Shown: one piece after another, positions 1 through 64,000 of the stretch
How the letters are laid out: each line of letters starts with the position of its first letter
How positions within the stretch are numbered: position 1 is the first letter of the stretch
Assembly (NCBI RefSeq): GCF_042096255.1
Contig: NZ_JBELLZ010000003.1
Span: forward strand, 18,104-82,103
DNA: 64,000 nucleotides
DNA from: Sphingomonas sp.
Lineage (GTDB): Bacteria; Pseudomonadota; Alphaproteobacteria; Sphingomonadales; Sphingomonadaceae
Reading direction: 5' to 3'
Notes under the pieces: model-generated
Told to the model about the DNA's origin: nothing
The model's input: only the letters and a program-made list of their open reading frames with translations
Databases searched by the model: none
Translations under genes and position numbers: made by a program

Positions 1-26
1 CTGCGGAACCGCTGGAAGGCCAAGCC

Positions 27-1196
27 GTGACCCGCAAGCAGGAGCGGATGCGCCGCATGCTGCAATGGCTCGGCATCCTCGCCGCCGGCGCGGTCGGCAG
101 CATCGGCCTGGGCGGCTGGGTCGGCGCGGGCTTCTTCGCCGCGGCGCTCGCGCTCGGCCACCGGCGGATGATCGCCCCGCCCGGCGTCGCGATCCTCACC
201 TATCATTCGGTCGCCGAGGATCCGCGCTGGCTGCCCTGGGCCTATGAGATCGCGGTCTCGCCACGCACGTTCGCCCGTCATGCGGACGTGCTGCGCAAGA
301 TGAACTGCACGGTGATGGGAACGCGCGACTATCTTGCCTTCCGCGCCGCGGGCGAAGCGCTGCCCTATCGTCCGGTCGTCCTACACTTCGACGACGGCTA
401 TCTCGACAATTGGCTCTTCGCCGTCCCCATCCTGCGCAGCCGCCGCCTCCCGGCCACCTTCTTCCCCTCGCTCGACTTCATCGAGCCGGGCGAGACGATC
501 CGCCCGGTCACCGCCGAGACGAGCGGGTACATGAACTGGGCCGAGCTCCAAGCGCTGGAGGCCTATGCCGGCTTCGAGGTGGAGCCGCACGGCATCGACC
601 ATGGCCGCGTCCCGATCTCCGAACGCGGGGTGGGCGTGCTGACCGAGCGGAACTGGCGCCGCCACGCCTGGATGCAATGGGCCGCGACGCAGGGACCCAA
701 GCACGACTGGTATCGCAGCGACAGCCCCGCCGCGGTGCCGCTGGGCAGCGCGGTGCCCGAATCGGGGCTGGCGCTCGCGACGCGCGGCTGGGTGAACGGG
801 GAGCGCGAGAGCGAGGCGGCGTTCGAGGCGCGGGTGACCGAGCACCTGCTCACCTGCCGCGATACCTTCCTCCACCGTCTCGGCCGTGCGCCGCAGGTGT
901 TCTGCTGGCCGGAGAACAAGACCGCCCCGGAGAGCCGCGCGATCGCCGCCGCGCTCGGCTATCGCGCCACCACCGGCGGCCGCCGCCGCAACACCGCCGG
1001 CGAGCCCGCCTCCGTGCTGTCGCGCATCCACATGGGAGACCGCGCATTGGGCTTCCGCTGGTTGTTCGCCGAAGGTCTGCACCTTCGTGCTGCGGTGCGG
1101 CTGGCGCAGGGCAACCTCTATTGGTATCTGGCGGTGGGACCGATGAACTGGACGCGGGCGATCGTGACGCGCCTGCGGTTGAGAGGTCGTGCATGA
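27..1196 (+). CDS. Polysaccharide deacetylase family protein (CE4/NodB-like) with N-terminal membrane anchor
   Basis: ILTYHSV and HFDDGYLDNW motifs, HGIDH metal motif, FCWP; hydrophobic N-terminus; ATGA overlap with the next gene. Confidence 0.85.
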   Translation: MTRKQERMRRMLQWLGILAAGAVGSIGLGGWVGAGFFAAALALGHRRMIAPPGVAILTYHSVAEDPRWLPWAYEIAVSPRTFARHADVLRKMNCTVMGTRDYLAFRAAGEALPYRPVVLHFDDGYLDNWLFAVPILRSRRLPATFFPSLDFIEPGETIRPVTAETSGYMNWAELQALEAYAGFEVEPHGIDHGRVPISERGVGVLTERNWRRHAWMQWAATQGPKHDWYRSDSPAAVPLGSAVPESGLALATRGWVNGERESEAAFEARVTEHLLTCRDTFLHRLGRAPQVFCWPENKTAPESRAIAAALGYRATTGGRRRNTAGEPASVLSRIHMGDRALGFRWLFAEGLHLRAAVRLAQGNLYWYLAVGPMNWTRAIVTRLRLRGRA

Positions 1197-1960
1197 CGCC
1201 GCCGAGGTCGGACGATTTCCTGACGGGGGGAGCGACCCCACTGCCCGAGCCGCGGCGCTATCCGCCGCCCGAGCGGCGCCAGGACATGGCGCGCCGCGTG
1301 CGCTTCGAATGCGACATGAAGGGCGTGCCGCTGCCGCTCGAGGTGCGTGGCCGTAGCTATGCCCAGCGGCTGAAGCCTTTCCTCGACTCGGTGCTGGCGC
1401 TGGGCGTGGTCCTGGTCTGCGCGCCGGTGTTCGTGGCGGTGGCGGTCGCAATCAAGCTGGACGACGGCGGCCGCATCCTCTTCATCCAGGACCGCACCGG
1501 CTATCTCGGCCGCCGCTTCCGCCTTTATAAATTTCGCACCATGGTCCCGGACGCGGAGGCGCTGAAGGAGGCGCTGCGCAAGCACAACGTCCACGGCGTC
1601 GACTCCCCCGACTTCAAGCTGGTCAACGATCCCCGCATCACCCGCGTCGGCCGCTTCCTACGCAAAACCAGCCTCGACGAGCTGCCCAACCTGTGGAACA
1701 TCGTGCTGGGCCAGATGAGCTTCGTCGGCCCCCGCCCCACCTCGTTCGACGCCAGCACCTACGGCATGGCGCACCTACCCCGGCTGGCGGTGCGGCCGGG
1801 GCTGACCGGCCTGTGGCAGGTCTCCGGCCGCGCCAACGTCGGCTTCGACGAGCGCACCGCGATGGACATCGAATATATCCGCTCGATGTCCGCCAAGCGC
1901 GACCTGGAGCTGGTGCTCAAGACGGTGAGCGCGGTGCGCAAGGGCGATGGGGCGCATTGA
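1193..1960 (+). CDS. Priming sugar transferase (bacterial sugar transferase family, WcaJ/WecA C-terminal type)
   Basis: C-terminal part of ORF 410..1960; ATG 1193 overlaps the upstream stop; YKFRTM, DPRITRVGRFLRKTSLDELP, MSFVGPRP, RPGLTGLWQVSGR motifs. Confidence 0.92.
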   Translation: MTPPRSDDFLTGGATPLPEPRRYPPPERRQDMARRVRFECDMKGVPLPLEVRGRSYAQRLKPFLDSVLALGVVLVCAPVFVAVAVAIKLDDGGRILFIQDRTGYLGRRFRLYKFRTMVPDAEALKEALRKHNVHGVDSPDFKLVNDPRITRVGRFLRKTSLDELPNLWNIVLGQMSFVGPRPTSFDASTYGMAHLPRLAVRPGLTGLWQVSGRANVGFDERTAMDIEYIRSMSAKRDLELVLKTVSAVRKGDGAH

Positions 1961-2137
1961 GCGGGACGCACGCCCCGGACCCAAGCGCGGAAGTTGACAC
2001 TAACTTTACACCGTCGATGCCTGCTTCCGCTTCCGACATGACGTGAACCAGGCACAGGGTTCCCGCGCGATAAGAGCCTATAATCATGTCAAAGAGCTGG
2101 CGCGACGATAGCATTGAAGACCGGCTGTAGGAAAGCT

Positions 2138-2560
2138 TCAAAGACGGCGGTGTTGACTTATTCCTCCCCCGGGAGGGGGAGGGGAACCGCCGAAGGCGGT
2201 GGAGGGGTAGTCGCCACAAGTGGAGGCCATGATGTGTCGAACCACTGCCTCCACGTCATGCAGAACCTCGCGGGCCGGTATGCGGATGGTGCGAACTCCT
2301 TGTCGTGAAATCCACGCATCGCGGATGGCATCAGCGTGAGGCCGGTCGCCTCGACTGTGCGCTTCCCCATCGACCTCGATCGCTAGCCGGCGACGGGGGC
2401 AGAAGAAATCGAGCACATACTCGCCCGCGGGATGCTGGTGCCGGAACTTCAGGCCGCCGGGGCGCTGGCGCAGGGCCTGCCACAGGAGGACTTCGGGCAG
2501 ACTCATCTCGCGTCGGAGCTGGGCGGCGCGCTTCTGTGTCCGTTTCGGGCCGTGGAGCAT
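2138..2560 (-). CDS. DUF559 / Vsr-like endonuclease domain protein
   Basis: AAQLRREMSLPEVLLWQALR, KFRHQHP, YVLDFFC, LAIEVDGEAH, RDAW..GVRTIRI pattern typical of DUF559. Confidence 0.9.
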   Translation of the reverse strand: MLHGPKRTQKRAAQLRREMSLPEVLLWQALRQRPGGLKFRHQHPAGEYVLDFFCPRRRLAIEVDGEAHSRGDRPHADAIRDAWISRQGVRTIRIPAREVLHDVEAVVRHIMASTCGDYPSTAFGGSPPPPGGGISQHRRL

Positions 2561-2616
2561 GCGGCGACCTACCCCTCCACCGCCTTCGGCGGTCCCCCTC
2601 CCCCTCCGGGGGAGGA
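2162..2616. mobile_element. Putative inverted-repeat-bounded element carrying the DUF559 gene
   Basis: Arm 2162-2215 is the near-perfect reverse complement of arm 2564-2616 and the two enclose the nuclease ORF; no clear target-site duplication. Confidence 0.6.
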
Positions 2617-2633
2617 TTGTGTTAGGATTGCTC

Positions 2634-3047
2634 TCACTCCATCCCCGGATAGGTCCGGAACTCCGGCAGTTCCACCATGCCCCTGGTCCAGCCGAGCCGG
2701 TCCTTGACCATGATCTGCGCGCCCGGCGGCAGCGCTTCGGGATCGTCGAGGGTGCAAGACTGGATGTCGATCAGCCCCGGCAGCGCCGTGGGGTTGCGAT
2801 AGAACAGGCCGGTGCCGCACTCGCCGCAGAACTCCCGGCTGCCGGTGTTGCTGGACTTGTAGACCTTGGGGGTGCCGGTGACCGTCACCGCCTCGTCCCT
2901 CCACGCGATCCAGCCGACCGCTGGCGCGCCGGACCAGCGACGGCAATCCTCGCAGTGGCAGAGCGCGTGATGCTCGGGCGGGCCTTCCGCCGCATAGCTG
3001 ATCGCGCCGCAGTGACACTTGCCGGTGGTGGCCCCGACTTCGGTCAT
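2634..3047 (-). CDS. GFA (glutathione-dependent formaldehyde-activating / CENP-V) family protein
   Basis: GKCHCGAISY, CHCEDCRR, REFCGECGT zinc motifs. Confidence 0.92.
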   Translation of the reverse strand: MTEVGATTGKCHCGAISYAAEGPPEHHALCHCEDCRRWSGAPAVGWIAWRDEAVTVTGTPKVYKSSNTGSREFCGECGTGLFYRNPTALPGLIDIQSCTLDDPEALPPGAQIMVKDRLGWTRGMVELPEFRTYPGME

Positions 3048-3123
3048 CGACTCTCTCCCGTGTTCGTTCTACCCTTGTTCTCATGGATTGCGCCGCGGGG
3101 CAAGCGCGCTTAACTGGCAAGGG

Positions 3124-5424
3124 GTGACCACAGATCTTGCCGATCCGCTTTATCTTTCCGGCCTGAACCCGCCGCAGCGCGAGGCGGTGCTGACCACCGA
3201 CGGGCCGGTGCTGGTGCTCGCCGGCGCCGGCACGGGCAAGACCGCGGCGCTGACCGCGCGGCTGGCGCACCTGCTCTACACGCGCAAGGCGTGGCCGAGC
3301 GAGATCCTGAGCGTCACCTTCACCAACAAAGCGGCGCGCGAGATGCGCGAGCGCGTCGGCCGGCTGGTCGGCGATGCGGTGGAGGGCATGCCGTGGCTGG
3401 GCACCTTCCACGCGATCGGCGCCAAGATGCTGCGCCGCCATGCTGAACTGGTCGGGCTTCAATCCAACTTCACCATCCTCGACACCGACGACCAGTTGCG
3501 GCTGCTGAAGCAGCTGATCCTGGCCGCGGACATCGACGAGAAGCGCTTTCCCGCGCGCAGCCTGGCCGGGCTGATCGACGAGTGGAAGAACAAGGGGCTG
3601 ACCCCGCGCGAGATCGATGCGGGCGAGAGCGAGCGCTACGCCAACGGCCGCGGTGGCGAGCTGTACGAACAGTATCAGGCGCGGCTGAAGGCGGTGAACG
3701 CCTGTGATTTCGGTGACTTGCTGCTGCATGTTCTCACGATCCTGAAGACCGATCGCGGCGTGCTGGAGCAGTATCAGCAGCGCTTCCGCTACATCATGGT
3801 GGACGAGTATCAGGACACCAACAGCGTCCAATACCTCTGGCTGCGGCTGCTGGCGCAGGAGCGCCGCAACATCTGCTGCGTGGGCGATGACGACCAGTCG
3901 ATCTATTCCTGGCGCGGCGCGCAGGTGGAGAATATCCTCAAGTTCGAGAAGGACTTCCCCGGCGCCAAGGTGATCCGGCTGGAGCAGAATTACCGCTCCA
4001 CCCCGCACATCCTGGGCGCCGCTGGCGGCGTCATCGCCAAGAACAGTGGTCGCCTCGGCAAGCAGTTGTGGACCGAGCTGGACGCGGGCGAGAAGGTGCG
4101 CGTGATCGGCGTGTGGGACGGGCCGGAGGAGGCACGCCGCGTCGGCGACGAGATCGAGGCGTGCCAGCGATCCGGCAAGTCGCTCGACGACGTCGCCATC
4201 CTGGTCCGCGCCCAGCACCAGACCCGCGAGTTCGAGGACCGCTTCATCGCGATCGGCCTGCCCTACAAGATCGTCGGTGGCTTCCGCTTCTACGAGCGCG
4301 CCGAGATCCGCGACGCGCTCGCCTATCTGCGCGTGGTCAACCAGCCCGCCGACGACCTCGCCTTCGAGCGGATCGTCAACGTGCCCAAGCGCGGTCTTGG
4401 CGACAAGGCGGTGGCCAGGATCCACCAGCTGGCGCGCGCGAACGGCCTGGCGCTCACCACCGCGGCGGCGCGCATCCTCGACACCGACGAGCTGACGCCG
4501 CAGGCACGCCGCGCGCTCGGCAACCTGGTCGGCGACATCGCACGCTGGCGGCAGATGGCGAGCGAGCTGCCGCATGCCGAACTCGCCCGCCAGCTGCTCG
4601 ACGAGAGCGGCTATACCGCGATGCTCCAGGCGGAGAAATCGACAGAGGCGGCGGGACGGCTGGAGAATTTGACCGAGCTGGTCCGCGCGATGGAGGAATA
4701 TGAGAGCCTCGGCGCGTTCCTCGAGCACGTCAGCCTCGTCATGGACAATGAGGGGACGCGCGACGACCCCAAGGTGACGATCATGACCATTCACGCCGCC
4801 AAGGGCCTGGAGTTCGACACGGTGTTCCTCGCCGGCTGGGAGGAGGGCGTGTTCCCCAGCCAGCGCGCGCTGGACGAGGGCGGCACGCGCAGCCTGGAGG
4901 AGGAGCGGCGCCTCGCCTATGTCGCGATCACGCGGGCGCGGCGACGGGCGGTGATCCTGCATGCGGCCAACCGGCGCATCTACGGCCAGTGGACCTCATC
5001 CATCCCCTCGCGCTTCGTCGCCGAACTGCCCGGCGAGCATATCGACAGCGAGACGACGATGACCGGCGGCGAGAGCCTGTGGCGCGCGAACTGGTCCGAA
5101 CGCGCGGACCCGTTCGCCGACGTCGGCCGCGGCACCGGGCGCGGGCCGGGCTGGCAGCGGGCGGCGGGCACGCTCGGCGGCAAGCCGGGCGGCGAGTGGC
5201 AGCAGCGCACCTTCACGCGCGAGCCGGTGCGCGTGGTGGAAAGCCGCGCGCCTTCGGTCAGTTTGGGCAACAAGGGCCGCGCCGACCTGTCGCTCGGCCA
5301 GCGCGTGTTCCACCAGAAGTTCGGCTATGGCGCGATCGCCGAGATCGAGGGCAACAAGCTGGAGATCGACTTCGAGAAGGCGGGGCGCAAGCGGGTGATG
5401 GACAGCTTCGTGAGCCTGGCGTGA
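3124..5424 (+). CDS. uvrD: ATP-dependent DNA helicase UvrD/PcrA
   Basis: LAGAGTGKT, TFTNKAAREM, VDEYQDTN, VGDDDQSIY, LEQNYRST, TIHAAKGLEF, EEERRLAYVAITRA; start taken at GTG 3124. Confidence 0.95.
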   Translation: MTTDLADPLYLSGLNPPQREAVLTTDGPVLVLAGAGTGKTAALTARLAHLLYTRKAWPSEILSVTFTNKAAREMRERVGRLVGDAVEGMPWLGTFHAIGAKMLRRHAELVGLQSNFTILDTDDQLRLLKQLILAADIDEKRFPARSLAGLIDEWKNKGLTPREIDAGESERYANGRGGELYEQYQARLKAVNACDFGDLLLHVLTILKTDRGVLEQYQQRFRYIMVDEYQDTNSVQYLWLRLLAQERRNICCVGDDDQSIYSWRGAQVENILKFEKDFPGAKVIRLEQNYRSTPHILGAAGGVIAKNSGRLGKQLWTELDAGEKVRVIGVWDGPEEARRVGDEIEACQRSGKSLDDVAILVRAQHQTREFEDRFIAIGLPYKIVGGFRFYERAEIRDALAYLRVVNQPADDLAFERIVNVPKRGLGDKAVARIHQLARANGLALTTAAARILDTDELTPQARRALGNLVGDIARWRQMASELPHAELARQLLDESGYTAMLQAEKSTEAAGRLENLTELVRAMEEYESLGAFLEHVSLVMDNEGTRDDPKVTIMTIHAAKGLEFDTVFLAGWEEGVFPSQRALDEGGTRSLEEERRLAYVAITRARRRAVILHAANRRIYGQWTSSIPSRFVAELPGEHIDSETTMTGGESLWRANWSERADPFADVGRGTGRGPGWQRAAGTLGGKPGGEWQQRTFTREPVRVVESRAPSVSLGNKGRADLSLGQRVFHQKFGYGAIAEIEGNKLEIDFEKAGRKRVMDSFVSLA

Positions 5425-5473
5425 TTGCCGATGTCGGCGAGATGGTCTATATGCTTGGACCAGGAGGCTGGTG

Positions 5474-5734
5474 ATGCGGGTGTCCGTTTCCGAGGCGAAG
5501 GCGCGCCTGACCGATCTCGTTCGGCGTGCTGAAGGCGGTGATGAGGTGATCCTCACGCGGCGCGGTCAGCCCGCCGTGCGCCTCGTACCCGTCGACATGG
5601 AATCGATCCGGGTCCGCAGGTTGCGCGTTATAGACGAGGTGATCGAGGCAGCACGACGTCGCGGCCCTGATGGCGGGCCCGATGCCGCCCGCAGCGCGGA
5701 CTGGCTTTATGACGAGAACGGCCTGCCGGCTTGA
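5474..5734 (+). CDS. Type II antitoxin, Phd/YefM family
   Basis: VSVSEAKARLTDLVRRAEGGDEVILTRRGQPAVRLVP; RBS AGGAGG; overlaps the PIN gene. Confidence 0.9.
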   Translation: MRVSVSEAKARLTDLVRRAEGGDEVILTRRGQPAVRLVPVDMESIRVRRLRVIDEVIEAARRRGPDGGPDAARSADWLYDENGLPA

Positions 5735-6135
5735 TCGTGGTCGACACCTCGGCGTTGATGGCGATTTCTCTGGGAGAGCCTCGAGCCGGACGCTGCGCCG
5801 AAGTGCTTGCGGCAGAGAGTGAAGCCCTGATTGCGGCGCCGACAACGTCCGAATGCCTCGTTGTCGCGATGGGCCGCGGCGTCGAACCCGAGATGAGGCG
5901 CCTGCTCGACGAGCTTGGGCTGTTCGTCGTCCCATCGACGGAGGATCGCGCACGATCGGCGGCGGAGGCTTACCGGCGGTGGGGCAAGGGCTTTCACAGC
6001 AAAGCGACGCTCAACATCTGCAACAGCTTCGCCTACGCCCTTGCCCGCGAGTTCGACTGCCCATTGCTTTACGTCGGAAACGACTTTGCGCAGACGGATA
6101 TCCTGAGCGCGTTCGATCACGGCGCAGAAGACTGA
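5731..6135 (+). CDS. vapC: Type II toxin VapC (PIN domain)
   Basis: MIVVDTSALMAI, YRRWGKG, LN..-FAYALA, LLYVGNDFAQTDI; coupled to the antitoxin. Confidence 0.9.
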   Translation: MIVVDTSALMAISLGEPRAGRCAEVLAAESEALIAAPTTSECLVVAMGRGVEPEMRRLLDELGLFVVPSTEDRARSAAEAYRRWGKGFHSKATLNICNSFAYALAREFDCPLLYVGNDFAQTDILSAFDHGAED

Positions 6136-6153
6136 CCGCGCCGGGTTGCGCCC

Positions 6154-7971
6154 TTATTCGGGCGCGACCACCTTGGCGACGTCCTTCGGCTGCTCGGCGG
6201 TGGAGCGCAGGTTGAGTTCCTTGAGCTGCCGGGCCGAGACGAAGCTGGGCGCACCCATCATCAAATCCTCCGCCTTCTGCGTCATCGGAAAGACGATCAC
6301 CTCGCGGATATTGGGCTCGTCGGCGAGCAGCATGACGATGCGGTCGATCCCCGGCGCCGAGCCGCCGTGCGGGGGCGCGCCGTACTTGAAGGCGTTGATC
6401 ATGCCCGCAAAGTTGGTGTCGACGTCGGCCTGCGAATAGCCGGCGATCTCGAACGCCTTGTACATGATTTCGGGGCGATGGTTGCGGATCGCGCCCGACG
6501 ACAGCTCCACGCCGTTGCAGACGATGTCATATTGATAGGCGAGGATGTCGAGCGGATCCTTGCTCTCCAGCGCCTCCATCTCGCCCTGCGGCATGGAGAA
6601 GGGATTATGGCTGAAGTCGACCTTCTTGTTGTCCTCGTCATATTCGAACATCGGGAAGTCGACGATCCAGCAGAACTCGAACCGGCTCTGGTCGATCAGC
6701 CCCAGCTGCTCGGCGACGCGGGTGCGCGCGAGGCCGGCGAGCTTGGCGGCCTGCGCTTCCTTCCCGGCGGCGAAGAACAGCCCGTCGTCCGGCCCGAGGC
6801 CGAGCGCGTCGGCCATCGCGGTCATCTTGTCCTCGCCATGATTCTTGGCGATCGGCCCGCCCCATTCGCCGCCCTTGCGGGTGGCATAGCCCAGGCCGGC
6901 GAAGCCCTCGCCCTGCGCCCAGCTGTTCATGTCGTCGAAGAACTTCCGCGACTTGTCGGCGGTGCCCGGCGCCGGGATCGCGCGCACCACGTCGCCGGCC
7001 TCGACAATCGAGGCGAAGCGGCCGAAGCCGCTGCCGACGAACTGCTCGGACACATCCGAGATCAGGATCGGATTGCGCAGGTCGGGCTTGTCGTTGCCGT
7101 ACTTCAGCATCGATTCACGATACGGGATGCGCTTGAACGGCAGCGCCGAGACGGTGCGGCCCTTCCCCTGCCAGTCGGCGAACTCCTCGAACACGCCGTG
7201 GAGCACCGGCTCGATCGCGGCGAAAACATCGTCTTGCGTGACGTAGCTCATCTCGAAATCGAGCTGGTAGAACTCGCCAGGCGAGCGATCGGCGCGCGCG
7301 TCCTCGTCGCGGAAGCAGGGCGCGATCTGGAAATAGCGGTCGAAGCCCGCGACCATCAGCAGCTGCTTGAACATCTGCGGCGCCTGCGGAAGCGCGTAGA
7401 ATTTGCCCGGATGCACGCGCGAGGGGACGAGATAGTCGCGCGCGCCCTCGGGAGAGGAGGCGGTCAGGATCGGCGTCTGGAACTCTGTGAAGCCCTGGTC
7501 CACCATCCGCTTGCGGATGCTGGCGATTACGCCGGACCGGAGCATGATGTTGGCGTGCAATTTCTCGCGGCGGAGGTCGAGGAAGCGGTAGCGGAGGCGG
7601 ATGTCCTCCGGATATTCGGCCTCGCCCGCCACCGGCATCGGCAGCTCCTGCGCCTGGCTCTGGATCGTCACGCCGCGCGCGAACACCTCGATCTGGCCGG
7701 TCGGCAGGTTGGCGTTCACCGTCGCCTCCGAGCGCGCCTTCACCAATCCGTCGATCGTGATCACGGATTCGGCGCGCAGCCCCTCCAGCACCGGCAGCGC
7801 GGGCGAATCGCTGTCCGCGACGATCTGGGTGATGCCGTAATGGTCGCGCAGGTCGACGAACAGCACGCCGCCATGGTCGCGCTTGCGATGGACCCAGCCC
7901 GACAGGCGGACGGTCTCGCCGACGTTCGTCGCGGTCAGCGCGGCGCAGGTGTGGGTGCGATAGGCGTGCAT
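6154..7971 (-). CDS. aspS: Aspartate--tRNA ligase
   Basis: [61 protein letters not shown]. Confidence 0.98.
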
Positions 7972-7987
7972 GGTGGGTCTCTCTTCT

Positions 7988-8073
7988 CGTCACCCCGGCC
8001 TTGAGCCGGGGTCCCGCTGTTCTTGGGTGCGCCGCTGAAGAAAGCGGGACCCCGGGTCAAGCCCGGGGTGACG
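7988..8073. repeat. CGTC-type REP doublet (inverted palindromic arms)
   Basis: cgtcaccccggccttgagccggggtcccgct ... agcgggaccccgggtcaagcccggggtgacg; lies between divergent aspS and rnd. Confidence 0.85.
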
Positions 8074-8144
8074 GGATTTGATTGGCGGCGCCCTCCGTCT
8101 CCGCTTTGTCAACCCGCGCACACCGGTCTATGGCCGCTTCCCTT

Positions 8145-9338
8145 ATGCACGTTCACCCGCTCATCACCGACAGCGCGACGCTCGCCAATCTCTGCGCCCG
8201 CCTTTCCGACGCCCCCTTCGTCTGCGTGGACACCGAGTTCATGCGCGAAAGCACCTATTGGCCGCAGCTGTGCCTGGTGCAGATCGCCGATACCGAGGAG
8301 GCGGCGGCGATCGACCCGATGGCGCCCGGCCTCGATCTCCAGCCTTTGCTGGACCTGTTGGTGGACAATGGGGACGTGCTCAAGGTCTTCCATGCCGGCG
8401 GGCAGGACCTGGAGATCATCTACAACCTGACCGGCAAGACGCCGCATCCGCTGTTCGACACGCAGGTGGCGGCGATGGCGCTCGGCCAGGGCGAGCAGAT
8501 CGGTTATTCGAACCTGGTCGACAGCTGGCTGGGCATCCAGGTCGACAAGGGCGCGCGCTTCACCGACTGGTCGCGCCGCCCGCTCGACCAGCGTCAGGTG
8601 GATTATGCGATCGGCGACGTCACGCACCTGTCGAAAATCTTCCCGAAGATGCTGGAGCGGCTGCGCAAGACCGGGCGCGGCGCGTGGCTGGACATCGAGA
8701 TGGAGCGGCTGGGCGACCCGGCGAACTACGCCAACGATCCCGATCTTGCCTGGAAGCGTGTCCGCATCGCCGGGCGCAAGGCGGACGTGCTCGGCCGGCT
8801 GAAGGCGCTCGCCCGCTGGCGCGAGCTGGAGGCGCGGTCGAAGGACCTGCCGCGCGGCCGTATCGTCAAGGACGAGACGATCGCCGACCTCGCCGGCCAC
8901 CCGCCGCGCCGCCAGGCGGATCTCGCCAAGGTCCGCGGGCTTTCGGCGACCTGGGCGTCCAACGACATCGGCAAGAGGCTGATGGGCGTGATAGAGGCGG
9001 CCGAGCCGATGCCCGCCGACGAGATGCCGCCGCGTGAGGATCGCAAGCCGGGCCTCGGCCGCGAGGGCGCCTTGGTCGCTGACCTGCTCAAGTTGCTGCT
9101 CAAGATCCGCGCGCGCGACATCGATGTGGCGCCGCGCCTGCTCGCCCGCGGCGAGGAGCTGGAGCTGCTGGCGGCGGGGCAGCGCGCCGGCCTCGCGATC
9201 CTCGAAGGCTGGCGCTTCGACCAGTTCGGCCGCGACGCGCTCGACCTGGTCGAGGGGCGCCTTGGCTTCGCGGTTCAGGAAGGGAGGCTCAAGATGACGC
9301 GTGCAGGCGACCTGGCGGGCGCGGAGGCGGCGGAATGA
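8145..9338 (+). CDS. rnd: Ribonuclease D
   Basis: VDTEFMRESTYWPQLCLVQ, KVFHAGGQDLE, FDTQVAAM, FTDWSRRPL, HRDC region; start could be 8130. Confidence 0.95.
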   Translation: MHVHPLITDSATLANLCARLSDAPFVCVDTEFMRESTYWPQLCLVQIADTEEAAAIDPMAPGLDLQPLLDLLVDNGDVLKVFHAGGQDLEIIYNLTGKTPHPLFDTQVAAMALGQGEQIGYSNLVDSWLGIQVDKGARFTDWSRRPLDQRQVDYAIGDVTHLSKIFPKMLERLRKTGRGAWLDIEMERLGDPANYANDPDLAWKRVRIAGRKADVLGRLKALARWRELEARSKDLPRGRIVKDETIADLAGHPPRRQADLAKVRGLSATWASNDIGKRLMGVIEAAEPMPADEMPPREDRKPGLGREGALVADLLKLLLKIRARDIDVAPRLLARGEELELLAAGQRAGLAILEGWRFDQFGRDALDLVEGRLGFAVQEGRLKMTRAGDLAGAEAAE

Positions 9339-9622
9339 GGACGCTGCTCCTGGCGACGGCGGTGCTGGCGCTCGCCGGCTGCGGCGGCGGCAAGCGGCCT
9401 GCCCGCCCGTCCGATCCCGCCTTGTGCGACGTCAAGCGCCTTAAGGTGCTGGTCGGCCGACCGGCCAGCGCGGTCGCGGCGGCGGAAGCGCTCCAGCTCT
9501 CCGGCGCGCGCACGATCCGCTGGGTCGGGCCGGACAGCGCGGTGACGATGGATTACCGGCCCGATCGGCTCAACGTCGTGCTGACCGGGAACAAGAAGGT
9601 GAAGCGCTTCACCTGCGGGTGA
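9335..9622 (+). CDS. Lipoprotein, peptidase inhibitor I78 family
   Basis: Lipobox LAGC; IRWVGPDSAVTMDYRPDRLNVVL...CG. Confidence 0.9.
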   Translation: MRTLLLATAVLALAGCGGGKRPARPSDPALCDVKRLKVLVGRPASAVAAAEALQLSGARTIRWVGPDSAVTMDYRPDRLNVVLTGNKKVKRFTCG

Positions 9623-9627
9623 CGCAA

Positions 9628-9732
9628 TCCTCCCCACGCAGTGGGGAGGGGGACCATCCGCGCAGCGGATGGTGGAGGGGCGGTTCGGCTGGGCGGTGCG
9701 CTCGTGGCGGTCCCCTCCCCGTGCCGGGAGGA
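9628..9732. repeat. Copy of the cctcccc/ggggagg repeat family (full left arm, shortened right arm)
   Basis: tcctccccacgcagtggggagggggaccatccgcgcagcggatggtggagggg has the same two-hairpin architecture as 2162-2215; lies between convergent genes. Confidence 0.8.
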
Positions 9733-9738
9733 TCGAAC

Positions 9739-11376
9739 CTACCCTCCGAACGCCCGCACGCCGGTCAGCAGCAGCCAGTAGAGCCCGCCCGCCAGCGCCA
9801 TCGCGATCGGCAAGGTGAGCAGCCACGCCGCGGCGAGCTGCATCAGCGTGCGCTTCTGGAGCCCCATCCCGCTCGCCACCGAGGCGCCGGCCACGCCCGA
9901 GGACAGGATGTGCGTAGTGGAGACCGGCAGGCCGAAGCGGTCCGCCGCCAGGATCGTCCCCGCCGCGACCAGCTCGGCCGAGGCGCCCATGCCATAGGTC
10001 ATGTGCTGCTTGCCGATCTTCTCGCCGACGGTGACGACGATCCGCTTCCAGCCGATCATCGTGCCCAGCCCCAGCGCGATCGCGACCGAGACCTTCACCC
10101 AGAGCGGGATGAACCGGGTGCCCGATTCCAGCTGGGTCTCATAGGCCTTGAGCGTGGCGACCTGGCCGGCGTCGAAGGTGCCCTCCGGTTTCTTGGTGAG
10201 CAGTTTCGACGTGTCGAGAACCATGTACATGTCGTTGCGGATGTTGGGCGTGGCCTGCGCCGGCACGTTGCCGAGCGAGCCATAGGCCGCGACATTGCGC
10301 GTGAGGTCCTGCGAGACCGCGACCAGCGCGCCGTACACCTCGGGTGTATTCGCCTTGCGCTCCTGAAGGGCCTTCACCAGCACCGGGCGTGCCTGGTCGA
10401 TCGGCACCGCGGCGGCGCCCTTGCCGGTCAGCACCGCGCCCGCGGCCTGGCTGCTCTGCACGAACGCGGGCGTCGCGCTCGCCGGCAGGGTGCGGTTGAG
10501 CGCATAAGCGGTCGGGGCGCAGCCGATCAGAATCAGCATGATCAGGCCCATGCCCTTCTGCCCGTCGTTCGAACCGTGGCTGAACGAGACGGCGGTGCAG
10601 GTGAAGATCAGCAGCGCGCGGATACCGGTCGGCGGCGGGGCGCTGCCCTCGGGCTCCCTGTAGAGCTTCGGGTTGCGGACCACCTTGCGCATCACGAACA
10701 GCAGCAGCAGCGCGGCGAAGAAGCCGATCAGCGGCGCCATCCACAGGCCGGTCAGGATCTTGGACGCCTGGCTCCAGTCGACACCGGCAGTGCCGCCGCG
10801 CGAGCCGGCGTTGATCAGCTGGTTGGCGAAGCCGACGCCCAGCACCGACCCGATCAGCGTGTGGCTGGAGCTGTTGGGCAGGCCGACATACCAGGTGGCG
10901 AGGTTCCACAGCACCGCCGCGAGCAGCAGCGCGAAGATCATCGCGAACCCGCCCGCCGAGCCGACGTTGAGGATCAGCTCCACCGGTAGCAGGGTGATAA
11001 TCGAATAAGCCACCGCGCCCGAGGAGAACAGCACGCCCAGGAAGTTGAAGAAGCCCGACCAGACCACCGCAAAATGCGCGGGCATGGCGTGCGTGTAGAT
11101 CACCGTCGCCACCGCGTTGGCGGTGTCGTGGAAGCCGTTCACGAACTCGAAGCCGAGCGCGACAACCAGCGCGAGCGCCAGGAACAGGAACACGCCGATC
11201 GCCATCTGCTCGCCGACCTGGCTGGTGTCGATCAGCACGCTGGCGCCGGCATAGACCAGGCCGCCCAGCAGGATCACCGCAAAGGCGATCCGGGCGAAAG
11301 GGTGGACGGGTCGATCGAAGGAACGCGCAACCGACCGGTCGGTCGGCTCGCTCGGGTCCGCAGCTAGGGTCGCCAT
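9739..11376 (-). CDS. pitA: Inorganic phosphate transporter, PiT family
   Basis: FVNGFHDTANAVAT, GLPNSSSHTLIG, FSHGSNDGQKGMG, GLPVSTTHILSSG. Confidence 0.95.
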   Translation of the reverse strand: MATLAADPSEPTDRSVARSFDRPVHPFARIAFAVILLGGLVYAGASVLIDTSQVGEQMAIGVFLFLALALVVALGFEFVNGFHDTANAVATVIYTHAMPAHFAVVWSGFFNFLGVLFSSGAVAYSIITLLPVELILNVGSAGGFAMIFALLLAAVLWNLATWYVGLPNSSSHTLIGSVLGVGFANQLINAGSRGGTAGVDWSQASKILTGLWMAPLIGFFAALLLLFVMRKVVRNPKLYREPEGSAPPPTGIRALLIFTCTAVSFSHGSNDGQKGMGLIMLILIGCAPTAYALNRTLPASATPAFVQSSQAAGAVLTGKGAAAVPIDQARPVLVKALQERKANTPEVYGALVAVSQDLTRNVAAYGSLGNVPAQATPNIRNDMYMVLDTSKLLTKKPEGTFDAGQVATLKAYETQLESGTRFIPLWVKVSVAIALGLGTMIGWKRIVVTVGEKIGKQHMTYGMGASAELVAAGTILAADRFGLPVSTTHILSSGVAGASVASGMGLQKRTLMQLAAAWLLTLPIAMALAGGLYWLLLTGVRAFGG

Positions 11377-11399
11377 GGGCGGCGCCTTCGCGCCGGGCC

Positions 11400-11417
11400 A
11401 TGACTATTTTATGACAA
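11400..11417 (-). promoter_or_regulatory. Pho box (PhoB site) upstream of pit
   Basis: Minus strand TTGTCAT-AAAA-TAGTCAT: two 7-mers at 11-bp period, 23 nt upstream of the ATG. Confidence 0.7.
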
Positions 11418-11447
11418 TGCGTACTCTGTCCGCCGCATCGCGGCGGT

Positions 11448-13004
11448 TCAAAGGATGAAATCCGCCGCCGTCAGCGCGGTGACATCCTCGATTCGAAGCA
11501 TGAAATCCGCCTTGCCGTCGCCGTTCAGGTCCAGCTGGACCAGCGCGTCATCGCCGGGGACGCCGAAGCGCACCTCGCCCGCCGTGCCGCTGAACGCCTT
11601 TCGACCAATGAAGGCGAAGTCCGCGTCGGCCCTGCCGATCCCGGACAGATCGATGCGATCGCCCTCGGCATGGTCGAAGTCGGCAAGCACATCCGCCTGC
11701 TTGCGGCCGCTGCCGCTGTCCTTCGCGGTTTCAAAGACGAACAGGTCCGCCCCGATACCACCGGTCAGCGTGTCGCGCCCGCGCATGCCCGTGAGCGAAT
11801 CGTCCCCGACGTCGCCGAACAGCGCATCGCCACCGCGCCCGCCGGTGATCGTGTCGTTGCCGCGCCCGCCCCGTACCATGCTCGCCACGTCGCTGGTCTG
11901 CACCACGTCATTGCCGCGCCCGAGCAGCACGGTCTCGATCACCGTGCCTCCCGCGATCGCGACGTTGTTGACGTGCCCGCCGATGTCCGAGAACGCGCCC
12001 GGCGTGAGGTCGACGCGCTGGTCCATGCGATAGCCGGTGAGATCCAGCGTGTTGCCGGTACCCTGATTGTAGAGCGTCACCACCGGATCGGTGTTCTTTG
12101 AAAAATCGAACAGTGCGGCCAGCGGCCCTTCGATATTGGTGTTGAAGCCATAGACCTCGCCGCCATCGAACGGCGTGGCCTTGGCGACACCATAGAGCTG
12201 CTGGATCGCCAGGATGTCGAGCTGCATCAGCGAATGCGGCGCCTGCCGCCGGATGCCGTCATCGGTGATGCCCCAGTTGGTGCCCTGATAGGGGTTTTCG
12301 GCCAGGTAGCGCGCGTCCTCCGCCCCCCAGAAGATGTACGACATGATCGTGTACATCCGGTCGTCAAAGGCGCTGTACTGCTGCGTCGCGGGATCGACGT
12401 TGCCATTGTAATTGCCGCCATGGCCCAGGCCGATCAGGTGGCCGATCTCGTGCACCACCGTCGAGAAGCCATAGCCGCCGAACGTGTCCAGCGAGCCGCT
12501 GAGATCGAACCCGTCGACCGAGGTGTCGATGCTGATCATCGCCTGGACCAGCGGCACGCCCAGCCCGCTCGGCCCCGGCAGGCTGAAGGACGAGGTATAG
12601 GCGCCGCCGTCGCTGCCACGGACCAGCCGCACGTCGGCGCTCAGCCGTCCGCCCGCTTCGAAGGTGATGTCGGCCACCGAGGACCAGGTGGCGAAGGCGC
12701 GCAGATAGGTGGCCTTTTCCTGCGCGGTGAAGTTCGAGGCCGGATCGAAGTAGTAGGTGATCGTCGCGCCCGCACCCACCGTCGAGGGACCGTATTTGAA
12801 CGCCACCTCGCCGTTGTCGCCCCAATAGGAGTCGCTGGTGATCGTGCCGTCGGGATTCAGGCCGTTGAGGTAGGAGACCTCGTCAGCCTTGGACGGCGTG
12901 GCGGCTGCGACCGAGCGTTCCGCGGTCGCCGCGTCGCGGCGAAAGAGGCCGGCATGATCCGCCAGCGAGAAAGTCTGTTCCGACGCGCGCGATCCGAGCT
13001 TCAT
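11448..13004 (-). CDS. Serralysin-like M10 zinc metalloprotease with RTX repeats (paralog 1)
   Basis: HEIGHLIGLGH, Met-turn MYTIMSY, GGxGxD repeats, C-terminal ADFIL; RBS GGAGG. Confidence 0.92.
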   Translation of the reverse strand: MKLGSRASEQTFSLADHAGLFRRDAATAERSVAAATPSKADEVSYLNGLNPDGTITSDSYWGDNGEVAFKYGPSTVGAGATITYYFDPASNFTAQEKATYLRAFATWSSVADITFEAGGRLSADVRLVRGSDGGAYTSSFSLPGPSGLGVPLVQAMISIDTSVDGFDLSGSLDTFGGYGFSTVVHEIGHLIGLGHGGNYNGNVDPATQQYSAFDDRMYTIMSYIFWGAEDARYLAENPYQGTNWGITDDGIRRQAPHSLMQLDILAIQQLYGVAKATPFDGGEVYGFNTNIEGPLAALFDFSKNTDPVVTLYNQGTGNTLDLTGYRMDQRVDLTPGAFSDIGGHVNNVAIAGGTVIETVLLGRGNDVVQTSDVASMVRGGRGNDTITGGRGGDALFGDVGDDSLTGMRGRDTLTGGIGADLFVFETAKDSGSGRKQADVLADFDHAEGDRIDLSGIGRADADFAFIGRKAFSGTAGEVRFGVPGDDALVQLDLNGDGKADFMLRIEDVTALTAADFIL

Positions 13005-13073
13005 ATCCGATCCTCCAGCCGATTCGCGGCGCAGCGTAGCAGCAGACGCGGCTCGGTCAGGCGGATTTTCGCG

Positions 13074-13760
13074 TCAGCGCGTTGAAATCGCGATATTGTC
13101 GACCAGCAGCGTCGCCGGAACCGCGTTCGAGTTGGCGGTGATGCCGATCTGGATGCGGTCGAGATGGTCGGCACCCGGCAGCAGTGTCGCCCCCTCGCCC
13201 ACCAGCACTTCGCGCCCGTCCAGAGTCACCCGCGCGCGGCCCTGCGCGCCGAGCAGCACGTCCAGCCCGATCCGGTGCCAGCGGTCCGCCGACAGAGCCG
13301 GCGCCGCATCGTTCATCCAGGCGCGGGCGATGCCGATCTTCGAGCGGTCGATGCGCAGCCGGCCGCGCCGCAGGTAGAGGCGGATGCCAGGATTGCCGCC
13401 CTCCCCGCAGGTCGCGCATTCGAGATCGACGATCTGGAGCGAGTTGATCGGGGTGCCGGCGGGTACGAACAGGTCGAACGCCACCCGCACCCGCTGCCCG
13501 CTCACGATAGGCGCGGTGCGGGCGATCAACGCCGCCTTGGGGACGCGCCCGCGCCGCGGCGCCGCGCGCGCCCGTAGCGCTTGCCCGTCGCGACCGGTCG
13601 CGGGCACGGTATCGAGCGTGCCGTCCACCTCCTGCCGCACCCAGGAGCGCGCGATGCCCCGCTCGAACCCTTCGGAGATCGACAGCCCGCGGCCGCCACG
13701 ATCGAGCGCGGACAGGCTGATCACCACCGCCGCGCCGCAGATCAGGCCTTCGCGGATCAT
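13074..13760 (-). CDS. Secreted polysaccharide-lyase-like / ConA-LamG beta-sandwich protein
   Basis: Signal-like N-terminus, EGFE, RWHRIGLDV, RIQIGIT, LLVDNIAIS pattern; ATG 13760 overlaps the GT2 stop. Confidence 0.6.
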   Translation of the reverse strand: MIREGLICGAAVVISLSALDRGGRGLSISEGFERGIARSWVRQEVDGTLDTVPATGRDGQALRARAAPRRGRVPKAALIARTAPIVSGQRVRVAFDLFVPAGTPINSLQIVDLECATCGEGGNPGIRLYLRRGRLRIDRSKIGIARAWMNDAAPALSADRWHRIGLDVLLGAQGRARVTLDGREVLVGEGATLLPGADHLDRIQIGITANSNAVPATLLVDNIAISTR

Positions 13761-14896
13761 GCCGCGCCATCCTTCTGCGGCGTCCATTGCGCGTAGCGGC
13801 GACCGAACAGGAACAGCAATGCGCCCCAGCCGAGTCCGGCGAGGTGCAATGCCACACCCACCGCGGGCGACACGAAGCGCGGCAGCCGCCCCGGCGCCAG
13901 CGCACCGACCAGCCCGATCAGCGCGAGCGCGCTCAGCCCGGCGAACACCACCGCCCAGCCGATCCGCCCCTGCGCGGTCAGCACGCCCGCCGCGACCCAC
14001 AAAGGCGGCAAGGCCAGCGGCGCCAGCCGGCGGACAACCTTGTGGAGCAGCAGCGCGGGCGCATACCAGCCGGTCCGCCCCGGGTTCATCAACGCGCGGC
14101 GCGACCAGAGCGCGGTCAGCCCGCGCACCGTGATCCGCACGCGCCGTCGGAAGTTACGTTTCTCCCCGGAGATGCTGTGCTCGAAGGCGCGCGCATCGTC
14201 GGCGTAGGCGATGCGATATCCGGCGGCGACCGCCGCGGTGCTGATGTAGAAATCGTCGGTGACGTCGGCGGGCACCAGCGGCATCAGCGGCGCGCGGATC
14301 GCGTACAGGCCACCATCGGCGGAGACGCTGCCGAACAGGTCGCTTTCCGCCTGGCGCACCGCCGATTCGTAGCGGCGGAACAGCCGGTCGAACCCGGCGA
14401 GCCGCGCCTTGCCGCGCAGCGTCTCCACCCGGCCGGCCACCGCGCCCACATCGGGATCCGCGAAGGGCGCCAGCAACGCCGGCAGCGTTGCCGCGTCGAA
14501 CAGCGGGTCCGCGTCGGTCATCACCAGGATCGCGTCCGCGGTGCGCGGGGTCGCCCGATTGAGCGCCGCCGCCTTGCCCCCGCGCGGCAGGCGGATGACC
14601 TCCACGCCGGCGCGTCGCTCCGCCTCTGCCGCGGTGTCGTCGGTCGATCCGTCGTCCGCGACGATGATCCGCGCCAGCACGCCGCCCGCGTCCACGGCGG
14701 CGCGCACGCTGTCCAGCTTGGCGCCGATCCGCCCCGCCTCGTTGTGCGCACAGATCACCACCGCGACCGGGCCGTCGAACCCGCCCGCGACCCTCGAACG
14801 ACGGCCGACCACCGCCGCCGCCGCGATCACCAGCGCCGGGTAACCGACGAAGGCGAACAGCGGCACCGCCACCAGCAGGAGCGCAAGGGTTTCCAT
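13757..14896 (-). CDS. Glycosyltransferase family 2 (cellulose synthase/IcaA-like, membrane-bound)
   Basis: VICAHNE, DDGSTD, GGKAAALN, MTDAD, TDDF, RRRVR; TM segments at both ends. Confidence 0.92.
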   Translation of the reverse strand: METLALLLVAVPLFAFVGYPALVIAAAAVVGRRSRVAGGFDGPVAVVICAHNEAGRIGAKLDSVRAAVDAGGVLARIIVADDGSTDDTAAEAERRAGVEVIRLPRGGKAAALNRATPRTADAILVMTDADPLFDAATLPALLAPFADPDVGAVAGRVETLRGKARLAGFDRLFRRYESAVRQAESDLFGSVSADGGLYAIRAPLMPLVPADVTDDFYISTAAVAAGYRIAYADDARAFEHSISGEKRNFRRRVRITVRGLTALWSRRALMNPGRTGWYAPALLLHKVVRRLAPLALPPLWVAAGVLTAQGRIGWAVVFAGLSALALIGLVGALAPGRLPRFVSPAVGVALHLAGLGWGALLFLFGRRYAQWTPQKDGAA

Positions 14897-14983
14897 CGCC
14901 GCGGCGAATACGCCCGCAAAGGTTCATGAGGCGTTGCGCCTGCGGCAGGCCGTGTGCGACCACGACGAACCGAGGAGAGATGC

Positions 14984-15508
14984 ATGCCACTGTACGAATA
15001 TAAGGGCAAACGGCCGAAGATCGCCGCCTCCGCCTGGGTCGCACCGAACGCCGACGTGGTGGGCGAGGTGGTGCTGGGCGAGGACGTGAGCGTCTGGTTC
15101 GGCGCGGTGATCCGCGGCGACAACACGCCCATCCCGATCGGCGCGCGCAGCAACATCCAGGAAGGCGCGATGCTCCACTCCGATCCGCACGCGCCCTTGA
15201 GCGTCGGCGAGGATTGCACGATCGGCCACCATGCCATCCTGCACGGCTGCACGATCGGTGACCGGGTGCTGATCGGCATGGGCGCGACGGTGCTCAACAA
15301 TGCCGTGATCCCGGAGGATTGCATCGTCGGCGCCAATGCGCTGGTCACCGAAGGCAAGACGTTCGAGCCCGGCAGCCTGATCGTCGGCGCGCCGGCGCGC
15401 GCGGTGAAGACGCTGGACGACAAGGCGCGCGCGATGCTCAAGGTCTCCGCCGCGCATTATGTCGAGAACGGGCACGCCGCGGCGACCGGCTTGAAACGCA
15501 TCGACTGA
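14984..15508 (+). CDS. Gamma carbonic anhydrase family protein
   Basis: SVWFGAVIRGD, SNIQEGAMLH, TIGHHAILHGC hexapeptide repeats; RBS GAGGAG. Confidence 0.93.
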   Translation: MPLYEYKGKRPKIAASAWVAPNADVVGEVVLGEDVSVWFGAVIRGDNTPIPIGARSNIQEGAMLHSDPHAPLSVGEDCTIGHHAILHGCTIGDRVLIGMGATVLNNAVIPEDCIVGANALVTEGKTFEPGSLIVGAPARAVKTLDDKARAMLKVSAAHYVENGHAAATGLKRID

Positions 15509-15526
15509 GCGGACATAACCAAAGTT

Positions 15527-16489
15527 ATGCTGCCAGCCATCTTCGATCGCCTGCGCCTGCCCGTTATCGGGTCGCCGCTGTTCATCATCTCGGGGCCGGA
15601 GCTTGTGATCGCCCAGTGCAAGGCGGGGATCGTCGGCTCGTTCCCGGCGCTCAACGCGCGGCCGCAGGCGCTGCTCGACGAATGGCTTCACCGGATCACC
15701 GAAGAACTGGCGGCGCACAACCGCGCGCACCCCGATCGGCCGGCAGCACCCTTTGCGGTTAACCAGATCGTCCACAAGTCCAACGACCGGCTGGAGCAGG
15801 ACCTGGCCACCTGCGAGAAGTGGCAGGTGCCGATCACCATCACCTCGCTGGGCGCGCGCGAGGAGCTCAACCAGGCGGTGCACGCCTGGGGCGGCATCAC
15901 GATGCACGACGTGATCGACGACCGGTTCGCGCGCAAGGCGGTGGAAAAGGGCGCGGACGGGCTGATCGCGGTGGCGGCGGGTGCCGGCGGCCATGCCGGC
16001 CGGCTCTCCCCCTTCGCGATCGTGCAGGAGATCCGCCAATGGTTCGACGGGCCGCTCGCCCTTTCGGGCTGCATCGCCACCGGCGACGCGGTACTTGCGG
16101 CGCAGGCGATGGGCGCCGACCTCGCCTATATCGGCTCGCCCTTCATCGCCACCACCGAGGCGAATGCCGACGAGGGCTACAAAGGCGGCATTGTCGCGGG
16201 CCGTGCCGCGGACATCGTCTATTCGAACCTGTTCACCGGCGTGCACGGCAACTACCTGCGCCAGTCGATCGAGGCAGCGGGGCTGGATCCCGACAACCTG
16301 CCCGAAGGCGACTACAAGACCATGGACTTCGGCCAGGGCAATGCGCCCAAGGCCAAGGCTTGGCGCGACATCTGGGGCTCGGGCCAGGGAATCGGCGCGG
16401 TCGGGCAGGTGGAGCCGGTGGCCGAGCGAGTCGAGCGGATGGCAGCGCAATATGCGGCGGCGAAGGCGCGGGTGGGGTTGGCGAGTTAG
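15527..16489 (+). CDS. Nitronate monooxygenase family FMN oxidoreductase
   Basis: PVIGSPLFIIS, AGAGGHAG, LAYIGSPFIAT, WGSGQG. Confidence 0.92.
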   Translation: MLPAIFDRLRLPVIGSPLFIISGPELVIAQCKAGIVGSFPALNARPQALLDEWLHRITEELAAHNRAHPDRPAAPFAVNQIVHKSNDRLEQDLATCEKWQVPITITSLGAREELNQAVHAWGGITMHDVIDDRFARKAVEKGADGLIAVAAGAGGHAGRLSPFAIVQEIRQWFDGPLALSGCIATGDAVLAAQAMGADLAYIGSPFIATTEANADEGYKGGIVAGRAADIVYSNLFTGVHGNYLRQSIEAAGLDPDNLPEGDYKTMDFGQGNAPKAKAWRDIWGSGQGIGAVGQVEPVAERVERMAAQYAAAKARVGLAS

Positions 16490-16524
16490 GGGCGGAGAAG
16501 AATAGTCGAACACCGTCACCCCGA

Positions 16525-16654
16525 TCCTCCCCTGGAAGGGGAGGTGGCAGCGCAAGGCGCTGACGGAGGGGTAGCGTGCCGCAAGTGACCGATGGCCTGT
16601 GGGAACCTACCCCTCCACCGCCTTCGGCGGTCCCTCTCCCCCTCCGGGGGAGGA
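16525..16654. repeat. Gene-less doublet of the DUF559-flanking repeat family (MITE/REPIN-like)
   Basis: Right arm 16607-16654 matches 2569-2616 at 47/48 nt; left arm tcctcccctggaaggggagg...ggaggggtag is inverted. Confidence 0.9.
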
Positions 16655-16672
16655 ATGATCGGCCTTCCGCCC

Positions 16673-17134
16673 TCAGAAACTCATCGCCAGCCGGCTCTGG
16701 ATCGATCGGGCCGGGCTGGCCACCGGCAATGCCGCGTCCTGCGCATCATCCAGCCGCGCCACCCGGCGGTGCAGGTCGATGCTCGCCGCGATCAGTCCGG
16801 CCGCCGAGGGCGGCAATTGGGTGAGCAGCGCTTTGTCGGTCACCGGCGCGGTGCCCAGGCGACGCGAGGGATCGAGCGCCTCGCGGGGCGTCAGTTCGCC
16901 GGTCTCCACCGCGCGCTGGGTGAGGAGCCACGCGATGATGTGCATCAGCCGGGTCGTCACCTTGAGCGATTCGCAGCTGAACGCCACCCGGTCGAGCGGT
17001 GACAGACCTTCGCGATCGCCCTTGCCCGCCTCGTCGAAATAGCTGCGCGCCTCGTCCGCCAGCAGCATCGCCTCCATGTAGAGCGAGTCGGTCAGGCGGT
17101 GATGGAGGCGGGCTTCGGCGCGCGAGCGGGACAT
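16673..17134 (-). CDS. rcdA: DUF1465 family protein, regulator of CtrA degradation RcdA
   Basis: YMEAMLLADEARSYFD, ESLKVTTRLMHIIAWLLTQRAV..GE. Confidence 0.85.
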   Translation of the reverse strand: MSRSRAEARLHHRLTDSLYMEAMLLADEARSYFDEAGKGDREGLSPLDRVAFSCESLKVTTRLMHIIAWLLTQRAVETGELTPREALDPSRRLGTAPVTDKALLTQLPPSAAGLIAASIDLHRRVARLDDAQDAALPVASPARSIQSRLAMSF

Positions 17135-17206
17135 GGGCGCAACGTGGCGGAAAAGGCGCGGCACGCCAAGCGTGGGGCGTCGTCTGGCGCGTCCCAATCC
17201 GGGCCG

Positions 17207-17401
17207 TCAGGCGATGATGTCGGGGATCAGCGAATCCTCCAGCGCCGCGATCTCGTCGCGCAGGCGCAGCTTGCGCTTCTTGAGCCGAGCGAGTTGGAGC
17301 TGGTCGCCCCCCTGCGCCACCAGCGAGGCGATCGCGGCATCGAGATCGCGATGCTCGATCCGCAGCGTCTGGAGGCGCGCGGCAGCCATGGCGTCGTTCA
17401 T
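17207..17401 (-). CDS. YdcH/DUF465 family protein
   Basis: LRIEHRDLDAAI, DQLQLARLKKRKLRLRDEI. Confidence 0.9.
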   Translation of the reverse strand: MNDAMAAARLQTLRIEHRDLDAAIASLVAQGGDQLQLARLKKRKLRLRDEIAALEDSLIPDIIA

Positions 17402-17566
17402 GCTCTTCCCCTTGACCACCCTGTAGCAGAGCGATCGCCGCTTGCGACCCGCCACCGTCGCCGGGCCGTGCGCGATGCCGGTCGAATCGGAAGAAATCAC
17501 GGGCGACACCGGGTCGCTTGTGTGTTCTATTCCAGAGTCCCACCAACCCAAGAGGAGGTTTGATCC

Positions 17567-17725
17567 ATGCAGACCGCGCATCTCACGGCATTGGAAGCCA
17601 AGCACGCGACGCTCGACCAGCGCATCGCCGACGAGGTTCACCGCCCCATGCCGGACGCGATCAGGATTCACGACCTCAAGAAACAAAAACTCAGGATCAA
17701 GGAGGAGATCGCCCAGGCCTCCTGA
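17567..17725 (+). CDS. YdcH/DUF465 family small protein (52 aa, not in ORF track)
   Basis: Translated by hand: MQTAHLTALEAKHATLDQRIADEVHRPMPDAIRIHDLKKQKLRIKEEIAQAS; RBS GAGGAGG. Confidence 0.88.
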   Translation: MQTAHLTALEAKHATLDQRIADEVHRPMPDAIRIHDLKKQKLRIKEEIAQAS

Positions 17726-17740
17726 GACGACCCTTCGGGA

Positions 17741-17762
17741 TCGGGCGGCATCGCGCCGCCCG
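17741..17762. terminator. GC hairpin between convergent genes
   Basis: cgggcggc-atcgc-gccgcccg. Confidence 0.5.
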
Positions 17763-17772
17763 GTTCACCGGC

Positions 17773-18138
17773 TCAGCGCAGACTGACCGACAGGGGCCCG
17801 CGAGGTTCCGCGCCGCCGCCGCTCACCGGCTTGCGCGCGCGCTGCGGATCGATTGGATTGTCGAAGGCGATGCCCGTGCGCCCCTCGGTATGCCAGGCCA
17901 CGCGGCCGCGGATCCAGCCGATCCCGCGCACCTCCACCTCCACCGCATCGTCCGAGCCAAGCGGCTCTGCCACCTCCGCCATCAGCCCCCCCGCCGAGAT
18001 GTTGCGCACCCGCACAGCGAGGATGCGCGAATCGCCGACGCGCCGAAGGTTGGCGTTGAGGAACAGGCTGTCGCGCTTCGCGGCCGAGGGATCGGCGGCG
18101 GCGGCTGCCCTGCGGTCGTCGTGATTCATCGCGCTCAC
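17773..18138 (-). CDS. PilZ domain protein
   Basis: KRDSLFL and VRNISAGGLM motifs, GRVAW, GIAFD; first Arg of RxxxR appears absent. Confidence 0.88.
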   Translation of the reverse strand: MSAMNHDDRRAAAAADPSAAKRDSLFLNANLRRVGDSRILAVRVRNISAGGLMAEVAEPLGSDDAVEVEVRGIGWIRGRVAWHTEGRTGIAFDNPIDPQRARKPVSGGGAEPRGPLSVSLR

Positions 18139-18201
18139 CTGATCAGCCCCTGGACGCTAAGGCCGGGCGCCTTGCCAAAGAGCTAACGGCGCGGCAAGCG
18201 A

Positions 18202-18660
18202 TCAGTCCTCGCGCGTGATCTTCTCCTGGCGCTCGTGGCGCTCCTGCGCCTCCAGCGTCATGGTCGCGATCGGGCGCGCTTCCAGTCGGCCAAGGCTGAT
18301 CGGCTCGCCAGTGACCTCGCAATAGCCGTATTCGCCCTCGTCGATCCGGCGCAGCGCCGCATCGATCTTGCTGATCAGCTTGCGCTGCCGGTCGCGCGTG
18401 CGAAGCTCGATCCCCCAGTCGGTCTCGCTGGCCGCCCGGTCGGTAAGGTCCGCTTCACGCAGCGGATCGAGCTGGAGCTGCGAAAGCGTGCCCTGGGACT
18501 CGCGCTTGATCGCGTCCTTCCAGGCATTCAGCTTTGCGCGAAAATAGGCCTGCTGCCGCGGGTTCATGAACGGCTCGTCCGCATGCGGTCGATAGTCGCC
18601 GGCATCGTTTGCCGCGACAGGCCCCAGTTCAGAGTCGAATCGATCCGCGCGTGTCGCCAC
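18202..18660 (-). CDS. dksA: RNA polymerase-binding protein DksA
   Basis: EPFMNPRQQAYFR, DLTDRA, LELRTRDR-like IELRTRDRQRKLISKID, YGYCEVTGEPI..RL.ARP; start taken at GTG 18660. Confidence 0.95.
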   Translation of the reverse strand: MATRADRFDSELGPVAANDAGDYRPHADEPFMNPRQQAYFRAKLNAWKDAIKRESQGTLSQLQLDPLREADLTDRAASETDWGIELRTRDRQRKLISKIDAALRRIDEGEYGYCEVTGEPISLGRLEARPIATMTLEAQERHERQEKITRED

Positions 18661-18808
18661 CGTCACTCTCCCGCCCGCAGCCGACTGAAAGGCCGCTGCG
18701 CCCCTTGGGCCGCGCCTATAGTGCGCCGCCGCCCGCCCTACAAGCGGACAAACCGTCGCCGTAACGGGACGCAAACGGACCGGGCACCGCGCTGTTTCTG
18801 TCCCAGCG

Positions 18809-18823
18809 TGGCACGTTAACCGC
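18809..18823 (+). promoter_or_regulatory. Possible sigma54 (-24/-12) promoter
   Basis: TGGCACG-TTAA-CCGC keeps GG-N10-GC spacing but the -12 element deviates from TTGC. Confidence 0.35.
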
Positions 18824-18984
18824 CGTCCCGTCGCCGATCAGCGTCCCCGTCCCGAAATCGACACGCGAATCATGGTTAACGTCGTTGCGATGAACGTTCG
18901 CCTTTGCCCTTTGGGTCTAGCAGCGCCGGACCGCATCACCCTGCCGCGACCACAAGAAGCAGCAGCCGGCATTGGAGAAGAACT

Positions 18985-19791
18985 ATGTCCGTTCGGATGG
19001 CTTTGGCTAAACTTTGTGCCTGCACTTGCGGTGGCGCGCTGATCGGCGGAGGCGCGGTCCATGTGGCCGAAAGCCAGAAGCCCCGCACCGCCTACAGCAA
19101 GGTGGCGAAGAAGCGTGTCGTGAAACGCACCCGCGTCGCCGCGAAGGCCACCAAGGTGCGCCGCATCGTGACGCGCACCACCACCACCTGCGCGCCAGCG
19201 ACGGTGACCGTGGCGAGCACGCCCGCCCCGGTGCCGGTGCCGATGCCGGCAGCGGCGCCCGCGCCGGCGTTCGGCGGCGGCCCTGCGGCGATCGCGCCGG
19301 CGGTGATCGGCGGCGGCTTCGGCGGTGGTGGGGGCGGCTTCTTCGGAGGCGGCTTCTTCGGCGGCGGCAATGGCGGCGGGGGCGGCGGCAACATCGTCAT
19401 CTCGTCGACATCGAGCAGCAGCGGCGGCTCCACCTCGACCTCGTCGGGCGGATCGTCGACCTCCTCCTCGACCGGCGGCTCCTCCACCTCGTCGTCGAGC
19501 GGCAACGTCAGCAGCACCTCCTCGTCGAGCGGCAACGTCTCCACCTCGACCAGCTCGTCGTCGAGCGGCAACGTGTCGACTTCGACCTCCTCGTCGACCT
19601 CGAGCTCGTCCTACGGGTCCAGCTCGAAGGGCTGGAGCTCGAACGGTGGCTGGAGCTCGGGCGGCAAGCCGGGCAAACCGGGCGGCAGCAGCGGCAATCC
19701 GTCGCCCGTCCCCGCGCCGCCGATGGTGATCCTGTTCGGCGCCGCCGCCGCGGCATTGGTCGCGCGCAAGCGACTGGCGAACAAGGCCTGA
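18985..19791 (+). CDS. PEP-CTERM-like sorted, Ser/Gly-rich surface protein
   Basis: C-terminal PVPAPP + hydrophobic helix + RKR; low-complexity S/G/T tract; RBS GGAGAAG. Confidence 0.82.
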   Translation: MSVRMALAKLCACTCGGALIGGGAVHVAESQKPRTAYSKVAKKRVVKRTRVAAKATKVRRIVTRTTTTCAPATVTVASTPAPVPVPMPAAAPAPAFGGGPAAIAPAVIGGGFGGGGGGFFGGGFFGGGNGGGGGGNIVISSTSSSSGGSTSTSSGGSSTSSSTGGSSTSSSSGNVSSTSSSSGNVSTSTSSSSSGNVSTSTSSSTSSSSYGSSSKGWSSNGGWSSGGKPGKPGGSSGNPSPVPAPPMVILFGAAAAALVARKRLANKA

Positions 19792-19796
19792 ACCAG

Positions 19797-19818
19797 TCCT
19801 CCCCCGCACGGGGGAGGA
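19797..19818. repeat. Solo terminal hairpin of the cctcccc/ggggagg family
   Basis: tcctccccc-gcac-gggggagga between convergent stops. Confidence 0.7.
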
Positions 19819-19823
19819 TTTCC

Positions 19824-20333
19824 TCAAGCCTTCAACAGCGCCTGTTCGATGTCCGGGATGGTGTGCCCGGTCAGGTCCTTGTCGAGCTCGCCGGTCAGCC
19901 GGTTGCTCACTTCGACATGATAGTGCTTGCGCAGCTCACCCAAAGTCTTGGGCGGCGCCACCACCACCAGGGATTCATAATCCTGCCGCAGCGCGCGCCG
20001 CTTGAGCAGGTCCGCGGCCTCGGCGGCGAAGCGGTCCTCCTCGAGCTGGTGGAAGTCGGTCTCGCCCAAAGTCCCGCGGGAAGGCGCGAATTGCGCGCCG
20101 CCGCCCGCCGCATGGTTGGACCCGCCCTGCGCGACCGGCGGCGCGCCCGCGCCAGACTGGGTGGAGGAGGCCGCGCCCGCCGCGTCGGTCTTCTGGTCGC
20201 GGTCGGCGGGGTTCACCCGCTCCTCGGCGGTCTCGACCACCAGGTTCGGATAGGTGGCATCGCCCTCGTTGCGCAGGAACAGCATCTTGCGACCGTCCGC
20301 CACCAGCACGACCGATTTATGCGCAAGCTCCAT
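19824..20333 (-). CDS. Host attachment protein AtsE / baeRF12 family
   Basis: [47 protein letters not shown]. Confidence 0.9.
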
Positions 20334-20404
20334 GGCTGATCTCCTTTTCATGGTTGCACGGCCAACGCTTGCGGGCACGGGGCGGTTGCCATAGGCGCCG
20401 CGCC

Positions 20405-21682
20405 ATGCATGACATCCGCCTGATCCGGGACGATCCCGCCGCCTTCGATGCCGCGATGCAGAAGCGGGGTGCGCAGGCGTCGAGCGCCGACCTGATCGCC
20501 CTCGACGCGCGCCGCCGCGAGGTGCTCACCGAGGTGCAGGCCGGCCAGGCGCGCCGCAACGAGGCCTCCAAGGCGATCGGCGCCGCCAAGGCCAAGAAGG
20601 ACGAGGCGACCGCGCAGGCGCTGATGGCCGAGGTCGCCGACCTCAAGGCGCGCCTGCCCGAGCTGGAGGCGGAGGAAGCGCGGCTCGGCGCCGATCTGGA
20701 GGCGCAGCTCGCCGCTCTGCCCAACATCCCCGCCGCGGACGTGCCGCAGGGCGCCGACGAGGAGGACAACCAGCTCGTCCACGAACGCGGCACCCGCCCC
20801 GACCTCGCTTTCCCGGCTCGCGAACATGACGCGATCGGCCCCGCGCTCGGCCTCGACTTCGACACCGGCGTCGCCATCGCCGGCGCGCGCTTCACCCTGC
20901 TGCGCGGCCCCGCCGCCCGCCTCGCCCGCGCACTCGGCCAGTTCATGCTCGACCGGCTGACCATGCTCCACGGCTATGAGGAGGTCGCCCCGCCGCTGCT
21001 GGTCCGCGACGAGGCGGTGTACGGCACCGGGCAGCTGCCCAAGTTCGCCGAGGACCTGTTCCGCACCACCGACGGCCGCTGGCTGATCCCCACCGCCGAG
21101 GTGTCGCTGACCAACATCGTCCGCGAGAAAATCCTCGCCGAGGCCGAGCTGCCGCTGCGCTTCGCCGCGCTCACCCCCTGCTTCCGCTCGGAAGCGGGCG
21201 CGGCGGGGCGGGACACGCGCGGCTACATCCGCCAGCACCAGTTCGACAAGGTGGAGATGGTCTCGATCGTCACCACCGATGCGTCGGAGGAGGAGCATGA
21301 GCGGATGACCCAGGCGGCCGAGGCCACGCTCGACGCGCTTGGCCTCGCCTATCGCCGCATGAAACTGTGCACCGGCGACATGGGCTTCACCGCGGCGCGC
21401 ACCTATGACCTGGAGGTATGGCTGCCCGGCCAGGGGCGCTTTCGCGAGATCAGCAGCTGCTCCACCTGCACCGACTTCCAGGCGCGGCGGATGAACGCGC
21501 GCTATCGCCCGGAGGGGGAGAAGGCGACTAGGTTCGTCCATACGCTCAATGGCTCGGGCCTCGCGGTCGGACGGACCCTGGTGGCGGTGCTGGAGAACTA
21601 TCAGCGCGAGGACGGCAGCGTTGTCGTGCCCGAGGCGCTGCGGCCCTATCTGGGCGGGCTGGAGGTGCTGACGCCGCGCTAA
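20405..21682 (+). CDS. serS: Serine--tRNA ligase
   Basis: [63 protein letters not shown]. Confidence 0.98.
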
Positions 21683-21691
21683 ACCACGCAT

Positions 21692-21744
21692 GTGCTCCCG
21701 CGAGGGCGGGAGCCCAGACTGGACCCCCGCCTTCGCGGGGGTAC
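21692..21744. repeat. Compact REP doublet (arms 21692-21717 and 21719-21744)
   Basis: gtgctcccgcgagggcgggagcccag-a-ctggacccccgccttcgcgggggtac. Confidence 0.8.
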
Positions 21745-21747
21745 AAG

Positions 21748-22839
21748 ATGGCCATGATCCGCGTTGCCAAGGTTACTCCGCTCGTCCTGCTCGCGCTCGC
21801 CGGCTGCATCCCCGCCGGCCGCGGCCCCGCGCCGGGAAGCTCGGCCGGCACCTATACCGAACCCACCGTCGCCCGGCCGGCCCCGCCCGAGCCGCGCCCC
21901 GATGCGCCGCGCGGCGGCGACAAGGTCGAGCAGCTTCCCGCCCCCCGCCCCGCCTGGGAGGCGCGCCGGGTCCGCGCCGATGCGGCCGAGATCCCCGACC
22001 AGAGCTACACCGTCCGCCCCGGCGATTCGCTGCGCTCGATCGCCAACCGGCTCGGTGCAGGATCGGAGGCGATCGCGCGGGCGAACGATCTGGCGCCGCC
22101 GTTCACCATCCGCGCCGGGCAGCGGCTGCGCATTCCCGGCGGCCGCTATCATCTCGTCCGCGCCGGCGAGACCGGCATCGCCATCGCGCGCGCCTATGGC
22201 GTCAAATGGTCGGGCATCGTCGCCGCCAACGATCTGGCCGAGCCGTACATCCTGCGCACCGGCATGCGCGTGCTGATCCCCGGCGCCGACCGCCCGCGCT
22301 CCGCGGCCGAGCGTGCCGCCGCGTTCAGCCTGAACATTGACGACATCCTCACCGGCGGCGAGCCCGCACTCGCCGCCAACAAGGCACCGGCGCGGCCCGT
22401 CGCCTCCTCGAAGCGTGTCCTGCCCGCGACCGCCGCGGTCGCCCCGCCCGCGGCGGCGCCCGGCCGGTTCGTCTGGCCGATCGACGGCAAGGTGGTGACC
22501 CGCTTTGGCCGCGGCCGCACCGGCGAGCGATCCGACGGGATCGAGATCGCCGCGCCCGTCGACACGCCGATCCGCGCCGCCGCCGACGGTACCGTCGCGT
22601 ATGTCGGCGACAGCATCGCGGCGCTGGGCGGACTGGTGATCGTCAAGCATGGCGGCACCTGGACCAGCATCTACGGCCATGCCTCCAGCCTCAAGGTTCA
22701 GCGCGGCCAGGCGGTGAAGCGCGGGCAGGTGATCGCGCTTTCAGGGGACACCGGCTTCTCCGACCGCCCGCAGCTGCATTTCGAGCTCCGCCGCGGAAGG
22801 ACTCCGGTCGATCCGCTGGGCGAACTGCCCAGGCGCTGA
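21748..22839 (+). CDS. Lipoprotein with LysM domains and M23 peptidase domain (NlpD-like)
   Basis: LAGC lipobox; two LysM (YTVRPGDSL, HLVRAGETG); FVWPIDG, GIEIAA, SIYGH, PQLHFELR; first M23 His appears replaced (RSDGIEI). Confidence 0.9.
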   Translation: MAMIRVAKVTPLVLLALAGCIPAGRGPAPGSSAGTYTEPTVARPAPPEPRPDAPRGGDKVEQLPAPRPAWEARRVRADAAEIPDQSYTVRPGDSLRSIANRLGAGSEAIARANDLAPPFTIRAGQRLRIPGGRYHLVRAGETGIAIARAYGVKWSGIVAANDLAEPYILRTGMRVLIPGADRPRSAAERAAAFSLNIDDILTGGEPALAANKAPARPVASSKRVLPATAAVAPPAAAPGRFVWPIDGKVVTRFGRGRTGERSDGIEIAAPVDTPIRAAADGTVAYVGDSIAALGGLVIVKHGGTWTSIYGHASSLKVQRGQAVKRGQVIALSGDTGFSDRPQLHFELRRGRTPVDPLGELPRR

Positions 22840-22847
22840 CGTCGACT

Positions 22848-22955
22848 CGTCATCCCCGCGCAAGCGGGGACCAATCTCCTATCGGTCGAACACACGCATC
22901 CGTCGTTAGTCGGGCGGAGCGCAGGAGATGGGTCCCCACTTGCGCGGGGATGACG
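22848..22955. repeat. CGTC-type REP doublet
   Basis: cgtcatccccgcgcaagcggggaccaatctcct ... aggagatgggtccccacttgcgcggggatgacg. Confidence 0.88.
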
Positions 22956-22981
22956 GTAGTGGAACGCCGCGTCGCCAAACT

Positions 22982-23110
22982 TGCGAACGACTATCAATCA
23001 CGTTGCGAACTACTCTCACTATGAACACTGGCGACAACTTGCCGGTCTGCTCATTCAACTTGCGCAACCATCATGATAGTCATTCTCACGCAGCCTAAGA
23101 ACGTCTCGCA
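22982..23110. promoter_or_regulatory. Four Fur-type operator boxes
   Basis: TGCGAacgacTATCA (22982), TGCGAactacTCTCA (23004), TGATAgtcatTCTCA (23074), TAAGAacgtcTCGCA (23096) in an AT-rich promoter region. Confidence 0.7.
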
Positions 23111-23218
23111 ACAGTCGTTTTTCTATTGTCAAGTGGAACATCTCTCCGGTATCTACATTTTCGTCACACAGACGGGATGCTTGTCCCGCCGCCGAGATCG
23201 AACCGAAGGAGACCGACC

Positions 23219-23407
23219 ATGACCCTCACCACCGCCGGTGCCGCCGCCTGCGCCAAGTGCAAGTTCTTCGACAGCGAGCAGGGTTCGCTGGGCCTGTGCC
23301 GCTACAACCCGCCGATCAGCCAGCCGTCGGGCGACACCGCCGGCGTCTGGCCGAAGGTCGAGGCGAACGACTGGTGCGGCCACTTCGAGGCGCAGCTCGC
23401 CGCCTAA
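23219..23407 (+). CDS. 62-aa four-cysteine miniprotein (CxxCxxF...GxC...WP.V...WCGxF)
   Basis: RBS AAGGAGA, GC3-biased codons, followed by a strong terminator. Confidence 0.85.
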   Translation: MTLTTAGAAACAKCKFFDSEQGSLGLCRYNPPISQPSGDTAGVWPKVEANDWCGHFEAQLAA

Positions 23408-23429
23408 GCGCGACACGCACCATGACGAT

Positions 23430-23470
23430 AACGCCGTCCGGGTCCGCCGACCCGGGCGGCGTTTTCGTTT
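23430..23470 (+). terminator. Rho-independent terminator
   Basis: aacgccgtccgggtc-cgcc-gacccgggcggcgtt followed by ttcgttt. Confidence 0.85.
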
Positions 23471-23488
23471 ATCCCCTCTTCCAGCCAA

Positions 23489-23695
23489 CCGTTCGTGCTG
23501 AGCGAAGTCGAAACACCTGCTCCGAAGCCTGATCCTGGAGCGGCTTTTGGCCAACCTCCACCACCACCGTTCGCCCTGAGCGAAGTCGGAGGGCAAGCCC
23601 CATTTCCCGCGAGGGTGCTTCGACTTCGCTCAGCACGAACGGTTTAATTTAATCGCAAGCTGCCTCGGCCCTTCGACTTCGCTCAGAGCGAGTGG
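23489..23695. repeat. Cluster of four 28-bp REP-like units (ttcgacttcgctcag family)
   Basis: Forward units 23489-23516 and 23567-23594; reverse units 23615-23642 and 23668-23695. Confidence 0.88.
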
Positions 23696-23766
23696 AGGTC
23701 GAGGCGAGATCAGCCTATCTGCGATCCGCTCGCAACTCCTTGACTTCCCGTGTCGTGGCATCGTAA

Positions 23767-23781
23767 TGAGAAGCATTCGCA
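23767..23781. promoter_or_regulatory. Fur-type operator box
   Basis: aaTGAGAagcatTCGCAaa, 16 nt upstream of ATG 23798. Confidence 0.75.
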
Positions 23782-23797
23782 AACGTCGAGTGCCCGA

Positions 23798-24178
23798 ATG
23801 TACGATTTTCTCGACCGCCCCGTTGACTCGCTCTCCACCGATGACCGTCATCTGCTCGACGCCATGCGCGCCTGGGTCCATGCGCTGACCCTCGCCAGTG
23901 AGCCCGCCGCCGCAGTGGCGCCGCGGTTCGCCGACGGCGGCAGCGCCTTTGATGCCGCGATGCGCGTGCTGGAGCGCGACTCGACCGACACCTTGGTCTT
24001 CCAGCGCCCCTGCCATTCCACCGTCGAGGAAACCGAGGCGGTGGTACTCGGCCTGTGGCGCCTCGTCCGTAGCGACCTTCTCGCCCCTGCGCTCGGCGCC
24101 GCGCGCCTGCTGGTTGGCGATGCCGCGGGCGCGTTCGTCGGGGCGATGCAGCGCGCGGTCGGTTCGGCCGATCGCTGA
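23798..24178 (+). CDS. Hypothetical helical protein (126 aa)
   Basis: MYDFLDRPV...RPCHSTVEETE; coding-like codon bias; preceded by a Fur-type box. Confidence 0.75.
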   Translation: MYDFLDRPVDSLSTDDRHLLDAMRAWVHALTLASEPAAAVAPRFADGGSAFDAAMRVLERDSTDTLVFQRPCHSTVEETEAVVLGLWRLVRSDLLAPALGAARLLVGDAAGAFVGAMQRAVGSADR

Positions 24179-24393
24179 CGGACCCGCGGCGGCCATTGCG
24201 TACCGCTGTCCTACAGGGCTGCCCTCGTGATAGTCTCCACACATGATTTGTGCGGAGGATGAGTGCGTGACGGAGCGCGGCGCTGGTGGGGCAGTTGTCC
24301 TGTCTCAATTTGTCGGAGGCGACAACTGCGTTCACGCCTCAACCGCCTCAATTCGTCTCCCCTGTCCGGCCCGGTCCGTGTAACGCGCCGACG

Positions 24394-25620
24394 ATGACCG
24401 ACTACCGTTCCGATCTGCTCCGCACGCTTTCCACCCGCGGCTACATCCACCAGCTCACCGATGCCGCCGCGCTCGATGCGCTCGCGGCCACGCAGGTCGT
24501 CCCCGGCTATATCGGTTTCGATCCGACCGCGCCGTCGCTCCACGTCGGCAGCCTCGTCCAGATCATGCTCCTTCGCCGGCTCCAGCAGACCGGGCACAAG
24601 CCGATCGTGCTGATGGGCGGCGGCACCGGCAAGATCGGTGATCCCAGCTTCAAGGACGAGGCACGCAAGCTTGCCTCCGACGACGTGATCGCGGCCAACA
24701 TCGCCGGCATCCAGCGCATCTTCGAACGCTTCCTCACCTTCGGCGATGGTCCATCCGACGCGATGATGCTCGATAACGCCGAATGGCTCGACAAGCTCGA
24801 ATACATCCCCTTCCTGCGCGAGGTCGGGCAGCATTTCAGCGTCAATCGCATGCTGTCGTTCGACAGCGTCAAGCTCCGGCTCGACCGCGAACAGTCGCTT
24901 TCGTTCCTGGAGTTCAACTACATGATCCTCCAGGGCTATGACTTCCGCGAGCTGGCCAAGCGCCACGGCGTCCGCCTCCAGATGGGCGGCAGCGACCAAT
25001 GGGGAAACATCGTCAACGGGATCGAGCTGGCGCGGCGGATGGACGGCACCGAGGTGTTCGGCGCCACCACGCCCCTGCTCACCACCGCGGATGGCGTGAA
25101 GATGGGCAAGACGGTGAACGGCGCGGTGTGGCTGCACGAGGACCAGCTGCCGCACTTCGATTACTGGCAGTTCTGGCGCAACACCGACGACCGCGACGTC
25201 GGGCGCTTCCTCCGCCTGTTCACCGACCTGCCGCTCGACGAGATCGAACGGCTCCAGGCGCTGGAAGGCGCGGAGATCAACGCCGCCAAGATCGTGCTGG
25301 CGAACGAGGCCACCGCCATGTGCCGCGGCCGCGAAGCGGCGGAGGCGGCGGCGGAGACCGCGCGCCGCACCTTCGAGGAGGGCGCCGCGGGCGACACGCT
25401 CCCCACCTTCGCCGCGGCCGGTCCGGTGGCGCTGGTCGATGCGCTGGTCGGCCTCGGCTTCTGCGCCTCCAAGGGTGAGGCACGCCGGCTGATCAAGCAG
25501 GGCGGCGCCCGCGTCGCCGGCGAGAAGGTCGCCGACGAGGCCGCCCTGATCGAGATCGGTGCCGAGCCGGTCCGCATCTCCGCGGGCAAGAAGCATCATG
25601 GCCTACTGGTCACCGCCTGA
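24394..25620 (+). CDS. tyrS: Tyrosine--tRNA ligase
   Basis: [31 protein letters not shown]-terminal S4 domain. Confidence 0.98.
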
Positions 25621-26047
25621 CCAGCAGCACCCCCGCGACCACCAGCGCGACCCCCACCAGCTTGGTCGCACTGACGGGCGACGCCTTGAGGCCGAGCAGC
25701 CCGAAATGGTCGAGCACCAGCGCCCCGGCCAGCTGGGTGGCGATGGCAATGGTCAACGTCACCGCCAGCCCCAGCCGCGGCGTGGCGTAAGCGACCGCAA
25801 AGACGAAGGTGACGCCATAGGCGCCGCCGATCCAAGCCCAGGGCGGCGCCTGCCGCACCGCGCTCAGCGGCGTGCGGTCGTACAGGCTCCAGATCCCCAG
25901 CAGCAGCGCCATGCCGCCGGCGAAGGAGATGGTGGAGGCGAACCACACCGATCCGGTCGAGCGCGCCAGCATCGCATTGGAGGGAGACTGGAAGGCGACG
26001 CACAATCCGGCGATGGCGGCCAGCAGGATCGGGAGGGTGGCGGTCAT
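25610..26047 (-). CDS. DMT family transporter (YdcZ/DUF606 type)
   Basis: [27 protein letters not shown]. Confidence 0.88.
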
Positions 26048-26060
26048 GCCCGCGCCGCTA

Positions 26061-28112
26061 TCAGCCCGATCGCAACAGCGCGACCCCCGCGTCCCGCTCG
26101 AAAAGATACAGCGCCACCCGCGCCGCCTGCCCCCGAGCGCTGTCCAGCCCGCCGTCGCGGTCGATCAGCAGCCGCGCGTCCGCGGTCGCGATCTCCAGCA
26201 GCGCGCCCAGCATCTCGGGCGCGGCGAGCCGGTAGCCCTCCTCGCCCGACTGGCGCGTGCCGAGCAACTCGCCCGCGCCGCGCAACCGCAAGTCCTCCTC
26301 CGCCAGTCGGAAGCCGTCATTGGTCTCGCGCATCAGGGCGAGGCGCGCCCGCGTGGTTTCGCTCATCGCATTGCCGCGCAGCAGCAGGCAGGTGGACTTG
26401 CCCCCGCCCCGCCCCACCCGCCCGCGCAGTTGGTGGAGCTGCGCGAGCCCGAACCGGTCGGCATGTTCGATCACGATCAGCGTCGCATTGGGCACGTCGA
26501 CGCCCACCTCGATCACCGTGGTGGCGACCAGCACGCCCAGTTGCCCGCCCGCGAAGCGCGCCATGGTCGCGTCCTTCTCCGCCGGCCGCATCCGCCCGTG
26601 GACCAGGCCGACGCGGTCGCCGAACCGCTCGTGCAGCGCCGCGGCACGCGCCTCTGCCGCGGCGAGGTCGCTCTTCTCGCTTTCCTCGACCAACGGGCAC
26701 ACCCAATAGGCCTGCTTGCCTTCGGAGAGGTGCCGGCCGAGCGCATTGACCACCTCGTCCAGCCGCTCGACGCTCATCACCCGCGTGTCGATCGGCTCGC
26801 GGCCGGGCGGCATCTCGTCGAGCCGGCTCTGATCCATGTCGCCATGCGTGGCGAGCGCGAGCGTGCGCGGGATCGGCGTCGCGGTCATCGCCAGGAGGTG
26901 CGGCTGGGTCCGGCCCTTGGCGGCGAGCGCCAGCCGCTCGGCGACCCCGAAGCGATGCTGCTCGTCCACAACCACCAGTCCGAGGTCGCGATAGCGCACC
27001 GCGTCCTGGAAGATCGCATGGGTGCCGACCAGGATGTGGATCGAGCCGTCCGCCAGCCCCATCAGCACCGATTCGCGCACCCGACCCTTGTCGCGCCCGG
27101 TCAGCACCGCGACCTCGATCGGCAAGGGCGCGAGCAGTTTGCGCAGCGTCTCGTAATGCTGGCGCGCGAGGATCTCGGTCGGCGCGAGCATCGCCGCCTG
27201 CGCGCCCGCCTCGACCGCGACCAGCATCGAGAGGGTCGCCACCAGCGTCTTGCCCGCGCCGACATCGCCCTGGAGCAGTCGCAGCATCGGCGCCTCCTGC
27301 TGGAGGTCGCCCTCGATCTCGGCGACGGTGCGAGCCTGCGCGCCGGTGAGGCTGTACGGCAGGCGCAGCATGTCGCGCAGCCGCCCGTCGCCGCGTAGCG
27401 CCCGGCCCCTGCGGCGGCGGGTGTCGGCGCGGATCAGCATCATCGCCAGCTGGTTGGCGAACACCTCGTCATAGGCGAGCCGGGTGCGCGCCGCCTCGTT
27501 GCCAGGATCATGGTGGATTCGCTCCAGCGCCTCGCGCCAGCCCGGCCAGCCGCGCTGTGCCAGCAGGCCCGGCTCGATCCATTCGTCCAGCACCGGCGCG
27601 CGCCCCACCGCCTGCTCGGCGAGCGCGGCGAGCCGGCGCGAGGTGAGCCCCTCCGACAAGGGGTAGACCGGCTCACGCTCGCGGAACCCCTCCTCGCCTT
27701 CGATGTCGGGATGAATTATCTGCAGCTCCTGCCCGTACATCTCCAGCTTGCCCGAGACACGCACGGGCGTGCCCATCGTGTAGAGTTTGCGCACCCAGCC
27801 CGAACCGCCGCCGAAATAGGTGAGGCCGACATGGTTGCCGAGCGCATCGAAGGCGTTGACCCGGGTCGGCCCGCGCGGCGAGGAGGCGCTGCGGATGTCG
27901 CGCGGCGTAACGGTGATCGCGATGACGCGCCCGGCATCCGCCATGTCGAGCTCGGTGCGCGCCACCCGCTCGATCGCGCCGGTGGGCAGATGGAAGGCGA
28001 CGTCCACCACCCGTGCAAGATGCAGCCGTTCCAGCGGCTTGGCGAGCGTTGGCCCCACGCCCTTGAGCGCGGTGACTTCGGCGAACAGCGGATTGAGGAT
28101 TTCGGGACGCAT
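26061..28112 (-). CDS. recG: ATP-dependent DNA helicase RecG
   Basis: RLLQGDVGAGKT, APTEILARQH, VVDEQHRFGV, MTATPIPRTL, GLAQLHQLRGRVGRG. Confidence 0.97.
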   Translation of the reverse strand: MRPEILNPLFAEVTALKGVGPTLAKPLERLHLARVVDVAFHLPTGAIERVARTELDMADAGRVIAITVTPRDIRSASSPRGPTRVNAFDALGNHVGLTYFGGGSGWVRKLYTMGTPVRVSGKLEMYGQELQIIHPDIEGEEGFREREPVYPLSEGLTSRRLAALAEQAVGRAPVLDEWIEPGLLAQRGWPGWREALERIHHDPGNEAARTRLAYDEVFANQLAMMLIRADTRRRRGRALRGDGRLRDMLRLPYSLTGAQARTVAEIEGDLQQEAPMLRLLQGDVGAGKTLVATLSMLVAVEAGAQAAMLAPTEILARQHYETLRKLLAPLPIEVAVLTGRDKGRVRESVLMGLADGSIHILVGTHAIFQDAVRYRDLGLVVVDEQHRFGVAERLALAAKGRTQPHLLAMTATPIPRTLALATHGDMDQSRLDEMPPGREPIDTRVMSVERLDEVVNALGRHLSEGKQAYWVCPLVEESEKSDLAAAEARAAALHERFGDRVGLVHGRMRPAEKDATMARFAGGQLGVLVATTVIEVGVDVPNATLIVIEHADRFGLAQLHQLRGRVGRGGGKSTCLLLRGNAMSETTRARLALMRETNDGFRLAEEDLRLRGAGELLGTRQSGEEGYRLAAPEMLGALLEIATADARLLIDRDGGLDSARGQAARVALYLFERDAGVALLRSG

Positions 28113-28185
28113 GACTATCTGTGCCCCCACTAGCCGCTTCAGCCGACCGCCAAAAGGCGGCCGGCCGTTTTCGCATTGGAGCCCC

Positions 28186-28449
28186 ATGGACGCCGACACC
28201 CGCCTGAAACGCCTGCGCTTCCGCGCTTGGCACCGCGGCACCCGCGAGGCCGATTACATGATCGGCGGCTATTTCGACGCGCACCACGCCCGCTGGACCG
28301 CCGCCGAACTCGAGTGGTTCGAGGCGCTGCTGGAAGAGCAGGATGTGGACATCATCGGCTGGGCGATGGGCTCGATCCCGGTGCCGCCCGCCTGGGACGG
28401 ACCGATGATGGAGCGGATGCGCTCGCTTGATTTCGTGAAGATCACCTGA
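28186..28449 (+). CDS. sdhE: Succinate dehydrogenase assembly factor 2 / SdhE
   Basis: KRLRFRAWHRGTREAD, LLEEQDVDI. Confidence 0.92.
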   Translation: MDADTRLKRLRFRAWHRGTREADYMIGGYFDAHHARWTAAELEWFEALLEEQDVDIIGWAMGSIPVPPAWDGPMMERMRSLDFVKIT

Positions 28450-28453
28450 CCTG

Positions 28454-28587
28454 GACTCCCCTCCCTGGAAGGGAGGGGCTGGGGGTGGGTGGAGGCCTGG
28501 CGATACGGCTCAGTCTTCCCCTGGCTCTCAGTACGCCGCCAAGACGCGACCCACCCCCGACCCCTCCCTTCCAGGGAGGGGGGAGTT
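28454..28587. repeat. Long inverted-repeat doublet between sdhE and mfd
   Basis: actcccctccctggaagggaggggctgggggtgggt ... acccacccccgacccctcccttccagggaggggggagtt; GANTC at 28454. Confidence 0.85.
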
Positions 28588-28590
28588 CAA

Positions 28591-31500
28591 ATGCCCGCCC
28601 TCACCTCGATCCTCTCCGCCGCCGCCCCCCTCACCCTTTCGGGCGTCCCAACCGGCTTCCTCCCCGCACTGCTCGGCGACCTCGCGCGCGCCGCCAGGAC
28701 GCGCGCGGTGTTCATCGCGCCCGACGAGGCGGCGATGCGCGCGATCAGCCAGACCGCGGCGTTCTTCGCGCCCGACCTGGAGATCATCGAGTTCCCCGCC
28801 TGGGACTGCCTGCCCTATGACCGCGCCTCGCCGACACTGAGGATCATGGCGGAGCGGGTCGGCGCCCTCCATCGCCTCCAGCAGAAGGCAAAGGGGCCGC
28901 AGCTCGTCCTCACTACCGCCAACGCCGCTACCCAACGCACGCTGACCCCGTTCCGCATCCGCCAACTGGTCGCCAACCTGAAGCCCGGCGAGCGGATCGG
29001 CCGCGACAAGCTCTCCGCCCTGCTCACCGCCAACGGCTATGTCCGCACCGACACGGTCCACGACCAGGGCGAATATGCGGTGCGCGGCGGGATCGTCGAC
29101 CTGTTCCCGAGCGGCGAGGAGCAGGCGCTGCGCCTCGACTTCTTCGGCGACGAGATCGAGACGGTGCGCACCTTCGATCCTGGCGACCAACGAACCACCG
29201 GCCGGATCGACGGCTTCGTCCTGCTGCCCGCCTCCGAGGCGCTGCTCGACGAGGAGAGCGTCAAGCGCTTCCGCGCGCGCTATCGGGAGACGTTCGGCGC
29301 CACCGCCACCGGGGACCCGCTCTACCAGGCGGTCAGCGAAGGGCGCCGCCTGGCCGGCATGGAGCATTGGCTGCCGCTCTTCGAGGACAAGCTCGCCACC
29401 CTGTTCGACCATCTCGGCGATTCGGTGGCGGTGCGCGACCATGGGGTACGCGCCGCGGGCGAGGCGCGGTTCGAGGCGGTCGCGGATTATTACGAGAACA
29501 GGAAGCGCGCCGAGGCCGCCCAGCCGGGAAGCTATCGCGCCTTGCCCGCCAAGACGCTCTACCTCGCGCCAAAGGAATGGGACGCCGAGCTGGAGGCAGC
29601 CGCCTGCCACACCACCACGCCGTTCCACGAGCCTCAATCGAACACCGTGTTCGACTTCGAGGTGGATGGCGCGCGCGACTTCGCGCCCGAGCGCGCCGGC
29701 GGCAGCAACGTCTATGAGGCGGTGGTCGCGCACCTCTCGGCGCTGCGCAAGGAAGGGCGCAAGCCGATCCTCGCCAGCTATTCGAACGGCGCACGCGAGC
29801 GGCTGACGAGCCTGCTCAAGGACCATGGCCTCACCGGCGCCAAGTTCGTCGATACCTGGCAGGAGGCGCAGGGGGTCGGCGAGACGCAGGTCGCGCTAAT
29901 GGTGCTGCCGCTCGACAACGGCTTCACCACCCCGGCGCTGGCGGTGCTGACCGAACAGGACATGCTGGGTGACCGGCTGGTCCGCCGCAAGAAGCGCCGC
30001 AAGTCCGCCGACGCCTTCCTGGCCGAGCTGTCGACGCTCTCGCCCGGCGACCTCGTCGTCCACACCGATCACGGCATCGGCAAGTATGAGGGGCTGACCC
30101 AGGTACCCGTCGCCAACGCGCCGCACGATTGCGTCGCGCTGGAATATGCCGGCGGATCGAAGCTGTACGTGCCGGTCGAGAACCTGGAGGTGCTCTCCCG
30201 CTACGGCTCCAGCGAGGAAGGCGCCACGCTCGACCGGCTCGGCGGCGAGGCGTGGCAGCGGCGCAAATCGCAGATGAAGGAGCGCATCCGCGAGATCGCG
30301 GGCGAGCTGATCGCCACCGCGGCCGAGCGCGCGCTCCGCCCCGGCGAGGTCGCAGAGCCCGACGGCAGCGGCTATTCCACCTTCGTCGATCGCTTCCCCT
30401 ATGAGGAAACCGACGACCAGGATCGCGCGATCGAGGACGTGCTGGGCGATCTCGGCGCGGGGCGGCCGATGGATCGGCTGATCGTCGGCGACGTCGGCTT
30501 CGGCAAGACTGAGGTGGCGCTGCGCGCCGCCTTCGTCGCGGCGATGGCGGGGATGCAGGTGGCGGTGGTCTGCCCGACCACTCTGCTCGCGCGCCAGCAC
30601 CATATGAACTTCCGCCAGCGCTTCGAGGGCTTCCCGATCGAGATCGGCCGCCTCTCGCGCCTGGTACCCGCGTCTGAGGCCAAGAAGGTGAAGGAAGGGC
30701 TGGCGGACGGCACCATCGACGTGGTGGTCGGCACGCATGCGTTGCTCGCCAAGGGGATCACCTTCAAGCGGCTCGGCCTCGTCATCGTCGACGAGGAGCA
30801 GCGCTTCGGCGTCACCCACAAGGAGAAGCTCAAGGCGCTCAAGGCCGAGGTCCACCTGCTGACCCTCACCGCCACGCCGATCCCGCGCACGCTGCAGATG
30901 GCGATGAGCGGGCTGCGCGAACTGTCCGTCATCCAGACACCGCCGGTCGATCGTCTGGCGGTGCGCACCTATGTGATGCCGTGGGACCCGGTGGTATTGC
31001 GCGAGGCACTGCTGCGCGAACATTATCGCGGCGGCCAGAGCTTCCTGGTCACCCCGCGCATCGCCGACCTGCCCGAGATCGAGGAGTTCCTGCGCGAGGC
31101 GGTGCCCGAGGTCCGCTACGTCGTCGCGCACGGGCAGATGTCGGCGAGCGAGGTCGAGGAGCGGATGAGCGCCTTCTACGACAGGAAATATGAGGTGCTG
31201 GTCTCCACCACCATCATCGAGAGCGGCATCGACATCCCCTCCGCCAACACGATGATCGTCAACCGCGCCGATCGCTTCGGGCTCGCCCAGCTCTATCAGC
31301 TGCGCGGCCGCGTCGGCCGGTCGAAGACGCGCGCCTATGCCTATATGGTCACCCCGCCCGAGCGGATGCTGAGCGAGGCGGCGGAGAAGCGCCTCAAGGT
31401 GCTGTCCGATCTCGACTCGCTCGGCGCCGGCTTCCAGCTCGCCAGCCACGATCTCGACATTCGCGGCGCGGGCAACCTGCTGGGCGACGAACAGTCCGGC

Positions 31501-32043
31501 CACATCAAGGAGGTCGGCTACGAGCTCTACCAGTCGATGCTGGAGGAGGCGATCATGGACGCCAAGGCGGGCGGCCTCGCCAAGCGGCGCGAGGACTTCT
31601 CGCCGCAGATCACCGTCGATGCGCCGATCCTGATCCCGGAGGAATATGTGCCGGACCTCGACCTGCGCATGGGCCTCTACCGCCGCCTCAACGAGCTGGA
31701 GGCGAAGCAGGACCTGGAGGCGTTCGCCGCGGAGATGATCGATCGGTTCGGGCCGCTGCCCGAGGCGACCGACAATCTGGTCAAGGTCATCGAGATCAAG
31801 CTAAACGCGAAGACCGCCTGCATCGCCAAGATGGACATCGGGCCGAAGGGCGCGCTGGTCACCTTCCACGACGACAATCCGCCCAACGTGCCGGGGCTGA
31901 TGGCCTATGTCGAGAAGCTGGGCGGGATCGCCAAGCTGCGGCCTGATTCGAAGCTGGCGCTGACGCGCAACTGGGCAGATCCGGCGGCGCGGCTGCACGG
32001 TGCGCTGCAACTGTCGAAGGGGCTGGCTAAGGCTGCGGGGTGA
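28591..32043 (+). CDS. mfd: Transcription-repair coupling factor
   Basis: WDCLPYDRASP, VHTDHGIGKY, GDVGFGKTEVALRAAF, DEEQRFGV, TATPIPRTL, GLAQLYQLRGRVGRS. Confidence 0.98.
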   Translation: MPALTSILSAAAPLTLSGVPTGFLPALLGDLARAARTRAVFIAPDEAAMRAISQTAAFFAPDLEIIEFPAWDCLPYDRASPTLRIMAERVGALHRLQQKAKGPQLVLTTANAATQRTLTPFRIRQLVANLKPGERIGRDKLSALLTANGYVRTDTVHDQGEYAVRGGIVDLFPSGEEQALRLDFFGDEIETVRTFDPGDQRTTGRIDGFVLLPASEALLDEESVKRFRARYRETFGATATGDPLYQAVSEGRRLAGMEHWLPLFEDKLATLFDHLGDSVAVRDHGVRAAGEARFEAVADYYENRKRAEAAQPGSYRALPAKTLYLAPKEWDAELEAAACHTTTPFHEPQSNTVFDFEVDGARDFAPERAGGSNVYEAVVAHLSALRKEGRKPILASYSNGARERLTSLLKDHGLTGAKFVDTWQEAQGVGETQVALMVLPLDNGFTTPALAVLTEQDMLGDRLVRRKKRRKSADAFLAELSTLSPGDLVVHTDHGIGKYEGLTQVPVANAPHDCVALEYAGGSKLYVPVENLEVLSRYGSSEEGATLDRLGGEAWQRRKSQMKERIREIAGELIATAAERALRPGEVAEPDGSGYSTFVDRFPYEETDDQDRAIEDVLGDLGAGRPMDRLIVGDVGFGKTEVALRAAFVAAMAGMQVAVVCPTTLLARQHHMNFRQRFEGFPIEIGRLSRLVPASEAKKVKEGLADGTIDVVVGTHALLAKGITFKRLGLVIVDEEQRFGVTHKEKLKALKAEVHLLTLTATPIPRTLQMAMSGLRELSVIQTPPVDRLAVRTYVMPWDPVVLREALLREHYRGGQSFLVTPRIADLPEIEEFLREAVPEVRYVVAHGQMSASEVEERMSAFYDRKYEVLVSTTIIESGIDIPSANTMIVNRADRFGLAQLYQLRGRVGRSKTRAYAYMVTPPERMLSEAAEKRLKVLSDLDSLGAGFQLASHDLDIRGAGNLLGDEQSGHIKEVGYELYQSMLEEAIMDAKAGGLAKRREDFSPQITVDAPILIPEEYVPDLDLRMGLYRRLNELEAKQDLEAFAAEMIDRFGPLPEATDNLVKVIEIKLNAKTACIAKMDIGPKGALVTFHDDNPPNVPGLMAYVEKLGGIAKLRPDSKLALTRNWADPAARLHGALQLSKGLAKAAG

Positions 32044-32049
32044 TTGCTG

Positions 32050-32073
32050 CCCTTCTCCCATCAAGAGAGAGGG
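32050..32073. repeat. Degenerate repeat-family hairpin / terminator between convergent genes
   Basis: cccttctccc-atcaa-gagagaggg. Confidence 0.45.
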
Positions 32074-32077
32074 CCTA

Positions 32078-33598
32078 TCACCCGACCAATTTCGCCAGTC
32101 GCTCTCCATCCACCGGCTCCGAACACAGGAACCCCTGGTACAGATCGCCGCCCTCCGCGGCGAGCAGCGCGCGCTCGGCCTCCGTCTCCACGCCTTCCGC
32201 GATCGTCTCCATGCCGAGCGAGCGCGCGATCGCGATCACGCCGCGGACGATCACCCGGTCGCGCTCGGAGCCGGCGATGTCGCGGGTCAAACTGCGGTCG
32301 ATCTTGAGATAGTCGATCGGCAGCGCCTTGAGGTAGGCGAGGCTGGAATAGCCGGTGCCGAAATCGTCGATGGCGATGCGACAGCCCGCGCCGCGCAGCC
32401 GTGCCAGCACCGCGCCGGCGCGGTCGAGGTCGTCGATCAGCCCGGTCTCCACGATCTCCGCCGTCACCCGACCGCGTGCAACGCCGCTTGCATCGATTCG
32501 CGCCAGGAACGCCTCCGCGAAACCGGGCCGCGCGAGGTCGGCCGCGGTGACATTGACCGACACCCGCAGCCGCGCCAGCGCCGCCGGCCAGTCAGCCACC
32601 TCCGCCAGCGCGCGGCGCTGAATGTGTTCGGAAACGGCGTTGCCGAGATCGGCACGCTCGGCTGCGGCGAACAGGTCGTCCGCGCCCAGCCCGCCCAGCA
32701 CCGGATGGTCCCAGCGCGCCAGCGCCTCCACCCCCAGGATCGCGCCCGAGCCGAGCGCGACCTGCGGCTGGTAGCGAATAGCGATCTCGCTGCGTTCGAT
32801 CGCACGATGCAGATCGGCGGCAAGCGCGTCGAGCTTACCGTCGTTCGCCGCCGGGCCGCTCGGCTGACCAAGGGTCCGGCGTGCGCGCGACAGCAGCACC
32901 GGCAGATCGTCGCCCGGTGCCGCCCGGGCAGTGCCGATCCGCGTTCCCAGGCTTGCCGCCGTGCCGGCGGCGTCGAAGGGGAGCGCCAAAGCACGGTCCA
33001 GCGCGGCGATCGCATCGGGCGCCACCCCTCCATCGGTGAGCAGCACGAACTCGGTGCCGGCGCGGCGCAACATCGCCCCGGCGCCGAGGGCCTGCCGGGC
33101 CCAGCCTTCGATCCGCGCCGCGGCTGCCGCCATCAGCGCGTCTCCGGTGGCGCGCCCGTAAGCGGCGTTGACGAACTCGAACCGGGTCAGCACGACCACA
33201 ATCGCTGATACCGGCTCCGTTCGCTCCGCCAGCCAGTCGGCCAGTACGCCGTCCTCGCGCCGCACCGGATCGCGCCGCTCAGGCCTGACCCACCCGTCCG
33301 CGCGCACGAAGCGCTCCGCGAAAGCAAGCGCCGCGGCGACGTCGGCCGGGCCAAAGTCCGCGGCCAGCCAGTGCGTCGCTCCGGCGGCATGCGCCTGCCA
33401 AGCCGCCGCGCTGCCGGTCAGCGTCGAAACGGCGATCACCGCCTGCGCGATCGCCTCGATCGGGCCGTCGGCCAGATCGACGATCGCGATCACCGCGCGT
33501 GCGTCCACTGTCCAGCCCGCCGCATCCACCAACGCCGCGATCGTTCCCCCGCGGCACCCACTATGGATCGCCACGCGGCGGTTGAAGCTTTCGTCCAT
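32078..33598 (-). CDS. GGDEF-EAL protein: degenerate GGDEF, intact EAL phosphodiesterase motifs
   Basis: RRAGTEF in place of RxGGDEF; YQPQV, VEALARW, DDFGTGYSSL, KIDRS, AEGVET, YQG. Confidence 0.88.
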   Translation of the reverse strand: MDESFNRRVAIHSGCRGGTIAALVDAAGWTVDARAVIAIVDLADGPIEAIAQAVIAVSTLTGSAAAWQAHAAGATHWLAADFGPADVAAALAFAERFVRADGWVRPERRDPVRREDGVLADWLAERTEPVSAIVVVLTRFEFVNAAYGRATGDALMAAAAARIEGWARQALGAGAMLRRAGTEFVLLTDGGVAPDAIAALDRALALPFDAAGTAASLGTRIGTARAAPGDDLPVLLSRARRTLGQPSGPAANDGKLDALAADLHRAIERSEIAIRYQPQVALGSGAILGVEALARWDHPVLGGLGADDLFAAAERADLGNAVSEHIQRRALAEVADWPAALARLRVSVNVTAADLARPGFAEAFLARIDASGVARGRVTAEIVETGLIDDLDRAGAVLARLRGAGCRIAIDDFGTGYSSLAYLKALPIDYLKIDRSLTRDIAGSERDRVIVRGVIAIARSLGMETIAEGVETEAERALLAAEGGDLYQGFLCSEPVDGERLAKLVG

Positions 33599-33739
33599 CG
33601 GCGCGGGTCTAGATGGCCGCTGCCAGTAATCAACTGCGTGCGGACCCAAACGCAGCGCCCACCGTTCCGCATCGGGATGACTCCTCCCGATCCGGGCGCG
33701 CGCTTGCACCCCGCCGTAGCAACGCCTAGCTTCAGCGGG

Positions 33740-34735
33740 GTGAGATCCGATCCTCTTATCGACGCGCATGGGCGTCAGATCCGCTATCTGCGGATCTCCG
33801 TCACCGATCGGTGTGACCTGCGCTGCCGCTATTGCATGGCAGAGCAGATGACCTTCCTGCCGCGCAGCGCTCTGCTGGCGCTGGAGGAGATCGCCATCAT
33901 CGCGGAGCGGTTCATCGCCCGCGGCGTCCGCAAGATCCGGTTGTCGGGAGGCGAGCCGCTGGTCCGGCGTGATATCGGCGAGTTGGTCCGCCGGCTCGGC
34001 GGCCATGTCGGCACCGGACTCGACGAACTGACCATGACCACCAACGGTACGCGCCTCGCGCAGCACGCCGTGGCGCTGCGTGAAGCCGGCATTCGCCGCG
34101 TCAACGTCAGCCTCGACAGCCGTAATGCCGAGACGTTTCGCTACATCACCCGGCACGGAAACGTGGCCGAGGTGCTGGACGGCATTGCCGCCGCCGCCGC
34201 CGTGGGACTTCGCGTCAAGATTAACATGGTGGCGCTCGCCGGGCTCAACGAGGAAGAGATCGCGCCGATGCTCGATTGGTGCGTCGCCGAGGGACATGAC
34301 CTGACGCTGATCGAGACCATGCCGCTCGGCGCCGTCGACGAGGATCGCGCCGACCGCTTCGTGCCGCTCACCCGCTTGTTCGAGGACCTGTCCGCCCGCT
34401 TCGCGCTGTCGCGCGATCCGCACGGTACCGGCGGCCCCGCGCGCTACTGGCAGGTGGACGACAGCGGCACGCGTCTGGGTTTGATCTCACCGCTCACCGC
34501 GAACTTCTGCGATGGCTGCAACCGTGTCCGCCTCACCACCGAGGGCAAGCTGTACATGTGCCTCGGTCATGACGACCAGGTCGATCTCAAGGCCGCGCTG
34601 CGCGACGGCGGCGTCGACGCGCTCGATGCCGCCATCGACGGTGCGCTCGCGATCAAGCCGGCGCGCCACGACTTTAGCATCTCGCGCGGCGCGGCACCCG
34701 CGGTGGCGCGGCACATGAGCGTGACCGGCGGATGA
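33740..34735 (+). CDS. moaA: GTP 3',8-cyclase MoaA
   Basis: YLRISVTDRCDLRCRYC, FCDGCNRVRLT, MSVTGG; start GTG 33740 (ATG 33677 possible). Confidence 0.97.
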   Translation: MRSDPLIDAHGRQIRYLRISVTDRCDLRCRYCMAEQMTFLPRSALLALEEIAIIAERFIARGVRKIRLSGGEPLVRRDIGELVRRLGGHVGTGLDELTMTTNGTRLAQHAVALREAGIRRVNVSLDSRNAETFRYITRHGNVAEVLDGIAAAAAVGLRVKINMVALAGLNEEEIAPMLDWCVAEGHDLTLIETMPLGAVDEDRADRFVPLTRLFEDLSARFALSRDPHGTGGPARYWQVDDSGTRLGLISPLTANFCDGCNRVRLTTEGKLYMCLGHDDQVDLKAALRDGGVDALDAAIDGALAIKPARHDFSISRGAAPAVARHMSVTGG

Positions 34736-35511
34736 ACAGCTACCCGCGGCGCGCGCTGGTCGCGTCGCCGACCGAGCAGGCGCAGGCCGCGCGACAGGTG
34801 CTTGCCGACGCTTGGGACTGGTGCGACCCATCAGAGGCGGACGTGGTGATCGCGCTGGGCGGCGACGGGTTTCTTCTCCAGACGCTGCACACGATGCTCG
34901 GACGCCACCATCCCGCCGTGCCGGTGTTCGGGATGAACCTGGGAACGGTCGGCTTCCTGATGAACGAATGGCGACCGTTCGGGCTTGACGAGCGACTGTC
35001 GAGTGCGCGCAGCTTCAAGGTCAATCCGCTTGCGATGATCGCCACCGGCATCGACGGCCGCCTGCACCACCACCCTGCAATCAACGAGGTATCGCTGCTG
35101 CGCGAGACGCGGCAGACCGCCAAGATCGAGGTCAGCGTCAACGAACGGGTGGTGCTGGAGGAGCTCGCCTGCGACGGCATCCTCGCCGCCACGCCCGCAG
35201 GCTCCACTGCCTACAACCTGTCCGCGCAGGGCCCGATCCTGCCGCTCGGCGCCTCAATGATCGCCCTCACCCCGATCAGCCCATTCAGGCCGCGACGCTG
35301 GCGGGGGGCGATCCTGCCGGACAAGGCAAGGATCGCGCTGCGGGTACTCGACCCAAGCAAGCGCCCCGTCTCGGCGGTGGCGGACCAGCACGAGGTCCGC
35401 GATGTGGCTCGCGTCGAGATCGCGATCGATCGCACCCGCGAGCTGACGCTCTTGTTCGATCCCGAGCACGCGCTGGACGACCGGATCACGATGGAACAGT
35501 TCGCCTCCTGA
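34732..35511 (+). CDS. nadK: NAD kinase
   Basis: ALGGDGF, GTVGFLMNE, AINEV, DGILAATPAGSTAYNLSA. Confidence 0.95.
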   Translation: MNSYPRRALVASPTEQAQAARQVLADAWDWCDPSEADVVIALGGDGFLLQTLHTMLGRHHPAVPVFGMNLGTVGFLMNEWRPFGLDERLSSARSFKVNPLAMIATGIDGRLHHHPAINEVSLLRETRQTAKIEVSVNERVVLEELACDGILAATPAGSTAYNLSAQGPILPLGASMIALTPISPFRPRRWRGAILPDKARIALRVLDPSKRPVSAVADQHEVRDVARVEIAIDRTRELTLLFDPEHALDDRITMEQFAS

Positions 35512-35598
35512 AACGCGTCACAGCGGCATACGCGCGCATGCTTTCAGGGGGGTTGAAACACGCAACGGCGGCTGTATAGGACGCCGCTCCGGTGACGG

Positions 35599-35673
35599 TC
35601 CCTGATAGCTCAGCGGTAGAGCTCTCGACTGTTAATCGAGCGGCCGTAGGTTCGAATCCTACTCAGGGAGCCA
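35599..35673 (+). tRNA. tRNA-Asn (GTT)
   Basis: TCCCTGA/TCAGGGA acceptor stem, ctcga-ctGTTaa-tcgag anticodon arm, GGTTCGAATCC, encoded CCA. Confidence 0.98.
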
Positions 35674-35746
35674 CCGGATCCTCTCGCGACGCCCGCGTTG
35701 GCGCGCGCCTTGCAATCAGGCCAAGCCGCGACGTTGTGCGCAGCGA

Positions 35747-36520
35747 TCAGGCGCTCAGGCGCGCCTTCTCGTGATAACTGGCGAGGGCCTGACTCAGGAA
35801 CGACCAGAAATACTCACCGGCCGTCTTCTCGAAGCTGTCGCGATAGTGGGTGCTGTCAAGAAGCGCGGCTTGCTGATCGTGCTGGACCAGCATGTCCTTG
35901 GTCGAGAATTTCGGAATGCCGTGCTTGTGCCCGACCTCCGAAAGCAGTTCGGACAGGCGCTCGCGCGCGGGCAGCGGATTCCCATCCTTGTCCAGCGCAT
36001 GAATGTGGTCGCAGATCGTGACGGGTGCCTGAACCTCCGCACCGATGGCGCGCAGATTGCCCACGATATCGGCTTCCGATTCTTGGGCGAGCTTTATGTC
36101 GCGAAGGGGGTGCCCTGCCGGCCAGGGCACACCCCGTTTGGACGTGGATGCGCGATTGTCGAGTCCGAGTGCGTCCGCCGCAGTCCAAACCTTCGGCACG
36201 TGGACGAACTCACCCGCGACGGTGGCGACCTTCAGGGCGGAAATCTCGACCAGAACCAGATCGATGTCGCGAACGGAACCGGGTCGCGCGAGCGACGGCG
36301 ATTCCTCCCGGTCAGGCACATCGACGAACGGACGCAAACGCTCGTCCAGCTTCAGGGATCCCCGGATCAGGCGCACATATTGCAGTCCTTCCCCGGAAGA
36401 GTGGGTGAACCACGGCTCCTCCTTGTTCGCGAAGTCGATCACGCCAAGCTTGTGCAGGGATCGCAGCGGACGTGCGATCCGGCAGCTGCCGACGGCGAGA
36501 ATGCGGGGTTTGGTGGCCAT
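35747..36520 (-). CDS. Hypothetical protein, possibly SGNH-like (GSCR...DxxHY)
   Basis: ILAVGSCRI at N-terminus, DLVLVEIS, LLDSTHY near C-terminus. Confidence 0.7.
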   Translation of the reverse strand: MATKPRILAVGSCRIARPLRSLHKLGVIDFANKEEPWFTHSSGEGLQYVRLIRGSLKLDERLRPFVDVPDREESPSLARPGSVRDIDLVLVEISALKVATVAGEFVHVPKVWTAADALGLDNRASTSKRGVPWPAGHPLRDIKLAQESEADIVGNLRAIGAEVQAPVTICDHIHALDKDGNPLPARERLSELLSEVGHKHGIPKFSTKDMLVQHDQQAALLDSTHYRDSFEKTAGEYFWSFLSQALASYHEKARLSA

Positions 36521-36609
36521 ACCAGGGAAGTAGCGACGCGGCGTTTGCGTGGCTAGGCCGGGCGAACCGGTCCGTTGGCGGGCCGTGCCCGCCCTGCCCG
36601 GCCGCGCCT

Positions 36610-37026
36610 TTATGGCATGCCCGATGCTTCCAGCCAGGCCGCGACAAGGCGGTCGGCCTTATCGGTCAGTTCCACGAGGTGACGACGTCGGTCAACGGGA
36701 TCGGGTCGGCGTTGTACCAGGCCGTCGTCACACAGTAGCTTGATCCAGCGAAGGCCAGTGGTCGCGGGCACCCGGCCAGCAATGCACGCTCCACTGATCG
36801 TCACCTGGGTCCGGGTCCGCCGCGCCACGAACAGGTCGATGAGCATATATGCCCCGGCGCTGCACAGGTGCCCGGGGAACAATGACTGCCCGAGGTCCAC
36901 CTGGCGTAGTACCCGGCGGGCCACCGACACCAGGTCAGGCGACCCGTTAGCCACCCCGGCGCCCCCCGGTCGCGTGCCCGCGACGTGACCCGTCCCGACG
37001 CGGTCCGTCGCCGCCGCGCCGGTCAC
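36610..37026 (-). CDS. MarR-like winged-helix DNA-binding protein
   Basis: MLIDLF, ISGACIA..VPATTGLRWI..L...GLVQR.PDPVDRRRHLVELT; true start may be GTG 36954. Confidence 0.82.
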   Translation of the reverse strand: MTGAAATDRVGTGHVAGTRPGGAGVANGSPDLVSVARRVLRQVDLGQSLFPGHLCSAGAYMLIDLFVARRTRTQVTISGACIAGRVPATTGLRWIKLLCDDGLVQRRPDPVDRRRHLVELTDKADRLVAAWLEASGMP

Positions 37027-37441
37027 GGTCGCGCCTCCAGTCGATCAGCACTCCCAGCAGCAGCACGCCCATCTTGGGCAGCGACCAGACCACCTCCAGG
37101 ATGAAGTACACCCGGAAGGCCAGGGCGGGCGCAAGCATGGCGCTGAAATGCGCGCACACCGTCAGCACATGCAGGCCCGCAAGCCAGATCGGCCAGTATC
37201 GGCGACTGCGTAGCGCCACGACGTACAAACCGAGGAGCAACACCGTGTCTATGGCGAATACCAGATAGTTCGGGCTGGCCCAGCGCCAGTCGACGTAACT
37301 GGCGCCGGTTGTTGAGACATATGCGGTTACGTACAGGAGCGCGGTCCATCGGCCGGCGGTTCCTCCAAGTAATGCTGCGGTGCCGCACGCGACGGCGACC
37401 AGCGTGGCGAACAGAAAGGGAGAGGCCGAAACCAGCCACAT
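36947..37441 (-). CDS. Hypothetical integral membrane protein (about 4-5 TM)
   Basis: Alternating hydrophobic segments; ALRSRRYWPIWLAGLH; basic C-tail. Confidence 0.82.
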   Translation of the reverse strand: MWLVSASPFLFATLVAVACGTAALLGGTAGRWTALLYVTAYVSTTGASYVDWRWASPNYLVFAIDTVLLLGLYVVALRSRRYWPIWLAGLHVLTVCAHFSAMLAPALAFRVYFILEVVWSLPKMGVLLLGVLIDWRRDRDRRGGDGPRRDGSRRGHATGGRRGG

Positions 37442-37463
37442 CGGACGGTCTCAGCCGCCGCGA

Positions 37464-37838
37464 TCAGGCGACCACCGGTTCCTGAACCGGGGCCTGAGCG
37501 CAAACGGCGGCGCCGCCGGCGTGCGCGTCGCTGTTGATGGGACAAGTCGCCGCGCAGCCCTCCAGGACCGGCTGAGCCCCGAACGACGGCGCCATGGCGC
37601 GAAGCAGCTTCAGGGTATCGCCGACAGCCCAGCGTGCATCCAGCATCTTGGTGGACGTTGCGTGCAGCGCGGCAAACACCCGGTGGGTATCGCTGAAGGC
37701 GGCATTGGCATCGCGCGCTGCGGTGACGACCGAGACGAACAGCCGCTGGTTGGCCAGCAGGGAATCATCATGGCTGCGGATCAGATCCTTAACTTCGTCG
37801 GAGATCATCGCAGCGGCAGGTATCGGGACGTGCGGCAT
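37464..37838 (-). CDS. Hypothetical helical protein with Cys-containing C-terminal tail
   Basis: RBS GGAGGAG before ATG 37838; amphipathic helices then EGCAATCP...VC. Confidence 0.78.
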   Translation of the reverse strand: MPHVPIPAAAMISDEVKDLIRSHDDSLLANQRLFVSVVTAARDANAAFSDTHRVFAALHATSTKMLDARWAVGDTLKLLRAMAPSFGAQPVLEGCAATCPINSDAHAGGAAVCAQAPVQEPVVA

Positions 37839-37863
37839 TCCGTGCTCCTCCAACGCTCCGCGT

Positions 37864-38319
37864 CTAGGACGTCACCCACAGCAGGCCCGCGCCCGTCACT
37901 GCCAGGGCGACGACGAAACTCAGGCTCACCGCGGCGACCCGAACGATCGCGAGCGTCTTCTCGATCCAATTGAGATCATGTTCAGGTCCGCTGATCGGCG
38001 GCACCGAGAACAGCCACCGAACTCCGGCGACGGACCGAGCAAGCCGTGTCCGGACAATCCCGCCAACCCCCGACGATCTGGATTGAGAAGTCGATCCAGA
38101 ACATTCCGCCGCTCTTGTCTCCGCCTCGAGAAACATCCGTGCCGCCTCCTGCCGCGAGGCGGCACCGAGAAGCCGGCTGGCCCGCGACAGATAGGTGTCG
38201 ACAGTTCCCGGCGAGAGGTCGAGCTCGCGCCCGATCGCCTTCGAAGCGCTCATGCCGCGAGCCACCAGCCGCAGGCATTCGATCTGGATCGGCGTGAGTT
38301 CGGTAAGGTCGGCAGCCAC
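37864..38319 (-). CDS. LuxR-type HTH regulator with C-terminal transmembrane helix
   Basis: LTPIQIECLRLVARG..SKAIGRELDLSPGTVDTYLSRA...LGAASRQEAAR; C-terminal hydrophobic VAAVSLSFVVALAVTGAGLLWV. Confidence 0.88.
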   Translation of the reverse strand: MAADLTELTPIQIECLRLVARGMSASKAIGRELDLSPGTVDTYLSRASRLLGAASRQEAARMFLEAETRAAECSGSTSQSRSSGVGGIVRTRLARSVAGVRWLFSVPPISGPEHDLNWIEKTLAIVRVAAVSLSFVVALAVTGAGLLWVTS

Positions 38320-38506
38320 TTGGTCCCTCCGAAACGGAGCATACCGAACCCCGCCGCAGAGTCGATGACGCCACTTTCCCGATTCGGTCCGCTGGCTTCC
38401 TCAAATGGGTTATGCGACCATCGGAAACGTGGATCGCTGCGCGAGATTGCTCCGGATCGGAGTTCAACCTAGGTGATGTCCCAACTCGGTCGCGGGAACC
38501 TTGGCA

Positions 38507-38662
38507 ATGGCGGAACAGCTTCAAGATGCATTGCGCCTGATGCAGGAGGCGATGGTGCTGCTGGATGCGGCGGGCGAGGACGTGGTGGCCGCGCACCTCG
38601 ATCTCGCCGTCCAGCGGCTGATCGAGATCGTGGGTCACGATTCCGCACGTCGCATGCGTTGA
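38507..38662 (+). CDS. 51-aa small helical protein (not in ORF track)
   Basis: Translated by hand: MAEQLQDALRLMQEAMVLLDAAGEDVVAAHLDLAVQRLIEIVGHDSARRMR. Confidence 0.65.
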   Translation: MAEQLQDALRLMQEAMVLLDAAGEDVVAAHLDLAVQRLIEIVGHDSARRMR

Positions 38663-38886
38663 CCCGGCGCCGTTACCGGTCCATTCTGAACCGGTTCGCG
38701 CACCCCCCCAACCCCGTGTGCGAACGCGGGGCCTTCCCAAGCTCCGGCGACGCGCGGGCGTATCATCCTCCCCCGGATCATCGTCCGCGCGTCGCTACCG
38801 GTCGCCGACGGCGCGACACGGTTCGTCCCACGGCCATATCAAATCCGTTTCGATAGCGTTACGGCCCGGTCCACGGGAGACCATGC

Positions 38887-39102
38887 ATGCGTACCTTCGT
38901 TCTACTGCTCGGCACCGGCCTGGCCCTGGCGGGCTGCACCACCCGCGGCGAGCTTCGCGCCGACCGCCGCGATGTCCGGATTCAATCCGCCCAATGTCAG
39001 AATGCCAAGGCGTACCGGGGCAAGCGCGCGCAGCGCGTCCAGTGCGCCCAGGCCCGCGATGCGCGTCGCGAGTTGAAGCAGGATCTGCGCAACCCGGACT
39101 GA
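38887..39102 (+). CDS. Small basic lipoprotein
   Basis: Lipobox LAGC; RBS GGGAG; Arg-rich helix with two Cys. Confidence 0.8.
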   Translation: MRTFVLLLGTGLALAGCTTRGELRADRRDVRIQSAQCQNAKAYRGKRAQRVQCAQARDARRELKQDLRNPD

Positions 39103-39209
39103 GCCGGCAAAGTCGCCGCCGCAGGGACCCCTTTCGTTCATCCTGCGTTCGCGTAAGATGAGCTAGGGTGGCGATCATCCGCCATCCCCGGCGGACCGGA
39201 GTTTCTTCG

Positions 39210-39824
39210 ATGTTGTTCAACGGCTTCCGTCGCGGTCCGCTTCTGGCCGCGATCGCGTCCGGCGCGCTCGTGCTCAGCGGCTGCGCCACCGAGACCCCGT
39301 ATCGGCCAGCCACGGGCAAGGGTTTCTACCGCACCGGCTATACCGACCGGCAGGTCGAGGCGAACCGCTTCCTCGTCACGTTTGCCGGCAACACCGTGAC
39401 CGAGCGCGACACCGTGGAACGCTATCTGCTCTACCGCGCAGCGCAACTGACCGTGGAGAACGGCTACGACCATTTCGTCATGGTCCAGCGGGATACCGAC
39501 CGCCAGGCACGCACCTATTCGACGACACCGTCCTTCGGCCCCTATGGCGGCTGGGGCGGGTATTGGGGCCCGTCCTGGGGATTCTATGGCCGCGGATTCG
39601 GCTGGCGGCGGTTCGGCGGCGGGTTCGGTTGGGGCGGATGGGGCGGTTACGGCTTCAACGACTTCGATGTGCGGACCGTGGATCGCTATGAGGCATCCGC
39701 CGAGATCGTGATGCGCAAGGGTGCCCCCGGGCCGGAGGACGTCCGCGCCTTCAACGCGCGCGAGGTGATCGAGCGGATCGGGCCGACGGTGGTGCTGCCC
39801 AAGGATCAGCCGCGCTCCTCGTGA
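39210..39824 (+). CDS. Lipoprotein (CC0125/CC1285-like family)
   Basis: LSGCATETPY, FLVTFAGN..T.RDTVERYLLYRAAQLT..NGYDHF. Confidence 0.8.
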   Translation: MLFNGFRRGPLLAAIASGALVLSGCATETPYRPATGKGFYRTGYTDRQVEANRFLVTFAGNTVTERDTVERYLLYRAAQLTVENGYDHFVMVQRDTDRQARTYSTTPSFGPYGGWGGYWGPSWGFYGRGFGWRRFGGGFGWGGWGGYGFNDFDVRTVDRYEASAEIVMRKGAPGPEDVRAFNAREVIERIGPTVVLPKDQPRSS

Positions 39825-39970
39825 GGTACCGGGCCCCCTGGTCCCGCCTTCCGGCGGGATGAGGGGCCGGCGAGCGCATCGTCCCGTATCCGGCCCGGCC
39901 TGTCTCCCGACACGCCGGGAACGGCTCCGGCGCTGCTAGACGTCCGCGGCGACAGGCTGGGACGTTCGAC

Positions 39971-40885
39971 ATGCGGCACGCGCTCTACCAAGTTGCCTCG
40001 GTTCTCCTCGGCAGCCTCCTGGTGGCCGGCTGCGGCAACGCAGAGGCTCCGAAGAAGTTGGCAAAACCGTCGCGCACAACGGAGGCGCAGCCACCTGTTC
40101 CCGCCGTCGCCACTACGCCGCTGATCCGCGCCATCGAGCTTGCCGGCAACATCCGCCTAGATTCGACCGAGCGCTTGCAGATCGCCCGCTCCGAACGCAC
40201 GCTGGCCGCCGAGGACAAGGCGCAGCTCGAAGCCCTGCTGGCCCGATACGATCGCGAGAGCCCGATGTGGCGCGCCGCCGCCCGCCACGTCGTGCGCCAG
40301 CAGCTGCACTTCAACCGCGCGGAGTTGAAGGACCCGACGCCGACCGCGCTGCTCGACCGGCGCGACCCGATCCTCGTCGAGGACACAAAGCGGAAGGAAG
40401 TCGTCACCCAAGCCGACATCCGTGCGATCGACGCGTCCAACCGGATCATGGCGAAGCTCGCCGGCATCAGCGTGCCGCCGCTGATCGAGGGACCCCGCGA
40501 CCTCGCGCAGCTCAAGACCAATTATGCCACCTCCAGCGTGGAGCGCATCCTGCTGACCCAGGCGGATATGCGCCACGCCATGGTGGCGGATGGCTGGCCC
40601 AAATTGCCCGCTAACCGAAAGGCGATCTTGATGAAGGCCATCCGCCAGCATGTCCGCACGACGAAGGACGTGCATGGCGGCGCCCGCGAGCTGGAGGCCT
40701 TTTTCCTGGAGGCCGAGCGGAGGCGCCGCAATCCGCCGCCGGCACGCGGACTATCGGCGGGGGACCGGGCCGCGATCGCGCGGTTGCGCCAGAGCATCTG
40801 GCGCGGCCATCAGGCGACGCTGATCGCGGTGCGCGGCCACGGCATCCTCCAGGCCATGAACACCGCGGACTATATCGCTCCCTGA
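39971..40885 (+). CDS. Hypothetical lipoprotein
   Basis: Lipobox VAGC; helical body; no family recognised. Confidence 0.7.
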   Translation: MRHALYQVASVLLGSLLVAGCGNAEAPKKLAKPSRTTEAQPPVPAVATTPLIRAIELAGNIRLDSTERLQIARSERTLAAEDKAQLEALLARYDRESPMWRAAARHVVRQQLHFNRAELKDPTPTALLDRRDPILVEDTKRKEVVTQADIRAIDASNRIMAKLAGISVPPLIEGPRDLAQLKTNYATSSVERILLTQADMRHAMVADGWPKLPANRKAILMKAIRQHVRTTKDVHGGARELEAFFLEAERRRRNPPPARGLSAGDRAAIARLRQSIWRGHQATLIAVRGHGILQAMNTADYIAP

Positions 40886-40898
40886 GCGGCCCCTCGCG

Positions 40899-43634
<2,736 letters not shown>

Positions 43635-43716
43635 GGCGAAAAGGTCCTGATATTTGGGCGGCGCGGCACCGCAATGCAGACCGCGCGGAAATAGGGCTAA
43701 GGAGGGCCAACCCGCC

Positions 43717-43968
43717 TTATTCGCGCCGACGGATCAGCCAGGCGGGCGCCTTTGCGACAGTCGGCACCACTGGGGCGGACTCCTGTGCGACATCACGGAT
43801 CGTAGCCGCCGCGGCAATCGGCCGCTCGGTGCGCGCCGGCGCCTGCCGCACCTGCGCGGCCTGCGCGCCGATCCCCGCCACCGCCGCCGCCGGCTCCGCC
43901 GCACGCGCATAGCCGCCCGCGCCGGTGAGCGCGGACAGCAACGCGGACAGGAGCAGCAGCAGGTTCAT
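43717..43968 (-). CDS. Small signal-peptide ORF upstream of secA (83 aa)
   Basis: [16 protein letters not shown] hydrophobic start, Ala/Pro-rich body, C-terminal PAWLIRRRE; same strand as secA, 82 nt upstream. Confidence 0.7.
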
Positions 43969-44080
43969 CGCCACCGCGACATAGGGAGGCGGTCGCGGCG
44001 CGTCCACCGTCTCGCATTTGTCGCGATCCGCGCGATAGCATGACCCCGCCGCGCGAGGGGCCGGCGAGTGGGAGGAGGCG

Positions 44081-45020
44081 ATGCGATATCGGGATACGGA
44101 ATGGGCGGACTATCTCATCGGCACGTCGGCGGACGACATCTTCTTGCTTAGGCATTTCGGCGCCTACGGCGGGACCGACCTCATCCGCGGAGGCGGCGGC
44201 TTCGATCACCTGATCGTGGACTATTCTCGGCTTCGCGACAGTTGGCGCGGAAATATCGTGGTCACCAATACGGGGGCTCTCTACGGTACGTTCGGAACGA
44301 CCGCGGTAGAGTTCGAGGACATCGACCGGCTGACGTATCGCGGCTACAAGACCAGCGACCTTCTTACCGTCATCGTGTCCGGAGATATCGAGGGCAATTT
44401 CATCTTCGCGGATGCGCGCGGCGAGGAAGCGGGTCCCTATGCAGCCGATGTCCTCGTGCTCCGCTTCACCACCAATGAAAGCCATTTGGTCCGGAGCCTG
44501 GGCGAGCGCGTCTCGACGCATTTCGGCGTCTTCGTCAATTTTCGAGAGCATCAATGTCTATTTCGGCGATCGCGACGATGCCGCGGAGTGCGGCGATGGT
44601 AGAGATACGCTATACGGGGGTGCGGGATCCGATCGGCTTGATGGCGACGCCGGAGACGACTTCCTTAATGGAGGTGCAGGCGCCGACCGCCTCATCGGAG
44701 GGATGGGCGCCGATACCTTTTACTATCATTCCGAGCGCGAGAGCCGCAACGAGGCTCCCGACATCATCCATTTCGGCACCGGCGAAGGTGACAAGATCAA
44801 TCTGGCGGCGATCGATGCGAACCCTCTGGTTCGGCGAGACCAAGCCTTCACGTTCATCGACCGGGCAGCGTTCTCGATCACCGCGGGCGAACTGCGGCAG
44901 TCGATCAATACGGATGGCACGATCCTCCTGAGAGGCGACATCAACGGCGACGCCCTCGCCGACCTCACCATCCTCGTCCACGCCGACGCGCCGCTGGTCG
45001 CCAGCGACTTCATCCTCTGA
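44081..45020 (+). pseudogene. RTX/hemolysin-type Ca-binding protein split by a +1 frameshift at 44539-44543
   Basis: ORF 44081..44602 and ORF 44412..45020 join at AAT TTT CGA; GGAGSD/GGAGAD repeats and terminal SDFIL in the second frame; RBS GGAGGAGG. Confidence 0.75.
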
Positions 45021-45069
45021 ACGGTAACGCCGGCCGCGTCGCCGCGCGGCCGGCCGACCCGTCCCCGGC

Positions 45070-46788
45070 TTACAACACGAAGTCGTTGACCGTTAGGCTG
45101 GTGACGTTGTCGACGATGATGGTGAAGTCCGCCTTGCCGTCGCCGTTCACGTCGCCCATCACCTGCGCGTCGCCGCCCACCACCTTGTAGATCAGGTCCC
45201 CAGCGTGCTTGGTGAAGTTGCGCGCGCCCAGGAACGTGAAGGCATTGTCCTTGCCGCCCTTGATCGCATCGATCTCGGCGAGATGAATTTGGTCACCGTC
45301 CAGCCGGCTGAAGTCGAGGATCACGTCGGCCTTCGCCGCGACCTTGTTGGTCTCGGTCACGTCCGTGAAGTAGAAGATGTCGTCACCGCTGCCGCCGACC
45401 AGCTGGTCCTTGCCCGCCTTGCCCCACAGGAAGTCGTCACCACCATCGCCCTGGAGCCAGTCGGCGCCCTTGCCGCCCTGCAGCTCGTCGTTGCCGCTGC
45501 CGCCCTTCAGCACGCCGCGCTTGTCATTAGCGAGGATGAAGTCGTCGCCCGATCCCCCGATACCGGTGGTGATGTCAGTACCCCACTGAATGAACAGGTT
45601 GTTCTTCAGCCCGCCGATGCTGGAGAAGGACGCCTCGCGCAGGTCGAGCGTCTGGTCCATCGACCATTCCGAAAGATCGATCGTATTACCGGTGCCCTGG
45701 TTGTAGATCGTCACCACGGGCTCGTAGTTGACGGTGAAGTCGTAGAAGTCGCGCATCGGCCCCAGGATGTTGCTGTGAAAGCCATAGGTCTGGCCACCGG
45801 TGAACGGCGATGCCTTCGAGACGCCATACATCTGCTGGATGGCCATGATGTCGAGCCCCATCACCGTGTGTGGTGCGGTGCGGTAGTTGAAGCTCTCGTC
45901 AAAGCCCCAGTATGTGCCCTGGATCGGGTTCTGATCGACGTACTTGGCATCGCTGTCGTACCAGCTGATATACGACATGATGGTGAACATGCGATCGTCA
46001 TAGGCGCTGAACTGCTGGGTCGCAGCGTTGACGTTGCCGTTGTAATTGCCGCCATGCCCCAGCCCAAGCAGGTGACCGACCTCGTGGATCACCGTGGACA
46101 TCCCATAGCCGCCGTAGAGGTTCAGGTCGCCGGAAAGGTCGAACCCAGGAACGGAGGTATCGATGCTGATCAGCGCCTGGCCGGTGACCCGGCCCGGGGC
46201 GGCAGAAGGGTCGTGGGGGCCCGGAATCTTGCCCGCCTCCAGCGCCGCGGCATTCTGCTGCTCTGCATCGGCGCTCTCATAGCTGAGCATCCCGCAGCCG
46301 CAGGGACACATGGTCGCGCCGCTGCCGTTCGAGGTCGGCGTGCTGCAATAGGCACCGCCATCATCGCCCCGGCGCAACAGAACGCCCGCGTTCTTCTGGT
46401 TTGCCGCCTCCACGAAGGTGACGTTCGCCACCGAGGACCACATGCCGAAGGCCTTGAGGAACGTCGCCTTTTCGATAGCGGTGAAGTTCGATTTTGGATC
46501 GAAAAAGTAGCTGATCGTCGCCCCCGTGCCGACCACGGCCTGGCCCCATTTGAACGCGGTCCCCCCGTTCAGGCCCCAGAACGACTCATCCGTCAGCTTT
46601 CCGTCGGCATCGATCCCGCTGAGGAAGGCAACCTGATCGTCCAGGCTGGGCGACTTCGCCGCGTTGAGCTTGCGTAGCTGGACATCGGGACCACGCACGC
46701 TGTCGACATAAGGTCTTGCAGGCGCATCGCTCCCGAAGAACAGGTCTCCGATGGGAGACGAATACTCGTTATCGAACTTCCTCGCCAT
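45070..46788 (-). CDS. Serralysin-like M10/RTX metalloprotease (paralog 2, with CPCGCG insert)
   Basis: HEVGHLLGLGH, MFTIMSY, GGxGxD repeats, NDFVL. Confidence 0.93.
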   Translation of the reverse strand: MARKFDNEYSSPIGDLFFGSDAPARPYVDSVRGPDVQLRKLNAAKSPSLDDQVAFLSGIDADGKLTDESFWGLNGGTAFKWGQAVVGTGATISYFFDPKSNFTAIEKATFLKAFGMWSSVANVTFVEAANQKNAGVLLRRGDDGGAYCSTPTSNGSGATMCPCGCGMLSYESADAEQQNAAALEAGKIPGPHDPSAAPGRVTGQALISIDTSVPGFDLSGDLNLYGGYGMSTVIHEVGHLLGLGHGGNYNGNVNAATQQFSAYDDRMFTIMSYISWYDSDAKYVDQNPIQGTYWGFDESFNYRTAPHTVMGLDIMAIQQMYGVSKASPFTGGQTYGFHSNILGPMRDFYDFTVNYEPVVTIYNQGTGNTIDLSEWSMDQTLDLREASFSSIGGLKNNLFIQWGTDITTGIGGSGDDFILANDKRGVLKGGSGNDELQGGKGADWLQGDGGDDFLWGKAGKDQLVGGSGDDIFYFTDVTETNKVAAKADVILDFSRLDGDQIHLAEIDAIKGGKDNAFTFLGARNFTKHAGDLIYKVVGGDAQVMGDVNGDGKADFTIIVDNVTSLTVNDFVL

Positions 46789-46962
46789 GATCGTTCCCCT
46801 TGCGTTCGGCTCCCCATTGAGCCTTGTGCCCGATCGCTAAGAGGAGACGATCGCAAGGGTGAACAACCACGCGACAAACCTTGCCAGAAAACATCACGAG
46901 GCGACGAAGCTACGACGAAAGTTGCTGCCCGACCGAATGGACGTGGCTGTCTCGTTACAAGG

Positions 46963-48681
46963 TTAGAGCAGGAAATCGTTGGCGTTCAGGAAGCGGGCAT
47001 CCTCCACGACGATGGTGAAGTCCGCTTTGCCGTCGCCATTGATGTCGCCCATCACCTGCGCGTCGCCATTCGCCACCTTGTAGATCAGCTCGCCCGCAGT
47101 CTTGGAAAAGCTGTCCTTGCCAAGGAACCGAAAGTCGTTGTCCCGACCACCACGGACAGCGTCAATATCGGAAAGATCGATCTTATCGCCATCGGCGCGG
47201 TTGAAGTCCAGGATTCTGTCCGCACGCGCGATCTTCGCAACGCTCTCCTTGACGGACTGGTAGACGAACCGATCCGCTCCGTCGCCCCCGACCAGTTCGT
47301 CGCGGCCGTTCTTGCCCCACAGGTAATCGTCGCCCGCGTCACCACTCAGCTCGTCGGCGCCCTTGCCACCCCAGATCTCGTCATCGCCGTTGCCGCCGAA
47401 GAAGATGCCCTTCTTGTCGTTGGCCAGCATGAAATCGGTGCCCGACCCGCCGATCGCGGTTGTAATGTCCGTATCCCAATGGATGAACATGTTGTTGGTG
47501 AGGCCGAGCACGCTGGAGTAGCTGGCACCGCGCAGGTCGATATACTGGTAGTCAGTATAGCGCGACAGGTCCATGGTGTTGTTCGATCCGGTGTTATAGA
47601 TCGTGACCACCGGACTGCTGTTCACCGCGAAATCATAAAAATCGGACAACGGCCCCTTGATGTTGCTGTTGAAGCCATACACCTGGCCGCCGGAGAAGGG
47701 CGAGGTCTCCGCCACGCCGTACATCTGCTGGATCGCCAGGATATCCAGGCCCATCACCGTGTGCGGCGCGGTGCGATAGGTGAACTCGTCGGTGATCCCC
47801 CAATCCGTGCCTTCGAAGAAGTTCTGATCGTAGAACTTGGCATTGGTGTTGGTCCAGTTGACGTAGGACATGATGGTGTACATGCGATCGTCATAGGCGC
47901 TGAACTGCTGGGTCCTCGGATTGACGTCGCCGTTGTAGTTGCCGCCATGGCCCAGGCCGAGCAGGTGGCCGACCTCATGGATGATGGTCGACATGCCATA
48001 GCCGCCATAGGTGTCCAGCGAGCCCGACAGGTCGAAACCGGGAACGGAGGTGTCGATGCTGATCAGCGCCTGGCCGATCACCCGGCCGGGCGCTGCGGAC
48101 GGATCGTGCGGACCCTCGATCCCGTCAAACTGCGCGGCGGCCGCAGCCTGCCGATCGGCATCGCGCGCCTCATAGCTCAGCGCGCCGCAGCCGCACGGGC
48201 ACATCGTTGCGCCGCTGCCGTCAGATGTCGGCGTGCTGCAATAGGCGCCGCCGTCATCGCCACGACGCAGCAGGACGCCGGCGCCCTTCTGCCCCTTGGC
48301 TTCGACGAAGGTGACGTCCGCCACCGCGGACCACATGCCGAACGCCTTGAGGAAAGTCGCCTTCTCGACGTCCGAGAAGTTCGATGTGGGATCGAAGAAG
48401 TAGCTGATCTTCGCACCGGTGCCGATCACCGGGCGGCCCCACTTGAACGCCGTGCCGCCATTCTCGCCCCAATAGGATTGGTCGGTCAGCTTGCCGTCCG
48501 CATCGATGCCGCTCAGGAACGCGACCTGATCGTCCAGGCTGGGCGATGTCGGCGCGCGCAGCTTGCGCGCCTGGACCGACGGCTCACCGATGCTGTCTAA
48601 GTAAGGCAGTGCAGGTGCATCACTGCCGAAGAACAGGTCTTCGCTGAAGCCGCTGTGTGCGTCGTTGAACTTCCTCGCCAT
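46963..48681 (-). CDS. Serralysin-like M10/RTX metalloprotease (paralog 3, with CPCGCG insert)
   Basis: HEVGHLLGLGH, MYTIMSY, GGxGxD repeats, NDFLL. Confidence 0.93.
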   Translation of the reverse strand: MARKFNDAHSGFSEDLFFGSDAPALPYLDSIGEPSVQARKLRAPTSPSLDDQVAFLSGIDADGKLTDQSYWGENGGTAFKWGRPVIGTGAKISYFFDPTSNFSDVEKATFLKAFGMWSAVADVTFVEAKGQKGAGVLLRRGDDGGAYCSTPTSDGSGATMCPCGCGALSYEARDADRQAAAAAQFDGIEGPHDPSAAPGRVIGQALISIDTSVPGFDLSGSLDTYGGYGMSTIIHEVGHLLGLGHGGNYNGDVNPRTQQFSAYDDRMYTIMSYVNWTNTNAKFYDQNFFEGTDWGITDEFTYRTAPHTVMGLDILAIQQMYGVAETSPFSGGQVYGFNSNIKGPLSDFYDFAVNSSPVVTIYNTGSNNTMDLSRYTDYQYIDLRGASYSSVLGLTNNMFIHWDTDITTAIGGSGTDFMLANDKKGIFFGGNGDDEIWGGKGADELSGDAGDDYLWGKNGRDELVGGDGADRFVYQSVKESVAKIARADRILDFNRADGDKIDLSDIDAVRGGRDNDFRFLGKDSFSKTAGELIYKVANGDAQVMGDINGDGKADFTIVVEDARFLNANDFLL

Positions 48682-48842
48682 GATCGTTCCCCATCAGCAC
48701 GGCCTGGGCACAGGCCATCGGCACGGCCGATACCGAGAGAATGCGACAGGACGAAGCGCGAGGCGACGAATGGCTCCGCACGGCTGACGGACGGACGCGC
48801 GCGGACGACCGCCCGCCCGGCGCGGCCGCCCCCTTCAGCTCG

Positions 48843-50447
48843 TCAGAGCACGAAGTCGTTCACGCCCAGGCTGGTCACGTTGTCGACGATGATGACAAAG
48901 TCCGCCTTGCCGTCGCCGTTGACATCGCCCATCACCTGCGCGTCGCCATTCACCACCTTGTAGATCAGGTCGCCCGCGGTGCGGGTGAAGTTGCGCGTAC
49001 CCAGGAAGGTAAAGGCATTGTCCTGCCCGCCCTTCACCGCATCGATGTTCTGGAGGACGATCCGGTCGCCGTCGAGCCGGTTGAAGTCGAGGATCACGTC
49101 AGACTGTGCGGCCTTCTTGGCGCTGTCCACGGGAGCGTTGAACCAGAACAGATCCGCCCCGCTGCCGCCGACCAGCATGTCCTTCCCCGCTCCGCCCCAG
49201 AGCAGGTCGTCGCCGCCATCGCCCTGGAGCCAGTCTGCGCCCTTGCCGCCCCAAAGTTCGTCACTGCCGCTGCCACCCATCAACACGCCGGCGCGGTCGT
49301 TGGCGATGATATAGTCGTCGCCCGAGCCGCCGATGCCGCGGGTGATGTCGGTGCCCCATTGCACGAAGAGGTTGTTGCTCAGCCCCCCGACGCTGGAGAA
49401 ATTGCCCGGTCGAAGGTCAAGCAGCGCATCATAGGACCATTCCGACAGATCGACCGTATTGTTGGTACCCTGGTTGTAGATCGTCACCACCGGGCTGATG
49501 TTGACCGAGAAGTCGTAGAAGTCGCGCAGCACGCCGTAGATGTTGCTGTGGAAGCCATAGGTCTGCCCGCCGGTGAAGGGCGAACTTTCTGACACGCCAT
49601 ACAGCTGCTGGATGGCGATGATGTCCAGCCCCATCACCGTGTGCGGCGCAGTGCGGTAGTTGCCGCCCTCGTCATAGCCCCAATAGGTGTTCGGGATGGG
49701 GTTCTGCGCAGCATACTTGGCGTCGGTATCGGTCCAGTTGATGTAGGACATGATCGTGAACATGCGATCGTCAAAGGCGCTGAACTGCTGCGTGCGCGGC
49801 GTCGCGCTGCCGTTGTAATAGCCGCCATGGCCCAGGCCGAGCAGGTGGCCGACCTCGTGGATGATCGTCGACATGCCATAGCCGCCATAGGTGTCGAGCG
49901 ATCCCGACAGGTCGAAGCCGGGCACGGAGGTGTCGACGCTGATCAGCGCCTGCCCGGTAACCTTACCCGGCGTGGTGCCGCGCCCATCCGCGGAGGGGGT
50001 GCTGTTGTACGCGCCGCCGTCATCGCCGCGGGTCAGGAAGACGCCCGCGGACCGCGAGTTGCCGACCTCCACGAAGGACACGTCGGCGATCGCCGACCAC
50101 ATGCCGAACGCCTTGAGAAAGGTCGCCTTCTCCACCGCGCTGAAGCGCGACGACGGATCGAAGAAATAGGTGATCGTCGCACCGGTGCCGACCTTGCTCT
50201 CGCCCCATTTGTACACGGTCTGGTCGTTGAAGCCCCAATAAGAATTGTCGGTCAGCCGCCCGTCGGGGGTGAGGCCGTTGAGGAACGACACCTGCTGATC
50301 GGCGGTGGGCGACTTGGGCGCCTTCGCGCGGCGGCCATCGATCGCATGGTCGCTGCCGATGCTGTCCAGATAGGGCAATGCGACGAAATCCTCGGCACCG
50401 AACATGTAGTCGTCCTGATCCCAGCTGCGCACGCTCTTCCTAGCCAT
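48843..50447 (-). CDS. Serralysin-like M10/RTX metalloprotease (paralog 4, no insert)
   Basis: HEVGHLLGLGH, MFTIMSY, GGxGxD repeats, NDFVL; start MARK at 50447 by analogy with the paralogs. Confidence 0.93.
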   Translation of the reverse strand: MARKSVRSWDQDDYMFGAEDFVALPYLDSIGSDHAIDGRRAKAPKSPTADQQVSFLNGLTPDGRLTDNSYWGFNDQTVYKWGESKVGTGATITYFFDPSSRFSAVEKATFLKAFGMWSAIADVSFVEVGNSRSAGVFLTRGDDGGAYNSTPSADGRGTTPGKVTGQALISVDTSVPGFDLSGSLDTYGGYGMSTIIHEVGHLLGLGHGGYYNGSATPRTQQFSAFDDRMFTIMSYINWTDTDAKYAAQNPIPNTYWGYDEGGNYRTAPHTVMGLDIIAIQQLYGVSESSPFTGGQTYGFHSNIYGVLRDFYDFSVNISPVVTIYNQGTNNTVDLSEWSYDALLDLRPGNFSSVGGLSNNLFVQWGTDITRGIGGSGDDYIIANDRAGVLMGGSGSDELWGGKGADWLQGDGGDDLLWGGAGKDMLVGGSGADLFWFNAPVDSAKKAAQSDVILDFNRLDGDRIVLQNIDAVKGGQDNAFTFLGTRNFTRTAGDLIYKVVNGDAQVMGDVNGDGKADFVIIVDNVTSLGVNDFVL

Positions 50448-50605
50448 GGTCGTTCCCCTTCGCTCCCCGCCCTTCACGAGCTTTCACTTGGGTAAGCGGG
50501 AAAGCAGGTCGGCCGGGGTCACTGGCCTGCGAAAAAGATTGTGTAGGCGGTTGCATGCGGGCCGCGGCTTCGCTTTGCGGTGCGCGACCGTTTCCGAGGA
50601 TCGCC

Positions 50606-51826
50606 ATGACCCCTTCTCCCCTCGCCCTGCCCTTCCCCGAACTGCCCCAGATCGCAGGCGTCACGCTTCGGGTCGCCCGCGCGCGCTACAAAACGTGGGA
50701 CCGATGCGACCTCACTCTGGTGACGCTCGATCCCGGCACCGCGGTCGGGGGCGTGCTCACCCAGTCGCGCTGCCCCTCGCCCGAGGTGGAATGGTGCCGC
50801 AAGGCGCTGGTGTTGGGCGAGGCGCGGGCGCTGGTGGTGAATGCGGGCAATTCGAACGCCTTCACCGGCGGGCGCGGGCGCGCTGCGGTGGAGGCGATCG
50901 CCGCACGAGTCGCGGGCCACACGGGCTGCCGCCCCTCGGACGTGTTCGTCGCCTCCACCGGCGTGATCGGCGTGCCGCTGCCGATCGACAAGGCGGAAGC
51001 CGGCCTCGACGCGGCCGTCGAGGCGGCGCCGTGCGGCTGGCGCGAGGCGGCCGAGGCGATCATGACCACCGACACCTTCGCCAAGGGCGTGAGCGCGACC
51101 GCGGTGGTGGACGGGCGCACGATCACGATCGCCGGCATCATCAAGGGTTCGGGGATGATCGCGCCGGACATGGCGACCATGCTCGGCTTCCTGTTCACCG
51201 ACGCGGCGGTGGAGCCCGCGTTCCTCCAGCGCGCGCTGACCGCGGCCAACGCGCTCAGCTTCTCGTGCATCACGGTGGATGGCGACACCTCGACCAGCGA
51301 CACCGTCCTAGCCTTCGCCACCGGCGCAGCGGGCAATGCGCCGCTGGCCGACGACGACAGCGCCGGCGCGGACGCCTTCCGCGCGGCGCTGGCCGACGTC
51401 TGCCGCCAGCTCGCGATGCTGGTGGTGCGCGACGGCGAGGGCGCGACCAAGCTGATCGAGGTGACAGTGGAAGGCGCGGAGAGCGACCGCTCCGCGCACC
51501 GCATCGCCATGTCGATCGCCAACTCGCCGCTGGTCAAGACCGCGATCGCCGGCGAGGATGCTAATTGGGGCCGCGTGGTGATGGCGGTCGGCAAGGCAGG
51601 CGAGCCCGCCGAGCGCGACCAGCTGGCGATCCGCTTCGGCACCACCCAGGTGGCGCGCGACGGGCTGGCGGTGGATGGGTATGACGAAGCGCCGGTGGCA
51701 GCGCACCTCAAGGGCCGGGAGGTAGAGATCGGGGTCGAGTTAGGGCTCGGCGAAGGACGCGCCACCGTGTGGACGTGCGACCTGACCCATGGGTACATAT
51801 CGATCAACGCGGATTATCGGAGCTAA
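50606..51826 (+). CDS. argJ: Bifunctional ornithine acetyltransferase / N-acetylglutamate synthase
   Basis: NAGNSNAFTG, STGVIG, IMTTDT, KGSGMIAPDMATML, SPLVKTA, CDLTHGYISINADYRS. Confidence 0.97.
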   Translation: MTPSPLALPFPELPQIAGVTLRVARARYKTWDRCDLTLVTLDPGTAVGGVLTQSRCPSPEVEWCRKALVLGEARALVVNAGNSNAFTGGRGRAAVEAIAARVAGHTGCRPSDVFVASTGVIGVPLPIDKAEAGLDAAVEAAPCGWREAAEAIMTTDTFAKGVSATAVVDGRTITIAGIIKGSGMIAPDMATMLGFLFTDAAVEPAFLQRALTAANALSFSCITVDGDTSTSDTVLAFATGAAGNAPLADDDSAGADAFRAALADVCRQLAMLVVRDGEGATKLIEVTVEGAESDRSAHRIAMSIANSPLVKTAIAGEDANWGRVVMAVGKAGEPAERDQLAIRFGTTQVARDGLAVDGYDEAPVAAHLKGREVEIGVELGLGEGRATVWTCDLTHGYISINADYRS

Positions 51827-51844
51827 CCACCTGCGGCCCTTCGA

Positions 51845-52360
51845 CTAGTGAGCCACGCGAGTTTTCTTGACCTGCTCATTTGGCACCAGACCAGCCCGAA
51901 GCAGATGGTCAACCACAATCAAAGGAGGCGCTCCAAACATCTCGGGCCTGGACGACCGATCGGTGACCCGGCGGCCGACGAATTCGAGATAGTAAACATC
52001 TGAATCTAGCCCATCCAGATTGGGAAGCAGGTGGTCTTCTTTTGTCTTCTCATCGAAATACAGTTCAACGTAGCCGTCACTCTCCGGATTGAAGGATCGG
52101 CCAGGCCGCGTGCCATCCAGAAAACTAGAACCTTCGAACGTTCGAAAATATAACCCCGCATACCGCCGGGACTCTGCCAGTCTGGCACAATCCCTGACGG
52201 GTATTTGGGAGGCGGCACCGCCGCACTCCGTGGCTAATGCCTCGTTCTCAAACGGCAAACTGAACGTCTTGAGCTCGGGCTGTGAGGACGGTTCAGCATC
52301 CCCACATCCCACCAGAAGAACGAAGGCCAGGCCAGTGACCGAGGCCTTCGAAACGCTCAA
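51845..52360 (-). CDS. Hypothetical lipoprotein with atypical, lower-GC composition
   Basis: Lipobox LVGC; TTG start overlaps the trxA stop. Confidence 0.65.
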   Translation of the reverse strand: MSVSKASVTGLAFVLLVGCGDAEPSSQPELKTFSLPFENEALATECGGAASQIPVRDCARLAESRRYAGLYFRTFEGSSFLDGTRPGRSFNPESDGYVELYFDEKTKEDHLLPNLDGLDSDVYYLEFVGRRVTDRSSRPEMFGAPPLIVVDHLLRAGLVPNEQVKKTRVAH

Positions 52361-52680
52361 CTCAGCTCGCCCTCGAGCCAGCCCTTGATCTGGCCCTTCG
52401 GCGCGGCGCCCACCTTCGTGGCGGCGGGATTGCCGGCCTTGAACAGGATCATCGTCGGGATGCCGCGCACCCCGTAACGGCCGGGCGCATCGGGGTTCTC
52501 GTCAATGTTGATCTTGGCGATGGTCACCTGCTCGCCCAGTTCCTCACTGATCTCCTCCAGCGACGGGCCGATCATCTTGCACGGGCCGCACCATTCCGCC
52601 CAGAAATCGACCAGCACGGGCTTGTCCGAGGTGATGACGTCGTCGTGGAAGCTGGAGTCAGTGATCTTCTTGGTGGCCAT
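52357..52680 (-). CDS. trxA: Thioredoxin
   Basis: DFWAEWCGPCK, VRGIPT. Confidence 0.98.
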   Translation of the reverse strand: MATKKITDSSFHDDVITSDKPVLVDFWAEWCGPCKMIGPSLEEISEELGEQVTIAKINIDENPDAPGRYGVRGIPTMILFKAGNPAATKVGAAPKGQIKGWLEGELS

Positions 52681-52740
52681 GCCTGTATCTCCTTTGGCGA
52701 CAATCTATGACGCCGTGCGAACAGGCTCAACCGCCATCGG

Positions 52741-55700
52741 TCAACCTTTGCTCCCGATCGCGAAAGCCAGGCTTTCGGGCGGCAGCGTGATGAGGCGCGG
52801 CCCCGCGGTGTAGAGCAACGCTGCCTCGATCGCATGGTCGGGAAAGATCACCGCCAGCGCCGCGGCATAGGCGGCCATCTGGCGGACGTGCCAGCCGGGC
52901 ACCTCGGCCAGCCCCGCAGGGGCGTGGCGGCCGGTCTTGAAGTCGATCACGGTCACCCGCCCGTCCTCGACCAGCAGGCGATCGACCGTGCCCGCCACCA
53001 CCGTGCCGTCGGCCAGCACCGCGCTGATCGGTGCCTCGGCGAGCGACTGCGGCCCGAACACCGCGGCATGCGCGGGATCGGCAAGCACGCCGCACACGGT
53101 GGCGATCAGCGCGGGACGGTCCTGCGGCGGCACCTGCTGCGCGGCGAGCCAGCGCTCGGCGGCGCCTTCCCGCTCGTCGGCGGGCACTGCGGGGAGCCGC
53201 TCAAACAAGGCGTGGATCAGCCGCCCGCGCTCGGCGGCGGCGCGCATCGCGGGCGTCGGCGGCGGATCGGCGACCTCGTCATGGCCCAGCGACGAGGGCG
53301 CGAGCGGGCGCGGCGGGCGCGCCTCGGCCGGCGCGGGCCGGCGCGACCAATCGGGCAGCGGGGTCGCCGCCTTGGGACCGACCGCCGCGGCGGAACGGAT
53401 CCGGGCCGGCTGGTGCACAACGCTGCCGGTGAAGCGGCGCGTTTCCCCTTCGCCCGCCCCACCCGCAACCGAAGTCGGATGCGCCGCTGCCAACCCATCC
53501 AACGCCCGCGCGCTGGCGGCATACCAGCTGTCCTCCGGCGGCACGCCGTTCCAGCTTGCCGACAGCGATCCCGCGACCACCAGTCGCTCCTCGGCACGGG
53601 TCGCCGCGACATAGAACAGCCGCCAATGCTCCTGCCGCTCGCGCGTTTCCTGCGCGGTGACCGCTTCGTCGATCGCGCCCCAGCGCTCGTCCTTGCGCGG
53701 CCGGAACACCGGAAAGGCCGCTTCCGCACCCTCGGGCTGCCACGACAACGTCGAGCGCGGGCTCGAGTCCGGGTCGGCGGTGGCGTCGGCCAGGATCACC
53801 AGCGGCGCCTGGAGCCCCTTGGCGCCATGCGCAGTCATCACCCGCACCGCATCATGCGACCCCTCCGCCTCGCGCTTGATCTCCACCTCGCCGCGATCGA
53901 ACCAGTCGAGGAAGCGCTGGAGCGAAGGCGTCGCGCTCTGCTCGAAGTCGAGCGCGGCGGAGAGCAGTTCCTCGATCGGATCGCGCGCCTCCTCGCCCAG
54001 CCGGCGCAGCAGCTTGCGCCGCCCGTCGAGCGGGCCGGACAGCAGTTCCTCCAGGAAGCGATAGGGCGTGGTGAAATCCGCCCGCGCCAGCATCGCCTCC
54101 AGCGGCGCCAGTTCGCCCGGGCAGGTCTCGCGCAGGTGCCGCCACAAGGTGCCGGTCCGCGGCACCGCGCGCGCGAGCAGCGCCTCCTGAGACCAGCCGA
54201 TCAAGGGCGAGACGAGCAGGCTCGCGAGGCTTAGGTCGTCGCCCGGCTGGAGCACGAAGCGAATCGCAGCGAGCAGGTCCTGCACCGCCAGCGGCGCATT
54301 GAGCCGCAGCCGGTCGACCCCCGCCACCGGCACGCCCTCGGCATAGAGCCGCGCGACCAGCAGCTGCGCGAGGTCGCCGCGCCGCTTGACCAGGATCATC
54401 ACGTCCTCCGGTCGCAGCGCGCGCCCCTTGCTCTCCAGCATCAGGCCGTCGTCGAGCCAGGCCTTCACCTGGCGGGCGATGCGGCGGGCGTTCTCGCGCA
54501 CCGCATCATCGATCCACTGCTCCTCGCCCCCGTCGCCCTCCGCGTCACCGCCCGCGCAGACCGGCGGCCACAGCTCGACCGTGCCCGGGCCGTCGACCTT
54601 GCTGACGTGCCGCTCCAGGTCGCCGACTGCACCCAGCGCCTCGTCCCCCGCCGCGCCGACCGCCGCATCGACGAACTCCAGCACCGGCGCGGTCGAGCGC
54701 CACGACGCGGTCAGCGACAGCCGGTCGAACGGCAGGCCGCGCTCGTGATCCGGCATGTCGGGGGTGCCGAGCACCGCCGCCGCACGCTCGGCGAAATAGT
54801 CCTCGGCGGCCTGGAAGAACACCGGATCGGTGCCCTGGAAGCCGAAGATCGCCTGCTTGAAGTCGCCCACGGTGAACAGCGTCCGCACCGAGGGTGCATA
54901 GACGCCGCGCCCGACGAAATATTCCTCCACCAGCGCGCGTACGATCGTCCACTGCGCCAGATTGGTGTCCTGCGCCTCGTCGATCAGAACATGCTCTGTG
55001 GTGCGGTCGAGCTTGAAGCGGACCCATTCGCCGATGCCCGGCTGCTTGAGCAGCGCCACCGTCGCGGCGATCAGGTCGTCGAAGTCCACCGCCCCCGCTC
55101 GGCGCTTGGCCGCGGCATAGGCGCGCGCATAGTCGCGGCCGATCTCCAGCGCGCGCGCCAGCAGGTCCGCATAAGCGGCACGGTCGCGCAGAGCGAGCAG
55201 CGCCGCACAGGCCTCGCCCAGCTCGGAGGCCATCGCTTCATAGTCCGGCTCGGCGGCGATCTGCTTGGGATAGATTTTCCGCAAGGTGCCCGTGCCGGTG
55301 CGCACCACCGCCATCAGCTCCTTGAGCGCCGCCACCCGCGCAGCCGGCTCGCCGTCGAGCCAGGCGGAGATCACCGCGACATGCTTCTCCCCCGTCGCGG
55401 TGCCCCAAGCCTTGTTCGCCCCGCCGAGCCGGTCGATCGCATCGCAGTCGAGGTCCTCGCAGCCCGCTGCGATCGCCTCCTCGATGTCGCCCGACGGGAG
55501 CCCGAGCGCACGGCGCAGGAACGGCTGGATGCCCGAGGGCAAAGCTTCCAGCGCCGCGCCGTCGCGCGCGCATTCCTCCAGAAAGCGCTCCGCCCCCTGC
55601 TCGCCTAGCCTCAGGCTCAGCGCACCGATCGCCTCCACCGGTCCGCTGCGCCCTTCCGCCTCCGCCTGCACCAGCAGCGCCGCCAGCGTCTCGCGCAGCA

Positions 55701-56166
55701 GCAGCGTCTCCTCGCGCGCTTCGATCGGGCGGAAGCCGGGGATCAGCCCCGCCTCGACCGGGAAGGCGGCGAGCAGCGACTGGCAGAAGCCGTGGATGGT
55801 GTTGATGCGGATGCCGCCGCCCGGCGCGTCGAGCACCTTGGCGAACAGGGTGCGCGCGCGCTCCTGCATCGGCGGGGTCGGCCGTTCGCCAAGCGCCTTG
55901 AGGTCCGCGCTCAGCTCCGGCGCCGGCATCCGCACCCAGGCGGCGAGCCGCGCGTTGATCCGCCCCGCCATCTCCGCCGCGCCCGCCTTGGTGAAGGTGA
56001 GACACAGGATCGCACCCGGATCCACCCCGCGCAGCAGCAGCCGGAACACTCGCGCCGCCAGCACCTGCGTCTTGCCCGTCCCCGCCGACGCGGAGAGCCA
56101 GACGTGCGCGGACGGATCGCTCGCCCTCGCCTGTTCGGGCTGGAGCGGTGGCAGCGGACTAGTCAC
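52741..56166 (-). CDS. addA: Double-strand break repair helicase/nuclease AddA
   Basis: SASAGTGKT, IDEAQDT, VMTAHGAKGL, LFYVAATRA, GTVDRL..VIDFKTG. Confidence 0.97.
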   Translation of the reverse strand: MTSPLPPLQPEQARASDPSAHVWLSASAGTGKTQVLAARVFRLLLRGVDPGAILCLTFTKAGAAEMAGRINARLAAWVRMPAPELSADLKALGERPTPPMQERARTLFAKVLDAPGGGIRINTIHGFCQSLLAAFPVEAGLIPGFRPIEAREETLLLRETLAALLVQAEAEGRSGPVEAIGALSLRLGEQGAERFLEECARDGAALEALPSGIQPFLRRALGLPSGDIEEAIAAGCEDLDCDAIDRLGGANKAWGTATGEKHVAVISAWLDGEPAARVAALKELMAVVRTGTGTLRKIYPKQIAAEPDYEAMASELGEACAALLALRDRAAYADLLARALEIGRDYARAYAAAKRRAGAVDFDDLIAATVALLKQPGIGEWVRFKLDRTTEHVLIDEAQDTNLAQWTIVRALVEEYFVGRGVYAPSVRTLFTVGDFKQAIFGFQGTDPVFFQAAEDYFAERAAAVLGTPDMPDHERGLPFDRLSLTASWRSTAPVLEFVDAAVGAAGDEALGAVGDLERHVSKVDGPGTVELWPPVCAGGDAEGDGGEEQWIDDAVRENARRIARQVKAWLDDGLMLESKGRALRPEDVMILVKRRGDLAQLLVARLYAEGVPVAGVDRLRLNAPLAVQDLLAAIRFVLQPGDDLSLASLLVSPLIGWSQEALLARAVPRTGTLWRHLRETCPGELAPLEAMLARADFTTPYRFLEELLSGPLDGRRKLLRRLGEEARDPIEELLSAALDFEQSATPSLQRFLDWFDRGEVEIKREAEGSHDAVRVMTAHGAKGLQAPLVILADATADPDSSPRSTLSWQPEGAEAAFPVFRPRKDERWGAIDEAVTAQETRERQEHWRLFYVAATRAEERLVVAGSLSASWNGVPPEDSWYAASARALDGLAAAHPTSVAGGAGEGETRRFTGSVVHQPARIRSAAAVGPKAATPLPDWSRRPAPAEARPPRPLAPSSLGHDEVADPPPTPAMRAAAERGRLIHALFERLPAVPADEREGAAERWLAAQQVPPQDRPALIATVCGVLADPAHAAVFGPQSLAEAPISAVLADGTVVAGTVDRLLVEDGRVTVIDFKTGRHAPAGLAEVPGWHVRQMAAYAAALAVIFPDHAIEAALLYTAGPRLITLPPESLAFAIGSKG

Positions 56167-59095
56167 GGCCGTACCATTCGTCGCGGCGCATCAGTTGGTC
56201 ATATTCTGAGTAAGGCGCGTATTCCGGGTGCAGCTTGGCGGTGAACGCCGCATCCCCGGTCAGCCAGTCGCGCACCGCATCGCCGAACACGCGCATCGAG
56301 CGCTCGACGAAGTCGCTGGTGAAGATCTTGCCGTTCTTGCCCGCGGGATCGACCGGCGAGGTGACCGAGCCGAACTGCTCGCCCCGCCGCGCCAGCGACC
56401 AGTACTCGAATGCACCCGCCGTTCCCGTCAGCCCGTCGAACCCACCCTTTTCCGCAATCGCGCCGAGCAGGCCGAGTTGCATCGAGAAGCCCGCCGCCAC
56501 CGCCGCAGGTGAAGGCGCCTGCCCGGTCTTGTAATCGACGATGCCGAGGCCGCCGTCCGCCAGCCGGTCGATCCGGTCGAACCGGCCGGACAGGCGCACG
56601 CCCTCGATCTCCGCCTCACCGCGTCCTTCCACCGCCAGCACGGTGCGGCCGGCATCGCGGTTGGCGGCGATCTTCCCTGCGATCCAGGTCAGCGCTTCCA
56701 CCAGCCGCGGCTGCCACAGCGCGCGCAGCAAAGGGTGCGCGGCGGGATCGCGCAGCATCCGCTCGGCGCGCGGCACCAGCGCCTCCACCGCGCAATCGTC
56801 TTCCTTCGCCCAGGCCTCCAGCACCGCGTGCACCGCAGTGCCGCGCCACGCCGCGCTGGGATCGGCATCGACCGTGTCGAGTTGGTCGAGCCGCAGGATG
56901 CGCCGCGCGTAAAAGGCGTAGGGGTCCGCCTTGAGTCGGTCGACCTCGGTCACCGATATGCTGGTCGGTCGCTGCGCCGGGCGCGGCTCGGGACGGGTGG
57001 CGGGCAGATGCGCCTCCGCCCGGTCGAGCGCGCGCGTCCAGCCCTCCAGCGCCCCCGCCCGCTCGAACCGTTCGCCCGCCATGGCCTGTAGCCGCAGCCA
57101 GAAGCGCGAGGCGAGCGCCGGCGCGCGCGCGTCGCGGCGGGCGCGGGTTAGCAGCACCTCGCGCGCGCCCAGCCCCTGGCCGAAATCATGCGCGGCGATG
57201 CCGATCCGCCGCTCCAGCCCCGGCAGTCCCAATTCAGCGCGGATGCGCGGCGCCAGCCACGGGTCCGGCGCGGGCGTGCCCGGCCACACGCCCTCGTTGA
57301 GCCCACCCAGAATCATCAGGTCGGCCGATTGCAGCCGCGCCTCGATCTGGCCGTAGATCGCCAGCCGCGGGTGCCCGCCCCGTGCTGGGCGGATCGCCAC
57401 CTCGTCCATCAGCAGCCGGAGCAAAGCCGGAAGGCTGTCCGCAGCCACTTCCGCCGGACCGAGCGGCGCCTGCGCCTCCAGATCGGCAAGCAGGTCGGCG
57501 GCGGCGCGCCCGGCGGGGCCGCGCCACGCCTCGTCGCCGGCGAGCGCCTGCGCCGCCTCGCGCAGACAGGCAACGAAGGGCCCAAGCGCGCGTGTGCCAG
57601 TGCCGAACGTGGCGGCGATCGGCTCCAGGCAGGCGCGCGCCTCCGGCCACCAGCGCGCCGCGGCCGCGCGCACCCGGCGCTCGCGTTCGGTGCCACCGGC
57701 GAGATGCGCGTCGATCCCCATCAGCCCCGGTGCCGGCCGCGGCCCGCGCAGCGCGAGATCGAGCGCGCGCACCCCGTCCAGCCACGCGCGCCGTCGCTCG
57801 CCGGCGCGCACCAGAGGATGCTTGAGCAACGTCAGCACGGCCGCGGGCGCGAAGTCCTGCGCCGCCGCCTCGACGATCGCAGTCAGCAAGGTGCCCGGCG
57901 GCAGGATGGCGAGCGGCCGCCCGGCGCTGTCGTCCACCTCCACGCCCCAGCGCACGAGATGCGCCGCGACCCGCCGCGCCAGCCCGCGATCGGGCGTCAC
58001 CAGCGCCGCGGTGCGGCCTTCGGTCTCCAGCGCCTCGCGCATCGCCAGCGCGATCGCCTGCGCCTCCTCCGCCGGGGCGGCGAGCTCGGCGGCACTGACC
58101 CCAGTCAGGCGGCGCTGCTCGGCCGGCAGCGTTGTCCATTTGCCGGTAAAGTCGGCGGGCGCGAGCGCATTGGCGATGGCGACGCTGCGCACCCGCGGCG
58201 CATCATGCTCGCTGCCATCACGCCACAGCGCCACTTCCTCGCGCGCGACGCCGATCCGATCGAGCAGCAGCTTGAGGTGAAACTGCGGGTGCACCTCGAT
58301 CGCGAGCGCACGCCGCCCGCTCGCCGGATCAGGCGCCTGCGGGCCGAGCGCGTCCCATTCCTCCTGCGGCATGCTGGTGGCGAGCCCGGCGAGCACCACC
58401 ATCCCCTCGGGCAGCTCGCTGACCTGCCGCAGCAACCGCGCCACCGCCGGCGCTGAATCGGTGATGCCAGCCGCGCAGACGAACCCCGACGGCGGCACCG
58501 CGCGCCACCGCTCGGCGAGCCGTTCGAGCGTGCGCACGCGGCGCTCGGCGGCGTCGATCCGGCCGAGGCGCTCCAGCTCGGCGGGCCAGCGGTCGATCAC
58601 CAGCCCGAACAGCTCCAGCGACGCCTGCCAATGCTCGGACAGCTCGGGCGCAAGATCGATCTCGCGCAGCCGCCGCGGACTGATCTCCTCCACCAGCAGT
58701 TGGTCCAGGGTCCGCGCCAGCTCGCCCGCCAATCGCACCGCCTCGGCAGCGTCCATCGCGCGGGCCTCCGCCACCAGCCGCGCCAGGATCAGCCGCCGGG
58801 CGAGCGGATCGACCGCGGGGGGCAGCGGCGCGGCATCGGCGGGGTCGAGCGCCACGCCCACCGCCTCGCCCAGGTCCTCGTTGCCGATCGCCACTAGCCG
58901 AGGCAGCAGCAGCGCACCGCCGCTCGCACGCACGAACGCATCCTGGATCGCCAGCTTGGAGCGGTTGTTGGGCAGCAGCACCAGCCCGCGCGCCAGCCGC
59001 AACCGATCTCCCCCGAAACGCCGCAACAGCCCCGCGACCAGCGCATCGGCGAATGCCTTGTGGGCAGCGATCGTGTAGAGGCGTGGCCGCGTCAC
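56159..59095 (-). CDS. addB: Double-strand break repair protein AddB
   Basis: LLLPRL, RRVAAHL.RWGVEVDDSAG, DPYAFYARRIL, GRFDRID..IVDYKTG; start GTG 59095. Confidence 0.96.
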   Translation of the reverse strand: MTRPRLYTIAAHKAFADALVAGLLRRFGGDRLRLARGLVLLPNNRSKLAIQDAFVRASGGALLLPRLVAIGNEDLGEAVGVALDPADAAPLPPAVDPLARRLILARLVAEARAMDAAEAVRLAGELARTLDQLLVEEISPRRLREIDLAPELSEHWQASLELFGLVIDRWPAELERLGRIDAAERRVRTLERLAERWRAVPPSGFVCAAGITDSAPAVARLLRQVSELPEGMVVLAGLATSMPQEEWDALGPQAPDPASGRRALAIEVHPQFHLKLLLDRIGVAREEVALWRDGSEHDAPRVRSVAIANALAPADFTGKWTTLPAEQRRLTGVSAAELAAPAEEAQAIALAMREALETEGRTAALVTPDRGLARRVAAHLVRWGVEVDDSAGRPLAILPPGTLLTAIVEAAAQDFAPAAVLTLLKHPLVRAGERRRAWLDGVRALDLALRGPRPAPGLMGIDAHLAGGTERERRVRAAAARWWPEARACLEPIAATFGTGTRALGPFVACLREAAQALAGDEAWRGPAGRAAADLLADLEAQAPLGPAEVAADSLPALLRLLMDEVAIRPARGGHPRLAIYGQIEARLQSADLMILGGLNEGVWPGTPAPDPWLAPRIRAELGLPGLERRIGIAAHDFGQGLGAREVLLTRARRDARAPALASRFWLRLQAMAGERFERAGALEGWTRALDRAEAHLPATRPEPRPAQRPTSISVTEVDRLKADPYAFYARRILRLDQLDTVDADPSAAWRGTAVHAVLEAWAKEDDCAVEALVPRAERMLRDPAAHPLLRALWQPRLVEALTWIAGKIAANRDAGRTVLAVEGRGEAEIEGVRLSGRFDRIDRLADGGLGIVDYKTGQAPSPAAVAAGFSMQLGLLGAIAEKGGFDGLTGTAGAFEYWSLARRGEQFGSVTSPVDPAGKNGKIFTSDFVERSMRVFGDAVRDWLTGDAAFTAKLHPEYAPYSEYDQLMRRDEWYGRD

Positions 59096-59097
59096 CC

Positions 59098-59853
59098 TCA
59101 ACCGTCCGCCAGCAGCGCCTCGGTACGCGGGATCGCCTCGGGCGCGCCAATGTCGAACCACAGTCCCTGATGGACCAGCCCGAAGGCGCGGCCGGCGGCG
59201 ATCGCGCGATCCCAGAACAGGTTGGTCGAGAACGGCCCCTCCGGCCAGTCGGCGATCACCCGCGGCGACAGGATCTGCACGCCGGTATAGACGAACGGCG
59301 CCAGCCGCCCGCGCCGCCGCCGACCGGTGATCCGCCCGGCGCCGTCGAGGTGGAAATCGCCCTGCCCCTTGTGGTTGTGCGCGCGGGCGAGCGGCACGAG
59401 CAGCAGCAGCGCATCCATCGTCGCATCGTCCCAGCGCGCCGCCAGCAGCCGGATCGCGTCAGTGGGTCCGTCGATCCACAAATTGTCGGAGTTGACCACC
59501 AGGATCGGCGCGTCGCCCAGCAGGGCACGCGCCTGCACCAGCCCGCCGCCGGTCTCCATCAGCTCGGCACGCTCATCGGAGACCACCACCTCCAGCCCCT
59601 GGACGCGGTGGACGACATGCGCCTCCAGCGCGTCGGCGAGGTAATGGACGTTGACCACGGCACGCTCGACACCCGCAGCGCGCAGCCGGTCGAAGACATG
59701 GTCGATCAGCGGCTTGCCTGCCACCTGTACCAGCGGCTTGGGCCGGGTGGCGGTCAGCGGCCGCATGCGCTTGCCCAGCCCCGCCGCCATCACCATCGCG
59801 GTCTTCGGCACGGCAGCACCCGGATCGGGGCGGATGGCGGCGATCCGGCTCAT
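59098..59853 (-). CDS. murU: Nucleotidyltransferase (MurU-like, MurNAc-1-P uridylyltransferase)
   Basis: MAAGLGKRMRPLT...PKPL, ETGGG, NSD; adjacent to amgK-like gene. Confidence 0.85.
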   Translation of the reverse strand: MSRIAAIRPDPGAAVPKTAMVMAAGLGKRMRPLTATRPKPLVQVAGKPLIDHVFDRLRAAGVERAVVNVHYLADALEAHVVHRVQGLEVVVSDERAELMETGGGLVQARALLGDAPILVVNSDNLWIDGPTDAIRLLAARWDDATMDALLLLVPLARAHNHKGQGDFHLDGAGRITGRRRRGRLAPFVYTGVQILSPRVIADWPEGPFSTNLFWDRAIAAGRAFGLVHQGLWFDIGAPEAIPRTEALLADG

Positions 59854-60827
59854 GCCCGCGCCTCCGCCAGCAGCTTCGGGTCGCCACGCAGCTCGGGCGG
59901 CACGTTGGCGTCGAACCAGCGCGCGACCGGCGCCAGCACCGGCTGGGCGAGGTCACGCTCCAGATAGGCCCAGACCCGCGGACAGAGCGCCGGGTAGCGC
60001 GGCTTGCCGTCGCGTTTCCACAGCCGCGTGAAGATGCCTAGGATCTTGGCATTCCGCTGCGCGCCGAGCACGTGATAGGCCTTGAGGAACGCGTCGCCTT
60101 CGCCGGTCGCATGCATGTACCGCTCCAGCATTGCCGCCTCGACCGGCTCCTCCACATCGCGGCGCGCGTCCTGGAGCAGCGAAACCAGATCGTAGGCGGG
60201 ATGGCCAGCCAGCGCGTCCTGGAAGTCGAGCAGGCCCAAAGTCCGCGCCTCGCCCACCAGCATCAGGTTCTCGGCATGGTAATCGCGCAGCACGGTGACG
60301 GGCGTCTCCGGCAGCGCATGGTCGATCAGAGCGTCCCAGGCGGCGCCATAGCCCTCCAGGTCGGGCGCGATGCCGATCGCGGGGCAATACCATTCGACGA
60401 ACAGCCCCGCCTCGCGCTGGAGCTCGGCGCGGCCGTACGAACGCACATCGCATGCGGGCTCGCGGCGCAGCGCGACCAGCACGTCCACCGCCGCCTCGTA
60501 CAGCGCCATGGTCGCATCGGGATCGGCATCGATCGCCTCGCGCATGCGGGCGTCACCAAAATCCTCCAGCAGCACCAGCCCCTGCTCGACATCGGCGGCA
60601 TGGATGGCGGGCGCCGCAAAGCCACGCTCGCTCAGCCAGCGTGCGATCGAGACGAACGGCCGCGGATCCTCGTGCGGGGGCGGCGCATCCATCAGCACCG
60701 CCCGGCGCTCGCCCGAAACCACGCGGAAATAGCGGCGGAACGAGGCGTCGCCGGCGAGCGGCAGGATCGTCCCCCCGGCCCAGCCGTTGGCGGCAAGAAA
60801 GGCGGCGGCGCCCGCCGGCGGGGTCAT
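59850..60827 (-). CDS. amgK: Phosphotransferase family anomeric sugar kinase (AmgK-like)
   Basis: GDASFRRYFR, LLEDFG, VLRDYHAENL, LDFQDA, YDLVSLLQD. Confidence 0.85.
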   Translation of the reverse strand: MTPPAGAAAFLAANGWAGGTILPLAGDASFRRYFRVVSGERRAVLMDAPPPHEDPRPFVSIARWLSERGFAAPAIHAADVEQGLVLLEDFGDARMREAIDADPDATMALYEAAVDVLVALRREPACDVRSYGRAELQREAGLFVEWYCPAIGIAPDLEGYGAAWDALIDHALPETPVTVLRDYHAENLMLVGEARTLGLLDFQDALAGHPAYDLVSLLQDARRDVEEPVEAAMLERYMHATGEGDAFLKAYHVLGAQRNAKILGIFTRLWKRDGKPRYPALCPRVWAYLERDLAQPVLAPVARWFDANVPPELRGDPKLLAEARA

Positions 60828-61264
60828 GTCGGCCATCGCCGCTCCCATGCCGCCGGCCCCTGCCAAGTCAAGCGACGCCCGCCTTCCGGCAGCGCTTCAA
60901 GCGACAAATGGAGTGCATCGGGCCAGCGCCCGTCCCCGGCCCGCTCGGGCCACTCGACGAGCAGCACCGAGTCATAGCGCGCCTCGTCCAATCCGAGCTC
61001 CTCAAGCTCCGCGGGATCGTCGATCCGGTAGAGGTCGACATGCAGCACCGGCATGCGCACCTCGGGCGGCGCATAAGGCTGTACGATCGCGAATGACGGG
61101 CTCGGCGCCTCGCCGGCCAGGCCCAGCGCGGCGAGGAAGCCGCGCGCCAGGCTGGTCTTGCCCGCACCGAGATCGCCCGACAGCAGGATGACGTCACCGG
61201 CCGTCACCACGGCGGCGAGTCGCGCGCCCACCGCTTCGGTTGCGGCAAGGTCCGGCAGGATCAT
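60824..61264 (-). CDS. tsaE: tRNA threonylcarbamoyladenosine biosynthesis ATPase TsaE
   Basis: LSGDLGAGKT, SPSF, HVDLYRI, LVEWP. Confidence 0.96.
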   Translation of the reverse strand: MILPDLAATEAVGARLAAVVTAGDVILLSGDLGAGKTSLARGFLAALGLAGEAPSPSFAIVQPYAPPEVRMPVLHVDLYRIDDPAELEELGLDEARYDSVLLVEWPERAGDGRWPDALHLSLEALPEGGRRLTWQGPAAWERRWPT

Positions 61265-63606
61265 CGCCGCGGCAACTCCACCGTCACCAGCGTGCCCTGC
61301 CCCGGCTCGCTAACCAGCGCGATCGTCCCGTCATGCGCCTCGACGAACTGCCTCGCGAGCGGCAGGCCCAGCCCCAGCGCGCGCTCGCCCGCATTCGCCA
61401 CGCCCGACTGCGCGAACCGCTCGAACGCGAGCGCCGCCGTGTCGGCATCCATGCCCTGGCCGTTGTCGGAAACGACGATCCGCGCGCGGCGTGCATTGCC
61501 ATCGGTGTGCAGCAGCACGCGCCCGCCCTCCGGCGTCGAAGCGATGGCGTGGCGCAGCAGGTGCTGCACCGATTCCCGTATCCGCCGCCGATCACCAGCG
61601 ATACGGCCGGTGGAGCGGATCGTCTCAATCGCGAAGTCGATCCGCTTGCGCTTGGCGAGCGGGCGCAGTTCCTCCGCCGCCTCGCGAGCGACCAGCGCCA
61701 GGTCGAGGTCCTCGCGCTCCAGCGCGTCGCTGCCCTGCGTCAGATCGAGCACGTCGTCGATCAGCACGCCCAACCGCTCGACCGAGTCGAGGATCGCCGC
61801 GACATAACCGATCGCCGTCTCATCCAGCGGTCCGGCGTAGCCACCGTGCAGCATTTCGGCGAAGCCGCTGATCGAGGTGAGCGGGGTCCGCAGCTCGTAG
61901 CTCATGTTGGCGACGAACGCGGTCTTTACCCGGTCCGCTTCCTCCAGCGCGCCGGCGCGTTCGCGGAGCGCCTGTTCGATGCGGCGGCTGTCGGTGATGT
62001 CCAGCATGGTGAACAGCGCGTTGCCGTCTGGAAGGGGCACCGCGGCGAACTCGAAATGCCGCCCGTCTGCCAGCGCCACGCGCCCGCCGCGCTGCTGGCG
62101 CTCACCGGTGGCCGATCGGACCAGCTCGGCGATCAGCGCCGCCCGCTCGGGGGTGCGCAAGTGCGGTGCCACCTGCTCGGCGATCAGGTCGACGCGCGGA
62201 TGACCGTTGAGAAACTCCTCCTCGAAGCCCCAAAGATTGCGGAACCGGTTGTTCCACAGCTGGAGCCGACCATCGGCGGAGAAGACGCCCAGCGCCTCGA
62301 ACAGATTGTCGAAGGTCGCGGTGCGCACCCGCAGCAGGGTGTCCCGCGCGCTGGCGAGCTGCACCTGCTCGGTCCGGTCCTCGAACACCAGCAGCAGCCC
62401 GCCGTCGGGCAGCGGCTGTGCCAGCACCCGGATATGGACGCCGCCGGGAAGATGCCACGCCTCCTCGCGCGCCTCGTCGGCGGCGGTGAACCATTCGCGC
62501 CGCTCCGCCTTCCAGGCGGGAAAGTCGCGCACCTCGGGAAGGCGGCTGGTCTCGCGCATTCGCTCCAGCACTCGATCGAACTCCGGCCCGTCAGCCAGCC
62601 ACTCGCTGCGCAGGGCGAAGATGCGGCGGAACGGCTGGTTGGAGAACGAAAGGCTGCGATCCGGCCCGAACTGCGCAACGCCCGCGGACAGCCGGTCGAG
62701 CATCGCCCGCTGTGCGTCGGACAGGCGCTTCAGCTGGGCGCGGGCGTGCTCGGCATCCTCGATGTCGACCGCGAAGCCCGCGATCCCGCCCCCGGGCAGC
62801 GGCACGTCCACCACGCGCAGCATGCGTCGGGCGCCGCCGATCGTCGCCGGCACGCGCTGCTCATTGGGCTTGCCCGCGGCACGCGCGGCGGCGGCCCCGG
62901 CGAGCGGCCCGCCAGCCCCCGTCGCCTCTACCAGTTCGAGCCCGCGTGCCACCGCGTCCGCCGCATCGGCCGCCTCCACCGCGCGGACATAGGCGGTGTT
63001 GACCATGGTCAGCTTCAGGTCCGCGTCGCGATACCACATCGGCAGCGGCGCCGCCTCGATCAGCCCGGTGAGCGACTCGAACGCAGCCGCCAGGCGCATG
63101 CTCTCGCTCCGCAGGCGCGCGATCTCATTCTCGCTCTCGCTCGCGTCGAACGCCCAGACCAGCACGCCGCCGGGTGCCGACAGGTCTGCAGGTGCGCGCT
63201 CGCCGCGAAGCGCCAGCGCGCGCGACGATCCGTTCGGCCGCACCGCCAGTACGAATCCGCGGCCAGATCGCTGAACGGTCGCGATCTCGCGGTTGAGCGC
63301 CGCGACATCGTCCTCGGAGAGCCCTGTCGCGCTCCCGGCGAGTTCGGCAAGCATCCGCGCCGGCCGGTCGAGCCCCAGCCATGCGGCGAGCGTCTGCGGC
63401 ATCTCGACCCGACCGTCGCCCCGCACCAGCATCGCCAGCGCCGGCGACGCGGCGAGCATTGCCCTCAGCTGCTCCGCCTCGTCGATCGCGGCGGCGGCGG
63501 CGGCACGCTGGCGCAGGCCGATCGCCAGCATCACCGCCGCTCCGGCGACGAGCGCAAACAGCACCACCCCCGCCAGAACCGCGGCACCCGTGCCGATCGC
63601 GATCAT
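61261..63606 (-). CDS. divL: PAS-domain atypical histidine kinase DivL-like (Tyr at the phosphoacceptor position)
   Basis: FVANMSYELRTPLT H-box with Tyr; several PAS-like segments; degenerate ATP lid; ahcY-divL-tsaE order. Confidence 0.85.
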   Translation of the reverse strand: MIAIGTGAAVLAGVVLFALVAGAAVMLAIGLRQRAAAAAAIDEAEQLRAMLAASPALAMLVRGDGRVEMPQTLAAWLGLDRPARMLAELAGSATGLSEDDVAALNREIATVQRSGRGFVLAVRPNGSSRALALRGERAPADLSAPGGVLVWAFDASESENEIARLRSESMRLAAAFESLTGLIEAAPLPMWYRDADLKLTMVNTAYVRAVEAADAADAVARGLELVEATGAGGPLAGAAAARAAGKPNEQRVPATIGGARRMLRVVDVPLPGGGIAGFAVDIEDAEHARAQLKRLSDAQRAMLDRLSAGVAQFGPDRSLSFSNQPFRRIFALRSEWLADGPEFDRVLERMRETSRLPEVRDFPAWKAERREWFTAADEAREEAWHLPGGVHIRVLAQPLPDGGLLLVFEDRTEQVQLASARDTLLRVRTATFDNLFEALGVFSADGRLQLWNNRFRNLWGFEEEFLNGHPRVDLIAEQVAPHLRTPERAALIAELVRSATGERQQRGGRVALADGRHFEFAAVPLPDGNALFTMLDITDSRRIEQALRERAGALEEADRVKTAFVANMSYELRTPLTSISGFAEMLHGGYAGPLDETAIGYVAAILDSVERLGVLIDDVLDLTQGSDALEREDLDLALVAREAAEELRPLAKRKRIDFAIETIRSTGRIAGDRRRIRESVQHLLRHAIASTPEGGRVLLHTDGNARRARIVVSDNGQGMDADTAALAFERFAQSGVANAGERALGLGLPLARQFVEAHDGTIALVSEPGQGTLVTVELPRR

Positions 63607-63678
63607 CGCCCTCCACGCCTTCCCATCGGCGTGATCCTTACGGCGAAGTCTCCCGGGAGGGAAACTCCGTTCAGCCGA

Positions 63679-64000
63679 TCAATAGCGATAGTGATCGGGC
63701 TTGAACGGACCCGCGGTGGGCACGCCGATATAGGCCGCCTGCTTGTCGGAAAGCTTGCTGAGCTTCACGCCCAGCTTCTCCAGGTGCAGCGCCGCGACCT
63801 TCTCGTCGAGGTGCTTGGGCAGGACGTACACCTTGTTGTCGTACTCGCCGCCCTTGGTCCACAACTCGATCTGCGCCAGCGTCTGATTGGTGAAGGAGCT
63901 GCTCATCACGAACGAGGGGTGGCCGGTGGCGCAGCCCAGGTTCACCAGCCGGCCCTTGGCGAGGATGAGGATCTGCTTGCCGTCCGGGAACTTCACCAGG
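63679..64000 (-). CDS. ahcY: Adenosylhomocysteinase, 3' part (5' end outside window)
   Basis: [43 protein letters not shown]. Confidence 0.97.

What the first reader, a model, noticed from the sequence alone, without database searches (positions are those of the whole stretch)
2138..2616. DUF559 nuclease enclosed by ~50-bp inverted repeats: possible autonomous master of a REP/MITE family
Seen: the gene lies between inverted arms 2162-2215 and 2564-2616. The upstream arm supplies the gene's Shine-Dalgarno (GGAGGGG-N-ATG 2560), and the ORF reads through the downstream arm (DYPSTAFGGSPPPPGGG). A 47/48 identical arm occurs without the gene at 16607-16654, and related arms occur at 9628, 19797, 28454 and 32050. 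Knowledge: RAYT transposases are flanked by, and maintain, REP/REPIN families; DUF559 is a Vsr-like PD-(D/E)xK nuclease fold, not a recognised transposase. Inference: the nuclease may spread or maintain this repeat family through a non-DDE, non-HUH mechanism.
Basis: partly seen in the sequence, partly recalled or inferred. Interest (0 to 1): 0.72.

Follow-up and report, generated by a model that had tools for sequence, protein, structure and literature searches.

The report
Nuclease gene framed by triplex-type repeats
A small nuclease gene of unknown function (DUF559) in a Sphingomonas genome sits exactly between two mirror-image copies of a folded DNA repeat of the old, unexplained BoxC/"triplex-motif" kind, and comparison with about 140 related genomes shows that gene and repeat travel, persist and vary together, much as REP repeats do with their RAYT enzyme but with an unrelated enzyme.

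Summary
A 140-aa DUF559 ORF (2138-2560, minus strand) lies between inverted arms at 2162-2215 and 2564-2616, and its tail reads through one arm.

Each arm has a pyrimidine block, a complementary purine block, a covarying mini-hairpin and a mirror copy of the purine block. This is the BoxC/PIT/TM "intrastrand triplex" design with a structured second loop.

- **Arm flanking:** 4 of the genome's 5 DUF559 paralogs are flanked by their own arm pair and the fifth keeps one arm. The same holds for 32/35 loci in the genus and 75/77 relatives of this protein in Sphingomonadales.
- **Gene-less copies:** the genome holds 167 such arms, mostly as about 55 gene-less 100-144 bp doublets.
- **Insertion sites:** filled, empty and gene-less states occur at the same sites in different species. 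This lineage occupies at least 25 genomic contexts.
- **Selection:** the nuclease is under purifying selection.
- **Specificity:** type-I arms are abundant only where this nuclease clade is present (median 33 vs 1.5; >20 arms in 29/41 vs 0/20 genomes). Other DUF559 clades do not substitute.
- **RAYT:** none is present in this genome.

Best reading: a REPIN/RAYT-like repeat-enzyme partnership using a Vsr-like nuclease. Catalysis on the arms is inferred, not shown. This particular copy commands only about 6 arms, so "master of a family" is only partly supported.

The parts
2162..2215 (+). Arm 3' of the gene (type I). Layout: CCTCCCCC / GGGA loop / GGGGGAGG, then GGAA, mini-hairpin ACCGCC-GAA-GGCGGT, then mirror block GGAGGGG, then TAG.
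   Evidence: folds as two hairpins in single-stranded DNA, -18.2 kcal/mol, z -3.9
2564..2616 (-). Arm 5' of the gene (type I), an inverted copy of the other arm. Its third block GGAGGGG lies 11 nt before the ATG.
2138..2560 (-). DUF559 ORF, 140 aa. It lies in the same orientation as, and 74 nt downstream of, the GFA-family gene at 2634-3047.
   Evidence: closest solved structure is 3HRL, E 1.6e-11
2225..2542 (-). DUF559 (Vsr-like PD-(D/E)xK) domain, residues 7-112. It carries the residues that are invariant or near-invariant in the family: R16, W27, Q42, D51, F52, E62, D64, G65, H68, D77, R80.
2138..2224 (-). C-terminal tail encoded by the inner inverted stretch and the downstream arm (…STCGDYPSTAFGGSPPPPGGGISQHRRL). 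It is probably a by-product of reading through the arm.
   Evidence: the same tail occurs in orthologues because the arm is conserved
16526..16654 (.). Gene-less type-I doublet: arm(+) 16526-16572, 34-nt spacer, arm(-) 16607-16654. The right arm is the closest copy of the element's arm.
   Evidence: single-stranded DNA fold -44.4 kcal/mol, z -6.0
9629..9740 (.). Type-I arm (9629-9680) with a degenerate inverted partner.
28458..28581 (.). Gene-less type-II doublet (CCCCTCCCT..AGGGAGGGG..GGGGTGGGT). This is a different arm family, the one that flanks the paralog on contig C39.

Best explanation
The window holds one gene-bearing member of a repeat-plus-enzyme system that works like REPIN/RAYT but uses different parts.

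**The repeat.** It is a 45-55 nt arm built to fold in single-stranded DNA. It has a pyrimidine/purine hairpin and a hyper-stable G-N-A mini-hairpin. A mirror copy of the purine block can lie back on the first hairpin, which is the BoxC/PIT/TM intrastrand-triplex design. Two arms in inverted order form a 100-144 bp doublet.

**The enzyme.** It is a roughly 115-aa Vsr-like PD-(D/E)xK nuclease (DUF559). Its gene sits in the centre of such a doublet and is transcribed by read-through from the host gene upstream.

**Shown here by computation**
- Arms plus gene are inserted and inherited as one unit.
- Gene-less doublets are allelic with gene-bearing ones.
- Each nuclease clade has its own arm type.
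- The nuclease is kept by purifying selection.
- Arm abundance tracks the presence of the matching nuclease clade.

**Inferred**
- The nuclease recognises the folded arm and nicks at or near it.
- Repair or re-ligation then copies, moves or precisely removes doublets, with or without the gene, leaving no target duplication.

The window's own copy is a young or translocated member. Its site is unique among sampled species and it has a small arm sub-family.
For: **Architecture**
- Searches confirm the layout in the window.
- 4 of 5 paralogs in the genome have their own inverted arms.
- There are 167 three-block arms. Of 59 convergent pairs, spacers are 22-79 nt in 51 and 341-364 nt in the 4 that hold DUF559. 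The other 4 pairs (183-192 nt) lie in tandem arrays.

**Arm design**
- Mirror third block: 67 arms, against 8 with a direct copy and 2 with a permuted one. For type II the count is 27 vs 0.
- The reversed-pattern control gives 0-2 per genome.
- The mini-hairpin has a stem of 5 bp or more in 61/67 arms, against 3/67 when shuffled. There are 27 different stems, and loops are GCA/GAA in 50/67.
- Covariation score is 0.256 vs 0.069, exceeded in 0/500 shuffles.

**Consistency of arm flanking**
- 32/35 loci in the genus.
- 75/77 clade relatives from six sphingomonad genera.
- 19/28 loci across the phylum, and most of the rest have an arm on one side.

**Mobility**
- The glyQ|glyS junction is empty (GTGA overlap) in at least 12 species. 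It holds the DUF559 element in 5 species and gene-less elements in others.
- The filled species are not a clade on the glyS tree (AU p 0.0005), yet their nucleases form one clade.
- The serA|hisZ site is filled in at least 22 of 49 species and empty in G056. The sufB|sufC site is filled in 5, and two species have a gene-less doublet of the same type there.
- The window lineage sits behind clpX, near recA, behind comM and elsewhere in other species. There are at least 25 flank contexts.

**Function kept**
- dN/dS is 0.06-0.48.
- Catalytic-type residues are invariant.
- The upstream gene is co-oriented in 28/35 loci.

**Specificity**
- Free type-I arms have a median of 33 with the clade-A nuclease and 1.5 without it (Mann-Whitney 1.7e-8).
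- More than 20 arms occur in 29/41 genomes with the clade and 0/20 without it.
- Genomes with only other DUF559 clades have 0 type-I arms.

**Other**
- No Y1/RAYT transposase is present in the genome.
- A Caulobacter DUF559 protein causes DNA damage in vivo (PMC12907096).
Against: - No biochemical evidence exists for any DUF559 protein that it binds or cuts such repeats.
- Co-occurrence and co-phylogeny could arise from shared descent of one element family, without the nuclease being the motor.
- Only 4-5 phylogenetically independent contrasts were available (2-3 in the expected direction, none against, p 0.25).
- Up to 10 intact gene-less doublets persist in genomes without the cognate clade.
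- No target-site duplication or defined cut site was found.
- All copies are old: paralogs share 34-55% aa identity, and synonymous sites between orthologues are saturated. No recent movement was caught in this genome.
- The window copy's own arm variant is rare, at 6 arms.
Confidence: 0.5

Rival explanations
1. Passenger or homing gene. The doublets are spread or kept by host processes (replication or repair at folded DNA) or by an unknown factor. DUF559 is a selfish homing-type nuclease gene that has invaded the centre of doublets and rides with them. It may cut gene-less doublets or empty sites so that repair copies it in.
For: - DUF559 groups with Vsr and the homing nuclease I-Bth0305I in the PD-(D/E)xK classification (PMC3424549).
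- The gene always sits at the doublet centre.
- The same site carries a gene-less doublet in some species and a gene-bearing one in others.
- The same element lineage occupies glyQ|glyS in non-sister species.
- Doublets persist without the nuclease.
Against: - Only 1-6 of up to about 115 doublets per genome carry the gene, so homing into doublets is at best rare.
- Arm abundance depends on the matching clade.
- Element divergence is at least as large as flank divergence, so no recent invasion is seen.
- Gene copies at one site are stably inherited under purifying selection. Pure homing genes usually decay.
Confidence: 0.25
2. Host repair enzyme with structural flanks. DUF559 is a Vsr-like mismatch or damage nuclease serving the cell. 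The arms are ordinary intergenic triplex or terminator-like repeats that insulate or regulate it (mRNA stability, translation start) and have no enzymatic link to it.
For: - Caulobacter VsrA, which contains a DUF559 domain, is SOS-induced and functionally tied to a cytosine methylase.
- There is long vertical retention at serA|hisZ with purifying selection.
- The third block lies 10-11 nt before the start codon.
- The gene is co-oriented with the upstream gene.
Against: - A host gene would not appear at at least 25 different loci.
- It would not be absent from orthologous sites with exact restoration of a 4-nt gene overlap.
- It would not exist in 1-11 divergent copies per genome.
- It would not match its flanks by clade.
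- No methylase gene is adjacent here.
- Arm counts follow the nuclease clade.
Confidence: 0.12
3. Invertible switch. The inverted arms allow recombination that flips the gene relative to an outside promoter.
For: - DUF559 is 14-fold enriched among predicted programmed-inversion targets (PMC9881135).
- The arms are long, near-perfect inverted repeats.
Against: - No invertase gene lies nearby.
- There is a strong orientation bias, 28:7 with the upstream gene.
- The enrichment is explained by the arms themselves.
- This reading does not explain the gene-less doublets or the empty sites.
Confidence: 0.03

Closest known systems
REPIN / RAYT systems (Bertels & Rainey 2011, PMC3116915, PMC3337134)
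   Same: - Short palindromic repeats occur mostly as inverted doublets with a spacer.
- The enzyme gene is flanked by inverted copies of the repeat.
- Each enzyme lineage is tied to its own repeat family.
- Enzyme paralogs within a genome are divergent rather than recent copies.
- Some copies show long vertical persistence.
- Small repeat populations remain where the enzyme is missing.
- No target duplication is seen.
   Different: - The enzyme is a Vsr-like PD-(D/E)xK nuclease, not an HUH/Y1 transposase. PF01797 is absent from the genome.
- The repeat has a three-block mirror (triplex-type) design plus a mini-hairpin.
- Gene-bearing units themselves occupy many different sites, with 1-11 per genome.
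- No biochemistry exists.
BoxC / PIT / TMECO intrastrand-triplex repeats (Hoyne 2000 as cited; Holder 2015, PMC4666352)
   Same: - The layout is a pyrimidine block, loop, purine block, loop, then a mirror purine block.
- The arms of the paralog on contig C31 fit the published TMECO pattern CCCTCNCCC-N3-6-GGGNGAGGG-N3-GGGNGAGGG exactly.
- The repeats are intergenic and their numbers vary between relatives.
   Different: - The window's arms have 7-8 nt blocks and an 18-nt second loop with its own hairpin.
- The published work found no mobility gene near the repeats and did not describe doublets with a nuclease gene inside.
Vsr-like homing endonucleases (I-Bth0305I family; PMC3424549 groups Vsr, DUF559, DUF2726; structures 1cw0, 3hrl, 3r3p)
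   Same: - Same fold clade.
- Small free-standing nuclease gene.
- Patchy occupation of one exact site in non-sister species.
   Different: - It is not in an intron or intein.
- It is framed by long structured inverted repeats.
- It is accompanied by many gene-less repeat copies.
- Copies are stably retained under purifying selection.
Caulobacter VsrA (CCNA_02930), a DUF559-containing protein (PMC12907096)
   Same: - Same Pfam domain.
- It is the only in-vivo evidence that such a protein damages DNA.
   Different: - It was interpreted as a repair enzyme linked to a cytosine methylase.
- No repeat context was reported. I did not examine its locus.

Membership tests
REPIN/RAYT | Repeats occur as two inverted units with a spacer (REPIN-like doublet) | tested here: met
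   There are 59 convergent pairs. Of these, 51 have 22-79 nt spacers.
REPIN/RAYT | Enzyme gene flanked by inverted copies of the repeat | tested here: met
REPIN/RAYT | Each enzyme lineage associated with a specific repeat family | tested here: met
   Nuclease clades follow arm type. Type-I arms track clade A only. Only one arm type was tested quantitatively.
REPIN/RAYT | Enzyme is an HUH/Y1 transposase (IS200-like) | tested here: not met
   The protein matches Pfam DUF559. PF01797 has no match in the whole genome.
REPIN/RAYT | Enzyme is single-copy and vertically inherited | tested here: inconclusive
   The serA|hisZ copy is shared by at least 22 of 49 species. Clade A has 1-6 copies per genome and at least 25 contexts.
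BoxC/PIT/TM triplex motif | Three consecutive blocks: pyrimidine, complementary purine, mirror purine | tested here: met
BoxC/PIT/TM triplex motif | TMECO consensus: 9-nt blocks, loops of 3-6 and 3 nt | tested here: not met
   The window arms have 7-8 nt blocks and an 18-nt structured second loop. The consensus is met only by the arms of the paralog on contig C31.
BoxC/PIT/TM triplex motif | Forms an intrastrand triplex | not testable with these tools
   Only hairpins can be predicted.
Vsr very-short-patch repair | Vsr domain (PF03852) and linkage to a cytosine-5 methylase gene | tested here: not met
   Pfam gives DUF559, MTES_1575 and DUF2726, not Vsr. The neighbours are a GFA-family gene, a sugar transferase and UvrD.
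Homing endonuclease gene | Recurrent occupation of one exact site, with empty alleles in relatives | tested here: inconclusive
   At glyQ|glyS the filled species are not a clade. However, element divergence is at least as large as flank divergence, so an old gain with precise losses fits equally well.
IS/MITE (DDE type) | Terminal inverted repeats plus target-site duplication and a DDE transposase | tested here: not met
   Inverted ends are present. No consistent duplication was found. The only ORF is DUF559.

The most novel reading that the evidence does not exclude
DUF559 nucleases are the long-missing partner enzymes of the BoxC/PIT/TM 'triplex' repeats. Together they would form a second, independent repeat-enzyme symbiosis in bacteria besides REPIN/RAYT. 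In it, a minimal Vsr-like nuclease reads a folded single-stranded DNA structure (hairpin plus mirror block, with a G-N-A mini-hairpin as hinge). It copies, moves or precisely removes doublets without target duplication.
Probability: 0.35. Interest if true: 0.85.

Novelty: new variant of a known kind. Interest (0 to 1): 0.7.

Why it matters
- BoxC/PIT/TM repeats have been known since the 1990s, number in the thousands across proteobacteria and are linked to genome instability. Even so, no origin or partner protein is published; the 2015 survey states that none was found.
- DUF559 is a very large family with a solved structure and no assigned role.
- A specific, testable pairing would give both a function.
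- It would add a non-HUH, non-DDE route for the spread of short repeats.
- It would offer a small nuclease that may read DNA shape rather than plain sequence.
- It also bears on annotation. The proline/glycine tails of these ORFs, and many apparent 'programmed inversion' calls, are by-products of the arms.

Tried and rejected
1. **Clean empty site for the window's own element.** Seven congeners keep GFA-UvrD, but the other flank is not syntenic. The only exact-protein hit is a 920-bp contig that ends inside the arm.
3. **Target-site duplication.** GTGA appears on both sides at glyQ|glyS, but this is equally explained by the need to keep a stop and a start codon. Nothing consistent is seen at other sites or at 59 doublets.
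4. **Recent horizontal transfer of the glyQ|glyS element.** Rejected: element synonymous divergence is at least that of the flank.
5. **In-frame insertion into host genes, suggested by long 'open frames' (559 aa, 494 aa).** Both are artefacts of high G+C or a chance shared frame with the next gene.
6. **RAYT as the hidden motor.** No PF01797 match in the genome.
7. **E. coli ycjD as a clean parallel.** Only a degenerate two-block motif lies at its 3' end in K-12, so I do not lean on it.
8. **Strict regular expression for arms.** It under-counted variants (27/80). It was replaced by an inverted-repeat BLAST test (75/77).
9. **Some glyS pairs** gave absurd dN because of a wrong frame and were ignored.
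10. **Structure prediction and fold search** were not run. The Pfam and PDB sequence matches were judged sufficient.

Full report
**What is there.** The window is contig C3:18104-82103 of a 3.6-Mb, 68% G+C draft genome. Its relatives are named Sphingomonas. On the minus strand, 74 nt downstream of a GFA-family gene (2634-3047), lies a 140-aa ORF (2138-2560). It matches Pfam DUF559 over residues 7-112 (E 3.8e-25). The closest solved structure is the DUF559 protein 3HRL (E 1.6e-11). The ORF sits between inverted arms at 2162-2215 and 2564-2616. These are 44 nt at 95% without gaps and 49 nt at 96% with one gap, and none is expected by chance. The last ~25 codons are read from the downstream arm. 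Three corrections apply:
- The 'solo' arm at 16607 is half of a gene-less doublet at 16526-16654.
- 28454 is a doublet of another arm type.
- 19797 and 32050 are plain hairpins.

**Anatomy of an arm.** Read 5'-3' on its own strand, the arm runs as follows:
- CCTCCCCC, a short loop, then GGGGGAGG (hairpin A);
- GGGA;
- ACCGCC-GAA-GGCGGT (hairpin B);
- GGAGGGG.

The last block is the mirror image of the purine block, not a direct copy. Genome-wide, the mirror form occurs 67 times, against 8 direct, 2 permuted and 1 upstream. For a second arm type the count is 27 vs 0. The tool's reversed-pattern control gives 0-2 per genome. Hairpin B has a perfect stem of 5 bp or more in 61/67 arms, against 3/67 after shuffling. 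It uses 27 different stem sequences, and its loops are GCA or GAA in 50/67 arms. On 27 distinct 46-nt arms, three of its seven pairs change on both sides. Covariation is 0.256 vs 0.069, exceeded in 0/500 shuffles, and it collapses when partners are slid. From my own knowledge, C-GNA-G triloops are the exceptionally stable DNA mini-hairpins. This hints that the structure matters in single-stranded DNA, but I could not test it.

The three-block layout is that of the BoxC/PIT/TM intrastrand-triplex repeats. The published TMECO pattern (CCCTCNCCC-N3-6-GGGNGAGGG-N3-GGGNGAGGG) is met exactly by the arms of another paralog (C31).

**The genome's population.** A pattern scan found 167 three-block arms in three types. 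Of 59 convergent pairs:
- 51 have spacers of 22-79 nt;
- 4 have spacers of 341-364 nt, and these are exactly the ones that hold DUF559;
- the remaining 4 (183-192 nt) lie in tandem arrays.

The short-spacer pairs form units of 99-171 bp, mostly 100-144 bp. The genome has five DUF559 paralogs with 34-55% aa identity. Four have their own inverted arm pair and the fifth has an upstream arm only. The paralogs carry arms of type I (window, C14, C173), type II (C39) and type III (C31).

**Is the association general?**
- In 30 other Sphingomonas species the best DUF559 hit is arm-flanked in 28. With the home genome this makes 32/35.
- Among 80 relatives of the window protein (56-80% identity) from Sphingomonas, Sphingobium, Allosphingosinicella, Sphingomicrobium, Sphingopyxis and Croceibacterium, 75 of 77 testable loci have flanking inverted repeats.
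- In a sample across the phylum, 19 of 28 loci pass the same test. Most of the rest show a three-block arm on one side, even at 43% G+C.

**Is it mobile?** Three sites of the home genome were followed through 49-60 congeners.

*glyQ|glyS.* The empty state is a 4-nt overlap of stop and start (…GGCGGCGTGACCGAC…) in at least 12 species. Five species carry the type-I DUF559 element exactly there. Others carry gene-less doublets of types I-III, or unrelated palindromic elements. On a glyS tree the five filled species are not one clade (AU p 0.0005; at least 4 changes). Their nucleases do form one clade. Synonymous divergence of the element is at least that of the flank. This points to old events: either repeated insertion at one site, or one old insertion with several exact losses.

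*serA|hisZ.* The site is filled in at least 22 of 49 species and empty in one.

*sufB|sufC.* The site is filled in five species. Two species have a gene-less doublet of the same arm type at the same place. Gene-bearing and gene-less forms are therefore alleles of one site.

*The window's own lineage.* It lies behind clpX, near recA, behind comM and elsewhere in other species. Its arms are almost identical across species, while the gene is only about 65-78% identical at protein level. The 78 loci fall into at least 25 flank contexts, and the window's context is unique. No consistent target duplication was found.

**Is the protein kept and used?**
- Orthologous copies give dN/dS of 0.06-0.48.
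- D51, E62, D64, H68 and other residues are invariant or nearly so in 48 sequences.
- In 28 of 35 loci the gene points the same way as the gene upstream, and it usually starts within 40 nt of that gene's stop. This suggests expression by read-through.
- A DUF559-containing protein of Caulobacter causes an SOS response when a cytosine methylase is removed. This is the only in-vivo sign that such proteins cut DNA.

**Does repeat abundance depend on the nuclease?**
- The type-I pattern occurs 0-234 times in 61 Sphingomonas genomes.
- Homologues of the window protein (clade A) occur in 41 of them.
- After subtracting two arms per gene, genomes with clade A have a median of 33 free arms (range 0-230). 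Genomes without it have a median of 1.5 (range 0-20).
- Mann-Whitney p is 1.7e-8. More than 20 arms occur in 29/41 vs 0/20 genomes. Spearman correlation of gene copies with arms is 0.69.
- Genomes that lack clade A but carry two or three other DUF559 genes have no type-I arms. The link is therefore clade-specific.

Caveats:
- Species are not independent. Only 4-5 independent contrasts were available (2-3 in the expected direction, none against).
- Four genomes without clade A keep up to ten intact gene-less doublets.
- The genome has no Y1/RAYT transposase.

**Reading.** The layout, the clade-to-repeat specificity, the divergent paralogs, the long vertical persistence and the remnants without enzyme match what defines REPIN/RAYT systems. 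The enzyme differs, being a Vsr-like PD-(D/E)xK fold, and so does the repeat design. I therefore describe it as working like REPIN/RAYT without being a member.

The step from association to catalysis is inference. The main rival is that the nuclease gene merely rides in, or homes into, doublets that spread by other means. A host-repair reading and an inversion-switch reading fit less well. The 14-fold enrichment of DUF559 among predicted inversions is most simply a by-product of the arms.

**On the window's copy itself.** Its arm variant (loop CGGAG) has only six members including its own two. The commonest type-I variant (loop TGCAA, 19 arms) matches the arm next to the C173 paralog. 'Autonomous master' is thus only weakly apt for this copy.

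**Novelty.** Full-text searches found 25 papers mentioning DUF559 and none linking it to repeats. Nothing links TM/BoxC repeats to a nuclease either. The 2015 survey says no mobility gene was seen near them. Earlier notes of this scan describe the same pairing in other genomes. I treated them as leads. I re-tested the architecture and its generality here, and added the clade-specific abundance test, the allelic gene-less and gene-bearing site, and the mini-hairpin covariation.

Noticed in passing
L029-L066 (glyQ|glyS junction of 38 Sphingomonas species): The 4-nt stop/start overlap between glyQ and glyS is an insertion hot spot. Besides the triplex-type elements, it carries at least three unrelated palindromic MITE-like families in different species. 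One is a ~230-nt element with CGCGGAGACGCGGAG-type ends. The others are the GTCATCCCAGC…GCTGGGAT and GTCATCCCCGCGAAAGCGGGGAC families.
   Followed up: partly
G000 contig C173:2302-2973 (outside the window): Next to the C173 DUF559 paralog lies a tandem array of ~285-bp units, each bounded by type-I arms in back-to-back order. This paralog has an upstream arm but no downstream arm.
   Followed up: no
L037, L038 (G038, G035 glyQ|glyS elements): Hairpin B of the upstream arm is replaced by a ~70-nt nested multi-palindrome insertion. The two species share it although they are not sisters on the glyS tree.
   Followed up: no
window 2185-2199, 2580-2594 and genome-wide: The mini-hairpin loops are almost always G-C-A or G-A-A closed by C:G (50 of 67). 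This is the known hyper-stable DNA triloop type and suggests the arm acts as single-stranded DNA rather than RNA.
   Followed up: partly
L137 (G060 = Sphingomonas sp. MS122, 1723-3207): The closest homologue (77-78% aa) has no stop after the downstream arm. Its frame runs on into the next gene, a membrane protein that has its own Met start, giving a 494-aa open frame. This is probably chance, but a fusion was not excluded.
   Followed up: partly
L234 (Sphingobium naphthae plasmid p02): A clade-A DUF559 copy lies on a 485-kb plasmid, a possible route between species.
   Followed up: no
L143 3300-3860 (E. coli K-12 ycjD): The E. coli DUF559 gene ycjD ends in CCCTCTCCC-TGAAAG-AGCGAGGG, a degenerate two-block remnant of the TM motif. 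Its start lies in an unrelated 18-bp hairpin.
   Followed up: partly
window 19798-19820: A perfect hairpin CCTCCCCCGCACGGGGGAGG followed by ATTT lies directly after a stop codon. It looks like a terminator built from a hairpin-A-like unit without the other arm parts.
   Followed up: no

Follow-up and report, generated by a model that had tools for sequence, protein, structure and literature searches.

A conserved four-cysteine miniprotein gene of Sphingomonas with two upstream pairs of Fur boxes, an EcfG-type promoter signature and a putatively HiPIP-like product

The window analyzed here is the whole 64,000-nucleotide stretch C3:18104-82103 of a Sphingomonas genome (3.6 Mb, assembled in 186 contigs), and has a GC content of 68%. 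Within it lies a short gene for a 62-aa protein with four cysteines, referred to below as P0001 or the miniprotein; the gene is real and widely conserved. The features of this locus are as follows, in window coordinates:

22982..22996, minus strand: Fur box 1, distal pair, found by regular expression and position weight matrix (PWM); minus-strand reading TGATAGTCGTTCGCA
23004..23018, minus strand: Fur box 2, distal pair, 22 bp from box 1; minus-strand reading TGAGAGTAGTTCGCA
23074..23088, no strand assigned: Fur box 3, TGATAGTCATTCTCA, nearly palindromic; upstream half of the conserved proximal pair
23096..23111, plus strand: Fur box 4, TAAGAACGTCTCGCAA, promoter-proximal, 22 bp from box 3
23126..23159, plus strand: candidate promoter region of the miniprotein gene, with overlapping sigma-70-like and EcfG-type elements
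23206..23211, plus strand: ribosome-binding site AAGGAG, 7 nt from the miniprotein ATG
23219..23407, plus strand: coding sequence of the putatively HiPIP-like four-cysteine miniprotein P0001, 62 codons from the ATG at 23219
23430..23473, plus strand: intrinsic terminator of the miniprotein gene, with a 15-pair stem, a 4-nt loop and a T-rich tail
23720..24178, plus strand: region of the downstream gene for a 126-aa protein of no known family, coding sequence 23798-24178

The upstream neighbor, a LysM/M23 peptidase gene on the same strand, ends at 22839, and a REP-like inverted repeat (22848-22955) lies directly upstream of the distal Fur box pair. As the gene that comes next has a separate promoter, the miniprotein gene is monocistronic; the ribosome-binding site and the terminator, whose stem (23430-23463) contains 11 GC pairs and is directly followed on its 3' side by TTTCGTTTAT, were both seen where a good translation start and strong termination had been predicted from the DNA letters. 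An Rfam search of the leader found no known RNA element.

The original prediction placed four Fur-type boxes, arranged as two 22-bp-spaced pairs, in front of this gene, and this was confirmed by a regular-expression scan of 22900-23225, in which TG(C/A)(G/T)A-N5-T(C/A)(G/T)CA had exactly four matches, starting at 22982 (TGCGAACGACTATCA), 23004 (TGCGAACTACTCTCA), 23074 (TGATAGTCATTCTCA) and 23096 (TAAGAACGTCTCGCA), with start-to-start spacings of 22, 70 and 22 bp. Over the two strands of the 3.6-Mb genome, this loose pattern had 82 matches, as compared to about 96 expected from composition, so that four matches within 130 bp are not a product of chance clustering; at a Poisson lambda of about 0.003, they are far beyond it. 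In scoring with a PWM that had been trained on the boxes of ortholog promoters, box 1 was the best-scoring site of the genome (30.3 bits for the minus strand as against 15.0 for the plus strand), followed by box 2 with 27.1 and 15.3 bits, respectively, whereas box 3 scored about equally on the two strands (21.1 and 20.7 bits). The much higher minus-strand scores of boxes 1 and 2, which are asymmetric, indicate that the distal pair runs opposite to both the proximal pair and the ortholog boxes.

Genome-wide, the PWM scan returned about 29 sites, which adjoin five TonB-dependent receptor genes as well as those of the SUF regulator, nuoA, fdxA, mdh and fpr; further sites lie at a radical-SAM gene, a PNPOx gene and a DUF6628 gene, and at a FeoA-like ORF that was assigned by eye. 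The iron and zinc regulators of this genome comprise one Fur-type and one Zur-type protein, and no Irr was found in it. Validated Fur sites of Caulobacter read (A/T)TTGCGA-N5-TCTCAA (PMC2724300). The boxes match these sites, and the motif marks a typical Fur regulon here, in agreement with their predicted identity as Caulobacter-type, alphaproteobacterial Fur operators; judged by sequence, the four boxes are this genome's own Fur operator motif.

Conservation of the motif upstream of orthologs, which the original prediction had named as a check, was indeed found: at least one Fur box was present in 30 of 33 Sphingomonas ortholog loci, mostly two to four per locus, although these loci are interrelated and the counts are thus not of independent events. 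The promoter-proximal pair is spaced by 22 bp in 16 loci and by 23-24 bp in six, and most of the other Sphingomonas loci have a degenerate second box at the equivalent position. Boxes 3 and 4 of the window correspond to this conserved pair; in an alignment of promoters anchored at the conserved GGAAC (see below), box 3 coincides with the second box of the orthologs, and the core of box 4 is identical in one ortholog (L013) and differs by a single base in two others (L019 and L011). Fur-like boxes were also present at miniprotein loci in the Acetobacteraceae.

The distal pair (22982-23018) is less uniform, and may be suspected of having nothing to do with the miniprotein gene, in which case it would serve an unannotated divergent transcript or be a relic brought there by insertion of the REP-like element, and only boxes 3 and 4 would count. 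Its inverted orientation, its distance of 70 bp from box 3, the REP-like repeat immediately upstream and the variation of distal boxes among orthologs in number, spacing and orientation are all compatible with such an origin. On the other hand, the peptidase gene upstream points in the same direction, a divergent ORF with coding signal is absent, and most orthologs have one or two extra boxes as well, at a distance of 30-60 bp (up to about 135 bp) ahead of the proximal pair. We therefore regard an unrelated distal pair as decidedly improbable, and treat the two pairs together as the likely operator region of the miniprotein gene.

The family to which P0001 belongs is large. A word-indexed search recovered 81 close homologs of 60-70 aa, nearly all of them from Sphingomonas; genomes representative of species yielded 346 loci, in Sphingomonas, the Acetobacteraceae, Methylobacterium and relatives; and an exhaustive HMMER search extended the family to 889 clusters at 50% identity. 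Its distribution in Sphingomonadaceae is patchy (11 of 151 sampled genomes), and outside Sphingomonas no conserved gene context of the miniprotein was found. Among 38 close and 118 distant homologs, C11, C14, C27 and C53 are invariant or nearly so, and the family motif can be written as C-x2-C-x-(F/W)(F/W)...G-x-C-R-x-x-P-P...W-P-x-V...D-W-C-G-x-(F/Y/W). Some members consist of two tandem copies of the domain, and in others it is fused to a collagen/tail-fibre-like (phage-like) protein, a Schlafen AlbA_2 domain or other modules. P0001 itself had no significant match in Pfam, NCBIfam or PHROGs, and a single-sequence search of the PDB with it returned noise only.

The expected absence of an export signal was confirmed, and the expected resemblance of the protein to high-potential iron-sulfur proteins (HiPIPs) found support in remote homology and, less clearly, in its predicted fold. 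The first cysteine of P0001 is residue 11, and its N-terminus has neither a twin-arginine motif nor a hydrophobic leader. When the 118 distant members were scanned singly, 20 matched PF01355 (HIPIP), all below threshold and with a best E of 0.004, and four matched PF18524 (HPIP_like), also below threshold; the HiPIP-like BssB and BssC families were hit by single members, and no other family recurred. The Pfam gathering score for PF01355 was reached neither by P0001, which had no match, nor by any of the 118 members. The family profile found only three matches in the PDB, all of them HiPIPs (E=0.4-1.7), and hhalign of the same profile against three genuine HiPIPs encoded by other Alphaproteobacteria paired the four cysteines with the cluster ligands (P=1e-3, probability 22%), placing an insert of 12-13 residues (NPPISQPS...WP) between the third and fourth. 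An AlphaFold2 (AF2) model built on a deep alignment had a pLDDT of 81.6; in a Foldseek search of the PDB, its 11 best matches were HiPIPs or HiPIP-like, [4Fe-4S]-binding small subunits of glycyl-radical enzymes, with TM of about 0.52, E of 0.03-1.2 and probabilities of 0.3-0.85 (nine of the matches reaching 0.66 or more). Each of these similarity scores is below threshold when taken individually, and all of them point in the same direction; some UniRef clusters of the family are in fact already named "High-potential iron-sulfur protein".

HiPIPs are known as electron carriers in the periplasm of phototrophs and of a few chemotrophs. Like P0001, the members of PF01355 are small and have the cysteine order C-x2-C-x12-C...C, in which aromatic residues follow the first pair and the last cysteine belongs to a (G/D)WC motif; they also give the best, though weak, matches to the modelled fold of P0001. 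P0001 differs from them in having neither a Tat signal and periplasmic location nor the N-terminal part of about 35 residues, and in its occurrence in non-phototrophs with iron- and stress-type control sequences. The spacing in P0001 is C-x2-C-x12-C-x25-C, with 25 residues between the third and fourth cysteines as compared to about 13 in HiPIPs; it thus departs from PF01355 in score, export signal and one ligand spacing. A degraded copy of a local HiPIP was ruled out as the source of the family, since this genome has no canonical HiPIP; within the class, one was present in only two of 201 genomes. The small subunits of glycyl-radical enzymes (BssB/BssC, MASS beta, 4-HPAD gamma; PF18524, PF18512, PF08201) are cytoplasmic, HiPIP-derived and bind [4Fe-4S], and were among the Foldseek matches of P0001 (top, 9o8u_B; also 2y8n_B). 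However, they are obligate parts of anaerobic enzymes and are encoded in operons, whereas the miniprotein gene is monocistronic and found in aerobes, and no glycyl-radical enzyme gene was found near the miniprotein locus. From the profile comparisons and the structural model, we conclude that P0001 is probably a distant cytoplasmic relative of HiPIPs that lacks their N-terminal part and stands outside PF01355 as presently defined, and that it is likely to bind a [4Fe-4S] cluster.

The same four cysteines could alternatively form a zinc site or a structural knuckle, making the miniprotein a small Zn-stabilized adaptor or regulator with a convergent likeness to HiPIPs. The sub-threshold nature of all HiPIP matches and the unusually long gap between the third and fourth cysteines leave room for this reading, and the fusions to tail-fibre-like, Schlafen/AlbA_2 and other proteins make a structural role plausible. 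Nonetheless, the pattern is CxxC...C...C and not the double CxxC of a zinc ribbon, the aromatic residues beside the ligands (CxxCxFF, DWCGHF) mirror the cluster shield of HiPIPs, the regulatory sites point to control by iron (through Fur, or through Irr in another order) and not by Zur, and the weak matches point only to [4Fe-4S] proteins. A zinc site is therefore improbable in our view. In the preferred HiPIP-like reading, one [4Fe-4S] cluster would be held by C11, C14, C27 and C53 and shielded by the conserved aromatics FF16-17, Y29, W44, W52 and F56.

The sign of the control by Fur was approached through the position of the boxes relative to the core promoter, the elements of which were assigned by eye, from position and conservation. 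They comprise a weak sigma-70-like promoter (TTGTCA at 23126-23131, an 18-nt spacer and TATCTA at 23150-23155) and an EcfG-type signature (GGAAC at 23135-23139, a 17-nt spacer and ATT at 23157-23159, with ATT in place of GTT in the window). All four Fur boxes lie upstream of the -35 region, whichever holoenzyme serves the promoter, the proximal pair ending about 15 nt from the -35-like hexamer and 24 nt from GGAAC (about 22 nt in the orthologs). Across the window and the 33 orthologs, no box overlapped the -35, spacer or -10 of the miniprotein promoter. Thus, the original view of a gene under four Fur boxes was correct with regard to the boxes, while the classical repression that it implied is at odds with their location upstream of the -35.

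Comparison with the other Fur sites of the genome, for which promoter hexamers were assigned by eye, placed the miniprotein gene in one of two classes. The box overlaps the -35, spacer, -10 or start at the receptor genes, the FeoA-like ORF, fpr and the SUF regulator, and likewise overlaps the promoter or start at the radical-SAM, PNPOx, DUF6628 and neighboring 126-aa genes; every uptake gene in this genome has such an overlapping box. At nuoA, fdxA and mdh, in contrast, it is situated 13-33 nt upstream of the -35, and the miniprotein gene falls in the same class. Its nearest look-alike promoters are those of fdxA and nuoA; the fdxA promoter contains a 16-mer identical to box 4 (TAAGAACGTCTCGCAA), which is 14 nt from a TTGAC-type -35, as compared to 15 nt in the window. 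In Caulobacter, Fur sites upstream of the -35 are characteristic of activated, iron-using genes (nuoA, sdhC, acnA), which are set apart from the Fur-repressed uptake genes by operator position (PMC2724300). These Caulobacter crescentus genes and the miniprotein gene share the operator type (TGCGA/TGAGA-N5-TCTCA/TCGCA), the location upstream of the -35 and an iron-using product, predicted in the case of P0001 (PMC2724300); the miniprotein gene is distinguished by two phased pairs of operators (four in all), where the Caulobacter genes have a single operator, and by its ECF/EcfG-type signature. The position of the boxes, as at nuoA and fdxA here and at the activated genes of Caulobacter, therefore suggests a positive action of Fur. 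Judging from position and conservation, we consider it rather probable that the miniprotein is made when iron is sufficient, which would be sensible for an Fe-S protein.

A partial parallel may be drawn to ftnA of E. coli, where, according to what was reportedly found by Nandal et al. in 2010, there are several upstream Fur boxes and Fe-Fur induces the gene by relieving H-NS silencing. Both genes have several Fur sites well upstream, an AT-rich region and an expected expression at plentiful iron; as the organism and its silencer repertoire are different, this is an analogy only.

Methylobacterium, which uses Irr, offers a second, independent line of evidence on the sign. In its miniprotein orthologs, an ICE-like site (TTGGAnnTGTTCTAA, also given as ATTGGAnnTGTTCTAAT) overlaps the -10 of a TTGACC-N17-TAATTA promoter; the ICE consensus is TTTAGAA-N3-TTCTAAA (PMC1698941). 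In each of the two Methylobacterium genomes scanned, the pattern TTRGANNNNTTCTAA had only two to three sites, namely at the miniprotein gene or genes and next to a cysteine desulfurase gene, presumably one of the suf genes, where the ICE is perfect and in tandem. An ICE-like site over the promoter implies repression by Irr at low iron, such that the Methylobacterium site and the Fur box position in Sphingomonas both suggest a miniprotein made at sufficient iron. On this sequence evidence, three orders appear to reach the same control logic with different regulators, Fur or Irr.

A case for the opposite sign comes from the downstream gene. In at least 27 of the 33 Sphingomonas loci, this gene comes after that of the miniprotein, in neighborhoods that differ in other respects; in the window, it has its own promoter (TTGACT at 23740-23745, an 18-nt spacer and TAATGA at 23764-23769) with Fur boxes at 23720-23734 and 23767-23781, the second of which overlaps the -10. 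In every ortholog, a symmetric Fur box either covers or immediately follows the -10 of a strong TTGAC-N17-TAtaAT promoter, a layout that is, by its sequence, the textbook arrangement for Fur repression. Homologs of the 126-aa protein were found in Sphingomonas only, no relative was found in Pfam, NCBIfam or the PDB, and a kinship with the product of the Fur-boxed DUF6628 gene on contig C5 was rejected for want of significant similarity. The two adjacent genes may be regulated in opposite directions by iron; if, however, their products act together, classical repression of the miniprotein gene gains weight.

Under such repression, cooperative binding of Fe2+-Fur to the four operators would silence the promoter at plentiful iron and the miniprotein would be induced by iron starvation, possibly as a small Fe-S electron carrier of the Bfd or FhuF kind that works with the co-located, Fur-repressed 126-aa protein to mobilize or reduce iron from storage or import. 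Strongly repressed genes typically have several operators, and four of them could equally well provide tight cooperative repression; moreover, the T-rich stretch from box 4 to the -35 could be an UP element that is occluded by a spreading Fur footprint. Bfd of Caulobacter is a precedent for a Fur-repressed small Fe-S protein, and Bfd resembles P0001 as an Fe-S miniprotein of about 60-70 aa in a Fur regulon (the cluster of P0001 being a prediction), but it differs in its [2Fe-2S] cluster, its fold and cysteine pattern, and a Fur box that lies over the promoter, as befits repression. Against this reading stand the complete lack of boxes over the -35, spacer or -10 in the window and in the 33 orthologs, as opposed to the overlap at every uptake gene; the likeness of the promoter to those of fdxA and nuoA; and the Methylobacterium site, which is placed for repression by Irr at low iron, i.e., the opposite sign. 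On balance, we consider repression by Fur unlikely, and favor its positive action.

The EcfG-type signature, which the original prediction had not noted, is conserved together with the boxes. GGAAC-N17/18-GTT was found in 27 of the 33 Sphingomonas orthologs, and in none of the matched control regions and nowhere on the opposite strand. When the promoters were anchored on the conserved GGAAC, the layout of the orthologs read as box, 7 bp, box, about 21 bp of T-rich DNA (gTTgaTTtgTTGTTGTTTcg), GGAAC, N17/18 and GTT, with GGAAC located 55-84 nt from the ATG. The related GGAAC-N16-CGTT occurs in about nine Methylobacterium loci, and GGAAC is retained at several loci of the Acetobacteraceae. The motif of EcfG, the general stress sigma factor, is GGAAC-N17-20-GTT in S. 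melonis (PMC6599016). In the present genome, a NepR gene with an upstream GGAAC-N17-GTT was found on contig C69, and the presence of the PhyR-NepR-EcfG system was judged by NepR alone. Exact matches to GGAAC-N16/17-CGTT showed no enrichment genome-wide (26 found, 42 expected), so that the EcfG reading stands on positional conservation only. With this basis, we infer a dependence on EcfG, and the conserved signature would place the miniprotein gene in the general stress response.

Taken as a whole, the explanation that we propose, to which we assign a probability of roughly one half, is that of a cytoplasmic HiPIP-like Fe-S miniprotein whose gene combines a positive action of Fur with an EcfG-type promoter. 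Fe2+-Fur would occupy the two operator pairs and, with 22 bp within each, lie on one face of the helix; from its place upstream of the -35, it would act positively or be needed for expression. The miniprotein would then be produced under sufficient iron and spared in scarcity, like the products of nuoA, sdhC and acnA in Caulobacter, and the second input would be the EcfG-type GGAAC-N17/18-(G/A)TT that overlaps the weak sigma-70-like promoter. A more specific version, which we offer tentatively and regard as rather doubtful, is an AND gate, in which the phased Fur dimers are needed for the ECF-type promoter to fire, and the miniprotein is made only in cells that are both stressed and iron-replete. 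If this were true, an Irr site that blocks the Methylobacterium promoter at low iron would embody the same logic; the family would constitute a new cytoplasmic branch of the HiPIP superfamily, bringing an oxidation-tolerant [4Fe-4S] miniprotein into stress physiology, for example as a redox buffer, electron sink or cluster reservoir; and in Sphingomonas, it would be paired with the oppositely regulated 126-aa partner.

A large HiPIP-like family that has no Pfam model and is devoid of signal sequences, in ordinary aerobic Alphaproteobacteria, would extend the HiPIP superfamily into the cytoplasm. The regulatory region, as far as its sequence can be read, is also unusual in having two helically phased operator pairs upstream, on an ECF-type promoter, and our literature search found no paper that describes either the miniprotein family or this combination of Fur pairs and ECF promoter. 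The promoter would thus offer a compact natural test case for positive Fur action from upstream, helically phased sites, and for the combination of iron status with an ECF sigma factor.

Lastly, the strongly EcfG-dependent gene Sphme2DRAFT_2026 of S. melonis was considered as a possible ortholog and rejected, as the matching metagenome contig encodes an unrelated 82-aa secreted or membrane protein. Its motif begins with GGAACTT and is located 35 nt from the coding sequence.

The four-Cys miniprotein gene is followed by an ORF of 126 amino acids, and this neighbor relation is kept in at least 27 Sphingomonas loci. As a separate observation, both sides of the miniprotein gene are bordered by REP/MITE-like inverted repeats. 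The positions in the window are as follows.

22848-22955: REP/MITE-like inverted repeat, upstream side; a single hairpin with 33-nt arms
23487-23704: REP/MITE-like repeat cluster, downstream side; four copies of a unit of ~25 nt
23720-24178: 126-aa ORF with its promoter; conserved downstream neighbor of the miniprotein gene

The downstream repeat unit reads ACCGTTCG..CTGAGCGAAGTCG, and its orientation alternates across the four copies. In all orthologs of the 126-aa gene, the promoter is TTGAC-N17-TAtaAT, with a symmetric Fur box covering the -10; searches of the protein against Pfam, NCBIfam and PDB returned no match.

An identical copy of the 16-mer of box 4 (TAAGAACGTCTCGCAA), the promoter-proximal Fur box of the miniprotein gene, was found on another contig of the same genome (C11, about 5970), 14 nt 5' of the -35 of fdxA, which encodes a 7Fe ferredoxin. 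Because of this recurrence, the sequences suggest a sub-type of upstream Fur site common to genes of Fe-S proteins. Elsewhere in the genome (contig C5, about 22649), a Fur box overlaps the promoter of a DUF6628 gene, a predicted further, uncharacterised member of the Fur regulon.

In a locus recorded as Tanticharoenia sakaeratensis (Acetobacteraceae), the miniprotein is 76% identical to that of Sphingomonas, and the 126-aa neighbor, otherwise exclusive to Sphingomonas, is also present; the region upstream of the miniprotein contains neither Fur boxes nor the GGAAC of the EcfG-type promoter signature. Horizontal transfer and assembly contamination are both possible origins of this locus.

In the Methylobacterium loci (L049-L080), a second palindrome, GTTCTAATTAAGAAC, adjoins the ICE-like (Irr-type) half-sites and lies about 60-100 nt 5' of the ATG. 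In one of them (L059), both arms are altered yet still complementary (GTCCTTC-CAAA-GAAGGAC), which hints at a leader hairpin, instead of or besides a protein-binding site.

Distant family members (P0117, P0139, P0095, P0101 and P0172) present the four-Cys domain in other architectures: as two copies that open a collagen/tail-fibre-like protein at its N-terminal end, C-terminal to a Schlafen AlbA_2 domain, or as tandem duplicates in proteins of 120-155 amino acids. Since such fused and duplicated forms occur, the domain is a mobile module that reaches beyond the stand-alone miniproteins.

Follow-up and report, generated by a model that had tools for sequence, protein, structure and literature searches.

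A set of three adjacent genes found in the window, that is, the whole 64,000-nt stretch of Sphingomonas sp. DNA analysed here, appears to be a lineage-specific transcription-control module of the Sphingomonadaceae, whose core consists of three proteins (LuxR-TM, Mid and TM4) working as one cognate set; the probability of this reading is put at about 0.5. It most probably acts as a membrane-tethered transcription switch of a new kind, and not in peptide quorum sensing. The genes of the triad are always adjacent, co-occurring and co-diverging, and they are duplicated as whole sets. The claim of a preliminary description that the locus encodes a self-contained, membrane-associated regulatory gene set is supported; the set is conserved, its gene order recurring in dozens of genomes, and, as that description also proposed, the set has no characterised counterpart: none was found in Pfam, NCBIfam, PADLOC, PHROGs, PDB sequences, PDB folds or the full-text literature.

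According to the list of open reading frames (ORFs), the locus comprises four minus-strand genes that point in one direction and span 36610-38319. The core triad consists of luxR-TM (37864-38319, 151 aa), mid (37464-37838) and TM4 (36947-37441, 164 aa). The product of mid has 124 aa from the ATG at 37838, or 129 aa with translation from the TTG at 37853 (37464-37853). The accessory fourth gene, wHTH (36610-37026), encodes a MarR-like protein of 138 aa. The gap between luxR-TM and mid, measured from the ATG start of the latter, is 25 nt, and that between mid and TM4 is 22 nt; wHTH begins up to 80 nt inside the 3′ end of TM4, and the same overlap is present in the closest ortholog (L070). The ORFs and gaps are as the preliminary description gave them. 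An intergenic control region of 187 nt (38320-38506), containing two copies of the palindrome CTCCG-N3-CGGAG, lies upstream of luxR-TM. Divergent from luxR-TM is small53 (38501-38662, plus strand), whose product has 53 aa when read from a TTG and 51 aa when read from the ATG at 38507; the 51-aa ORF and its spacing are as first described. Sigma-70 promoter and terminator scans of the locus gave nothing above shuffled sequences; the one hairpin reported falls inside the luxR-TM coding sequence. The only Rfam match was the tRNA. A mobile island at tRNA-Asn (35599-35673) was considered and rejected, since neither a direct repeat of the tRNA end, nor an integrase, nor a clear GC break was found; in the closest relative, which lacks the downstream gene for a 257-aa protein (35747-36520), the module occupies the same NAD-kinase/MoaA site. 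This downstream gene was rejected as an operon member, as it is missing from every other locus.

The order LuxR-TM > Mid > TM4, with the genes adjacent and co-directional, is kept in 23/23 complete loci from named genomes, which represent Sphingomonas, Sphingobium, Blastomonas, Novosphingobium, Erythrobacter and Qipengyuania, and recurs at 12 loci within the same genus. In a set of 401 genomes of the order, 190 encode TM4 and 160 encode Mid; all the Mid genomes (160/160) hold TM4, and Mid is found in none of the 211 genomes that are TM4-negative (Fisher P = 1.4e-81). Mid lies 21-142 nt upstream of TM4, in the same direction, in 30/30 of the best Mid matches checked. The objection that the genes might not co-occur elsewhere, raised in the preliminary description itself, fails decisively. 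The triad is carried by about half of Sphingomonadaceae genomes, with 1-4 sets per genome and often 2-4 paralogous sets; beyond the GTDB family Sphingomonadaceae, it was found in one further alphaproteobacterial genus only. The distance matrices of LuxR-TM, Mid and TM4 correlate (Mantel r = 0.73-0.83, the observed value being reached in 0/2000 permutations), although some of the paralogs come from one genome; any co-inherited operon would be expected to co-diverge, which is no proof of contact. Horizontal transfer to Betaproteobacteria was considered and rejected: the 'Hydrogenophaga' and 'Acidovorax' records have all flanking genes in common with Blastomonas loci, and they are therefore probably mis-assigned contigs.

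As judged from its sequence, LuxR-TM consists of a DNA-binding domain of the LuxR/GerE type, a flexible linker and a TM helix that serves as a tail anchor. Residues 8-63 match the Pfam GerE/LuxR HTH family PF00196 with 44.2 bits (E = 1.5e-11; the curated cut-off is 23.5 bits), and the nearest solved relative among PDB sequences is the C-terminal domain of NarL (E = 4e-4). The single strongly hydrophobic segment comprises residues 123-141 and is followed by 10 residues; across 35 members of the family, 0-21 residues follow the TM helix. In the family alignment, the N-terminal HTH is succeeded by a variable linker, a conserved juxtamembrane motif (VPPISGPEHDL here, PPxGGxRNxL in most relatives) and the C-terminal TM helix. 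A Cys in helix 1 (C15 here) is kept in 53/59 LuxR-TM proteins and missing in 6/59. No autoinducer-binding domain was matched in Pfam or NCBIfam, the HTH being N-terminal and the remainder consisting of linker and TM. A receiver domain with a phospho-acceptor Asp is also absent: the NCBIfam NarL/FixJ-type matches cover the C-terminal HTH alone and lie far below the cut-off. The initial assignment of gene 1 as a LuxR HTH with a C-terminal TM helix and neither of these domains is in accord with both Pfam and hydrophobicity. Pfam also found no sigma-70 region 2, giving only a weak, sub-threshold Sigma70_r4_2 match; because region 2 is absent, LuxR-TM cannot be a sigma factor.

Mid is a predicted cytoplasmic protein, in which a hairpin of two helices precedes a disordered tail that carries Cys. 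The AF2 model (pLDDT 79) contains an antiparallel hairpin formed by helices 6-43 and 48-86, and the tail is disordered. The 80-residue helical hairpin, not the tail, is the best conserved part of the protein, and residues D24, R69 and G94 are invariant in the alignment. The tail, LEGCAATCPINSDAHAGGAAVCAQAPVQEPVVA, has the motif aromatic-Gly-[Cys/Asp]-x3-4-Cys-Pro and a C-terminus of the hydrophobic-Val-Ala type. A tail Cys is present in 53/60 Mid proteins and missing in 7/60, and a Cys-Pro pair, often as G-C-P, occurs in 41/60; tails vary in sequence and length, with Asp or Pro taking the place of Cys in one subgroup. The helical character and Cys tail originally ascribed to gene 2 are thus retained. 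The Mid protein evolves fast. It has no signal peptide, hydrophobic leader or export signal, and the zinc motif HxxxCxxC is absent from Mid alignments. Pfam gave no match for 21 members, and a PDB fold search with the model returned nothing at E < 1, only generic coiled coils and helical bundles.

TM4 is modelled as a small five-helix membrane protein, with conserved residues facing the cytoplasm and one buried Asp. The five helices of the AF2 model (pLDDT 87, pTM 0.77) agree with the four to five TM segments suggested earlier. The predicted topology places the N-terminus outside and the C-terminus inside, and Lys and Arg cluster mainly in loops 1 and 3 and in the C-tail, a positive-inside pattern. 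The invariants (G, D, S, R, W, P, W and W) include no His or Cys and are located at the cytoplasmic face or mid-membrane, all loop invariants being cytoplasmic. Of the two motifs picked out in the preliminary description, WPIW is part of the family signature S-x-R-[YW]-W-P-[IL]-W (here S79-x-R81-x-W83-P84-x-W86, in a cytoplasmic loop), whereas VCAH is not conserved, H98 being lost in the Novosphingobium and Erythrobacter branches. D65 is conserved and buried in helix 3; the helix-1 Cys is less strongly conserved (38/62). The family comprises 2,204 clusters at 50% identity, drawn from 1.84 billion representatives. Pfam gave no match for 26 members, with AgrB and other peptidases included in the search, and a PDB fold search with the TM4 model yielded generic coiled coils and helical bundles, all at E > 1. 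Assignments as an ICMT/PEMT-like, rhomboid-like or CAAX-protease-like protein were rejected, having no Pfam or fold support. Neither Mid nor TM4 has a model in Pfam, NCBIfam, PADLOC or PHROG, or a fold match in the PDB.

The other genes of the locus are accessories. The product of gene 4 is, by its sequence, a MarR-like winged-helix protein with MarR family profiles below cut-off: it matches HTH_27 (E = 1.2e-6, 29.1 bits against a cut-off of 22.2) and scores 18.4 with MarR (cut-off 24.6) and 18.6 with MarR_2 (cut-off 27), and distant MarR structures in the PDB match at E about 0.01. This bears out its earlier description as a MarR-like winged helix with a Cys in ISGACIA, which is kept in 21/25 relatives. 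A stand-alone wHTH paralog is encoded in the same genome (C105:7747-8346). The wHTH gene is present in about 15/27 loci; at other loci, a RadC/JAB gene accompanies the triad in its place. The helical ORF small53, with the motif LLDAAGEDVVAAHLDLAVQRL, has an intact ortholog, 59% identical, at the syntenic locus L070 and is absent at L016, L015 and L071. Similar ORFs lie near modules or wHTH paralogs at L009, L010, L030, L040, L069 and C105 of the same genome, and small53 is loosely associated with the module, outside the core. The four-gene operon first proposed is therefore reduced to its three-gene core, since only about half of the loci have the MarR-like gene and few have small53.

The two palindromes of the control region lie at 38327-38339, overlapping the luxR-TM ribosome-binding site, and at 38450-38462. 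There are 17 copies of CTCCG-N3-CGGAG in the 3.6-Mb genome, which equals the chance expectation genome-wide, and two of them are here; the orthologs L016 and L070 share the sequence. In 9/18 independent lineages, a palindrome begins between -46 and -35, each lineage having a sequence of its own, and a count of 9 is reached in 0/300 shuffles; the copy at this locus is at -20, outside that interval. The boxes are a candidate operator or 5′-UTR hairpin and could be RNA hairpins rather than operators.

Several known systems resemble the module in part. ToxR/ToxS, TcpP/TcpH and CadC are one-component transcription factors bound to the membrane and controlled by an accessory partner there; as here, one TM helix fixes a DNA-binding domain to the inner membrane, and a small membrane partner is encoded alongside. 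By this analogy, LuxR-TM probably acts on DNA while membrane-bound. However, the likeness to ToxR/CadC drawn in the preliminary description is only a loose one: those proteins combine an OmpR-type winged helix with a periplasmic sensor domain, whereas LuxR-TM has a GerE/LuxR HTH and, with its 0-21 residues past the TM, no periplasmic domain at all. Here, the partner has five helices and belongs to a family not described before, and there is an obligatory third, cytoplasmic hairpin protein. ECF sigma/anti-sigma pairs are likewise adjacent cognate genes that co-evolve and multiply as insulated sets per genome, and sigma region 4 is a relative of the LuxR HTH; LuxR-TM differs in the absence of sigma region 2 and in having the TM helix on the DNA-binding protein itself. 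As in redox-sensing anti-sigma factors of the ZAS type (RsrA), a helical partner with a conserved Cys could be a thiol switch, but Mid has no zinc motif of their kind. Cys-Pro haem-regulatory motifs are carried by Irr and other proteins, and 41/60 Mid tails have Cys-Pro in a disordered segment, a resemblance of the dipeptide only; Mid has no known homology to Irr-type proteins and the locus no haem-related gene context. ArnR and ArnR1 of Sulfolobus acidocaldarius are reported to be membrane-bound HTH regulators with C-terminal TM helices, the transcription factor being described as a one-component system (PMC6396743). They resemble LuxR-TM in layout, with an N-terminal HTH, a C-terminal membrane anchor and paralogous copies, but are archaeal, one-component and of another HTH class.

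In the proposed switch, LuxR-TM would be held at the inner membrane beside TM4, and TM4 together with Mid would regulate it by oligomerisation, sequestration or release and turnover, similarly to the action of an anti-sigma factor on a sigma factor. Since LuxR-TM and TM4 each have at most a few residues in the periplasm, the cue is probably intramembrane or cytoplasmic. The input would most likely be thiol chemistry (redox, electrophile, metal or haem) acting via the conserved single cysteines of LuxR-TM helix 1 and the Mid tail, and also of wHTH, with that of TM4 helix 1 being weaker; these cysteines could instead be structural. The output would be transcription, including autoregulation via the lineage-specific palindrome just upstream of luxR-TM, and a second regulatory layer may be added by the MarR-like gene here and by the RadC/JAB peptidase gene in other copies. 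It is possible, though rather doubtful, that the module represents an unrecognised class of signal transduction, in which a tail-anchored LuxR-type factor is gated by a five-helix membrane protein and a Cys-Pro-tailed coiled-coil protein sensing a thiol-reactive cue (redox, electrophile, metal or haem) in the cytoplasm or membrane, with insulated paralogous sets expanded in Sphingomonadaceae in the manner of ECF sigma/anti-sigma pairs.

A conflict, defence or addiction module, with TM4 as a membrane-damaging effector, the HTH proteins as regulators or antitoxins and Mid sensing the invader, is an improbable alternative. It would fit several divergent paralogous sets per genome with a fast-evolving Mid, the variable accessory gene, either RadC/JAB or wHTH, and the differing chromosomal sites of the module in different genomes; one ortholog adjoins TIR and caspase-like genes, and another adjoins AlpA/DUF87 genes. 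However, PADLOC-DB 2.0 gave no component match for the genes of the locus, save a chance-level wHTH match at E = 0.026, and PHROG gave none for Mid or TM4 and only a generic HTH/sigma-factor match for gene 1 (E = 3.9e-7). No match was found in 50,697 phage records, and 3 weak ones only in 72,556 plasmids. The flanks of 29 loci are heterogeneous housekeeping genes, whose 122 proteins match 140 Pfam families; none of the 25 commonest of these is an integrase, transposase or defence family. One genus has the triad as a single copy in a syntenic position adjoining the pho/pst operon. With such flanks and synteny, the triad behaves as a resident chromosomal regulator, and its presence in about half of the family's genomes also argues against a conflict role.

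Peptide signalling of the AgrD/AgrB type, in which the Mid tail would be cut or cyclised and exported by TM4 and the signal read by LuxR-TM, is very unlikely. As with AgrB/AgrD, a small protein with a Cys near its C-terminus, here in a disordered tail, is encoded beside a small polytopic membrane protein; however, TM4 has neither AgrB homology nor catalytic His/Cys, its loop invariants are all on the cytoplasmic side, and Mid lacks an export signal and is most conserved in the hairpin. Since at most 21 residues of LuxR-TM lie outside the membrane, it has no receptor domain for an external peptide. The precursor-and-processor scheme of the preliminary description accordingly finds no support. 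There is an equally slight chance that LuxR-TM is a DNA-to-membrane tether or structural factor, anchoring, for example, a chromosomal site, with TM4 and Mid as assembly partners. An HTH tethered by a flexible linker makes DNA binding at the membrane possible, and no obvious regulated target genes are conserved beside the module; but GerE/LuxR HTH domains are established transcription-factor modules, and paralog expansion, co-divergence and lineage-specific promoter-proximal palindromes fit insulated regulatory sets better.

Sphingomonadaceae are major environmental, plant-associated and pollutant-degrading bacteria. The membrane-tethered switch proposed here is encoded in about half of their genomes, yet, beyond the generic HTH, it has had no family model, structure or described function. 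Two new protein families, Mid and TM4 (TAM4-type membrane proteins), are defined, and a tail-anchored LuxR HTH with two obligatory partners adds to the few known membrane-to-transcription couplings in bacteria. Co-divergence of the cognate sets, together with a promoter palindrome particular to each lineage, makes the system directly testable, and the module sets could serve as orthogonal regulators.

Four co-directional ORFs occupy the minus strand of the window, spaced by 25 nt and 22 nt and then overlapping, as the preliminary description had them: LuxR-TM (gene 1; 37864–38319, 151 aa), Mid (gene 2; 37464–37853, 129 aa from a TTG codon or 124 aa from the ATG at 37838), TM4 (gene 3; 36947–37441, 164 aa) and wHTH (gene 4; 36610–37026, 138 aa). 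The small ORF reported as divergent from luxR-TM across 187 nt is also present (small53; 38501–38662, plus strand, 53/51 aa). Residues 8–63 of gene 1 were assigned to the GerE/LuxR HTH (E = 1.5e-11; Pfam), the sole match in Pfam and NCBIfam, which agrees with its reading as a LuxR-type HTH with no further recognised domain. The MarR-like character ascribed to gene 4 is partly upheld: HTH_27 scores above its Pfam cut-off and the closest solved relatives are MarR proteins (E about 0.01), but the MarR models fall below their cut-offs. Genes 2 and 3 have no match in Pfam, NCBIfam, PADLOC or PHROGs, and 21 Mid and 26 TM4 family members scanned one by one gave none in Pfam. The neighbours are ordinary (tRNA-Asn, NAD kinase, MoaA, a CC0125-family lipoprotein and SecA). 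The module is separated from tRNA-Asn by a 257-aa gene (35747–36520, minus strand) of slightly lower GC (0.62–0.64), weakly similar to the TviD N-terminus (E = 9e-8, far below cut-off); since this gene is missing from the syntenic closest ortholog, L070, and every other locus examined, it is a lineage-specific insertion.

LuxR-TM, Mid and TM4 constitute an obligate, co-evolving triad. TM4 homologs were found in 19 of 61 searched relatives within Sphingomonas, often in 2–3 copies, in the constant order LuxR-TM, helical protein of about 120 aa, TM4, followed by wHTH, a RadC/JAB gene, both or neither. With profile HMMs built from these loci and one genome scanned per species, the order was the same in 23/23 complete loci from Sphingomonas, Sphingobium, Blastomonas, Novosphingobium, Erythrobacter and Qipengyuania. 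TM4 occurs in 190 of 401 sampled genomes of the order (40/96 genera, all of one GTDB family) and Mid in 160, every one of them TM4-positive, as against Mid in 0/211 TM4-negative genomes (Fisher P = 1.4e-81). Mid precedes TM4 by 21–142 nt on the same strand in each of its 30 best matches. A class-wide sample (401 genomes) added one further genus only, where LuxR-TM and Mid are again adjacent. When 1.84 billion representative proteins were searched exhaustively with a TM4 profile, 2,204 clusters were returned, 1,312 of them at E <= 1e-10; the best 150 are all single-domain proteins of 105–195 aa. The expected co-occurrence elsewhere is thus borne out for three genes, whereas the proposed four-gene unit is not general: of 27 loci, about 15 have wHTH and 5 have RadC. 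Among 30 non-redundant sets, with mean pairwise identity of just 25–29%, the distance matrices of the three proteins correlate (r = 0.73–0.83; 0/2000 permutations as high); therefore, sets have been inherited and duplicated whole, with no shuffling between paralogs.

In some paralogous sets (L005, L011, L013, L029 and L030), TM4 is followed by a RadC/JAB-type metallopeptidase gene (HNHPSG motif), with or without wHTH; in L011, RadC and wHTH share one reading frame. Related-locus genes were called by ORF and GC3 heuristics. Small helical ORFs (50–120 aa) that have the motif L..LL/LD .......AAHL..AI..L in common lie beside modules or stand-alone wHTH paralogs and may be partners of the wHTH regulators. 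Besides small53, which has an intact, 59%-identical ortholog in L070 (2175–2369, minus strand), they include L009:849–1106, L010:2435–2626, L030:8760–8948, L040:6607–6810, L069:6468–6689 and C105:8335–8706, elsewhere in the genome of the window. The last is convergent with a stand-alone wHTH paralog (C105:7747–8346, plus strand, 199 aa), located between a lipase-like gene and pyrB and carrying the family motif FAEPAWDILLDLY, of which the window wHTH has only a degenerate form, LCSAGAYMLIDLF. Two loci from betaproteobacterial assemblies, L023 (titled Hydrogenophaga intermedia MAG) and L027 (Acidovorax delafieldii CCH4-A2), look like mis-binned or contaminating Sphingomonadaceae DNA, because they have the module and every flanking gene family in common with the Blastomonas loci L020, L021 and L026.

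LuxR-TM consists of the HTH, a low-complexity linker of 30–100 residues, a conserved juxtamembrane motif (PPxGGxRNxL in most members, VPPISGPEHDL in the window) and a strongly hydrophobic helix. With this single helix and only 0–21 residues beyond it, the protein is predicted to be tail-anchored and to keep its HTH in the cytoplasm. HTH helix 1 (ECLRLV) has a single conserved Cys in 53/59 members, in a place taken by Val in canonical LuxR/NarL HTHs. The AlphaFold2 model of Mid (family alignment; pLDDT 79) is an antiparallel two-helix hairpin (6–43, 48–86) with a disordered tail, and that of TM4 (family alignment; pLDDT 87, pTM 0.77) is a compact five-helix membrane protein; Foldseek found nothing in the PDB at E < 1 for either. 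As modelled, Mid is a hairpin protein of the cytoplasm, and its tail bears Cys. The invariants D24, R69 and G94 are within the hairpin or just past it. In the tail, an aromatic-Gly pair directly precedes either Cys (GCP type) or Asp/Pro, and in the latter case Cys-Pro follows 4–5 residues on; the window tail, LEGCAATCP, is compatible with both. The Cys tail noted earlier is indeed conserved as to Cys (53/60), less so as to CP (41/60). The C-terminus is [VAIL]-Ala in 31/60 proteins, commonly LRVVA; this hydrophobic-Val-Ala end may be akin to C-terminal signals for degradation or docking. In two closely related Sphingomonas genomes (L007:1940–2956 and L008:1949–3010), LuxR-TM and Mid share one open frame of 338 and 353 aa. 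A true fusion would place Mid outside the membrane; with an internal ATG ahead of the Mid portion, the joint frame may instead reflect a lost stop codon.

Mean Lys + Arg content of TM4 is high in loop 1 (1.65), loop 3 (1.46) and the C-tail (4.65) and near zero at the N-terminus (0.08), loop 2 (0.38) and loop 4 (0.0), indicating an N-out, C-in five-helix topology. Most invariants (G26, D65, S79, R81, W83, P84, W86, W119) are on cytoplasmic loops, with D65 and W119 buried; the periplasmic loops are short (5–8 residues) and variable. The model thus presents a conserved surface towards the cytoplasm. A less conserved Cys (38/62) is found in helix 1 near its cytoplasmic end, and wHTH has a single conserved Cys in 21/25 members.

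The 187-nt intergenic region contains two CTCCG-N3-CGGAG palindromes, a proximal one (38327–38339) that overlaps the Shine–Dalgarno sequence and pairs across the luxR-TM ribosome-binding site, and a second at 38450–38462. The 3.6-Mb genome has 17 copies, the chance expectation, so two in 187 nt are not expected. The box is retained in the orthologs L016 and L070. Palindromes of at least 5+5 nt starting 46–35 nt before the luxR-TM start occur in 9/18 independent lineages, with a different sequence in each (background 2.4 per window; 0/300 mononucleotide shuffles reached 9). They fit candidate set-specific autoregulation operators or a conserved 5′-UTR hairpin.

The module is classed with partnered, membrane-tethered transcription factors, and two of the protein families that make it up are undescribed. 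In the most likely mechanism as a whole, with a probability of about 0.5, TM4 and Mid would govern membrane-bound LuxR-TM by way of sequestration, oligomerisation or turnover. The cue would be intramembrane or cytoplasmic, since periplasmic exposure is almost nil, and thiol chemistry is the leading candidate input because the cysteines are conserved. The wHTH of the window, and RadC/JAB in other copies, may add an optional layer; a RadC/JAB protease acting on one module protein is conceivable.

The peptide circuit of AgrD/AgrB type put forward in the preliminary description, in which TM4 would process a Mid-derived ligand, is very improbable. The TM4 invariants include no His or Cys, H98 of the highlighted VCAH motif is not conserved and 26 TM4 members lack a Pfam match; no Mid member has an N-terminal hydrophobic segment, conservation of Mid is highest in its hairpin and not in its variable tail, and LuxR-TM ends almost directly after its helix. 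Equally remote is a pure DNA-to-membrane tether. ToxR/ToxS-type one-component regulators and ECF sigma/anti-sigma pairs are the nearest analogues in function. The suggested ToxR/CadC analogy would hold, loosely, for the proposed control logic, but LuxR-TM has neither the HTH class nor the periplasmic domain that define the ToxR/ToxS type; the triad would likewise share sigma/anti-sigma logic but has neither sigma region 2 nor a ZAS motif. A full-text literature search gave no description of such a system, in line with the earlier claim of novelty; this is a weak negative, as many subscription-journal papers are outside its coverage.

A defence or addiction module is unlikely, though less so than the peptide circuit. 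Mid and TM4 match nothing in PADLOC or PHROGs, and TM4 has zero matches in the phage collection searched and three weak ones in a plasmid collection. Flanks vary between genomes (tpiA/SurA, glnA, NAD kinase/MoaA, CFA synthase and SecDF, for example); at 29 loci, the 122 flanking proteins represent 140 Pfam families, and the 25 commonest of these include no integrase, transposase, phage or defence family. In one small-genome genus (g37; loci L048–L055, e.g. L050:6895–16242), the triad is single-copy and syntenic; it follows ku, ligD and a gene for an ECF sigma factor and immediately precedes, in the same orientation, phoR-pstS-pstC-pstA-pstB-phoU-phoB. It may be connected with phosphate signalling there, though mere synteny may explain the arrangement. 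In the closest relative of the window, too, the module occupies the MoaA/NAD-kinase site. Given this synteny and shared site, the whole-set inheritance, the flank content and the scarcity in phages and plasmids, the module behaves as a regulatory system resident on the chromosome and expanding through duplication, rather than as a mobile or defence element.
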